Positions 1 to 64,000 of a stretch of 64,000 nt of DNA are shown one piece after another (position 1 is the first letter of the stretch; every line of letters starts with the position of its first letter). The notes beneath the pieces were generated by a model. That model made no database searches and was not told the origin of the DNA. It saw nothing but the letters and a program-made list of their open reading frames with translations. Position numbers and translations under genes: made by a program. The stretch is from Chrysomallon squamiferum (taxonomy: Eukaryota; Animalia; Mollusca). The stretch lies in NCBI GenBank assembly GCA_012295275.1, contig CM022673.1, forward strand, positions 6,138,001-6,202,000, read 5' to 3'.

Positions 1-578
1 ATTGATTAGTTCGACTGTTGTGCCATTAAGGAAAAAACCTGCAGGGCACCTGGTTAAGTGTTGACAACGGCCGATCAAAGGTGCGTTGATGGCGTCCCCA
101 GCGGTGACGACGTTGTAGAATTAAACCTAGAGCATGTTTCAATTTACCATTTCTTTATTTTATTTATTTATTTTTTTTTCTCTCTCCCTCTCTCTCAAGT
201 CTTAAGCAATAATAATTATAAAATCTGTATTATTATTTCCTATGCATGTTTTGTTTTATTACTGTGGATGTTTAAACGTAACGCAGTGTGTGTGTATAGA
301 TGTGGACGGAAGAACCATCGCGATCAACTAAATAAAAATAAATCTTATCTCATTTTACCCTGGTACCAGTCAGTGACCTGCGCACTGAGATATCTCTTGT
401 TTGACCGTCTTCACAGAATTACTGTAGACATTACTCTTGAAATCACCTGAAAATCCTTTAACAGCTAGATGTATTGAACAGATCTTGGAATACACATGAT
501 TAGCACTTGTTTATTTACTTAGTGCTGGTTTGTTTATTTGTTTCTTTAATAATATATCATTCTGTTCATTTAAATCAA

Positions 579-623
<45 letters not shown>

Positions 624-2377
624 CACGTATTCGTATATTTGCTTTTTAATGTAGATATATATATATTTTTTTTTATCTTAAAACGGAAAGAAAAACTTTT
701 AAAATTATTTTTATTTGTTTGTGTGAGCACTTACATGCTTGTTATAATGCTGTTGTATTTCAGTAGCATACTTTTAACAACAACGGTTATTGAACGTATT
801 ATAACACAATCATTTTTTTAATTAATTTATTTATTTTTTATTTTTTATTGTTGTAATATATGATAGAGAAGAAAAGATGTTCTTCAATGAGATGATCTTA
901 TTGTTTAACAACTTCATTTATTTGATACAAATCTTTTCATAGACAAGAAAACACATACCACAACCTTTAATAAGCCTCAGTTAAGACTGAATAATAACTT
1001 GAAGATTAATCCTGCTACCTAACACGCCTTAGGATAACGCTGTTTCCAGTAAGCTAACTGATCACTCTCTTAGAGATGATAATTACAACTATTCGATGAA
1101 AACAATGGATCCGGTTCATAATTATTATTAACTTTGTAAATAGCACACGCATCCTTAAATTTTCGTTATAAAATAATTCAAGAACATTAACCACGGTTAC
1201 ATCCACCGCCAACGAAGATACAACAAGCAACCTTTGTCTTGAATGTATAAGCACGCCTTCTTGGACAAAGAGTCTCGTAATGATAAATCAAAACTTATAA
1301 CGGAGCCAGCATCCAACACACTATAATTTGTATAAAGGTCAGTATACCAAAACAAAGCGTTATATATACTATTTTTTTTTCTTTAGATAGGTCAGTATAC
1401 AGAGAACAAACCTGGTGACCTAAGATTTAAGTTCAGTGTATTGTCGTGCAAATATTCAATTAACGTTCAAGATATTGCTGTACTGCGCACGCGATCAAGG
1501 CGTCTGGAATATCTACCGAAATCAGCGCCGTGTTTTAGCTGGTTAGTCAGTAAATGGTGTGGTGTAAGTGGATTTACACCTATGTTATTAATTTTGCACG
1601 AGAATGCGACTTGCCTGCGCCATCGGTATCTGATAACGTTAAATTAAGTAAACGAATGAATATTTGTTCAAAGGTATCCTAAAACATTTTAATAATATTA
1701 GTTTCATGTAGGTTTCCTATAATGTTTGATATAAAAAGCCAAAAATAAATAATAAATAAATAAATAAATAAATAAAAATAATAATAATAATAATAATAAA
1801 TAATAAAAAAATCCTTCCGTACGCATACATACCAAGGGTTTTCAATATACTCATCTGAAATGCGGTCACTTTTTGCATCGGGTAAAACGAACCACTGATT
1901 GATTACCTATTTCTTACGAGGCATGCGCAGTACTACAAAAGATTACGTGGAGTGAATTGAAACCAAAAATTATGAAATAGTTAAAAGAGTTTATTCCATT
2001 TGTATTGTGGTGGAATTTAGTTTAAAGATCATAAATCCCGTTAAAGGGAATATAATTTAATCCAAGTTCCCACCGTATTTTCGTCCATATTTTATAGTTT
2101 TAGCCTCAAAACGACATGGTCTATGGACTGAGGCAAAATAACTATTGTCATAATAAAAATAAATGAACTAAAATGGTTCTGTGATTTAACGACAATGGTA
2201 GAACATACATATATACATTAATAGCCTTTGAAAAAGAGAATGGTGCAACACAATTACACCTAATCAGAAGAAAAATTTAGTTTTTAATCGGAAAATAAAC
2301 GGTAGAGCGAGAGTAGATTACCTCCCTTTTAAACTGCAAATTTGTTTCAGCGGTCAATAATAATTATGTGGAAATAC

Positions 2378-2380
<3 letters not shown>

Positions 2381-2434
<54 letters not shown>
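2381..2434. repeat. (CT)n microsatellite
   Basis: Perfect dinucleotide run. Confidence 0.95.
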
Positions 2435-2442
<8 letters not shown>

Positions 2443-2578
2443 ATACGGTATATATAAAATATTTACACATACACACACATACGTACACACACAGACATAT
2501 AGATACCTACCTATTTTTTTCACTGGTGTTTCACAATGTATACAATATTATACATATGTAAATACATTTTTATATGAA

Positions 2579-2615
<37 letters not shown>

Positions 2616-3125
2616 CACTAACCACACACACACAAATACCTCGAAAAATATATACGCCCCACATATTCTTAATCATTGCGTCGGCTCGATCTAATAAATA
2701 GATAATAGATTATCTCTAGCAAAACAAACAGTTTATATTTTGGAGACTAATGCGAATGCCAGAAGTATTAACTAAAATATTCGTTACTGGTAATGTTCAG
2801 AGTATTTTTCTCCCATTAAGCTAAGTGTATAAGATCTTTTCTCCAGGTAGATCCATGCAGAAGTGGAAATATTTGAATCGTTTAATGGGGTGCGTCGCTT
2901 AATGGCAGGAAATACAACGGAATTAATGATCGGTCACGTGAATAAAATTGCTTGGTGACTGCGGGTTATTTTTTTTTTTTTTTTTTTTTTTTTAAATATA
3001 TTTTCCAAAGGTTTCAAGGATTTTATTTACTAATGTCATATCTTGCGGAAGCGAATTATTATAGTTGTTTTCTTGTTGTTTTTACAGTTCTTCGTTTGTT
3101 TATTGTTCTTTTATTTATTTATTTA

Positions 3126-3500
3126 TTTTTTTTTTTTTTTTTTTTTTTTTTTATTATTATTATTAGTAGTAGTAGTAGTAGTAATAATAGTAGTAGGAGT
3201 AGTAGTAGTAGTAATAGTAGTAGTAGTAGTAGTAGTAGTAGTAATAGTTGTAGTAGTAGTAGTAGTAACAGCACTTTTTGTTGTTCTGATGGTGGTGACG
3301 CTGTTTGTGGTAACAGTATTTAATAACAGTAGTTGTAATGGTGGTAATAATGCCGGGGATAGGTGTGATCCTGGTAATAGTAGTAGGAATGCATGCAACA
3401 GAAGCAAACAGCAGAAGAAGTAGCAGTAACAGTGGTAATAGCAGTAACAGCTGTAACAGCAGTAACAGTACTAATTACTGTAGTTATAGTAGTAGCGAAC
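3126..3500. repeat. poly-T followed by compound (TTA)n/(AGT)n and degenerate trinucleotide repeats
   Basis: Directly visible. Confidence 0.9.
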
Positions 3501-3726
3501 TATTTTGTTACTGTTTGTTTTTATATATATATTCTTTATTCTTTTTGCAAATATAAAATTTCAACTCGACACTTAATATCACAACAGGAGAAGATTATTT
3601 TCTGACATCAGATTTTTAAGTTAACCATACAATTGATGCATATCTTCAGATAAAACCCCCTCAAAAACAAACAAACAAAAAACAAAACAAAATTTTTTTT
3701 TTTTTTATACAATTTTCATCCACAGT

Positions 3727-3892
3727 AAGTATTCTTTCACGTGCTCTTTCCAAAACCAGGAAATACATACCAAATACCTTTGATAACAGACACAGCCTGC
3801 AACGATAAACTGTTCAAAGGACGCAACGAAGGGGAATGATCCTGCGACCCTCGCGTTTTGGGTCAGCACCCAAACCGCCGGTTTACGAGCCT
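3727..3892 (-). mobile_element. Degenerate tRNA-derived SINE fragment
   Basis: Minus strand GGCTCGTAAACCGGCGGTTTGGGTGCTGACCCAAAACGCGAGGGTCGCAGGATCATTCCCC has tRNA-like spacing of decayed A and B boxes. It is followed by GCGTCCTTTGAACA and GCACGTGAAAGAATAC, which resemble SINE body motifs (recalled). It does not fold into a valid tRNA. Confidence 0.4.
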
Positions 3893-4241
3893 CTCTCACT
3901 GGAAGTTATTTAGTGGGTTTGTTTTAAGTGGAATTTCTGCAATAAAAGCGTACACAAACTAAAACCTCTAAAGCCTTATATTCTTTGGCTTATCCACTTC
4001 CCTACCGATACCAGTGGCAAACGAAGCGTTACATCTGTAAAAAGGTTTTATCTGATGGTCGGGACAGAGGCAGAGTGTGTTGATATCCAACAGAAGCTCG
4101 TGAAAATAACGTTTATTCCACGGAGCATCGTTACGTTACATAAAAACCGTTATGGTCTGATATTAAAATACGTGATGAAATTACTCATGTAAAGGAAAGG
4201 TAATCGACGTGTTAGAAAACTGATTCTTAGTTAAGAAACAT

Positions 4242-4298
4242 TTCTTCTTCTTCTTCTTCTTCTTCTTCTTCTTCTTCTTCTTCTTCTTCGTCTTCTTC
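4242..4298. repeat. (TTC)n microsatellite
   Basis: Directly visible. Confidence 0.95.
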
Positions 4299-4435
4299 TT
4301 TGTCATTACGAGAACTAATAACAGCAGCTTTAATTATATCCACGTTTGAGTATGCATGATAACATTCACTAATATTATAATACATTATCTGAAGCATAGC
4401 ATTAACGAATTTCTCTGATCTGTATTAATCAATCC

Positions 4436-4635
4436 GTCTGCCTGCCTATCTCTCTGTCTGTCTGTCTATCTGTCTATCTATCTATCTATCTATTTATCTG
4501 TCTGTCTGTCTATCTGTCTGTCTCTCTATCTATATGTCTGTCTGTCTGTCTATCTATCTATCTGTCTGTCTTTTTACCTGTTTATCTAGTTATCTATCTA
4601 CCTACCTAATAAATAAATAAATAAATAAATAAAAT
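4436..4635. repeat. Compound (TCTG)/(TCTA)/(AAAT) tetranucleotide repeat
   Basis: Directly visible. Confidence 0.9.
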
Positions 4636-5559
4636 AAACATTTGTGATTATATCACTAATATTCCCAACACACAAATGCAGAAAAAGACGCTTCATATTT
4701 ATTCACTGTTCTATGCAGTTAATTAGAACCCAGAATAAGCAGCTAAATAATACATTTCACAGCCATTAACTACTCAGTCAGTGATGAAGGTGTTATACCA
4801 GTTAATTATTTTTCACTGAAATGTAAAACCTACTTTTTAAATTTACTCAGATTATTTAAATGCTTGTAAAGAAGAAAATAAATAAAATTTAAAAAAACAA
4901 ACACGCAAACCCACATCGATCTAAAATAAATACGCTAAGTTGCTTTAATCTTTATAATGGAATAAAGTAATATAAAAATGTAAAAACAGTAATAAAATGA
5001 AAAGAATACATATACAGATTAACATAATTTCATGAATTCTTTAGAGATTTTATTAAACAGACACATGTTTCTATAATCTCTCTGTATATATATATATATA
5101 TATTTACAAAATTTAAAATAATATTTAGAAATAAACAACATTATTCTTTTCAGCTTGGTTTGATGTATTATTCATTATGTAAATGTAGTGTGCTAGAACA
5201 CTTTGTTTTCAGAAGCGAAATGAAACATCGTTGCCAGTGTAACTTTGAATACAAATATTATTACAATGCAAGGCACTGCACGAAACTCATCAATGTCACT
5301 GTTAAAACGTTAAATGATGTTTTTTTTTAAATTTTTATTAATTAGTCTATTGCTACTGTTACTTTCAGGCTTTCTTTATTACAAAGACGCAAAAATATGT
5401 ATGGTTAGAAACTGTGAAATATTAAGATTAATTAATTAATTTTTAATTTAAAAAAAAAAAGAAGAAGAAAAAAATTGTTTCATTTCGAATCACATGAACA
5501 TATTGATTAATTTTCTGTCTGATTCAGGATGTCCGGTTTTGTTATTTTTGTCTTGCAAA

Positions 5560-5945
5560 CGTTAGTGGAAAGAGTTGTAGTAGTTTTAATAGTAGTGGTG
5601 TTTGTAGTATTTGTAGTTGTAGAAATAATAGTAGTAGTGCTAGTAGTGGTGGTGGTGATGATTGTGGTGGTAGTCGTACATTGTTTTTGTTGTTGTAATT
5701 GTTGTATTTCTAGTGGTGGTGGTACTGATAGTAGCAACAGTAGCAGTAGTGGTAGTAATAGTAGTGAGATAGTAGATAGCAGATGTAGTTTTAATAGTTA
5801 AAGTAGCAGTAGAACAAACAAAAAAAGTAGTTATAACAGTAGTAGTAGTAGCAGCAGTTTTGTTTTTGTTGTTGTAGTATTAATAGTTTCAGTTTAGAAG
5901 AAAGTAATAGTAATTAGTAGTAGTAGGACAGCAGCAGCAGCAGTT
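5560..5945. repeat. Degenerate (AGT/GTT/GGT)n trinucleotide tract
   Basis: Directly visible. Confidence 0.85.
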
Positions 5946-8900
5946 TCGGACTAGAAGTATTCATGAAAAGTAACATGGAAACAAACAGTTAATATGATTA
6001 GCCTTGAATGCAGTGGGCGGAGTGTTTTGCATGCAGAATCTTTTTTTACTTGAATCCCTTTAATTTCACTTCACCATGTTCATTATCAGCTTTCATACCC
6101 GTTTCAAGGAATTCACAGCAGCTTCAAATATTTCTGTCACGTTTTACGTCTGCTCAGGGGAGAGAACACGAAGAGAAATTACATGTTTTGTGAGGTATAT
6201 GCATTTCTTTTATTTCTTTAAGTGAAATTTAACCTTTAGTGCTACGAGAGAAAAATTTTAGGAACAACTAACACGATTAATTCGTCTTTTCTTTTTATTT
6301 TAGTATCTGTATTTTTTTTTTTTTTTTTTATTTAGATCAGGATTAAATGACATGATCAGTCAATCCTTCCCTTAATCAGTCCGTCCGTCAGTCTGTATAT
6401 CTGTTTGCCTGTTTGTCGGTTGTTCGGTCCATGTTTGTGGATATCTACCAATCCATCTTTATGTCTGCCTTTTCTTTTATCAAATTTACATAAATATGCA
6501 TCCATATGTGTAAGTTTAGAAAGTTTAAGATATTAAGATTATTTAAATTAGTCCAAGCGATTTTTGTATTGTTTGATTAATTAAAATTAAATAATTAATT
6601 TAAAAGAATATGCGAGATATGTTTCAGTTAAAGATGCATTTTGGTCTCCTTTGCCTAGTTTTAAAATAACTGTTTAAAAATAATTCGTGACGTCATATCG
6701 TTGTATATTGGAAAAACATGTCATCGACAAGTCGTTTCCTTCATGAACAGAGGGTCACATCCAGTCAAATAACACGAAGCCAAATACCTCGAATTACATT
6801 TTATATCACCACCACCACCACCTACTAAACCAACAACAAGAAAAACAACAACAACAACAGCAACAACAACAACAACAACAACAATAATAATAATAATAAT
6901 AATGTATAATGTATAATAATAATAATAATAAAGTATAATGTATAATAATAATGAATTTCATTTGCCTTTTAATTATGTAATGTCTATTTATTTTTATTCC
7001 AAGCTGTTTACTAATAAATTTTTATTTAGTAAAGAAGGAGAAATATTTCGCAAGAAAACCAAAGCGTCATTGCAGAAACAGCTCAAATATCGCTAAGCAG
7101 TTTCCAAAAAGATTTCCAAGATTCAAAGAGCATCAATAGTATAAATAAACAAATAAATAAATAAATCAAACAAAATAAAGTAAAGTAAAAAAAAATATAT
7201 ATTTAAAATAATAGAATGAAATAAATTACTCGATTTAAGGGAACGATAATATACATAACTGAGTGACATTTCATGAACCATTTTGGATTCTTTATAAAGA
7301 AAATTACTTTCTCCCTCGGAATTATGTCGCTTTTTATTCTTGTCCATTTATAGTGCATCTTGTGACCCTTACCTTTTGAATTTCTTAACGAAATATAGAA
7401 CGACGTCACGCTACAGCCAAATTTAGATATCAGCTTTCTGGGAATAGAGAAGCTAAGGACTTTAACAGAGCTGCATAGGTAGAGCTTCATCACAAGCAGA
7501 TGGTTGTTTATCGCTTTGTTTTTCAGGTACACACCGCGTTCTTTGTAATTATAAAGATTCTCTAAGACTGCGAATAGTTCTCTGACCAATTATGAAGTGT
7601 CAGAATGGTTCTATATGAATGTTTATGATGACAAAGAAACATTTGCTTCCTGTGATGTTTTCTCTGTTTCTTAAATGATGCGACTGTCCTTTTCAATAAC
7701 CTATTTTTTTTTTTTTTTTTTTTTTATGTATGTCCAATTCTTTTTCTCTCTGCGGCTTCACCAGTCGCTTTCTCTCGTTATGTCTGTTGTGTGTTCTTGT
7801 ATTTCTTTCTTTCCATCAACGCGCGCCTGTATTTATTTCACTCAACATAAACGTTATTTCTGTTTCCACATTCTTTTTTTTTATTACATCATAATTAATG
7901 ATTATAAATGCAAAACTCATTTTACACACACACACACACACACGCATATACCTACCTTCCTACTACGTATCTACCTAATTAGCTTATTTTTATTTATTTT
8001 GTATCTATTATTTTTAATTTATTTACGTTTTTGTCTCAATGGTTCCCTCCTTTCAGTGTATTCCAACTCTTTAATTGCGTTTCATTGCTTTGACTTTTAC
8101 AAGAGCCATCGTGGATCTTTTTGAGGAGAGATAAAAAAAAAAAAAAAAAAAAGACCCAATAAAAGCAATTAATTCTATCACCTGGAATAATTTAATAGTT
8201 CTGGATAAAAAAAAAAAAAAAAAAATCTAAAACAATCTTCAATTCCATCGAGTTTAACGGTTTCTCTAACATGATGACCTTTTACGTGGACGTCTTTTTC
8301 GTGGCCCAAGGACATTTTCAGGTCTGGCAAGGACTGACATCAAAGAACGGGCGGAACAGGCTGGTCAGAAATAATATAAACATTTTTGCTAGCGGCCGTT
8401 AGAGGAGTTATAAATATCGATGAATCATCATTTGACATTTGGATTGGTTTTCAGTTTACAAGGAGAAGAAGCAAGCAGTGCACGCATTCTTGGACTGAAA
8501 CTTTTACTTCTGTTTTGTGTGAGTCTGGTCCACATCGGAGTTTCAGAGTAGTAATGATTTATTATTTTAACTGAGGTGTTTAACAGTAGTGGTAGTAGTA
8601 GTAGCAGAAGCAGCAGCAGTAGTTATAATAGTAGTTGTAGTAGTAGCAGTAGTAGCAGTAGTAATTGTTAAAATGTTAAATGTTTATTTTATTTTTAAAT
8701 ATCGTTATGTTAATTAATTTGTTTATTAAATTATTTATTATTTATATATTGTATTAAATTTATTAAATATATGCAGTATGTTTGTATGTATGTATTTACT
8801 TATTTAGTTACTTATTTATTTTTAATTGTTGAAAAGGAAAAAAAAACAAGTTTCATATTATATCACAAGAACATATTGATTAATCTTCCATCCATCTATT

Positions 8901-8954
8901 AGTAATATGTGAAGTAGCAAAACTATTCATAATAATAAAAGAAAATAATTATTA

Positions 8955-8998
<44 letters not shown>

Positions 8999-9601
8999 TA
9001 TTACTATATTCGTGTTTGTGTTGCTTTTGTTATTTATTAGTTACTACTGATCTTCGTATCGTTCACTATTCCTATCACGGGTTTACTCTCCATTGTTACT
9101 CTTCTGCTGAAGACTGTTCAGTGCCAGTTACTGAGTGGAGAGGTTTGTGCAGATCAGTCTGGTCTGAAGTCTGTGGTTAAGTGACAGATGATCTGACTGG
9201 CAGGTAGTGAGATCGCATTTATCTCTCGGCTTCTGCGCAGAACGAGTTGAAAGATCTCAGTAATGTGAGAGGTGCCAGAAATGCATCAGGTGTGGGGGTG
9301 GTGTTAGTGTTTTTTTTTTTCTATGAAAACAGTTTTATTTTCGTTTTTCAGTATTTTTCTACATAAGCTTACTAGTGCAGTTAGATTCAATTAAGATACA
9401 GAGTTAAATATGTTGATGAAACAGATATAGTGCTCTTCCGGATAATACAAAATTAAGGTCAGCAGGGAAAAAAAAAAATGGAGCAAAGAAACAGATAATA
9501 TATGAAAGAAAGAAAAAAACGAAAGGAAGAAAGGAATTACAAATGATTCCTTAATTTCTTTTTATTTAATTACTTACTTATTTATGTTGTTGTTGTTGTT
9601 G

Positions 9602-9651
<50 letters not shown>

Positions 9652-11054
9652 TCAGTTTATAAAATACGGAATTCGAAATATACAATAAAAAATAATAATA
9701 ATAATAAAACGCGCTAGTGATATTAACCCCTCCCAGAGACCCGTTATAATATTCTTGTGTCTGAAATCCGCTAATAACCAATTTCTAGCACTTGCTTACT
9801 TTGCTCAGAGGAGTTCGTGCCCCCGGCAGACGCATCTGTTATTAAAGCACATGCCTCGTGAGTGTTGTTTTCTTTCAAATCAGCCGTGTTTTTACACGCC
9901 CGTACATGCGTGGTTGCATAATTGCGGTCAGACGGGCGGGACATGCAGTCAATAAGCAAATCTCTTATGAAAACCTTGTCAAAACGCGGGAATAATTTGG
10001 TTTCTTACAACACTTTTCTTTTTCCTGTTTCGGTTAATTATAATTTCCCGTGCCCCGAGTAAAGAAAACAGAAATTCGCCTTTGCCGGTTTTACTAGTAA
10101 AAAAATTGTCTTCACTAACCAAGTTAAGCATCCGTCTGTTTTTGTGGAAATTGTTTGGTGCCTCTTTCCACCTAGTACAGGAAATGAATTGACACGGAAA
10201 ACAAATTTCCCTTACGCTTCATAAAACAGAAAGCAGAACCATAAGGAAAAGCTCAATAATTATTCACAAGTTTCAGACGTGGCCATCTTATAAGTTGTCT
10301 CCCTTGAGGCTTGACCGTTTGCCGGGATTTTGTGTCGAAGTGCGCGAAGACCAGTCCACGGATTGATTATTGAAGGTGGCGAGCCTAAAACGTGTCCCGG
10401 TATCAGCATCTAGATCAGAAATAACTGATCATGTATGTTTTGTCCGCGCGTTTGATATGAATAATGCATTAACACATTCTACATATTGAAAACAAACGAT
10501 TATTTCCCATCTTTATTTTTTTCTTTTTCTACAAATTAATAAAGACTATATGAAACGACAATATTCTTTTTCATGCAGTATTTGAATTTTAAATTGGTTT
10601 TCAGTACGTGTAATGGTTCTAAATAAAAACGAAAGAGCCAAAGACAAAAATTTAAACAAATGACTAAAAAATAATAAATAAATAATAATAATAAATAAAT
10701 AAATAATAATAATAATAATAAATAATAATAATAATAAATAATAATAATAATAATAATAAATAATAATAAATAATGATAATAATAAATAAATAAAAGATAA
10801 ATCAACGAATATTTAATCCATGAGTCAGCAGAATTTGATAGGGGGGTTTTGTGGGCTTTTTTGGTAGATCTATGTATGTAGATAATAAAATGATGTGATA
10901 GCCTTTCGTATCAAGTATATTTTTATCATTTGCACCCTGAAAAATCAACAGATTGTGGGAAAAATTTTGAAGCAAATTTTAGTGGTAGGGGAACTTAATT
11001 CTGAATAACTTTACTTTGGATCATCCTATCGTTATCCCTTTGTTACATATGCGC

Positions 11055-11057
<3 letters not shown>

Positions 11058-11131
<74 letters not shown>
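11058..11131. repeat. (CT)n microsatellite
   Basis: Perfect dinucleotide run. Confidence 0.95.
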
Positions 11132-11134
<3 letters not shown>

Positions 11135-12682
11135 AATAAATAAATAATTAAATAAATAAATGTACTATTGAACCTGAGAGAATAAATAACATGGCGTAAA
11201 ATAACCTGTAATTATTGTCGATTAAAACCAAAAAATAAAAAAAAATTAAAAATAAGAAAGAAAGAAAAAGAAAATAAATATCATTAAAGCGCGTTACTCA
11301 ATCACAAATTTCGACGAGGATGTTTTCAATTTATCACTCTCCAATTCGTTCCACTGGTTTCCATTGGTTGCACGGCGGGAATCCGTACCACGGCGAAAAC
11401 CAGTCTTTTTTTTCCTTATGACGTCGGAGCACCTGACAAAACTTTATTGAGTGACGTATTGAATGACGTTTGTAGTATCGAAAAATACTGTACTCCATAC
11501 CACTAGGTTTCATTCTGTTGATTCGGCAAATAATTTTGGGACTAAATCGATGGTTCTTTTCTATTTTCCGTTGAAAACTACTTTCTCGAAAACCAATAGC
11601 AATTTCTTCAAGTATTGAGATTTGGAAACGAAGTGAAACGAGAAAACCAGTCCTGTAAATTAAAGGTTATAATTAAGTTGGACTTGTCAATGCATTTTAA
11701 AATACCCCCTGGTTTCTCCCATGGCCAGATTCTCAAGACGAAGGTAGCAAATATGAAACTGTGTGTCGAAACAGACGCAATTCAAATCACTCGAAATCGA
11801 TGCAATTTGAATTTGAAAATCGAAATGTAATCAGGCTTATAGCTAGTCTTATCTTTTTAAAATTTATTTTCTTTCTGGTGTATTTTTTTTTTTTTTCTTT
11901 TTTCTATCTTATTAATTAACAGTGACTACAAATAAATAAATAAATAAATTCAGTTAGCAGCATTGGTAGGTAAATACTAAGACAGACATACAGACATACA
12001 GAGAGATGGTTAGATAGACAGCTAATGCGACAGACAGATATATAAATATATACATTCATACATATACACACATATACACACACATACATACATACTTATA
12101 TACTACATATACACATACAATACATATATTCAAGCATACATTCAAGCATATGTAGAATTATATACATATCTATCTACCAACATACTAACATTATACATAC
12201 ATACATGTCTCTTAATTAATATTTCTTATCGAAAATCATGGAGAGTTCATTTTTTCATGATCTAACTTTTGTTTGCTTGTTTTCTCACTTGATAAATGGG
12301 TCTAACATAAAACAAATGTAGAGAAAGTGATGTAACAATAAAATATGTTTTATTTTGGTCTCTGGAGAAGTATTGCTTGACGTACTTTCCAAAATGAAAA
12401 TATTTTTGTTACAATCCCTTACCCAAATAAAAATAATAATGAATGATTTCCTATTACTACCTTCATTTATAACCGTATACGAAATTTCTGAACGAAATTA
12501 TCCGAATCAAATACTTAAAAATAAATAAATAAAGAAAGAAAGAAACAAAGAAATAATTGTATTCATGATATTTAACTGTGTTTAATATGAACATAAGGTG
12601 ATGTACAAAAGATTGGTAATAAATTTACCCACTCTCTCTTGCTGCATAAAAAAGAACAAATATACCACCATTACTACTACTA

Positions 12683-12723
<41 letters not shown>

Positions 12724-12907
12724 ACTACTACTAATACTAATACTACTAATAACACATGGAACGATTATGTTTTAGCTATAGGGTGTTCCGAAACAGTACT
12801 GGTGTCTTTTCGCATATGTTTGCTGCGTTAACAAACTGAACTATGAAACTGGCATCCAGTTTAGCTCAGATACCATACCGAGCATAAGAGCATATACACA
12901 GTTGTAT

Positions 12908-12946
<39 letters not shown>

Positions 12947-12997
12947 TTATTATTATTAGTAGTGGTAGTTTTGTTTGTAGTAGTTTTTTTTTTTTTT

Positions 12998-13051
<54 letters not shown>

Positions 13052-13098
13052 CTCATACACAAAGCACAATACATATTACGATATCTAGATAGATGTGA

Positions 13099-13134
<36 letters not shown>

Positions 13135-13461
13135 TTAGTAGGTCCAAAAGCATTTGGAAAACTTGGGAAATCAATGCCAAACGTAATAGTGAGTGAAAAA
13201 CGTATTATTATTTAAATAACCCGTCTATTTCGTTACTTAGAATAATCAACCACCATAACAGTTGCAGCGTAATACATTGCGTGTCCCAGTCGACAGCTGG
13301 CGTGACTGGATTCCTAAACCAGCGAGTTGTAATTGTAAATGATGTATTATCGTATGTATTAATGTTCGAACCTCGGGGTACGTTTTAGACAGATTTTGAG
13401 AGAAAAAAAAAAAAAAAAAAAAAAAAACGAAGAAGAAGAAAATGATATTGACTTTCCCTTA

Positions 13462-13503
<42 letters not shown>

Positions 13504-14260
13504 ATCTGATAGAATGGAACATTTTTTGAGAAATGATACATGTTACATAATAATGGTAGTAGTAACAGTAACAACAACAATAGCAACAACAACAACAACA
13601 ACAGCAATAATGTATTTTGGAAGGATTGGATGAGGGGATTAAAGACATTTAATCTTTCTTTTGCGTCTACATGCAGCTGATGTGCAAACAATATTTTACT
13701 TTTTGTTATGACAGCAAATATATCAGTTTTCAGTTATCAAAACATTTAGACAGACAATAGATATATTTAAATAAAACAAAATATACAGTTAAAGCTATTG
13801 ATAAATAATAATAATAATAATAAGAAGAAGAAGAAGAAGAAGAAGATGATGATGATGATGATAATGATAATGATGATGATGATGATGAAAATGACGACAA
13901 TGGTAATCGTGATAAAAAATAAATAAGAGCAAACACGTAAATAAAATATATAGCAATTTTTTAAAGATAAAAAAGACCCTGCTGGTTTTGGTCTATAATC
14001 CTTTAGATTTATTACTTATTATTTAAACAGACAGACAGCAGACGCACGGAAAGATTAATGCTTTTGATTGAAAGTAAGTTTTTCCAAACTCGGGCTTTGC
14101 CAAATCCAAAATCGGCAATCTATATAGAGATCGCATATTACAGCGTTTGTCGTTTAAGCCGAATTGTAAATTATGCAATAAATCGATTTACACCATTTCG
14201 GAAACTATTGGGTTGTCCGAGAAAGTTTCGATCAAATTCTTAATTCTTCCTCTTTTTTTT

Positions 14261-14295
<35 letters not shown>

Positions 14296-14934
14296 TCCCA
14301 TTTTCAAACTTTTTTCCTTTCAGTTTTAATAATGGGGAAAAAAACACAAAAAAAAACCATTATCGTCACATCATTATTGTTAGTTCTACACTAATTATAA
14401 TCATCATTATCATTTTCATTTTCATCGTCATCATTATTATATATTATCATCATCATCATCATCATCATCATTATTATTTTTACTATTATCGTTATCTTTA
14501 TCATTATCATAATTATCATCATCAGTATTATTATAGTGATTTTTTAACCGATTAAAGAAGTATAATTGCACTATGTAATTTCTCGAACTGTATGTTTCGA
14601 TCATCGTTCTGTAATTGTATGAAACAGAGAACCGGAATGTACAAGCTGAACATTCTGTATTTATCAAAGTCTGCATCAACGCTTGCAGACAATGAAAAGT
14701 TTTATCCTGCTCGTCGCATTCTATTGTTTAATTTTACTTTCTGCAGTTGCCCGAAGCAAAACTGCTCGATCTAGCAGATACGTTTCTTTGATTTGATTTT
14801 TTAATTTAATTTTTTTTTTTTAATGAAAAATCGAAGAACAATAAAAAAAAAAAGAAAAGAAAAAAGAAAAGAAAGAAAGGTAAAGAATTGAAATAAATAA
14901 TTTATTTGGTTATAGAATACTGTGGATTAACGTT

Positions 14935-15000
14935 GGGCCGATGCGTAATTGGTCTTAGGATCAATACATTGTGCTGTTTCTCGTTCCAACCCAGTGCTCA
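14935..15000 (+). mobile_element. Degenerate SINE-like fragment (head portion)
   Basis: GATGCGTAATTGGTCTTAGGATCAAT...GCTGTTTCTCGTTCCAACCCAGTGCTCAC resembles an abundant gastropod SINE (recalled, unverified). Confidence 0.3.
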
Positions 15001-15262
15001 CTCATTCTTACTTGATGTTTTACATAGCGAATGATGATGAATACTAAAATCTGTATTAAACTGTATGATAAAGAGATTTAAATAGGATTTACATTACATT
15101 ACATTATTTTATATTGCATATACGAATAATGTACATTTAGAAATGAATAATGATATATTTTAATATATAAACGTACTGAAGATTTTAATAATACGATTTC
15201 TTAACTAACTTACTAACTAACTAACTAACTAAATAAATAAATAAATAAATAAACAAAAACTG

Positions 15263-15360
15263 TGGTTTATTCTTGCCAGTTAGCAGCAAGTAATGTTATA
15301 TAAACACCTTCCCACGGATTTATCTAAGACTATGACATAGTATTGTGGAGACATTGGGAA
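15263..15360 (-). mobile_element. Degenerate dispersed repeat (SINE-like), related to 53291-53390
   Basis: Shares TGG.TTATTC...AGCAGCAAG..AT.TT.TA.A with 53291-53330. Confidence 0.35.
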
Positions 15361-16381
15361 AATGTTGAGATACACTTGAAATCAAATAGAATGGGTAAAA
15401 AATACAAACAAATAATTTCATCGATCGTTTTCCAGTTTAGAAAATAAATTAAAACTTAGAAAATTGAGGAAAACTCAAGAAGAGAGTAAATACCAAATAT
15501 CAGCTGATGTTATTGTTATTGATTGTAAAGAGTTGACATAAGACATTCAAAAATTCGAATGAAATAATTCAATATCAGAAATAAATGAATGAATGAATGA
15601 ATAAAAAACGATGCAATGAGAGAAGAACAAAGTTACATGTTAATAATCAATAAATTTAATATATTAATTATTTTTTTATTATTATTATTATAAAATTCTG
15701 ACTGTGTATGTTTATTAACGAACAAGTATGGTGATTATATTGCCTCATTAATTACCAAAAATTGTCGTTATGATTTTTTACTAATAAATTAGTAATGCAA
15801 TTACATATCTTTATTAATAAGTTGAGTTGGTGACTACGAATCTTTATTAATAAAATAACATGTTGATTAATTATCTGTATTAATAAGATAACATGTTGAT
15901 AACGTATTTTTATTAATAAGAAAGCATAATGATTATGTATGTTTGTTTGAGTAAGTCAGCTGGATGACGTATCTTTATTAACAAAGCACAATCATGAATA
16001 TGTATGTTTATTAATGTGGCATAATGGTGATTATGTATCTCACTTACTATTACGTATCTCAATAGAAAGCACGTTTTAGTATTTTGGTTCAAATACACAT
16101 CAATCTGTATTAAATTATACTGGCGGCATGTCAAGGCAAAGAACGAAACGGAATATTTGTTTAATATCAGCGTATGTTATTTACCCAGCAGGCAGTGATT
16201 CAGGCATTGTGACCCTCGGTCAAGAGTTTAATAAAGGAAAATTCACTGACGTGTCTTTCTGGATTATGACTTTTGATTAACCTCGGCGAGGTTCTCACAG
16301 GCACTTTCGTGTATTTCATTTATTGTGCAGATATACATGTGTGCGTATTAGACATGCAGAAGCAGAATATTTGTATTAGCA

Positions 16382-16416
<35 letters not shown>

Positions 16417-17759
16417 AAAAATATAGAAAAGACAGACACACACACACCACATACTCACACAAACAACACTTGCGCATGCACACGCATACACCTGTACGTA
16501 TACATTCGCGCACACACATATATAGACACACACTTACTAACAGCTTGAAAGGAGATAGAGAGACGTACAGACAAAGACATATAGATAAAGAGATATAGAG
16601 CGATAGAGAGAAAGATAAGGAGGGAGGGAAGCAGAGGAAAATATGTCTTATTACACCAGTCTAAATATAATGCATAAATCATGATTTTAACTTAAGATAA
16701 TCATGCATCATGATTTATTAACTAATTAATTAAAATGATATTTTTATTATCAGTATTATTATTATTTTATTATTATTTTGTAAAGAAAATAATCCTGTAT
16801 ACTGGAAACCCGAGGACATATTGCTGATGGAGGGTATTTGATTGACTGTCTCATGTTGACAGCGGAAGATGTTGAATTAACTTTATAAGGAATTGATGTG
16901 TCAGGCTTGTTATTTACCCAGTCGCGTGTTTTCCTCTCGCCAGCAGAGAGCATCGCATCCCAACAACAGTCTAAACTTCAAAAATCGAATGCTGCTTGTT
17001 CAATATCAAACACTGCAGGATATTCAGAACGGTCCACACCGAAATTCTCTTGTATGGAATGTTCGATGTTGGTCTTTTGCAAATACGGTGGCTCTTGCAA
17101 TTCAGTAATAGAAAGAACTGGAACTTAGAATTTTTTTTTTTTTTTTTCCTCAGTATGATTACTGCAAAGAAACTAAAAACACTGGAGTTAAAAGAAAACT
17201 ACAGGAAATCTAACAGCTAAATTCACTTTAGTTTCAAGAGTTCAGAATAACTGAATAGATATTTTTACCCGAAAGGTCCTTCGATTTGCAGAGAATTACT
17301 TTTCCTTATTCTCCTTTCTCGAAACGATAGTTCAATAATAAGGCCCTAGGACTTCAAACAAATGATACGCTATTAATATTTGCAGAACTCAAGCAAATAG
17401 AACGCATGTGATTGGAGAATAAAGACATTTTATTTTATTTTAACGATCACCAGACTAATGAAGATTATAATTATTATGGGGAACAGAAATTGTTGTCGAT
17501 GATGGCAGGTATGGTAGATGGGTGTGAATGAAACAGCAAGGAAATGGAGTTGATATGCTTGCTTATGGGTGAAAAATAAAAGGAACTGCTTTTTAGAATC
17601 AGTTTAAATAAATATATTTCACATATTTTAATTTTTTTTTTTTTAAATATGGATACATCATTAACGTAGCATAATTTAAAAAAAAAAAATGATTTAAATA
17701 TTATTTTAAGAAAAAATATGAATACAAATTATTTTTTAAAAATTCCAATTATGCTTTTT

Positions 17760-18025
17760 CCCTCTAACTCTCTTTAATTCTTCGAGTATCTTTTCTTTCT
17801 CTTACTCTCACTTTTTGTGTCATTCCTGTTTCCTTCTCCTCTTTTATTATCTTTTTCTTTCTCTCTCTCATCTCTTTTTCGTTTTCTCTCTTTTCTTTCT
17901 CTGTTTTTTCTTTTGTCTCTCTCTCTTTCTCTGACATTTCTTTTTCGTTCCCTCTCTTTCACCATCTTGTTTTCTCTATATCTTTATATGACTTTCGTTC
18001 TTTCTCTTTCACTGAATATTCTTCT

Positions 18026-18088
<63 letters not shown>

Positions 18089-18120
18089 CTCTCTCACTCC
18101 CTCTCTCACTCCCTCCCCCT
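17760..18120. repeat. Long polypyrimidine low-complexity tract ending in (CT)n
   Basis: Directly visible. Confidence 0.85.
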
Positions 18121-20618
18121 ATTAATCTATCTATCATTCCACTTTCGATTCCCGTCTTAACACTAATCTACTCTGAACAGAATAATCTTAATTTTCACAC
18201 AGACTTGTTTGACTTAAATCATGATTTCGCGTTCTAGCAAACATTGTTCAGGTTTAATCTTTCCTTATTTCAAGACGATTTACTTACGTGGTTTTTATAG
18301 CTTTCCCAGACAGATATATACACACCTACGAGTATAGGTAATCGATTAAATATCTTTATTGCGTTGCCCTGTGCGACCAGTGTTCTTGATTTACATGCAT
18401 GCTGCGCTATTGTTTGATGTTTTTAGACTGTCGAAGTAATTCTCATTCACCGACCGTGTTAATTCTGAAAAAAACTATTCTTCAAACCACAGTCGAGATG
18501 AGAAAAACGTTATATACCTGGTTTCTTTTCGATTTATTACATCCACACACACACGGACACACACGCACACACACACACATGTATATATATTTATATCGGA
18601 AACGTTACCTGTAAAGAAAATGGTTTTGAAGAGAAAGAAAAAAAAAAGTGAAAAACATAATAATGACAATTAAACAAATAAATAAACAAATAAACAAAAA
18701 AACAAACAAACAAACAAATACAAAAATAATAAAAATAAAAATAAGGTGTTTTAATAACATTTGTTTGTGTGTTTTTCTGTAAGTTTTTTGTTGTTACTGT
18801 TGTTATTTTCTGATAGTGACAAAGAAACAGACAAATAAATAGACACACAGACAGAGATGAATAGATGGGAAGAGATGTCAGGAACCATAAACATTGCTCT
18901 CTGTAGAGTGTGTTCGTATGTTTCTGTCTGTGTATTGAAATCATTATTTGCAAATTCGGAAAACGAAACAAATTATACATATGTTAAAAGCAAATTCAGT
19001 TAATATATAAAGAGTAAAACGTAGCACAAGTACAATCAAATCAAAAATATATCTTCAAAATCAGAATCTGACCAAACAAATTGTTGAACGATCTAAAAAT
19101 ATATTCTTCGTCATCTTTTCTTCATTTTTTTCCCCCAAGAAAACCACCAAAAACATTTTATTGAGAAAACGAATAAAACATTTTTTTTCTCTCCTCCACT
19201 ATAGTAATTTAGGGATCAAAAAAAAAAAAAAAATTGAAAGAAATGGAAGTTAAATATCGAGCATATAATCAATGTGATTAATTCAATATTGTCGTCGGAT
19301 CTAATTTGTCGTATTGTAGCTATTTACCAAGTCTGGCCGTTCTCAAACACCGCAACGATTTTTATTGGCGAGACAGTCGGTCTATTTTCACTTCTGCTCC
19401 GCTATCGTACAGCCGAATCATAAAAGCAAACCTAATTGTGAGGAAACGTCTATGGACATACGTATTACATGGTCTCTTGAAGAGCTATACCTCTTTATCG
19501 AAGCGGTGAGTTTTGGAATTAATTGAAGAAGCCGAGCTTTTCGCACGAAGTTTCGGCACAAGTCAGCATTGTGAAAGGTTATGGAAATGTCCGGTGCAAA
19601 GGTAATCCGATAGAAAGCGAGCAAGACTGAGTCGCTATTGAGTCGTTTACCAATGGTCAAAATGTTGATTAGCAAATGACGCCAAAAACCCGAGCGAACG
19701 GAGGGCAAATATTAAATGCCCGGAGACAGAGAGAGGGTTTTTGACGGAGCGGAGGAGGGAAATGAAAAAATAATAAAAATCTCATATGTTCCAATAAAAG
19801 AGATTTTCCATTGATGGGAACTGATGAGATTAAATATGTACACTTTGGAAAAAAAAAAAATAAAAAAAAGGAAAAAGTGGAACTGATTAGAATGAGTGAA
19901 GCTGAAAATCTGAAGATAGGGAGATTGAATAAATAAGCGATGGATGGATGAATAATTGATAAAAGAATAACAGAATGAATAAATGATTTAAAAAAATTGA
20001 CAGAACGAACCACTGATGAATGAATGACAGATTGAATAAATGATGCAAAGATGACAAAAATAACAAATGTTCATTTAAACAATCTTCAGTTCTTTCTCCT
20101 GTGTTATTAGGTGTTAAATTTATATTGTTTTTTCTTTTTTCTACAAGTAAACCACTGATGTTTTTGCCAACAAACAGTCCGGTTCCTCTTTCAAATCGAA
20201 AAGAATAATGTTGTTTTACGGTGTGTAAATTTTATGCACGGAATAAAACTTCATTAATCCGACAAATGCATACGTTGATGGAAAAAAATGTCTTTGACAA
20301 GGTTTTTGTTTCTGGGAAGATTCAAGACATTTTTGTCAGTTTTTGAAACTTAACACCGAGGATTTGTGTTTGTGAGAGGGCCTAAGTTTTTTTCTGTTAT
20401 TTATTTATTTATTTATTTATTTATAGTTTGCTTTTCCTTTGTTATTATTATTTTTTTATAACTTCTTACACAGTTATAAAATATGTATGTATGTATACAT
20501 GAATACATATATAGTATCAGTACCGTAAAGTAAATCATGTTTTATACAATAATATCTGTGATAGATGGACAAACCGTTAAAATAAAAGGTGTATGACAAA
20601 AAAATGAGAGAGAAGAAG

Positions 20619-20622
<4 letters not shown>

Positions 20623-20708
<86 letters not shown>
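20623..20708. repeat. (GA)n microsatellite
   Basis: Perfect dinucleotide run. Confidence 0.95.
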
Positions 20709-20711
<3 letters not shown>

Positions 20712-22266
20712 GCGAGTATTTAACATTTCTTGCTCCTAAATCACAAGTATTGCTTGAAGATTATTTCTCAGAATCAACAACATAAATTATTTCGTATTAC
20801 TCTTTGGGAAATTTTCACACAATCACATTTTAACGAAAAGAGAGCACAGGTCAAAAATATGATTCCACTAATAACTCCAGATTCTTTAAAGAACAATTTC
20901 TTCAAATGTCTACGTACTTGTAACGGGAACATAAAAAGAAAAAGAAAAAAAAAAAAAAAAAAAAAAAAAAAGGAATATCTGATACCCGATGCTTATTTGC
21001 AACCCTCTGCAATGATGTGAAAACGAGAGAGCGTTATATTGATTCCATTTGAAAAGATCTTCGGTAATAACGCGGGAGCTCGAGAAAGATGTATAAAGAG
21101 CCAAGTGTCGCGAACTATCTAAGACGGTGTTTACCCAAGAGTAAAACAAACCATTTTAAAACCAAATCCGGACAGCGAATCTCTCGCGTGAGAACTTTCC
21201 GAAGATCAAGCAGGCGGCGGGTTTTTCGTCCAGCAGAGGTTAGCAATCAACTGGCGACGTCTTACAACACACAGATTGTGTTGAATCTTTTTTTTTTTTT
21301 TTTTTTTTTTTTCGTGTATTCCACGAAACAAGTGCCGGAGTAAATTGCAAGGGCAAAGAGTTAACGGCAGAACAATTTTCAGTCCTTGATCGGACTTCGG
21401 TGTATTCAAAATGTTCAATTGAAACTTCAAAAGACGAGAAGATGAGAGAGAGAGAGAGAAAAAAAATTAAAACATTATTCAAAGTGTATAATCAGTCAAT
21501 ATGTCCCTTTGGAATGGTGTTATCATTTTTGAAATGTGCTTTACTTTTCACTGATGTGAAAGATCAAGCACCTCTGACTTCGTACGAAATTGAAGAATCT
21601 CGGTTTTCCACCTAAAGAGAATGTTACTGTTAGGATATGTTAATGGGTTTGTTATAATGGTTTTGCACCTCTATCCCAAATGCTGATGTTTTTTTTTTTT
21701 TATTCAGTTACTCACTTACTGTATGTGGAAAATGTTTTAAGCTAGATTTTCTTCCATTACGCGTTCAGATGTGAGAGAAAAATAGTAAAAAAAAAATAAT
21801 AATAATAAATAAAAAAAATAAAATAAAAAATAAAAAAAAAAAATAAATAAATAAAAATAACAAATAAACAAAATAAAATAAAAAATTTCGTAAAAAAAAA
21901 TAAATAAAATAACAGCGACAGTTTGTTTGTTTTGGTTTGTTTTTAATTTGGTGGTGGGGGATAGTTGATTTTTTTTTTTTTTTTTTTTTTTTATAATAAT
22001 AACAATAACAATAACGATAACAATACAACAAACAACAAGAACAATTATTATGATTATTATTATTATTATTATTATTATAAACAACTCATAAATTTTGGAC
22101 CATTTGTGTTTTAATTCTTTGTGACCAGAAACAAATCTGTTGCCAGCAATAAAGAAAGAAAATAGTAGTATAGTGCTCTACACAATTATAGCAATGTCGC
22201 CATTTTAACATGTGCAGTAGTTCGCCATCTTACAGATTCTATGTGTTAACAATTTAACCAGAATTA

Positions 22267-22316
<50 letters not shown>

Positions 22317-23097
22317 AAATTAACTAAAATAAACAAATAAATAAATAAATAAATAATTATTTAAAAAAAAAAATTCATGCAGCTTCGTTTTTTTATTTTG
22401 CTCTAGTCGCCATTAACCCTGGGGTATTCGCCTCTAGATCTAATCAATAAACTGCTTAAAAGGGAGCTTTCTTTTTTTCTTCTTCTTCTTCTTCGCTTTT
22501 TTTTTTATTTTTTTTTTTTTATGTAGGCGAATGGTTTCCTTATCTGTGGACACATTTGAAGTGGGCGAATCGTTCGCAAACCTTTACAAGACCTTTCAAA
22601 ATCCCACGTATCGTTGTCGGCTCACTTTTCACTTTTTATCACACAAAATGTCTCTTATATTTGATACGTCGTCCGGTCAGGGCTTTTTTTCCGTCGGAGC
22701 ACTCTTAGACTCCAGTTTCCGGTGAAGGCGAATTCTGCTCCTCGTTCAGTCTAGACTTGTCGCGAAGGCTTGTTTTATCGAGACTTACAAGTCGTCATTA
22801 CGCGCCGAGTAATTACAGTGAGACACGTCACGATTAGTGACCTGTTCCATTGAAATCTGTCATTTTACACTTCGTCTCTCAAGACTTAATTCTCTCTGCG
22901 TACCCGATCTTTTGAAATTGCGCACACAAACTCAGAGGCGAAACGCTGTCGACTCCTGGGAAATCTGTTACTCGTATCGAATTTTAAAGGCGATTTGAGA
23001 CTGCAGATAATCTGTGTCCTCTAAGTAGCTCATTTAGAATATAATTGGAAAGAAATATTGATTAGTGAAATCCGGACTAAAATGATCAGACATTTGT

Positions 23098-23101
<4 letters not shown>

Positions 23102-23180
<79 letters not shown>
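23102..23180. repeat. (CT)n microsatellite
   Basis: Perfect dinucleotide run. Confidence 0.95.
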
Positions 23181-23184
<4 letters not shown>

Positions 23185-23510
23185 GTTGTTTGTTTGTTTT
23201 ATTGTGTTTTGGTTCCAGCAAGTCTTCTTTTGGCGCATCCATTTTGACAGTGTCTGCTTATGTAAGCCTGTCTGTCTATGTACCTATATGTCTGCCTGCA
23301 CATGCCTGACTGTTTATATAAAAGCATACTGACTTATACACATTTCATTTAGAAGTTTCAATAATAGTGGATATAAAAAGGTAAAATTAAAACCCTACGG
23401 GGTTAAAGTTAAGGTCGATGTAGCTACTGAAGAAAAAAACATTTGCGAATCTCTAAATTACATGAGTATATAAATCTTATATGTGATTAAGATTTATTTA
23501 ACAAACAAAC

Positions 23511-23567
<57 letters not shown>

Positions 23568-23831
23568 TAAATGTACGGTAACTCGTACCCGCAATCTTTA
23601 CCGCCAAAAAAAAAAAAAAAAAAGATAAAAGTTAAAAAAAAAAAAATTCAAATTAAACATTTATAAAATAAATTTATATAAAAACCGAAAACGGGAGGCA
23701 AAGTGTACAATTAAAACAATCCGACAGAAAACTTACGAGGAGATAAAAATGAAAAAAAAAAAAAAAAAAAAAAAAAAACCTCTTACAAACCGACAGAAAT
23801 GGGTTTCCGTAGCAAGGTCATATTATCAGCT

Positions 23832-23867
<36 letters not shown>

Positions 23868-26072
23868 TAGCCAGATAATTAATGCCGTAACAGATTGACC
23901 TCAGACGTTTCACAGAGCTTCAGAGCATGTCGTCTTCCTGTTACGCTTAAAGTAATTTATAGGATTCGTTCAGTGAAATGATCGCCGAACGGAATTTGTA
24001 ACCAGCAGACTGAATAGCCAATTACGTTGTTTATACTTTTGGGAATCTTAAATCAAGTCGCTTTCACTGAAATCGAAAACCTGGCAAAATGATTCATAGT
24101 TCTTAATAGTCGTTTAAGTGAATGGGAATCTGGAGTACTCACGTTCTGTATAATTTACATCTAATTAAGAAAATATAGATAATCAGGATATAATGCTTTT
24201 AATTGCTTCCGCCTAGGTGTGTTTTGCTGCTGCTGTTGTTGTTGGTGTTAGTAGTTCTACTACTGTTATTGGTACTACTACTACAGCTACTACTATATGT
24301 TTAATTTTAGAGAAATAAAATATTACATTGTGCCATAAATTATTAATAAATAATAACAACAACAATAAATCAATAAATTACATAATAATAATAATAACAG
24401 TAGTAGTTGTAGTAGTAGTAGTAGTAGTAGTAGGAGTAGTAGTAATAATAATAATAACAGCAACAGCAACAGCAACAACAACAATAACAATAATAATAAT
24501 GATTAATATTTTTTAGCATAAAATAAAAATATATTTAATTGAAATGTTAACATTATGATGTTGCTTTTCTTTTGGTTTCAATGGGTTCTTTTTTTTTTTT
24601 TTTAATTTATTATTATTATTGCATAACGAAAAACAAAAGAATAAATAAATATTTAAAATAAACAAAACAGGAAGTACATGCACATAGCTGATTTACTTTT
24701 AAAGGAAGTATAACATTTTACATTAAAAATATTGTATTCTGTTACTTTTTTTTTTTATCGATTTCAGTTATATCAAATATGACACCACGCGTGGAATGAC
24801 CTTGGCGTTGGATGTTAATTAACCTGGGTGCTCTCGTCCAATAGAATTCCAATAATTTGTTAACTCCGAATCGTTACCACCAGATTTGACTTATCCTTAT
24901 GGTAACTATTTATGGTATCACAGTTATTAACGTACATAATACACCCACATATGTGACTTTAATCGTAGTGGTGTTTCAAGAAGGGCTGCAACGGCCAAAT
25001 CCTTTGCATAGTTACAAAAGGCATAACTAGAGTTAGAAACTTTAAAAATATAGCACCTATTGATTAAAAAATCCGCGAGAAGGGGAAATGTTATTTAAAG
25101 AAAGACAACTGTTTTTAGAAAAAAAGAAAAGAAAAAAAAACAAAAAACGTTCATATAAATGAATAATAAATATAAAATGTTTAATGGTAACAATGATATG
25201 TTGTTGAAAATTAAGGAGAATATATCGATATTTCGCGATACAAACCTACTTATTTTGATTATCGATTCTAATAATGATAAATTAATCGATATATAAATCG
25301 AAAGACATACAATTATCTCTGCATTTTAAAAACAGTTCACGTACAGAAATGTTTTTAAAAAAAAAAAAAAAAAAAATACACCATTTTACTGTTTTGCGAA
25401 ATATAGATATTATCCACAATATTCTTCGACAATTTCAATTATTTATGTGAAACACACCCCAGAGAAAAGTCGAACGAAAACATTTACGGCGATATCCTAG
25501 CGAAGTCTTGTTGCGTAACAAGCAGTTAGGAACCAGTCACGCGATAAAGCGACCAGTGTATCGGTTGCGGCAGACGAGAGTCGCGCTTTCTGGCGGGTTT
25601 TGCGGTGCGTTGTAGAAAAATGATAGATTACATACCTACCTACCTTGGCAATTGAATATCGTTTGCACAGTCAACTGAACGATTTCTCAGATGTCTTTAT
25701 TATTAAATGATGTAGGAGAAAAAAAACGATAAAAAGAAGAAAAAACGTAACTAATTAGAAGGAGAGTGTGGCCGCCGGGCTATGAAGTTATTAAAAGTAT
25801 GTACTGAAAATAGAATATGGATCGTTTAATCGTACAGTTTTTTTCACAGTAAATTTAGTGTTAAACGAACTGAAAAATTGTTTTGATTTACTCATCTTCT
25901 TCTATTCCTTCATCAACGTTAATTTTTTCGTTTTTTTAAAATTTTTTTGTTATTATTTGTAAACTGAATGTCTATGTAATGTTTATGTGTTTCAGAGAGA
26001 AACAGAAATGTGTATGATATGAGAAAAGAAAGAGTTTACGTGTTTGTCTGATTGCCTGGTTTGGTACGTACC

Positions 26073-26075
<3 letters not shown>

Positions 26076-26151
<76 letters not shown>
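26076..26151. repeat. (GA)n microsatellite
   Basis: Perfect dinucleotide run. Confidence 0.95.
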
Positions 26152-26156
<5 letters not shown>

Positions 26157-27922
26157 CTTTCTTCTTTTATTTATTTTTATTATTTTAAATATTATTATTA
26201 TTATTAGTTTTTTATTGTTTTTTTTTTCCTTTCCTTGCATTTTTTTTTTTTAGCCAGAATTATTCAATCAAAACTAAAATTACACACTCGTTAAATTTTC
26301 ATCTTTAACTAATTTTTATTACTAGTGTCATTTCGTTATTACAAATGTTCTAAAACAGTCATCTGTCACTGTATGAACTGGTGCAGGACACTACGAAGAG
26401 AGATAGTGCACCTCTATTTTAATTATATTAATGCCTTTCGATCTACCCTGCAATCAATCAAACTGTCACTCCTAAGTGATGCATGTTCAAATTGGGGGAA
26501 ATCAACAATGGCGAGTTTCGGCGAAAATATCTCTCCTGTAAGACCTGCTAATATAACAATAATTGATGATCTTTTCGCCTGTCTGTAATTTGTCAGCCGG
26601 AATGCTGCTTCTGGAATACACTTTTAGCGAGGGTGAGAATGCGGATCTGTGTACCGTTTGCAATCGCCGATGAATAGAAATGATGGAGTTTGTTTCAAAC
26701 TGCATATGTAAGATTAAACTCACAGTTGTGAAAATTGTAATATCAGTTATGATAGTAAAAAAAACAGGAAAGAGAAATGGTGCCACATCAACGTAAAAAG
26801 GATGATAAGATGAGTGTGATAATGATTATGCATTTAGATACGAAATAATCTGGCTTTCTTTCTCTGTATATATATATATCTCAACATCCTCCCACCCAGT
26901 CATTCCTGCCCTGCTCTTTTCACCCTGGTATTCTTCCTAGTCATTAATGGCAAACATTACTAATACTGATATAGATAAAAAGAAATATCTTATGTGAAAC
27001 ACATTCAAAACAAATACAAAAACACTTTTCGAAATGTTTGCTAATCAAATAGTCTGACGTCAGTAGTATCACAGCACTGTACTCTGTAACAGTGTTGCTC
27101 GGTCTGTTGGTAATGTCTCTCTATTTGCCATGTTCAGGAGGTGGATTTTCTTCGGCCAGTGCTTGGGTCATGGTAACTTTGATAAAGGACTGTTCTTTTT
27201 TTTTTCTTTTTCTCAAGACAGCCTAGAACAGTCATATGTTTGGATGACATGCGCATCTGTTGATAACATCTTCCGTTGCCATCTCTTACAGTGGAGTTGT
27301 TGGTGTATGACGATCACTCATTCACTCGGTCTTCGCAGTGCATTCTGGGAAACTTGGGTCTTTCCGACCACGGCGTCTAGTTTCTCCTCTCAACGCATCT
27401 TCAGAATGATGAAGAATAAGGTTATATATCCTCTGGAGAATCATTTGGTTATACTTTACAAGCAGCTGGCGCGAATGCCATTGTTGGAATGATTCTGATC
27501 CGCTGTTATAACTAATGGTTTGTATCGCAACCTTACTCTTAAGGGCTGCATTAAAGAAACAATCAAGGATATCACACTAACTGGATAAACCAACCTAAGC
27601 AATTACTATGAAGTACGTTTACAAGTGATAGATTGCAGTTTCAGACATGTTGCTCTTTAGGAGACAAATAGCAAATGCTCAAAAAGACGATTAAAAAGGA
27701 AGTTTTCTCTATTTCAAAGTTTCTGTTACGGCATTAGCATAGTATCAGTTAAATTCTTTATTAAGACTTTAGTTGTAGAGCTCTTCTGTATAAACAAGAT
27801 TACAAATAGAACACAAGCAAACAATCCATAAACATTGAAAAATATAATGTCATATATCAAAACTGAGGGAATTTAAAGGAGATAATAGGGGTGGAAACGG
27901 CCTGTGCATACGCGCGCGCTTT

Positions 27923-28175
<253 letters not shown>

Positions 28176-30344
28176 CCAGCAAAAAAGAAAGATAAAATAA
28201 TATTAAATAAACTATTCAATTAACAACCTAAATATCTAACTCAATCAGTAAGTAAGTAAGTAAGTAAAACAATAAATAAATAAATAAATAAAATATGTGC
28301 AACAAAAACAACAACAGATTTAAATTCTCTCAAAATACTTTTAATTATGTCATCGACTTCGCCTCGCCGTCTCTTTTTCTTATTTTTCTTTTTTTTTTTT
28401 TTTTTTTTTTTTTTCTTTTTATGTACGTTCCGGAACATTTCTTAATTATCCCCATTCTCTCGATATTCAGCGCATTTCCTTTCTCTTTTCCAAATGAGTA
28501 GACATTTGACGTTTCTTTGGGATATTAACATTTAACCCTCCCTCCCCTACTGTACCTCCACGACTCGCACAAACAAAAATCTTCAATTTGGAAGAACGAC
28601 AATTTCAAGGAAAATTAAGCATGGTATTCTTAGCTTTTGAACGAATCCCAAAGAAAGATATGAAATGGAACGAACGATTTTGTTGAATCTTCAAGTAGGA
28701 TCTTTGGCGGACATCTTGGGAAAAAAAAAAAAAAAAAAATGAGAGAAATAAAAATCAGCATATTGATTTAATATGTTTATCACGCTTAAGGAAATCAGGT
28801 TAAAAAGATTAAATAATGATTTTTTTTTTTTTTTTGGCCCCCTTCAGTTTGTTTTCTTCTTCCTCCGAAAGAAGACTTTTATCTCACATATGTTAAAAAG
28901 AGCCCATTTGAAAATTGTCCTTGTACCGGGCCGACAGTATGTCTGCTCAAATACAGAGATTTACTTGATTTTTTTAAATGGGAAAGTACACGTTTTTATC
29001 TTGCTAGGCCCAGTTTTGTACCAAGATCAATTTCTTTAAACCCTCCTTCTTTTTCTCTCTTTTCTTCCTTGCTTCCTTACTACATTCCTTCACTTTTATT
29101 TTCATCATAATCATCATCATAATTATCATTGTTAATAATATTTATATTGTTGTTGTTATTGCTATTGTTATTATTGCTATTATTGTTGTTGCTGTTGTTA
29201 TTGTTATTATCATCATTATCATCATCGTTATCATCATCATCATCATCATCATTATTATTATTATTATCAAAATGTATTTTTATTCATTATTTTGTTTTTG
29301 TTTTATTTTATTTTACTTATGCACATTCTTGTCAACGTCAACGTCACAAAGAAAAAGAATAACAAAATAATCGTCTTCAGAACAAGAACACAGAAAAAGT
29401 ACATTTTCTATTTATCTATAAAAATATACAGTTAAATATAGTTAATGCTTTCAAACAGAAAGTAAGAAAAACACCCACTCAGCCTTATTTCGTTTTTAGT
29501 TTACAGATTTAGAAAACTCATCAAAACTAACCAAATTGGAACTGTGAACTATTTGTGAGTTTTCCTGCCGTTAAGGCGTTGTCATACCGAACAATTTTTC
29601 GAGTGCAAAATTTACGTAATATAAGAAGAAGAAGAAGAAGAAGAAAAAAAAAATATATAAATATAGTTTTATATTCCAGCTGTAGACTTTAGTTGTTTTT
29701 GTTTGTTCTTCTTTTCAATGAATATGCAGTTATTTTATTTTATTTACATTTATTAATTTAATTTAATATGGTGAAGTTTCATTGACATTGTTTACTTCTT
29801 GTTTCACACACACACACACACACACATACACACATTGACATATATTCAGTGTTGTATTTTTAGCTTCCTCTAGCTTTAGCTTGTTGCAGCTTTAGCTAGT
29901 ATTATTGAAAACATTCCAGAAAGCATAAACAAATTTTCTCTTTTTTTTGGACAAAACATTTGCTACGTGATTCAAGTAACGTAAAAATTCAAGAAGAATT
30001 CAAGTGTGTCACAGTTATAGTATTGCATTTCAGAAGCCAGTACGTACAAATACACAGGTTAATCCAAATCGCACTTTTAGCTAAACCTTTAGCTTGAAAC
30101 ACGTTTTCTATTTTTCTTAATTTCTTTATTTGTTTTTTACTTTCTCTAAAAATATCAGCAGACAAATTAAAACCTGTTAGTTGAGGTTGTCTGCGGACAC
30201 TAATAAAAATAGCCAGTTTTTTTTTTTCCTTTCATTTTAATCTTTTTGCTTTATCTTTCAGTCTATTTCAATTTGTTCTTTGTAAATTTTAACTTTAATT
30301 CCATTTAGATACATCTAAATCAATAAAAATCATCTGCTGACTTA

Positions 30345-30379
<35 letters not shown>

Positions 30380-30829
30380 CTGGACGAAAAATAACAGGGA
30401 TCATATGATCTGTTGCGACCGCATTGAAAATGACAAAAGTATGTATTCTGTAAATGAATGGACACAAGCGACCACTTACCAGTCAATAAAGCGTTGACCA
30501 AGGGAGCAATAACAACACGGCAAAATGACAGGCTTTCAAACCCGTCTGAACATCGTGTCGGGTTCTGTCATTCCCAACACGCAGTCGTCCACAATTAGTG
30601 GAAAAGCAAACGAGATCACGCGTTTATTAGATTTGTTGTAATTACACTGGCGTAGCGAGAAAACAGTGCGCAGTTAAACACAAAGTTTCTTAATATCTTT
30701 GCTGAGAAAGATTTGCCTATCGAGTTTCTGCTTCCAGCAGTGATATATCTGGTCGGAGTAGGGAGGTATTGAATATGCATGATATGGTGATGATGGTCGA
30801 AGGCGCTAAATAACTAAATAAATAAATAA

Positions 30830-30830
<1 letters not shown>

Positions 30831-30890
<60 letters not shown>
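30831..30890. repeat. (TG)n microsatellite
   Basis: Perfect dinucleotide run. Confidence 0.95.
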
Positions 30891-30892
<2 letters not shown>

Positions 30893-31748
30893 CGCACTGA
30901 CATGACACTGTAAAAAGCGATCATTGGGATTATTATATCGACGACGACCACATTGTTGACAACATCAATGCCAGTGATATCCACCATGTCGGTTGTGTCT
31001 ATCACTTCGACCGCGGCCGTCAACGTCTTTGGTTAATCAGCTTCCACGAGCTTGCATAATTTATGTTAATTTAATAACCTTGGTTACATGACGTTATATT
31101 ACGTCACGTGAAAAGATTAATGTTGCATCAGTACGCGTCTTAATCTATTATCAATGACGTAATCATCTCGTTGGACAGAAAAAATGTGATTAAGAACAAT
31201 CGGAAAATCAGTAGCGTGTTTTTATTTTATCACTTGACTAAGAATTAATTGCAAACTGAATATTTATGTCTTTAAACATATTGGAAATCTATATACATAA
31301 CTCACTTCTCTTATGCAAGTTATGGTGATCTCTAGGTTGGCTGTTTAATAGTTGGATATGCAAAGTATTTTTTCATCTTCATTTCCAATAATGTTGCATA
31401 TACTGCTGCCATACCATGATCTCAGATTAATAGCGATAGTTATATTTTATAACTTTTATTTACTCATTAGAATTCGTTTCTAAATTATTCTAAAATCTTA
31501 GTTATATGGACCAAAGGCCAAGTAGAGCTGTTTTTAAGCTTGTAAATAAATAGTAATAATAAAAAAAAAAAATATTTTGACACATAATCGACAAACATAC
31601 TGATAAAAAACTGTTATTGTTTATTTTTTTATTTGTGTGTGTGACGAATTAATGGACACAGTATTTTCAGTTTCTGGTGTAAAGATCTTATGTTACTTAC
31701 ACTGTATGTGTCTTTTAAAAAAAATTGAACTGTAGAGACGGGGGGAGG

Positions 31749-31750
<2 letters not shown>

Positions 31751-31833
<83 letters not shown>
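31751..31833. repeat. (GA)n microsatellite
   Basis: Near-perfect dinucleotide run. Confidence 0.95.
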
Positions 31834-33977
31834 AATAATAATGAGTATGAAAAATAGAGAAGAAGAGTTTAACCAGGCGCACTGTAATCCTCTGATTTCC
31901 ATTACGGTTAATACAGAAAAGAACGGATCTTCGAACACCATAGAAACTATATAAAAAAAAAAAATAAAAATAAATTATATATATACACATTTATCCATTT
32001 AAGAGATAAAATGTTCATTGATCAATGAAAAAATTATTCTAAGGGTTATGCAATAATAAAAAGACAGGGAATCGACAGTGAATAATCATTGAAAATACTG
32101 ACTGAAACGTCTAAGAGTTGTTGAAAACGTTTCTGTTGTTTCTTCCGTGTGTGTGTTTGTTTTTGTCGATATCATTTTGCTCCAGATAAATTGATATCAC
32201 CTGTGTAAATTCAACATAGACAAAACTGATCTTGTATCGATAAACGTATGTTTGTTTTTGAATGAAGTCAATATTATTGTTAACGTTTTTTTGCGACTTG
32301 TATACTGTCCAGCTGCTTGATTTATTTTTTCTGTAGTTTAGATAACGTAGCAACGGTAACTTGTATTTATTGTTCTTACCTCGACAGCAGATCAATGGAC
32401 TGATGTGGCTTTCGTTGCCATTTCTAATTTACATTTCAGCAGAAATTATATACAACACTGGTACATGCAGTTTGGAGAATACGGTGAATCTAGATTCATA
32501 GCAGTGACAATAAAAATGACAGCACAAAAATATCTGTTTAAGTGTCTGTCTCATTATTTATCTTTCTCTCTGTCTACTCTTTGTCCGCCTGACTACATAT
32601 CTCACTGATCTATCTGTCTGTATGTCTGTCTGTCTATCTCTCTCTTTCTCTCTGTATATCTATCGTTTATTCATTCGCTTGTCCTTTCTTTCTACTTACT
32701 TATTAATTATATCATTTTTACCGATTACGGTGTTAAAGAAAACCTGTGATATATTTTAATATTAATAACAGTCATTATTATCCATTCATCGATAATCACG
32801 TGCTCTTGGGGGACACTTATTATTATTATTATTATTATTATTTGGTTGTTTTTTTCGCGGGTGAGGTTTGTTCTTTTTTTTGTTCCTTTTTTTTTTCTCT
32901 CTCTCTAAATAACAATATCTGTACTATTACTATGTAATGACAGAATTACGGTTGTGCAATCATTCAACAACAGAGTCTGGCGGATAAGACCTCAAAATGA
33001 CTGTCTGCACGAAAGAAAATAATTTTTAATTCTGACATACCAGATTTGTATGTCTGTCTCTGTTTGTCTGTACATGTGTTAGTCTGTGTGAGTATGTATG
33101 TATGTATGTATGTATGTATGTATGTATGTATGTATGTATGTGTTGGTGTGTGTTTATGTATCTGTGTATGTTTGTGTGTATGTGTGTGTGTACATATGTA
33201 TATATATATGAACGTACGTACATTTGTGTGCATGTATGTATGCATGTAAATATGTACGCATATATGTAAATAAATACAATAATAATATAAAAAAATAAAC
33301 AAACAAATATGTAAAAAAAAACAAAAAAAACAGTATTTTTGTAAATTGTGTAATGATCACATTGATTTTCGTCAAACACATATAAATATCTATTTACAAT
33401 AACAAATTCTATCAGACAAAGTTGGTTTCTTCGAATCGGCTAAGTGTGAACCGCGTCTTAAAGTGTTTAAGAAGTATAAACAATATTGTCAGCGTTTGAC
33501 TAAACCTGACCACCTGTTTATTATTCTTGGCACAGACTTCTAAATCCTAAATAAGATTATCCTCCGAGATATGCAATTTGCAAAATCGATGTAAAGGTTA
33601 AAGGGTATAATTACTTTAACAGAATAAACAAAGTTTTGCTGTCTTTTTTTTTCCGTTTTTTTTTTTCTTGACGTTTGTAATGTGAGGACGAATGTGATAT
33701 TAATAAATAATAAAACATTTAACAGTAAATGAGAAACAAAAAGGTAATGAATAAATAAATAAATGTGAAATAAACAATAAACAAATGCACTTTTATGAAA
33801 TGGAGACAAATATATATTACAAGAGCTGGTTTTAGTAAGCATAAGAGTTATTAACGGAGTAAGAAGTCAATAAATTAAACCATTTAACAAAATAATAAGT
33901 ATAATAGTTTAAAATGCAAAAAATGAAGTATGCATAATTAAGCAAGTTAAGTTTTAATTCAGGGATGGTTTAATCTG

Positions 33978-33992
33978 AATAGTAATAGTAGT

Positions 33993-34034
<42 letters not shown>

Positions 34035-34039
34035 AATAA

Positions 34040-34070
<31 letters not shown>

Positions 34071-34090
34071 AAGAAGAAGAAGAAGAAGAT
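33978..34090. repeat. Compound (AAC)n(AAT)n(AAG)n microsatellite
   Basis: Directly visible. Confidence 0.92.
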
Positions 34091-36472
34091 GAAAAAGAAA
34101 AAAGATTTCTATACAAAACTCATTACCCGATATCTCTGTCAGAAACAAACGAATATCAGACAGTACTGTCATTTCTATGTCAGAAAGTTAATACTGTCAT
34201 AAATTTTTGGACAAAATAACCAGCTGTCAGTATGTTCGACAGGCAGTTTTGTCATCGTGTTCGGCGATTTTATCAATAATCTGGCTGTACGATTCCGCTG
34301 CGGACAGATAATTGTGTAATGAGTGGGCTGTCCTAATGGCTCTGTTAACGAGGCATGTTAATTATTGATGTTGAATCAACGATTCTATCATCAGTGTAAT
34401 CATTCCCCACGATTTTGACTAAAATGCTGATCAGACAGTTCCATCGTCGACACTGGCAATTTTGTCATCGACATGCCAATCCAACAGTTCTGCCATCAGA
34501 ATGGTCATTGTTCACAATTTTGTTGTGAATGTTAATCAGATGTTTCTATAAGCACGGATGATCCCTTTTACGTTGGCTCTATGGTTTTTTGTGTTTGTTG
34601 TTGGGGATTTTTTTTTTTTTTTTTTATATGATTTCAATTTTTTTGAAATATGATTTCAATTTAAATTTGTTGTATATGAGTACTTCTAATTCATTTCAGA
34701 TAATTTATTATATATATAAAAAGTATCAAATTATTATTTTTTTCTTACCAAATTGTGACGTGCTAGAAATATTTTGTTTAATAAACCAGTACACTGATGA
34801 AACAAGTAAAATATGGTGCTAAATATTTGCCTATTTTTTTAATTTTTGGCATTTAATATTTTCATAGATTGCTTTGGAAATTATAATTGAAAATCCATAC
34901 TATGTTTACAATTAAGAGTACAAATGATTTCATTCCATTCTTTCAAAGGTATCAGCAAAGTGACATTTTGCCTTCAGTATATGTTTAACATGAACTTTAT
35001 TTTGGAAATTATGATAATCCTGCATTAGTTAATGAATAATGTTTGATGTTTATTGGAAACAGTATGCATACGAAATTCTGCTATTCTGCAATCACATCTC
35101 TTATATCATTATTTATCACTAAAATATAAAGAATTAAGAGGAACTAAAATAAGATTCATTAAAGCCATTCTTTATTAAAATAAATACAATCCATGCACAC
35201 TTTGCATGAAATGACAGCAGTAACAGAAAATGTTAAACATGCAGGTCTATTAACTAAATGTAACAACTGTGCAAATCATGCATTCTATGCATAAATCAAT
35301 GACACTTTTGCACAAGCATAAAACAAACAGTGTTTGCCCATGACAAGAAATACAACAAATATGCAAATTTTGCACAAACAGCAAATTCTAAAACTGAACA
35401 AACTACAAAAAAGTCTGTGCACATTTTGCACATGGCAGTTGATAATTAAACGTAATCTTTATACAATTGTTTTCATGATAAATAATCGATATTTAAACGT
35501 ACACACATGCATTCACACAAAATAATTCAATAATGAGAAAATGTAGTACAGAAACTATATAACATACATAAAACAAGGATGTTTTAAAAATAAATGAATT
35601 AAAATAAAATAAGATTAAAATAAAATCTCTCAGTAAACCTGATTAAAATGTTTGATATTCAGTTCTAACCTACACTGTTATAAATTTAACATATGCAAAA
35701 CATGACTTAAGTCAGTTAAAATTTGTTTTGTTTCTTATTCGTGAAACTGTGTCAGGATAACCCAAAACAATTGAAAACACAGCCAAGAATTCCCCAAACT
35801 TCTAGAACCTTTTGGGATTATATTTATTTTTATTTTGTTTTTTAAAAATCAGTATATTTGTAAATATTCTATATAAAACTAATTATCAAAAAAAAATATG
35901 TGAAATCTTCAAATAATTATATATATTTTGGATAATTATGAATAATAATATTTAATGTGAAATATAACATTAACAACGCCAGAAAGTGACTACTCAGTCT
36001 GGTTAGTATTTTTGTTCATCATTCATAATAGTTATTCCTCCTAACATAAAAATAAACACATTTTTGAATAAATCACAGCCTAAATAACAAATATCACACT
36101 GAATTTGAAAATGCTACATCCTGAAATGTATGTTCATACATTCAATGAAAACTCTCTACAGAAATGGTTTTGTTCAGATAAGTAAGGGAAAAACATAATT
36201 GTTTTATCATACAAAAATTATTATTTTTAGATGCTTTAATTTTTTTTCTTCAGATAAACACAAATGAATGAGAATTTCTTCATATTACACTTAAATACAC
36301 AGCAGAATTTTCCAAAAAAAAAAAAAAAAAAATGAAAAAATAATAATAATGATAATGGAAATAAAATGTATCTTTTTTTCATGAAAAAGAGGAAATAAAA
36401 TAAAAAAAAAGAACACACATTCACCGATTTAAACAAGCACTCTGTAAATAAATAACAAGATATAACACGCTG

Positions 36473-38031
36473 TTACAACTGAGTAACTTTTCTAAACAAT
36501 GTCTTTGATCTTCTTGTCCGTGTCAGTATTATTGGGGATGGTACATCTCCAACAAAGGGGTAAAGATGATTGTTAGGTTTCTGAAAAACAAACAAATAAA
36601 TAATTTGAGTATTGAATACGTTATGAATTATCGTATACAAAATATAATTATGTATAATGTAAAAATATAATTATAATGTTTACAATTTTATAAAACGAGG
36701 AATCAGAATGAGCAGTCAAGAGATTAATAAATGACTATTTGCTTCGATGTCACCAAATACATTATTTTGTATTAAAGTCAGTTAAAAGATTATCATGAAT
36801 TAAATAAATGTGCAAAAAAAGGGAACAATAAAAAAAAAAAAAACACAACTATTATGAGTATTAATTACTTTCACAGATTATATAATTATTTGCTTTCAAG
36901 GACTGCACAAAACTGTGGTGTAGTCCACTGATAATGCATGGGTTAGAACATGTAAAGTATCATCTTAAATTTATTTGTCTTTTAATTTTCTTTCTTTTTA
37001 TTATTATTATTTCAATTTTTTTCTTTGACAAGGAAATAATGAAGTTTTTTACAAGGGTCAAACACATATACTAAGATATATAAAATATAAATGCTACAAA
37101 AAGATAACATAACAGAGTTTTTCTTTTTACAGTGGATTATATAATCATGTTTAATGGCTTCAACTGTGGTGATTTCTAAATCATTAACAAGCAAAGTGTA
37201 CTAACCTGCTGCAAAATGGGTTTGGGTTGAGGAGGACTAGACACAGGACTAAAAACAGCATCGTCCTCGATGACTGTGTCAGACCAGCTCACCTTTGACG
37301 CCTCTTTTGGTGCTGAAGAAAAAACATTTAAATTCATTTATAAATTACGTTTGATATGTCGGCACACCCTAATCTGTAAAGTCAGTACAGCTTTGAGAAC
37401 CTTTTAAAATATCTCATGTGATCATTAATAATAAGAAATAAGATTTATGATATATTAGTAGTTAAAGCTGAAAGATGTTACATATGTATATATTTAATGT
37501 TTTAATCTTTCTTTCTCTTTTTTTCCTTTCATTTTTTAAATCCAAAGTTATTTTTATCAATATGTGATTGAAATTCATAGTCATTTCTTAATCTTTTTGT
37601 AATATAGTAATGAACTACATTTCATACTTGGCCATGCCTTATATTTCATTATCATGAATGTGTTACAAATTATACTTTTCTACATTATACTTCCAATAGC
37701 ATGTGCCAGAAGGTGTTTTAGTGGAAACAAAAAAAAAAAAAAAAAAAACATATTGAACCCAAAATTGAAGATATTTAACGTAACAAAATAAATTTACAGA
37801 ATCCAACCAAAATACTTTTAAATCAATAGAGAATTAAGACTTTAATGAATCCAGTCATTTCAAACCAACAGAGAATGTTACACTTACGAGGGTAATGTTT
37901 GATAATCATGGGTGACTCTGAAAAGTTGAGATAACGAACAATTCTCTGTCCATTACACATTGTGTGAAGTTGAGTAATCCTCTCAACATGTTCATCACAC
38001 TGAAAATAAATTAATATATTAATAATAATAA

Positions 38032-38085
<54 letters not shown>

Positions 38086-41000
38086 TAACATAAAATAATA
38101 GTAAAGTGTACAAAATTTCTTTAGGCTATTGTTAGCTACAAAATTGATATATTTAAATTTTAATGTTTAAATTTCATGCATTTATTAATAAATCCCTACT
38201 GATGACACATTTCTAAGAATAATTTTATATTTATTTTTGCTCTTCTTTTCATAAGAACCAAATTTTATTAATATAAAAATGTTTTTAATTAAATACTTCA
38301 TTTTAATTTTACACTGATAACTATATTTTAAATAATTACCTTTGACTTTTTCCCACCAACAGGAGACAAAGATGTAAAACCATCAGGCTTTCTCCACCTC
38401 TGTGGAGCCTTCTTCTTGTACTGGGTGACATCAGGGGCATCAATCTCTCCGTCATTCATGTGCACTTTGAGACATACAGACGCATCTAAACCACTCATGT
38501 CTGTAGGCAGATTTGCATTTTTCAGTGGTCGAGGTGTCTGAAAATGAAAAAAAAACAATTTAAAACAATAACAAAAATTTAACGGTTATTACACTAAACT
38601 AGGTTTTCTCAAACATTTCAATCTTTATTATAAACAAATAAAAATCCCTGCATAATTTTGCCATTTTTAAAAATTCCGCTATCACAGAAAAAATGACTTT
38701 AATATTAAGTCTGATAACAAAATGTTTATAAATTTAGAAATAATTTATTTTACTACTAAATTTACCATTGCAACAGGCCAGTCATTCTCAAATTCCATTT
38801 CAACAGTTTCAGAATCTGCATACACTGTGTGAACTCCCATTCTATCACTATGTTCAACACACACTATTTTCCTTATAAACAAATCCAAAAGAAACAAGTC
38901 TTCTAGAACTGGAGAAACAGCAGACAACCTTCTCCCAAACAAACTTTAGCTTGAAGTACTCTTGGTTACAAATAATTCTGTTTTTAACTTGGATTTCATC
39001 CTCCCCAATTAATAAACAGAAGATTGTCTGAACTTAGATAAATGTTTGATGTTGACAATTAGATGGAAAATTAAACACAAATATTAATTTAATCTTCTCG
39101 TTATGTCTTTAATTAACAAAATTAGTCAATGCTTTTAAAACATTTTATTATTAACTCCTTTCATTTGAGCTTTTATCCTTCCCCTATCATTAACTGTGAA
39201 AAGACACTAATAATAAATCTTCTTGCAAATGAACTATGTGAAAAAATGCCTAGCAAATTAATATGTGAAATACCTCAATAACTTTGATGAAATTAATGCT
39301 TACACCTTCCTGAGAATAAAATTAAACAAAGTGTCTCAATATAACTGTGAAGCTAATTATGAGGAGTTTAAAATACAGAGTTAATCTGGTTCACAAAAGC
39401 TTGACCCGTTAAGGATTAAATGGTTAATCTGAATGACTTTATTTACAGAAAGAATTAAGACCTCATTATAACACTCTGGTCCTTTGTTCCCACAAACAAT
39501 GAAAAAAAATATACTTTACATTCCATAAATGTTGATGTTTAGTTTTCTTATTTCTAACATTAAACATCAGCTTAACTTTAAACAAAAAAAATAAAATAAA
39601 CATTATAAAAATAAAAACTAATGACTCTAAACTGTGAATATTTAATTCATCCAGAAAATAGTTGGATATAAGTAAGAAAATAATTAAAATGAATTTCTAA
39701 ATACATCTGCCCTCAACAAAAAAAATATAGTAAAATTAATCTAAAAAAAACACTTCTGCCAATCATTATATTATTACTTACTTTTGGATAACTGTTTTTC
39801 TTTTTACTTTTAGTTGGCACATTCTCCTTATCAACCTTCATTTTTGATGACTTTTTCCTTTTTGGAACTGTAAAGAAAAAACAGATATTAATATCTGAAA
39901 CCAGTTAGAGTGAAAAAATATATTGATTAAATATTAATAAAAATAAAAAAAAAAAAAAATACACCCATTTCTTTCATATGGCTTATTAGTGTTACTCTAA
40001 GAACAAAAACATTAACATATTTTGAAGTTTGTAAAGATATAATAAAATGTTAATTCTAAATGAAGACTTCCAACTTTCATTTGATCATAATTATTTCAAC
40101 AATATTTGTTTAATGACTTACACAGAAATGAATTTAAGGATAAAATGATTTCTGAACACAAAGAATAAAAATTAATGATAATAAAAAAAATAATAAATAA
40201 AAAACCAATATAAGAAGCATTTAAAACAAACAAACAAACAAACAAAAACCCAGAAAGGAAATGATTAGAAAACATTCAGTGAACAACTAACTAAAATATC
40301 TTGATGTGAAAACAACAAAAAACCAAACAAAATGCATATGGAAAAAAAAAAAAAAAAGAAGAAAGAATGAAAACAAGAACAAAAATTACTGAAATGGTGA
40401 AGATGAAACAAACAAAAATGAACAAATTAAATGGAAAATCCAAACAAACCAAACAAGAGTGACCATCATGCAACATGCAGAAACACTTCAAAATCACAAT
40501 ACCTAGTTTATCTCTGAAGTGTCTAAGCTTTTCCTGAAATGATCTCTGTCTAACTAACTTGCCTTTCGTGCCTGTCTCAGTACTTGGAATAATGGAGCTG
40601 GTTTCCAAAGGGCTCAGCCTTTCCTTGGATCCATCTACTGTAACAAGCAAGGAAGGGTTACGATCAAAAGAATCTGAAATACTGTAGTCCAGCAACGATG
40701 AAGATGAATCAGAATCAGAACTACTGCTGTAGTTGTAGCTGTCTGACAGTTCTGAACTACTGCTGTCCGAATCAAAATAATCAGTCTCTGTCCATGACAA
40801 TCGACTGGTTTCAGCTACATATTTTCTTTTTGTTTTTGATCGACGATGCCTCACTTTTCCAGAAGGTTCAGGATCATTGTTGACAAGGTCTAAAGCACTG
40901 ACACTTTTAACTGGTGACACTTGGTGTTTGTCACATGGTTCTGATGGTGCATCATCTATGAAAGGTATGTCTCTGTATGGCAGTTCTCGAAAAGATTTTT

Positions 41001-43047
41001 CTTTTGTGTCTTTTTGATGGGAACATGGCAAGTGATGAAGTGATTTATGTAATGGTTCATGCAACAACCTTTCTTCTGTTTCTTGCTTGGGTCGAAATTC
41101 AATTTGGTTTATGCCTGGCAATTCATGAAAAGATTTATGTAACAAATTTTGGTTTGTGCATGGCAATTCATGAAAAGATTTATGTAATGAATTTTGGTTT
41201 ATGCCTGGCAATCCATGAAAAGATTTGTGTAACAAATTTTGGTTTGTGCATGGCAATTCATGAAAAGATTTATGGAACATATTTTCATTTGTGTCCATTT
41301 TGGTTTCATCAGTTTGATTAGTAACAAAGGACTGAGTTCTGGAAAACACTTCATTTGTTATATCTGATGTTGTAGTGTTGACAGGGTTTCTCTGATGATG
41401 CCTGCCACTGCTGTCTGAGGAGGAAACCTGCAATCCAGTATGTGTGGTTGTGGAACAGTGTGACAGTACAGAATCAGGTGAACTATCCAGATTCATTTGA
41501 GACAATTCCCTGCTCTTCACATAAAGTAACTGCTGGCCTGCCAAAGTGCTTGGGAGAGAAAGAACATTCTCTGAGACAGATTTAGAAGGGGGACTTGTTA
41601 TAACAGCACCTTTTTCACTAAATGTGTTTTCACGTCCAGAACTTTCATTGATATCACATGATGTATTCCTACCAGAAAAATGATAATTTTTTGACAAAGT
41701 GGATGCAGATGATTCTGTAAGTCTCTCATTAAGCTGTGAGATTGACTTGGTAAGCTCATTAATTGTGTCTCTAAATCCAGTGACCATGTCTTCAATGCAG
41801 GCTATGCTGTGCCGATTGTCTGAAGATGACTTGTGCAAGGCTGATGTATCTTTTTGCCATGAGCCACTGAATCCTGAAATGTCATTTTCAGATGTGTAAC
41901 AGCTTGATGAACTCAGATCCATCTCTTGTGAAAAGCTGTTCATACTGTTATCGTCAACAGTTTTTTTCCTAAGACTTCGCCTAATTGCTTGCTGAGATGA
42001 CACTCTCTGAAATGCACTAGCTGAACTTAGGATCAGCTTCGAAGATGGCACAGATTGTTTTGTGTCAGCTCTTTTGAGAGCATCAATCATCTTGTATTTG
42101 GCTATTGGACTTACCAGCAGATGTGGGCTGGAGAAGTCCAAGGTTGGAACTGCAGATATTCTTGGAGTGCTAACTGCTGTGTGATTGATTGTCACTGGTT
42201 TTATTGAATTAAGACTCTCAGACATAGTTTTAGACTCATCTTGAACACTGTTTTCACTGTCCATGCCGGATTCAGAACAAACTGAAAATGTCAATGATCG
42301 TCTTGTCTGTTTCGTTAACAAGTCTGTCTGAACCTGTGATTCTTTAACTCTGTATTTTCCTGAATCATCCTTAATACTGTCTTTGGCACGATGATTAACA
42401 ATTTCTCTGGTAACATCAAAAGATGAGCCAACCAAATCAGTTTTATCACATTTCAAAGGAACACACACTGTATCCCTTTCTAACTCAATACTGACTGCTG
42501 TCTTTTTACCACATGCTTTGAGAGACATTGGGGTCGATCTCACTGAACAATCAACAGTTCCACACTCCACACCACTGTCCCACAGTCTTGAGTCACACTC
42601 TCTTGGCATGGGTGAATATTCCTTATTTACTGTAAGATTCAGTGGCATTGTGCACTTTGGAGACTGTACTTTGTTAACTTGGTAATCCATACAGATCCTT
42701 GAATTCACCAAAATGTCAACAATTGGACTCTTTTCAGGATCCATTGGACTATTGTTAGGAGCAGGTGGACTTTTTTCTGGTATGACCTTCAGAGGTGGTG
42801 AGGTCATGATATTAAACCCTACCAATGATGGAGGTGATGACATGCTCTCATATCCTGCCACCATTGGTTCTTCTTCCTTTTCCATAATCTTCACGTTGTT
42901 CTCTATAACTGATTTCTCAATTCCTATGCTGGGAACATAAAGATCTGTCTTCCTTCTTGCATATTTGTTAGCCATTTGAAGCTCACGTTCAGAAATCTCT
43001 CCAAAGAAAACTTCTTCATCATCATTGCAAGCTTCACCAGTAAACAT
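36473..43047 (-). CDS. Uncharacterised ~1050 aa serine-rich, probably largely disordered protein with cell-cycle-type short linear motifs
   Basis: Large exon 43047(ATG)-40503 (donor cta g|gtattg), then phase-consistent GT-AG exons 39867-39782 (PKRKK...DKENVP), 38537-38340, 37999-37888, 37312-37206 (KVSWSD...KPILQ) and 36580-36473 (stop TAA). Total is 3156 nt. No globular domain recognised. The N-terminal DDEEVFFG resembles the EDDEVFFG motif of GTSE1/PSRC1 (recalled, not searched). Confidence 0.85.
41104..41277 (-). repeat. Coding 45-nt tandem repeat (about 4 copies, arranged as a 90-nt dimer)
   Basis: Encodes HKSFHELPCTNQNLL / HKSFHGLPGINQNSL / HKSFHELPCTNQNLL / HKSFHELPGINQ. The nucleotide repeats are directly visible. 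Confidence 0.92.
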
Positions 43048-44431
43048 TTTAATCTGATGCTTAAATCTGAAAATGTAAATAAAATAAATATATGTATGTT
43101 TCTTTCTGTTTATATCCCTTTTCTGTCAAGACAAAACTGAAAACAGTGCATTGAGATTAATGTAAAATAATATACAGTTGTAGTTGTATTGACTATTGTT
43201 TTAACACTTACACATATTTTGACAAATAACTACAATCAACTGTAAAATATTTTAACTACAACATGGTTTCTGATTTTTAAATGGCATATTATTATTTGAT
43301 ATGAATATCTGAAAGAAGTTAATTTTACTGCACCTCTTGTTTTTAAGATTTCACAAACATAAAAAGATATTTAAAATAAAATGTTTCTGAATAGTGAGTA
43401 ATTCTATTTTAGACAAATATTTATCTCAAGAGGGCTTATTATAATAAAACAACAATATTTGTAATACAGATATTATTGGTCAATTCACTGAATGATTTTA
43501 ACCTAACTCAGGTTTTGAAAAAAAAAAAAAAAAATTAAAAAAAATAATAACAATAATAAATTGGTGTACAAGTTTGTTTTTTTTTTTTTTTGTCTCAAAT
43601 GCAAAAATATCAAATAATACCTTTATTGTACTGATGTCTTTTAATTATTTAGTATCTAAGACGCTAGTGATCAATCTTCAATATGTTATAAGACATTTCT
43701 AAAAGTACTGGTCAGATAAAGGTAAAATTTGACATTTAGGGTTTGACATAAAACTAATTTGTAAGTTGAATACCAATTTTAACCGAAATCTTAATCGACT
43801 GGGTTACAACTTTCCATTTTATGACAGAGACACTGAATTCAGTATTAATTAAATTAATCAATAATCGTAATCACTAAATCAATTATATTCTCATAATAAC
43901 GCTAACAAATGTTATCAATTTAATATTTCAGAACTTCAATCTGTTATGATATACATAAAACAAATGATATTACAATTACAGCAGATTATAATTTTATTTA
44001 AAACAAGACTGCTAGTGTTATCACTGATACACAAATCTGGAGTTGTATTTTACGGAAGACAATGGAAATGGATTATTTTTACGAACATCATTAAAACATT
44101 TCTATAAATTGATATATGACATCATTTAAATAAAATCTAATTAAGATATTAAATTACTTGGACATGAAACACCTTAATAAATAAACTTTTATAAAGATGA
44201 AAATACAATCAGTAAACTGAATGTCTTCTTTTGGAAAAGAAACGAACGGGGAACCTGCAGACTGCTCGATAAACAGTTTTTCAGTTATAAAAAGGAATAT
44301 ATTTACATTAATTTGACGAAACAGTTTATACAGTATGTGTAACAAAATAATAATATATACAGCCATTAAATATACCGTAAAAGAAGCAAATAAAAGTGAT
44401 AATAACCATAAATTATACGTAAATAACATAC

Positions 44432-44490
44432 CACCATTTTCAAATTTCGCGTCTTTCCCAGAATTCCACAGACAGGAAGTTATGGTTCAC
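44432..44490 (-). other. Probable first exon of the uncharacterised gene (5' boundary approximate)
   Basis: Minus strand reads ...TTTGAAAATGGTG|gtatgt, a strong donor in a locally CpG-rich stretch ~1.4 kb upstream of the acceptor at 43066 (ttttcag). The link to the large exon is inferred. Confidence 0.55.
44439..44480 (-). promoter_or_regulatory. E2F site abutting a CHR element, plus an ETS site, at the putative promoter
   Basis: Minus strand GACGCGAAA-TTTGAA (plus strand TTCAAA 44439-44444, TTTCGCG 44445-44451). ETS-type ACAGGAAGT at 44472-44480. Confidence 0.5.
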
Positions 44491-44668
44491 ATCGCACTGA
44501 TGCGGATCCTTACGGATAGTTGGGTTACGGATTTAATATTATTTGAAAATGATAGTGACAGTTGTAATAATGATGATTACATTTATTTATTTTTGACTTA
44601 CTTCTATATATTACGTTCAGAAAACATTAAAAAAAAAAGTGTTTGTTTACAAAATGTATTGGTCTACT

Positions 44669-44670
<2 letters not shown>

Positions 44671-44707
<37 letters not shown>

Positions 44708-44715
44708 GCAATGTA

Positions 44716-44788
<73 letters not shown>
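44671..44788. repeat. (AAT)n and (GA)n microsatellites
   Basis: Directly visible. Confidence 0.92.
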
Positions 44789-44789
<1 letters not shown>

Positions 44790-47447
44790 ATGTCACTAAT
44801 CTGCAGCCCGAGGCCTTAACACATTAATGTAATATCCAGGTATTAAATATGCAGGTGTTTTGAGAAACAAATACTCGTGGAAAACGCTGTCGTTCATTGT
44901 TTTCCTGAACAATGACGCCGTTTGATTATATCTTAATACTTACAAATAGTCGACTGTACGTCTTCAGTGTAGTTGTATCATCGAATATTTCATGCAATGT
45001 TCATTTCACGGGAGGATTTGTGGACAGAACTGACAGCTATGCACACGACATACTTGCTTTATTCTAATTTACGAAAGCGCGTTTTAAGTACATATCCCCA
45101 AGGACATTCTTAATAGGGAAGAAAGAAAAGAGTCGTCGCATGCACCTTTAATGTCTTCTGTTTCCCTGCGGCATCGCCATTCACCGAAACCATCCCGACT
45201 TATCATTTCTTTCGTGATTTTATTTTTCTGAAGATGTAATTAATGCGAATGTGGAATGAAAGAGACAGGGAGAATTTTTTCTTTCTCTCTTTGTTACATT
45301 AAAGGCGCATAAAACTTTAAATCTGCTTGTCTTTAAAGCTGTATATTTTCTTCGATTTTAATTATTTCATTATTTATTTTAGAATATGTTGTTAATAATA
45401 AGGAATGAAAAGCGATATCAAAACATTTTTGCATCGGTTTTTTCGATTATTTATTTATTTAGTTATAATAATAATAATTTGAAATATCCACAGAACTATT
45501 TACACGTAATGTAAATAAAAAAAAAAAAAAAAAACAACAACAAAAAAACAACAACTACCCATTGAACTATTGTTTCACATTTAAAAATATCTCCTTACCG
45601 AATATTAAATACATTTTGTTATGTTTCTAAAAATAATAATTATAATTTAATCATATTTTACTATTAGTTTGCTTCGTGTTTATAATTATATATCTCGTTC
45701 TTCTAATTTGGTCTTTATTCTGAAGGATCTAGGTGATCTGACATGTTATACGATATCGGATATAGATTTTAAAACCGTTTATTGTACATTTGAGGTTGGA
45801 ATACATTTTGCGCGTGCACATATTTATATAAATCTTTCATACTACATGTCGTTGACAGATACCATGTTTTTCAAATTCAGCTTGTTACGTAAGTAATGAA
45901 GATATAAACAGTAATTAACTGCAGTTAAAGTATTTAGAATGAACGGCCACAAAGACTACATGAATACCAAGCGGGTTATCGTCCTTTGATCTTTTATCAC
46001 CAATTAAACGTGTCGGCTGTCGGCTAATACAAGTCGACACGTAATTATCAGTGGTTAAATGGGAGTTTCAAAGATCAAAGAGTACCGGCTCTTTTGAAGA
46101 AGAAAACGTTTTGCCTATTTATTGTTGTCATTTTTGTTTATTTTGGCCCGATTCTGAACACCTCAACTAAATTACACTGTATATTATGCCGTGTTAATGG
46201 CAACAATACAATTTCAGTTATTTAAAGACTGTGATTCAAAGATATTTATGGAATATTAATTACACTTTACAGGATACTGCCCGAGGTATATTTTTAACAT
46301 TGTTACAGACTGGAATATTCTCCAGCAGAACAGAGAAATCATATTGTCAGTAATAATTCACTGATTCAATCCATGCAGATAACTATTAGCATGGTTTACA
46401 CACCTGGATTTTTTTTATGACAAATAAGAAAATTAATTTTAAACAAACACGACTGTATAATTTATTAAGTACGACTGTGTTGTTCATATGGGGATCAAGG
46501 GATCACAACAAGTGATATTAAAATAAAACATTTTGGAACACAGAATAGGTGAGAATATCCTTTATCATATCAATGAATAATAAATCAACATCATCTGACT
46601 CTGAAATTGTTAAATGCAAAGAGACAAAAGCTGGATACGTAATATATATATATTGCAAAAAATCAACAATTACAGTTAAACAGAGTGTGTCTAGCAGATA
46701 ATGTACGTTAAAATACCAAGGAATGCAAAACACAACAGAGACACCTAGCTAGTACATGTGAATTACAGAAATATCAGCTATTCCAGAGGACATAAAGTAC
46801 TTACTTTGGATGTAAACTAACTAGTCAAGAAAAGTTTTGTCCTCAAATCCAGGTTTTACTGTACAATGATTAATTCATGAGCCCAATAAATAACACTGAG
46901 AAGAGAGGGTTTCAGTTATCTTTTATTAGTTTATATTAAATTTATTGCATTGTATAACAAATAATGATTAACAACAATCGACAATTTGTATAATAACAAA
47001 GAATCATAGTAATATATTAAGTACATCATATTGCACAAATGAATAATGATGGAATTTTTTTGTTGTTTATTTGATATAGTATCGAATGATAACAATAAAA
47101 TACAAAAAGTATAAAGTATCTGTTTCACTTGGTATGATTGTCTGTTGTACAGTCTGTTTATTCTGTCAGTTCTCATCTCTACCATTCTGCTTCTCTATAG
47201 TACACTGAATTTTCTTCTACATCCAGATATATATATATATATATATTAGTATTCAAATTATGAAATAAATAGAGAAAATGTTATTACATTGTTACTGATT
47301 TTATTGGAAAAATTAACATGATGATCAATTGAATTAATTTGTCATATTATGACTCTGCCTAATTGGTTAAGTGTGGCAAAGGCCTATTTTTCTTTTGTTT
47401 CTCTCTTTTCTCTCTTTTTATTTCATAAAATTGGTTCTGACTGTTTG

Positions 47448-48949
47448 TTAATCATAGAAGTCAACATGTGCAGCATTTTCGAATGTGTCTGCTTTCAGAA
47501 TCTGAATAAACTTCAACACACTGGTGTTACATGACAGTATAGTATTCTTTGATATCATTTCTGAAAACACAAGAAAAAAAAAATAATGTAATAAAAAAAG
47601 ATAAATAAAATTGTTTTTTTTTTTTTTTTTTTTTTTTTTATTAAACTAAGGAATTATTCAGTTCTAAATGTATCTATTTGTTAATAATATTATTATAAAA
47701 AATAAACACGGTATTTGGTTTAATGTAGTGAAGGCTGGCTTCTAAGACATGTTCATAACTAGTATCAGCAACAACAGCATCAATGATGATAACCATCAAC
47801 AACCACTAACAACAACATCAACACCATCACAACCAAGAGCAACGACAACAACCATAAATATACATTTTTGTTCGTTACATATTTGTACATACCTTTGAAT
47901 GAATTACGCATTTCTTCATCTTTTGTGTCAAGTAGTGCTGTTTTTGTCACCATGTCAGTTAAAAGTGGACCTGGTGCATAATTCAACACTCGTATCGTTG
48001 GATGTTCAGATGCCAGAACTTTAAAGTACATGTCACGAGCTGCTTTGCCTAAAATAAAACAAAAAACATGATGATTTAAAAGTACATGCTGGTCATGGCT
48101 ACATGAACTTGAATGGAATTTCTAGTAACTGAGAAAGAGATGTTTCTGATCATTTTCAATAAACTGTATATTTTTATTACAATTAATTATTTTCTGTTAT
48201 CACAAAAATTATTACATATTTTAACATAAAAAATATCAACAACAACTGTAACAAATAACTTATCAACACTTTGAAACTTCTTCTCATTCATTATATGAAT
48301 AATAAGGTTGTACTGTTATTTGAATAATAAAAGTATGGCGAGTTTCTGTAGCAAATTTAATTAATATAAGGTAATAAGAAATAAAATAAATTCTTGGATA
48401 ATCATAAAGCATTAAAAGCACATGATACTCACTAGAGCAATATAGAGCCCAGCTTTTGACTGGCTGTATTGCAGCTAAAGATGAAATGTTGACGACAACT
48501 TTTTGTGCAACGTTTTTAAAAAGTCGTAGAAAGCTAGCATTCAAAACTACAACACCGGTCACATTAACATTGTAATAATTTGATATTCTCTGGACGGATA
48601 TCAGATCTTCCGTCATTTCACACTCCAGAGATCCGGCATTGTGAATAATACAAGCTTGTTGAAATTCATCAGCTTTAACTTGCATTTCTTCCAGGCACGA
48701 GGGCAGAAGAGAATCAAAAACTTTCTGATCCCCAGTAGCCTGGTCAAAACACCTGTATACGCATTTTTGAGTGATTGTTTGTTTGACTTCAGAAAGCAAG
48801 TTTTCGTTTCTGGCTAATAATATAAATACCGAATCTTTAGTAAATTCTTTTGAAAAATTCAAAGATATGCTTCTGCCTAAGCCCCGACTGGCACCAGTTA
48901 TTATACACACAGTTTTCTTTGAAAACATTATTGTTGTTTGTAGTACCAT
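47448..48949 (-). CDS. SPR: Sepiapterin reductase (short-chain dehydrogenase/reductase), 3 coding exons, ~261 aa
   Basis: Exons 48949-48433, 48048-47893 and 47560-47448 (786 nt, phase-consistent). Rossmann motif TGASRGLG, HNAGSL, NISS, catalytic YCSSK split over intron 1 (WALYCS|SKAARDM), RVLNYAPGPLLTDM and C-terminal HVDFYD*, all typical of SPR. An alternative start ATG lies at 48928. Confidence 0.95.
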
Positions 48950-50730
48950 ATGTTTTCAATATCCCATGGAAGAGAGATAATTCCAAAAATATTTCAGAGT
49001 TAAAGCCCTTTGAGCGTTCGTTTAAACATGGGGAAAAACCCCATTAAATAATTAGAAGCATGATTAAACTATTCACGTCTTTTAGAAATAAAATATGCAC
49101 ATTTATCTGATTTAAGAAATTTAAAGTTTAATTTGCTTTCCTAGACTAAGAAATAACAACTGATATTATATTTACATGCAACAGAATCACACTGCTGCAC
49201 ACACACACACACACAACGTAATGAAAAATCCCATTATTAATAATCACGAAAACCATTTTTTTTTGCTTTATTTTTTAACAAAAACTTGTTGCAAAGTACA
49301 GACGTATATTAAATTACTTTCTTTTAATAAAAGAAGATGTAATTGATTTTTAATTTAATTTAAAAAAAAAAAGAGAAAAAAGTAATAACAAAAGTCCAGC
49401 ATTTATCTTAATGCAACACAACAAAAACATTTGAAGAAAATATATCTTAATTTAATATTTACTTTTACATATAAATGTATCTGAACAACAACCAAAGCAA
49501 TGATTTATTTGGCAGTAATTAGAGAATATATTAGTAAAGAATCTGGAACAAATTATTGCTTCAATATTAATTTATTTTCACTCGTTATATTTTACAGTTA
49601 AAAACAAACACTATACATAAACAAACATCTGACATTGCTATTACTATAAAGTATATAAAAAAGCCATTTTTAATGACAGTAAAAATATTTTAAAAAACTT
49701 ACAAATATAAAAATTGTGTAAAATGTTTAATGCTGGGGTATTGGTGCTGGTTAAGAGGAGGTGAAATGTCTTTTCAGTGACTAAACAACCTTACAAAATA
49801 TGTCAAATAAAAGTTACTAAATTATTCTCTAAAATACCTGTAGCCCGTCAGCTGTAGAAAGAATATTTAAAAAAGTGAATGCATTAACAAACATACTACC
49901 ACTTTTAGTAAATGATAATGATGATGATAAAAAAACCAAACAGTTCTAATTTAGAGTGTAATTCTGTAATATAAAGAGATACAAATTAGTTTAAGAATTT
50001 TTTTTTTCTTTTCTGTAGCCTACAAGGTACATTAGCATAAGACTTTGAAATGGAAATTCCTCAGAGAATCTTTTCTACAACAATTTTCAGTTTTAAGCTC
50101 AAACTATAGAAAGTATTTATTGTATATGTAATACTATTTTTCATTATTTGAAAAGCAACAGTTATATGTAAAAATATTTCTTACGTAATTTACTTATTAA
50201 CACAGTCACAACAAAGGCTTTTGTTGCCCATTTTAGATTTAACACTATTTTTACATTAGAAAGTTTGAGTCACATCAGGAATACATTTTTGTGTTTAACA
50301 CATACACAGGATAAATTTGTTTATGTAGATATGGATAGAAGGAGGTATGTGGTAATGGTGTATTACTGGTGAATGCACAAAACTGTTACTCAGTGAACAA
50401 GTCAATAAAGTAAGTAATTGTAACATGATGTAGTTTTAATGGTGAATTATGTGTCAAACATAGTCAAGTGTTAAGACATTCAAGACTTGATCACTAGAAC
50501 TTTAATAATAGATTTAAAAAAAATATTTTTTTAAAATCATTTTGATAAGATTTTCAAACTTAATTATTTTGACTTTATTCAGACTTGCACAGGTTTTGAT
50601 CTAGGTTTATTAAATATGATTCGGTTTTATAAATATATGTGTTCAGAAATACTGCTATCTTTTCTCAAATAACAGAAGCATTGTTGCAGGCCATCTGCTT
50701 TTCTTGAATAATCAGAAGCTCCGTGTTAAC

Positions 50731-53668
50731 CTAATGATATTTATGGTATGGGAAATCGTATCCTATCTTGTCAAATGAGTAGTTTGTGCTATGTTTAGGT
50801 TTCTTATTTATAAATGGTTTGTCAGTAAATATCATATCACAGATTTTGTTCCCACAGGACATTCCCTCGAGTTCAAATACAACTACAAAGTTTTTGTCTG
50901 GGGAGTTTATCAAGACAGGTTTTGGAACATAGAGTGTAACTTGAGGCCCCTCTCCTGGCCAATAGCGTCCAATGTTAAAACCATTCACAATGGCTTGTCC
51001 CTGAAAAAATAAAACCAAAGGACAATTATACTGTGTGATTAAATCTTTTTTTAATTATTATTTTTTTTTCACCATAGAATACTATACAGTACAATATGTA
51101 CAGTTGATATAACAAAATATATAAGTAAATTAATCTATTAAAAATATAGAAGTTTCTTTTGAGTAAATCATTTCATGTTACAATTCCTCCAAAATGTAAA
51201 TAATAGAATTAAAAGCATTTTTTGTTATTGTTAAAAAATATATGTATATGTAAGTATAACATTTCTAGAATTGTGAATTACTATATTGGTAGTATTTTAG
51301 AAAAATAAAATATGCGGTTATGAAAACTGAGACTTGAATATGGTTGTTTTTTAATTAAAATTTGTAAAATGTAAAGAATAAATGAATTAGAGACATTTGT
51401 ACAAATTTAAAAAAAAAAAAAAAAGATGTAAAAGAAATAATAATTAAAATCACTATTACTGTCATTGCAGTAGTTTGTTTATAATACACTGTGATTATAA
51501 TTTATATTTTTAAAAATCTGATTTAAATACTAGGCACAACTCTGACCTTGACCCACAAGCTAGGGTCCAGGTATGTGTCCTGAGGCTGGTCATGTGACTG
51601 AGGTACAGCAATCTTTCCAAAGTAAACTGAAGGTGTTGTAAAATTTTGAGAAAATCTGGGTTGTAATCTAAAAAAACACATACAAGCAATAAATAACAAC
51701 AACAACAACAACAATAATAATAATTATAAAAACAATTCCTGATTTTATAACTGTAATAGTGCATATAAATTATTGTAAATTAATACATATTTAACTTTGA
51801 TGAATTATTATTTATATAACACTAATAATATTCATTTTTTAAGTGCACTTTTCTCTAAATTCTTTTTTTGAATATATGTAAATTTAAAAAAACCCAAGCC
51901 AAAACAAAATAATAATAATTATAATTATGTATGTATGTAAAATAAATAAATAAATAAATAAATAATAAAAAAGAACAAATGAAAGTAAAAATCAGTAAGA
52001 TATGTGCAAAAAATCTGAAATAAATTTGAATGTTTATCTAGTTAAGTGTCAGAAAATATTAGAAATATCAGGGATAAGCTGATATAAATCCTTTGTGTTT
52101 AGATGAATGTTGAATTATCCATCCTTGAATTTAGTAAATCCTAAAAGTTCATATGAGTATCTTAGATCCTGTGAATTCAGGTTGGTGCTGAGACAAATGA
52201 ATCCTAAGTACTGTGACAACTTTACAGATAAACTTTTCACAATTTATTCTGTGTGTAATTCCCACCTGGGTTTAAATCTCTGAAGCACAGTAACATTGAT
52301 GTGATCCAGATCAATTGGATATATCTCCCAGTCTTCAACAATAGTGTCACTTAGTGTAAGGTTCATGATAATACCCTGTGTAAAATAAAATATTCCTTTT
52401 ATAAAGTATGACATGACACCAGTAAAAAGATAATTGGGGAAAAACATTTTAAACTTGCAGAAATATTCATAAGTATTTTCTTTCTCATCATACACCTATA
52501 CCTAAAGTCTTAATAATATCTCAGTCAAAATTATCAACAAGTGAGGAATTTGTTTATTAGTCCCTTAACCTACATATATATCTGCATGTTCTTAAACAAG
52601 TATACCAGTCAGAAATATATGAACTAGTTACCTAAACATATATACTCACATATACTTTTATCTGTACACAAACATATATACTCATGCCCACATTTTACAA
52701 AAATCTTTGAATTCAATTTATAATCTGACTTTTTAATAACTCACCTTTCGGTTGAAATTCATGTCAATTCCATAACCTATTCTTCCCTGGTTTTCTACGA
52801 GTATGTCAAGAAATTGTCCTTCTTTACCAGTAATATTAACTCGCCACACAATATCTCTGTTAAACATTCCCATTGGAACCTGTCAGGTAGATGATTTGTA
52901 AATAAAACTGGAAATTCTAATATAATAACAAAAATCTGGAAATATTAAATAAATACTATTATCTATACTAGTATGGCTGCATGATTCTGCAGATGTAAAT
53001 TCATAACTGTATGTGTAATAGTAGCTATACTAATATATTTGCATTATTTCTCACATGTAAAATCAGCATAATATACATTAGCAAAATAATTTAGGAATGT
53101 TATTTTGGAAATGTAAGCACACACATATACATATATGTATCATATGATGTATGGATACATAAGTGTATAATTTACTTATATGAAGAAAAAAAAAAAGAAC
53201 AATTAAATAAATAAATACTTAAAGATGCTTCTACACATTTTGTTTTCTAATTTAATGATATTAAATGATTTAATAACTGCTGCCTTACTCTGGGTTATTC
53301 ATTCTGAACAGCAGCAAGGGATCTTTTACATATATAAAAGCCTTTGATATACCAATTGGGAACTGTGGTTGGAATGGGTAATTTCCAGACAGAAATGTAT
53401 TAACACACTACCATTGCTCTGAACTATAGTGAAATGAGTAAACATATTAAGTCATTTTTATTGCTTACCCCATCAACCATAACATATCCACGATCCCTTG
53501 TTCCGTTGGTTATAAGTGGTGTAGGAAGAAGTATATCCTTTTTTAATATATGACGATACAATATAAAACCATAATACTGAAAAAACAAAAAAAAAAGGTT
53601 AAAGATTAATATAAAAAATTAATTGTAAAAAATATTTGGAAAAAAAGAAATAAATTTCATTAACTAAT

Positions 53669-53728
<60 letters not shown>

Positions 53729-56700
53729 GATGTATTTTATTATACTTTAGCTACAATCTAAAACCAAAATAGATAACGCTGTTGAAAAACTGAAATATTT
53801 ATCATCCAGTGAATACAGAGTACTGTAAATTTGAATCTAACTAAATAAAATTATATTTTTAAAGTTTATTAGATACATAATGTAATTATGTTTATACTTA
53901 CACAAATTATGAAATTTGCAACTTATGTGAATATATTTAAAACAAAAATCTTAACCTAACAATTATTATAAATGTTAATGTATTACTCTGCTTTCAAAAC
54001 AAACAAAAACAAACAAAAAAACCCAAAGAAAAAGAAAATAACAATACATACAAATTTAATGTCCTCCATAGATAGAGGATATTTTGATTTCCACATTGAT
54101 CCACCACTTAATATTTCTAACAAATCTTGTACAGTACCAACCTATATTCATGAAAAGTAAAAACACAGTTTAATAAAGACTAAAAATATGTGGTGGACTT
54201 ATAGTTTAGAATCAAAGTTGTTTTAAGTATCATTAGAAGAGAAATATTTGCTAAATATCTCTTTTTTTTTTTATACAATTAAAGTAATTTCATTTTACAT
54301 TACAAAGGAATAAGAAGTAATGTATTTAATTTTTTAAACAAACAAAAAATCAGTAATACTATATTCAATAACAAAAACAACAAGAGAAACATGATATAAG
54401 TAGAACAAAAATTAGGAGTAAATTATGTACTTACAAGATTCATGTCCACGTTGCCGTATGGATATTTTGGTGTATTCGGTGGTATTGGCTCAGGAGGCAA
54501 CACATAGTACTGAAAACCAAATAATTTAAAAATAATAATTTTGTAGAATTCTTTACATGAAAGAAAAACAGAAAAACACAGACAGACAGACAGATAGAGA
54601 GAAACACTCAGATTTGCATTTAAGATCTTTTATTTTATTTTTAACTCATTTAATTAAATATAGTACATATTAAATGTGATATCAAAATAAAATAAAATAA
54701 AAAATTTAAGAATAAATTGAAAAAACAGAAGAAATACATCATTCACCTAAAATGAAAATAATTTAAACATTTTATACCTTTGAAATAACTTGTCTGATGG
54801 CAATGTATTTATCAGTAATATCACCACTTTCATTCAGGGGTGCATCATAATCATAACTGGTTGGAACAGGCCCATATGGTGGACCATTGGCACCTGTAAC
54901 AGTCAAAAGCAAACAGCCCATAGGTAAAACACAAAGAAGTACATAATTACATTTTAAAATGCCAAACAAAATATTAATTAATTAATAATGTTTAGAAAAC
55001 TGAACTAACCATTCCAATATCCAAAATTGGTTCCACCTTCAAACATATACCTGAAATTAAAAATAGGTGTTATAACTATATAAAAATTCTATTTTATTCC
55101 AATTTCTTGTTATGCAGCATCAAACAATAATAACAGATTCCTATATGTATATAATATACAATTCACTCTAACTACCATACATATACAAGCAGTATATCAA
55201 AGGAAATAATAATAATAATAATAATAATAATTAAAAAACACACTTTCCTTTGTGATGATGTACATGGATGAAACCTATCCTAACTGCTTCTCTCAGCATT
55301 TAATATCACTACATCTTTGAAAAAAACTTCACACATGACTAACAAAAAAAAATAATATCCGTCTTTTCGTTCAAATTCGTAATTCTGAATAACTGTTTAC
55401 ATAATTTACAGTTAAACTTGAAAAACAAACAGCAGAATATCAAAGCCTTTGAATGAAAACTGAATTAAATATTTCATTATTTTTATTATTATTTTGTTCA
55501 TAACTTGCTTCTTTAAATACCTCTAAACATGTTAAATACCTTTGATTTTCATTAACATACCTCATTAGCTGCACTGTCAGATTTCCAGGCTTTGTCAGTC
55601 ATTATCATTATCCTAATTCATATCATTACTAATCTATTACAGAGAGAATGAAACAGATCTGATTTCAAGAACACTGTTTGAAATTAAGAATACCCATACC
55701 AAAATACCCCAAAACATCGTAAATTATAGACTGACATGTTAACATTAGCACCAAGGTTGAGAATCTTGTCAAGGCACTTGGTGCACGGAGCCCAGTTCAG
55801 TTGTGAGTGACGTGACCCCCAGTGATCCAGCCAGCCAGTGTAGTATTCTGAATTGACCTGAAATACAATCAGTGATGTCATCATAATTACTGTTCTGTTT
55901 TACCTCTCTTAAGTTTATTATTTTAAATCCAAATAATCTTAATTAGTAATTGAGTATAAAATTAACATTAATAGAATATTAGTATTATTATGATTTTCTT
56001 TTTTTACAATGTTAGGTAATTGTAAAAGTTACTGTCAGAAAAATGAATCATATAAGTATTAAAAATGTACTTAGATAATTTATGTATGCCATCAAAAATT
56101 CACCATATTCATAAAGACAGCAGGTAAATGTTTCCAGTAATTAATAACAGAGCATTAATTGTAATGTGTAAAAAGCCAGGAAGGTGTATAACTATGGTCT
56201 TGCCTTTTGTTTTATTTCTTCTTTTTTTAAATCTGGTTTTGTAACAAGGGGAATAAATTTAACAGAGGAACCAACATGGATCATAATGTAGTAATGGTTG
56301 ATGGTTGTGGTGACAATCATTATGGTAGTAATAATTAGATGACTATTATTCTTTTACATTTAATTTTATTAATAATAAAAAGAAAATATGTTTGACAACT
56401 GTTTTTTGTTTTTTAATTTACCAGTGGTCCATTTGGTTCAAAGTCTCTCTGAAATTTGAAGTTCCTTGCTGGGTTATCTGTTAAATTAAGTAAAATAAAC
56501 ACATAAATAATTTTAAGGTCGTTTTATAATTTTATTTTAGTAACGAAAGTAATTTAATAGAAGTAATAGTGATAGTGCTTGTGGTAATGGTAGAATACTT
56601 GTAATGATATTTCAGTAATACTAATAACTGAGCTGCAGTACTAATATTAATCATAGCAGGAACAGAAGTAACTGATGGAAGTAGAAGAACTGTTAGTAGT

Positions 56701-59318
56701 ATTAGCAATAATAATAGTAATAAGGAAGTTATTACCTTCAACAGTAATAGTAGTATCACTAATAGTAATACTAGCAATGTTTATAGTAATAATAATAATA
56801 TTAGGAATGTTTGTAGTAATAAAATTAATAGCAGTTAAAGTAATTGGTGTTACACTGACTGTTGAGTTGATTTAATAGATGATATAGAAAAAAGTACAAA
56901 CTTGTGACACCAAAATCTACAGTGCTGTAAACTCCTTTGAGTGTCCCACATCTTAGGTAGGAGTCAGCATCTCCATCAGTTGTGTACAAAACTTGAGTGG
57001 GACCCAAAATACTCTGTGCTTTTTCATGCAAGAAACTTAAATATTCGTAATCGCATGCAAAATAGCTTCCATACTCATTCTCGATCTGCAAGACAGAAAT
57101 CGTAAGAAAAGCCATGCATCTATGAAAAATTCAGAAGCATGGGAATGTAAATACGGGATGGGTAACCAGGTAGTCAATGTAGTGAATAATTTTCTTCTTC
57201 CACAGATTAGAAGGCTGTTTTGCAAAATTGTGTGAAAAATATTTTTAACTCAAGGCATTTTTGCTTAAATGGCATACACCACCAGAACTGCTGGGGAAAC
57301 TAATATCTGTATGCTTGTCATATTCCAATTCCAATAACAGGTCAAAAAAGTGTGGTGAAATTCAGGTGTCTGCATTTTGTCTTTAATAATACAGTCAGTG
57401 TGTATGAATTGTTGCAACTTCACCTTTTCTGTTCCATTCTTTGACTGACACAATATCAGCAACTATAGCAGATTGATTTACTTAAGATGTTTGCTTTATT
57501 TATTTTTCAATTTCTGTATGTGATGAGATTGTTTTCACTTTCATTCACTTCACTATGGCTATACTGAAAAACAAGGTTGCCACTTCTAATATAAATCTAA
57601 AGAAGAAGCACTCATACATTAAGTACCTTATCCAACAAAAGAAAAGTGTTGTTTTCACACCTGTTAGTATGTAACTTTATCCGGGCAACCAATACTATGA
57701 ATAAACTAACAATCACAATACTGCAAACATGCAAAAAACTTATAGATATGCCACGAACCTACAGGAGCACATGAACTCACAGGTATACTATGGACCTAGG
57801 CTATAGGCACACCATAAATACTACTGTGAAAAATAACAAACCCTGCCATGAACCTAATCGCATACTTAGATACTACACATAGACATGCAGCAAAATATTA
57901 GTGGAAACCTAAAGGCATACCACATGCAAATACCTTGATACAAAATCATTTTTATACTAACAACTGAAGCCAAAATCAACTGTGCTGTATATTCCTTCAA
58001 GAGTCCCACACTTGAGGTCACTATCAGAATCACCATCAGTTGTAAAGATAACAGTACTAGTACCAAGAACTCTCCTCACTTTGTGGTAAAGAAATCTTAA
58101 ATAGTCATAATCACAAGCATAATAGCTGCCATATTCATTTTCAATCTGAAAAAATTATATTGCATGATGCTAAACAATATGAAAAAAGAAATAAAAGAGA
58201 AATATATATGTATGTATATTTATATATATTGATATATAAAAGAAAGTTGAAACAATATAAAAATAAGAAAATATAAAATATAAAAACATATATATTTCAT
58301 TTCATTTTAGAAAGCTTCTCATAGGAAAGGAAAGAGAATTAGGACAATTCAGAAATTTCATTCCAACCAATACACAAAGGATGAATATATGTTTTTCAAA
58401 GCATATAACTGATATAAAACTGTATTAAAGTTCATGGAAAATATTAATCATGCATGACCTATCCAATGACATTTACGAAGCATAATATACTATACTTCAT
58501 TAGAAAACTGACAGATTTAAATCGAAACAGAAATGGAATTCAAAGAAATTAAATAAAAAATAAAAAATAATAATGGTAATAACACCCTTCTACCAACAAT
58601 GAAATAAAATAAATCAAAACAGAAAAATAATTGCAATTAATCATATGTAAAAATAATAAAAACCAATGGAAAATATTTTATGCTACTTACTTGCACCATA
58701 ATTATGGGTCCACCATTTTCATAGAGGTACGGTTTTAACTTTGGAAGTAAAACATCATACCATCTATCCACAGCTGACAAATAGGCTTAAACAGAAATCA
58801 GATTATTAGTGTCATTGGCAACTTTAGTCAAACATTTGATTATTTCAATTCTGAGAAATTCTTATTTGTTTTTCTGTAACAGCAGTGATTCTTTCAAGTG
58901 CATTTTACCCCTGACATGAATGAACGTGAGCACACAGCTATACACAAATATTTTTCATTAAAAAACTCCAGCCTATAAATGAAATATCAAAGCTGTGCAT
59001 ATTGGTAAATATACCTACTTGGATCTGAAGTTCTGACAACCATTTTTGGATTGATGTTTAACAACCAGGCTGGTAGACCTCCCTAGAAAACAAAGCTAAT
59101 TAAACACTTACGCCTCAGATTTATAATTTAAAATACAAATACATCATTTTATTTACAATAGAAAAAAAGAACAAAGTATTACCAAAAAGAAATTAATGTG
59201 TATTAGTATTATTATTATGTTCTAAAAATAATTCATCAAAGTTAAATATGTAATAATTTGCAGTAATTTATATGAACTATGACAACCATAAAATCAGAAA
59301 TTCTTATTATCATTATTA

Positions 59319-59365
<47 letters not shown>

Positions 59366-61092
59366 TACCATCTTTAGAAATAGGAAATTTCTTTTCAGAT
59401 ATAAAACTTACAAATTCCCACTCTCCACAAATGTAAGGACCTGATCGAAGTAAGACCACAAGACCAACTTCCTGGGCTAGCTGAAGAAACTTTTCAAGAT
59501 CAGCCAGTCCTGTCCAGACATACTCCTCTGGATTAGGATTATGAATATTCCATGGAACGTAACTTGAAAATTGAGAAGATTTAAAAAAAAATTAAAAATT
59601 AAACAAAAAACAGGTATTTTCTTTTATATATCATTTATATTATACTTGTCAGCAGTACTTTATTCTTTATTCTGATTTTCTTAATTTGTGTCAGATGAAT
59701 GGTCTTTTGTACAAGGACAAACTCTTATCAAAGAAATTAAGATCTTTTACAAGCTCTTCTTGTGGTCCAAAAAAAATAAAAATAAAAATAAAATGGACAC
59801 TGGATAAAGAATTTTATTTCAGGAAGTTACTGAATATGAATGTACTTTTTTCTAACTTACGTCTGTACTGCATTTAAACCAGCAATCCTCATCTTCTGCA
59901 GCCTGTCTTTCCAGTAGTATGGATGAACTCTGGCATAATGCAGACTGCCTGACACATAGCGGAATGGTTTGCCATCCTTCAGAAAGGTTGGTGCTGAGCT
60001 ATCAATAGTAAAACTATGATTCTGATTCTGTATAAAGAGAACAGAAGAAAAAAAGAACAAAAATTACTAGTATTATTGTTGCTGGTACAACTATTGCTAT
60101 GTTAAGAAAGATTAGTACATAAAGAAGTTACTTAATAAGATATTTTTACTTCCTTGACCTTGTCTCTTTTATATAAATTATGTATTTTCAATGACCCATG
60201 ATGACAGTATAAAATCACTGAACAGAAAAGTAATTATTAATAAATATAAATTATTACATATGTATTTATATGAATCAAAAGACATTCAGTCCCAGAGCCA
60301 GATGAGTTAACACCCATAAGTTTGAAGATATTTAAATAAAATTGACAAAAATATCATATTTCACAAGTGTCATTAAATCCACTCCAAATGTAGGCATTTT
60401 AAAATTTTCAAGAAAACGTCAACCTTAAGCCATAAAATCCTAATTTCAAGAGGTATCTTTATGAAATTTTATCAAATTTGCACAATCTGTTAAGTAAAGT
60501 GTTCTCTTTTTAATGACTTTAATAGTGGTAGATTTAACTTAATTAAATATTGTTTTGGGCCTATTTCAACTGATATATGAATGTGAGATCATGCCTGAGT
60601 AAGATCTGTTGTTCATGAATTGATATTTTTTCTATTATTTTGATGTTTACTCGTGAAGACGACCGTACAAAATTGTCGTTCCTGAGCGGTTACCTTTTTC
60701 GCTTCATTTTCATTTTTCTGATTTACAGTTACGTTTTTATTACAAATTCCCCTAACAAAATATTTGATCTCATTCTGGTTTTAAACATAAAGTAAATTAA
60801 CGAAACATTTTGAGTTTGGGTAGTCGTCAATTTCTGAAGAAAACAAGTGGTAGCATGCGTCCCTAGCGGCGGTTAGCATGGCTACATTATGACTTAGTCA
60901 AATTAGTGATAATGCTAAAGTATATTCAGTTTGGAATATGAAAATTATTAACAATTTCACAAACAGAAACAGCATCATTTGTTTTAAAAGGATATTTATG
61001 AATATTTATTTTAAATTTACCAAACAACACGAAATCGGAAATAACACAACTAAAATCAAGCCAAACAAATATCCGCCCCTAGGAAGATCCAT
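50731..61092 (-). CDS. GLB1: Lysosomal beta-galactosidase (glycoside hydrolase family 35), multi-exon gene, ~658 aa
   Basis: Exons assembled by hand, all GT-AG and phase-consistent: 61092-61021 ([24 protein letters not shown], signal peptide), 60027-59861 ([20 protein letters not shown]...GLNAVQT), 59562-59412 (YVPWNIH...[12 protein letters not shown]), 59082-59019 (GGLPAWL), 58785-58691 (NGGPIIMVQ), 58145-57962 OR 57085-56902 (IENEYGSY), 56477-56422, 55857-55736 ([14 protein letters not shown], nucleophile Glu), 55050-55010 ([10 protein letters not shown]), 54893-54778 (TSYDYDAPL), 54509-54435, 54141-54052, 53576-53469 (YGFILYR), 52879-52745 ([10 protein letters not shown]), 52375-52266, 51667-51547, 51000-50731 ([14 protein letters not shown], stop). 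Total is 1977 nt with one copy of exon 6. The motifs are diagnostic of GH35 (established knowledge). Confidence 0.96.
53291..53390 (-). mobile_element. Degenerate dispersed repeat (SINE-like) in a GLB1 intron
   Basis: AGCAGCAAGGGATCTTTTA...GCCTTTGATATACCA...TGGTTGGAATGGG. Similar to 15263-15360 and to a gastropod SINE body (recalled, unverified). Confidence 0.4.
53671..53723. repeat. (AG)n microsatellite in a GLB1 intron
   Basis: Perfect dinucleotide run. Confidence 0.95.
56535..56850. repeat. Degenerate (AGT/AAT)n tract filling the intron between GLB1 exon 6b and exon 7
   Basis: Directly visible. Confidence 0.8.
56902..57085 (-). CDS. GLB1: GLB1 exon 6b (downstream copy of the duplicated catalytic exon)
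   Basis: tgcag|ATC GAG AAT GAG ... GTC ACA A|gtttgt. 184 nt, phase 0 to 1, no stops: [61 protein letters not shown]. Confidence 0.9.
57025..58454 (-). promoter_or_regulatory. Cluster of seven UGCAUG (RBFOX-binding) splicing-regulatory motifs around GLB1 exons 6a/6b
   Basis: Plus-strand CATGCA begins at 57025, 57054, 57113, 57728, 57884, 57923 and 58449. Confidence 0.6.
57962..58145 (-). CDS. GLB1: GLB1 exon 6a (upstream copy of the duplicated catalytic exon; not shown in the correct frame by the ORF track)
   Basis: ttcag|ATT GAA AAT GAA ... TTC AGT T|gttagt. 184 nt, phase 0 to 1, no stops: [61 protein letters not shown]. Confidence 0.9.
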
Positions 61093-61125
61093 TTTCACTT
61101 AAGTGACTTTCGTTCTTTTCATGGA

Positions 61126-61145
61126 TCACATGATAGGTCACATGA
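61126..61145 (-). promoter_or_regulatory. Tandem CLEAR/M-box elements (MiT/TFE family sites) in the GLB1 proximal promoter
   Basis: TCACATGA at 61126-61133 and 61138-61145 (TCATGTGA on minus), 34-53 nt upstream of the ATG of a lysosomal hydrolase. Confidence 0.65.
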
Positions 61146-64000
61146 TATGACTTATCTGCGTCCTTGTTTTCCTCCTTATTTTCTTTCTGATTTCTCCTGT
61201 TAAAAATATTCAAGCTGGTGCTTTTTTATTCTTTCTTTCTTGTGTGTGTGTGTGTATGTGTGATTATTATTGTAAAAAAACAACAACAAAAAAAACACAA
61301 CATCTTACTGCAGTTATAAGCAAAATTATTTTTATAAATAAAAAAATAAAAAATATAAATTATGAGGGAAATAAACATAGTAAATTTCTTTCCTTTTATT
61401 ATTATTTAAGTTCGTTAAAATGTTAAATACATATTAATTATATAAACATCTACTTATATCGTTTATTTATAGGCTATACATTATGAAATTAATATTATGA
61501 TGAACATAATAATAATAATAATAATAATAATAGCAATTAATTTAGACCGTGATCAATGCTTTTAAAGTTAATTTTGAGTTGATATAATAATAATAAAATT
61601 AATAATGATGATGATAATTATAGTGACGTACGTAACTGAACGAGACAATCCACCCTTTACTCGGAATATCTCGCAACGTTTCGTTTGTGATATCAAAAGT
61701 ATTCGAAAATCAAATTGTGGGGGAAAAAAAGAAAGAAAAGAAGAAATAATAAATAAATAAATAATAGCTGTTTTTCATTGGCGACAGCACAAGACATATG
61801 ACGTCATCAGTGGCAACCAGATTTGACTTGATATAAGGAAGACTGAAATTTGTCAACAAAAACACGACAAAACATGAGCAGAAATTTAAATTCATCAGAT
61901 TTTTCACAGAAGCTTGAACGTGAGTATGTTTAACATATCTCTTTAAAGAAGAAGAAGAAGAAGAAAATAATATAGAAAATAATAAATGGATGTTATTAAA
62001 TATAGTTTTATTACTGAACGAGAAGTATCCAAGGACATTTAATTTTAAGATAAAGACTAAGTTTTTAGGGGCAGTCAATTGAAAATAAGCAGTTGTAAAA
62101 AACATCTTTGTCGGCGCGTACACATTCTTAATTTTTCATAATTATATCTTTTACTAATAAAAACCATAAAACCCCAACACATTTAGATATATTTTTGTGG
62201 TGTATATTTTGCATCTAGCAAAATGCGTAAGGAATGATGTAATTTATTAATAATGACCATTAGGCAACTAAATATTAATGAATTAATGAATGAATTATTA
62301 TTATTATTTGTTTTGTTTTGTTTAAGAAGGTATGGGGAAAGGAGTAGAAACACTGAAATATTTAGTGTAATTATTAAATTAAGAATAAGAAAAATACAAC
62401 AATGAATAAGTATTAGCATCAACAACGAAAACAACAACAACAACAATAATAACGAAACAAACAAATAAATAATTACAAAAAAAAAATAATATAAAATAAA
62501 AAATAAATAATATTGAAAAAACAACAATAAATTAATATAAAATATAATATGAATATGTAGAAAAAAGAATCTAAAAACTAATAAAAAATCACGACAGAAG
62601 AATTAAGAACAAAAAGCTAAATGATGATAATAATAACAAATAAGAAAAAAGATGAATATAGAAAAAACGAGTTGATTATATATATATATACATGATGACT
62701 CATAACTAACTACTCGGTGCATTACTGATCTCTAATTTTATAATAAAGGAAAATAAATAAAACACTTTAATTTAACAAACATCAACAGGAATTATAAATA
62801 CAAATTCCAAATACAAGCAAATGGATACTGAAAAGTTCATGTACTTTTTAATGCATAAAAAGGTCATGTCATGGCCACTTTAAGCTGTGATATGCTTATC
62901 AATTCACTGTATAGTTAAGGCAAGATTTGATTAATAATACCTGAAACCAACTACATTCTTAAAATCATAACAGCTACGGTTTGATATTGCCACGCAAATT
63001 TTCACACATGCGCACTTTGAAAAGGATGTGAAACTGACACTAGCACTAGCAGACGATCGCCGAAGCCTGACCTAGCACGTGTGAATGAAATGTCATGTGA
63101 TTTATTTGGTTTAGATTTTAATCATCAATGAAGATAATTTGAGGTTGCTATTATTAGTATATTTGTTTTTGGAACTTACAAAAAGTGAAAAGTGAAACTG
63201 ACAAAACTGCTTTCTCCTTGGAAGAGTCATCTTTGACAAACAATTATTTCGAGACTAGGAGGTTAGTTTTTAACTTTGGAAATTATTAATATGTTTTTTG
63301 AAAAGTTTGATTCAGGTAAAAATTTAGTTAGGAGACGTGTTCTGTATCAGGTTTGGTAATATGAACAACCATTCACATATTTGTTAGTGTAAACCAGAAA
63401 AAAAAATAAAATAAATGAATAGTAAAATTGTTGATTTTGGAAGTTTAACAATCCGATGTGTGGGTTTCCGAGGCCTCATGGGAATTTCCTTCCGAAGTCA
63501 AAGATGCTGGTGTCAGACGCCGTCAAGCGTTTACAAGCTTTTACAAGCTTTTAAACATATACTCCTTCACAATGCAGTCAATTCTACATGGATTATTGCA
63601 AGTAATTTGAATAACACACATTTGTATATCACACATAATCAGTGCCTCGTACGCTACTTCGCCAAAACTCCATAGCAGATACTCAGATACGACTGTTTAC
63701 ATTGTTCTAAAACAGTATTTGAAACCATCATAATTATGTTTTATATTATTTATTTCCATTTTCAATGCATTAGAAAGCAAACTAATTATCAGTTATTTGG
63801 ATGATTGCCCTGATACATTCTTTACAAAATGTTAATTTTATTTTTTTAAAGATCCGTCAACCGGCCGTATAAAATAATAGGTTCAAAATTATTTTTTCCG
63901 TCTTTTTCTTTAAAACAAAAGCATTTATCTAATGAAACCTGTACAATTACATATCAAAGCAATGAATTTCCTATTTGAATTTTAAAAAAATTGTTGGTCC

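Follow-up and report, generated by a model that had tools for sequence, protein, structure and literature searches.

The locus described here raises the question of whether a single beta-galactosidase gene can give rise to two enzymes by exchanging the exon that carries a catalytic residue. The gene lies in the window, by which we mean the whole 64,000-nucleotide stretch of DNA that was analyzed, and it contains two tandem copies of exon 6, referred to as 6a and 6b. The explanation that we favor, with a probability of roughly 0.7, is that one copy or the other is spliced into the mRNA, that two enzymes result, that an Rbfox switch governs the choice, and that the enzymes differ in glycan preference. 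The gene and the exons that matter for the argument are as follows:

50731..61092, minus strand: GH35 beta-galactosidase gene, complete, with 17 exon positions
61092-61021, minus strand: exon 1, with a signal-peptide-like start, read off the sequence alone
58691..58785, minus strand: exon 5, the common upstream exon, ending in phase 0 with the donor CAA followed by gtaagt
57962..58145, minus strand: exon 6a, the upstream copy, a-type (Asp at human position 227), 184 nt
58134..58136, minus strand: acid/base glutamate codon of 6a (human Glu188), by alignment to the human chain
56902..57085, minus strand: exon 6b, the downstream copy, b-type (Tyr at human position 227), 184 nt
57074..57076, minus strand: acid/base glutamate codon of 6b (human Glu188), by alignment to the human chain
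56422..56477, minus strand: exon 7, the common downstream exon, whose first two bases finish the split codon

Among the tblastn matches listed for three mollusc proteins, exon 6 was the sole exon of the gene to be matched twice. In a quick tree of 41 rows with exon 6 removed, the window protein fell among gastropods (support, 99), with Haliotis as its nearest relative (73% identity), and vertebrate GLB1 and GLB1L formed sister groups (support, 99). By this tree, the window gene is therefore co-orthologous to both vertebrate genes. One-to-one orthology with vertebrate GLB1 is ruled out because GLB1 groups first with GLB1L; an earlier note on this DNA, which had described the exon copies as belonging to GLB1, was thus right about the gene family and wrong about GLB1 alone.

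The exon aligns without gaps to human residues 185 to 245, where the numbering of the human chain in our alignment is the literature number plus 1. The Asn-Glu acid/base motif, the nucleophile glutamate, Asp241, and two loop cysteines were all found (in both copies and exon 8); the roles of human Asn187, the acid/base Glu188, and Asp241 are given in the accessible part of a published account (PMC6566704). Both copies align with human Glu188, which bears out the claim that this exon carries the GH35 acid/base glutamate.

The two copies are stop-free, run from phase 0 to phase 1, are preceded by cag, and are followed by the donors gttagt (6a) and gtttgt (6b). The coordinates (58145-57962 and 57085-56902, minus strand), length, open frame, and flanks reported in the earlier note were all correct. 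The copies are identical at 40/61 residues and 127/184 bases. Identity by codon position is 46, 52, and 29 of 61 for the first, second, and third positions, the third being the most diverged, and different codons are used at 19 of the 40 common residues. Alignment of the 300 nt flanking the copies on either side was no better than that of shuffled sequences (fraction as high, 0.68 and 0.855). The amino acid identity, differing codons, and unrelated flanking introns noted earlier were thus all reproduced. Both donors are non-consensus, as had been remarked, but gttagt is not special to 6a since constitutive exon 9 has the same hexamer. When exonic bases are included, the 6a donor matches U1 at 5/9 positions and is among the three weakest of the 14 donors scored.

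Comparison of 6a with 6b gave a pS of 0.70, a pN of 0.20, and a pN/pS ratio of 0.29 (bootstrap, 0.18 to 0.44), and the corrected dN/dS was ~0.12. Conserved columns, defined by conservation of 90% or more across 159 distinct homologous exons, were kept at 24/24 in 6a and 24/24 in 6b. In simulations, 20 neutral changes spared all conserved columns in 0.03% of cases, and 6a and 6b differ at 56/183 bases. Both copies are thus old and constrained at the protein level, as the earlier note had proposed in calling them an old duplication under purifying selection.

These values bear directly on the idea that the pair is an assembly artifact or that a recent duplication left one copy behind as a neutral relic, which we regard as highly improbable. 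Because synonymous sites are near saturation and the conserved residues are intact in each copy, neither is a neutral relic. RNA contigs match 6a, 6b, and the intron between them at 95% identity or more, and the same arrangement recurs at a metagenome locus, L002. What can be said for an artifact is that one run, X5, whose kind is unstated, yielded short repeat-like pieces only and covered no exon, and hence provides no DNA control. For practical purposes, the RNA match, the selection, and L002 refute a relic or artifact.

The reading frame sets strict limits on how these copies can be used. With 6a alone or 6b alone, the frame is open through exon 14. Inclusion of both closes the frame in the first 11 nt of 6b, and inclusion of neither closes it in exon 8, so that either departure breaks the frame early, as had been predicted. 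Read-through of the 6a donor meets a stop two codons past the exon. All of these stops are far upstream of the last junction, and decay of the mRNAs is expected.

Five runs contain the stretch, four of them RNA runs from one study; the RNA evidence came from assembled contigs of three of these four, compared over positions 55650-59150; such contigs show presence only, and rare forms drop out of them. The joints that produce a 6b mRNA, 5>6b (58691>57085) and 6b>7 (56902>56477), were present in 3/3 runs (X1, X2, and X4; depth, 13, 19.1, and 35.4). The joint 5>6a (58691>58145) was present in one of the three (X4; depth, 3.25; short side, 28 nt), and the sole contig containing it runs on unspliced to 57847. 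Contigs crossed the 6a donor unspliced in 3/3 runs. Among contigs of the three runs, from which rare forms drop out, there was no 6a>7 joint (57962>56477), nor was there a 6a>6b or a 5>7 joint. Of the four junctions singled out in the earlier note as diagnostic, three were therefore recovered and 57962>56477 was not, and the joint whose absence had been anticipated, 57962>57085, was indeed absent. Collectively, the product in these RNA samples carries 6b, and 6a was observed in half-spliced form only.

The half-spliced 6a contig suits a different reading, in which 6a is an unproductive regulatory exon in this species: exon 5 would be joined to 6a, the intron would then be kept or the transcript ended at an intronic poly(A) site, and the resulting stop would yield less enzyme. 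In addition to the contig that continues to 57847, this reading draws on RNA cover of the intron after 6a, from 58145 to ~57300, in 3/3 runs, on the read-through stop directly after the exon, on an AATAAA at 57504 and an ATTAAA at 57387, and on the alternative splicing of human GLB1 exons 3 to 6, some forms of which are decayed (PMC2631023). However, four other introns also have RNA cover, indicating that pre-mRNA or DNA was in the samples, and the cover after 6a extends beyond both poly(A) signals. Moreover, a poison exon would not need 24/24 conserved residues or a low pN/pS, and in mussel, a transcript of the a-type has the exon joined on both sides. We consider an unproductive 6a to be improbable, at odds of about one in nine.

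Productive use of both exons is best seen in other molluscs. In an exon-by-exon comparison of 26 same-species protein sets, 11 differed in exon 6 alone or nearly so, by 9 to 25 substitutions; the other 15 isoform sets did not show the swap. The 11 sets comprise six oysters, four mussels, and Patella caerulea, which amount to three lineages and are NCBI automatic models; the two M. gigas proteins were taken from different annotation versions and also show six scattered differences outside exon 6. The expectation that gene predictors would annotate only one copy was mistaken, since both forms are annotated in 11 mollusc species. A full-length, 662-aa a-type mussel protein was found on a 2,025-nt Logan contig, spliced at both ends of the exon, and full-length b-type mussel proteins were found on Logan contigs of 2,298 and 3,157 nt. 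These contigs are evidence for both types that is independent of gene prediction.

The order of the copies is also shared. Four NCBI or UniRef models that wrongly fuse both copies have the a-type first. At L002, whose protein is of the oyster type, a 190-nt a copy (670-859) precedes a 184-nt b copy (1901-2084), and exon 7 follows; both copies are 3n+1, and their order is that of the window. Locus L001, which is bivalve-type, has one exon 6 copy, and a tandem pair was absent from the other 12 metagenome loci. In Patella, the first 39 residues of the two forms are identical and the differences are confined to the last 22 residues, from loop 5 onward, which points to a young duplication or to gene conversion between the copies.

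Placing nine a-types in one clade was rejected (p-AU = 0.0135). Narrower constraints passed, namely, window a plus b (p-AU = 0.61), the bivalve a-types (0.48), and window a plus Patella a (0.19); the search behind this test was quick and missed a better tree, the 61 columns have little resolving power, and gene conversion could distort the outcome. The entry "changes 1" in our group table compares just two labeled groups and is no evidence for a clade. The shared copy order, together with the shared motif positions described below, argues for a common origin of the a-types. As a separate observation, other active-site exons of the same gene are duplicated in different mollusc lineages (exon 10 in one case and exons 9 and 10 in another), a pattern suggesting that variety at the active site of this GH35 enzyme has been selected for repeatedly.

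Mutually exclusive splicing, the central proposal of the earlier note, is thus supported by the use of both ends of 6b and of the acceptor of 6a and by the either/or forms of related molluscs; in this species, it lacks the 6a>7 joint. Overall, we think it very likely that the exons are spliced either/or and that both resulting proteins work.

A single position distinguishes the two forms consistently. In the window, the codons are as follows:

58017..58019, minus strand: codon for the Asp that 6a has at human position 227 (loop 5, short helix)
56957..56959, minus strand: codon for the Tyr that 6b has at this position

Across 11/11 pairs, as well as in the window, human position 227 is D, E, or N in one copy and Y or F in the other. 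This loop 5 contrast (D versus Y) is the one of three differences listed in the earlier note that recurs across species; the other two, SYY/SYF and the end of the exon, do not sort with copy type. An aromatic residue also occupies position 227 in 27 of 30 other mollusc proteins, the exceptions being one Babylonia protein, one Aplysia paralogue, and Solemya. The two Babylonia proteins, one with D and one with Y, differ at 11/61 exon 6 residues versus 28/579 others (P = 0.0005) and look like young paralogues.

The same contrast separates the two vertebrate genes. Position 227 is acidic in 0/61 GLB1 and in 52/52 GLB1L sequences, the latter set having been gathered by a-type queries. In a search run without a word index, whose hits were sorted by the exon minus the loop, E was present at 227 in 18/19 GLB1L-like rows and absent from 14/15 GLB1-like rows, and the odd GLB1-like row is GLB1L by its full length. 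The GLB1L-like exceptions are one fragment with Ala at 227 and fragment P0331, which has Gly and a shortened loop. A change between aromatic and acidic or amide residues at 227 is thus, by these alignments, a recurrent one that appears in mollusc exon copies, mollusc paralogues, and vertebrate GLB1L.

A likeness of 6a to GLB1L over the whole exon was considered and rejected, as column 227 accounts for all of it: with that column removed, window 6a resembled GLB1L no more closely than 6b did (score difference, -0.3), and the Patella pair went the opposite way (-6.2). On this comparison, the likeness appears to be a matter of convergence or of an old dimorphism, 6a not being descended from GLB1L.

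To place the exon in the folded protein, we used a predicted model of a natural a-type Patella protein (P0142; pLDDT, 85.7). The model consists of a TIM barrel and two beta domains, as in human beta-galactosidase, which is its best match (TM score, 0.87). In this model, exon 6 extends from the last part of strand 4 through loop 4, helix 4, and strand 5 to loop 5, which contains a short helix, and strand 6, and residue 227 is predicted to lie in the short helix of loop 5. In the GH35 enzyme of L. casei, one of the residues of loop 5, Trp190, is a predicted part of the lining of subsite +1, according to the available portion of PMC10432377; by a spacing estimate made on unaligned sequences, this residue probably maps nearer to human 222-224 than to 227. 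Residue 227 is not discussed in PMC7504770 or PMC6646740. The placement in loop 5 suggests a changed aglycone preference as the main effect of the swap, a proposal to which we give even odds.

The swap could instead act mainly on stability, pH optimum, or partner binding through the cathepsin A surface, with the exons still mutually exclusive and glycan preference unaltered. A new carboxylate near the acid/base glutamate could shift its pKa. The exon also encodes most of the cathepsin A interface of GLB1, which spans residues 198 to 260 with Arg201 and Asp198 at its center (PMC8115914, as far as its accessible text goes), and window 6a keeps Arg201 and Asp198 where 6b has Ser and Glu. In other species, however, position 201 does not sort by copy type (oyster pairs have Ala/Ala or Asn/Ala, and mussel and limpet pairs have Arg/Arg), and the Patella pair differs only from loop 5 onward. 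An effect of this kind in place of altered glycan preference seems to us unlikely, if somewhat less so than an unproductive 6a.

For the choice between the copies, the most conspicuous candidate signal is TGCATG, the Rbfox-type motif, which occurs at the following sites:

58449..58454, minus strand: TGCATG in intron 5, the seventh of the set, 309 nt upstream of 6a
57928-57923, 57889-57884, and 57733-57728, minus strand: three TGCATG located 34, 73, and 229 nt after 6a, candidate 6a enhancers
57118-57113, minus strand: TGCATG 33 nt before 6b, candidate 6b silencer
57059-57054 and 57030-57025, minus strand: two TGCATG inside 6b, at +27 and +56, candidate 6b silencers

All 7/7 sense-strand TGCATG of the 10.4-kb gene fall between exon 5 and the end of 6b, and 6a uses other codons where 6b has its two internal motifs. 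The 1,060 nt after 6a contain six, versus 0.69 in dinucleotide shuffles (P = 0.0005, in a test that was post hoc), a number reached in 1 of 630 like-sized windows on the same strand. In L002, three lie between the copies, including one 78 nt after the a copy and one 24 nt before the b copy (0.44 expected; P = 0.0095). TGCATG is the top-ranked hexamer common to the inter-exon introns of the window and L002, and these introns otherwise show no more similarity than shuffled sequences; this comparison was made after the motif had been noticed and covers these two loci. The single-copy locus L001 also has 7 TGCATG in 8.2 kb. Elsewhere in the window, another cluster of four TGCATG is located near 35200-35500.

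Rbfox bound downstream of an exon usually enhances its inclusion, and upstream binding is associated with repression, a rule that is less clean (PMC11874969, in the part available). RBFOX proteins control two worm exon pairs via UGCAUG (PMC3585155, likewise in part). The UGCAUG layout of the window fits a weak 6a donor (5/9 U1 matches) that stalls without a helper, as it does in the RNA contigs. From the motif positions, we consider Rbfox control of the 6a/6b choice to be an even bet. Under such control, default splicing would take 6b and yield the ordinary enzyme with an aromatic residue at 227. Where Rbfox is present, it would bind the UGCAUG downstream of 6a and aid its weak donor, and Rbfox on the UGCAUG upstream of and inside 6b would block that exon, so that the output would flip to 6a. 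Nonsense-mediated decay would clear mRNAs with both copies or neither, and the layout would amount to a tissue switch backed by that decay. The 6a enzyme would keep the same catalytic residues and, with a polar or acidic loop 5 near the aglycone (+1) site, would prefer other glycans.

Other devices for exclusive splicing were examined and gained no support. Steric exclusion does not apply, as the copies lie 876 nt apart and the intron has its first branch-like YTRAY at 61 nt, followed by seven others. Incompatibility of U12 and U2 splice sites was discarded because every donor scored is a major-type GT. With regard to pairing of docking-site and selector RNAs, 78 inverted repeats were found, of which the 25 longest are mostly A+T rich and none stands out.

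The exon pair offers a clear-cut example of a glycosidase whose catalytic core is exchanged by splicing, and it is common to gastropods and bivalves. On a broader view, which we put forward tentatively and think rather doubtful, animal GH35 enzymes may have two recurrent active-site types, with an aromatic or an acidic residue at 227. Vertebrates would have the two as separate genes; gastropods and bivalves would combine the two within a single gene, where they would form an Rbfox-switched pair of exons perhaps inherited from a common ancestor, and the mollusc pair might reveal the substrate for which the GLB1L type was tuned. To our knowledge, that substrate is poorly known. If this view is true, the mollusc isoforms, identical outside one exon, are a natural controlled experiment on it.

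The closest relatives of the window arrangement in databases are the NCBI isoforms of oyster, mussel, and Patella (XP_062569953.1, XP_071158147.1/XP_071158148.1, and KAK6165619.1/KAK6165620.1), which share the exon swap, the contrast at 227, and, where known, the order of the copies; they differ in being database models. In the accessible text of a paper on the oyster enzyme, four isoforms are listed and only X4, which is b-type, was expressed; the words "exon" and "splicing" do not appear in that text, and X4 was active on beta-1,3 and beta-1,4 galactosides at pH 3.5 (PMC10607238). X4 is the only characterized form that we found, the literature searched having yielded no enzyme assay of an a-type. 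Since the oyster b-type has already been assayed, a matching a-type makes the functional question directly testable, with a bearing on the role of GLB1L. A survey of mollusc glycoside hydrolases makes no mention of splicing (PMC7560691), and full-text literature searches, with most subscription journals outside their scope, returned no description of a duplicated exon in a beta-galactosidase gene. Thus, the splicing device is known, and databases contain the exon pair of this gene as automatic isoforms, although it has apparently gone undescribed.

Vertebrate GLB1 and GLB1L show the same contrast of aromatic or hydrophobic versus acidic residues at 227, but as two genes that arose by vertebrate duplication rather than as two exons. 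In the human GLB1 transcript for the elastin-binding protein, exon 6 is likewise alternative and frameshifted forms are decayed; however, that transcript skips exons 3, 4, and 6, its protein is inactive, and no exon is duplicated (PMC2631023).

Human mutually exclusive exons derived from tandem duplication have been cataloged (PMC8373072 and PMC9741552), and one such case among enzymes, ACOX1, is reported there to have arisen three times, once in molluscs. The main texts of these catalogs name no GLB1 or galactosidase, although the supplements might list the gene. The window pair resembles the cataloged exons in being tandem and homologous, alike in length and phase, old, conserved, different in one segment, and recurrent among lineages. 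It departs from them in encoding a catalytic residue and in having an exon length of 3n+1.

The egl-15 5A/5B and unc-32 7a/7b pairs of C. elegans have UGCAUG beside mutually exclusive exons, and egl-15 is repressed from the upstream intron; control of those pairs was shown genetically, whereas for the window it is suggested by motif position (PMC3585155, in its available part). Exon 10 of the oyster alternative oxidase is, on the accessible text of its description, the nearest precedent in molluscs: it is a duplicated exon that gives two enzyme variants, and its upstream copy is divergent and normally minor. In contrast to exon 6 of the window gene, it is a terminal exon of a mitochondrial oxidase and is under no frame constraint (PMC5589949).

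Comparison of isoforms from the same species showed that exon 6 is not the only exon of the mollusc beta-galactosidase gene to be swapped. Exon 10 is exchanged in Dreissena, Sinanodonta, and Potamilus, all three of which use the same two exon types, and exons 9 and 10 are swapped together in one Pomacea gene; in the window gene, both exons are single-copy. The swaps and their window equivalent are as follows (P-numbers are homologous GH35 proteins of the comparison set).

55050-54778, equivalent region in the window: other active-site exon swaps, protein pairs P0012/P0005, P0038/P0150, P0152/P0151, and P0009/P0004

Isoforms of five oyster species (e.g., P0187/P0157) also differ by an optional insert of 16 to 17 residues near exon 9 (55050-55010 in the window), which combines freely with the exon-6 swap. 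Isoforms X1 and X2 of Argopecten (P0211/P0101) differ at a single residue, the first of exon 6, and a near-identical second exon-6 copy could be hidden there.

RNA contigs from three runs, all of one study, covered exon 6a and ~650 nt of the following intron (57293-58145) at a depth of 3 to 5, whereas intron 5 and positions 57171-57287 were nearly devoid of contigs in the same runs. In this one study, the cover past exon 6a may represent a stalled splicing intermediate or an intronic transcript end.

Reading of open frames (ORFs) and a motif scan placed three further features in the window.

48955-47510, minus: putative short-chain dehydrogenase gene (ORFs), just downstream of the beta-galactosidase gene
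43125-40294, minus: Ser/Thr-rich open frame of 944 codons
35511-35197, minus: four TGCATG (Rbfox-type) motifs, the second such cluster

The dehydrogenase presumably resembles sepiapterin reductase, judging by its motifs. The 944-codon frame contains several imperfect repeats of ~15 residues each near 41280-41100. The TGCATG cluster may be a sign of another regulated exon or may have arisen by chance.

Among unnamed representatives (within P0270-P0415), position 227 (human numbering) is D, E, or N in 38 of 130 parsed matches, and many of these 38 look non-vertebrate. The closest a-like exon to 6a in this group belongs to P0273, yet its conserved motifs are altered. Judged from these sequences, the dimorphism at position 227 may be widespread across animals.
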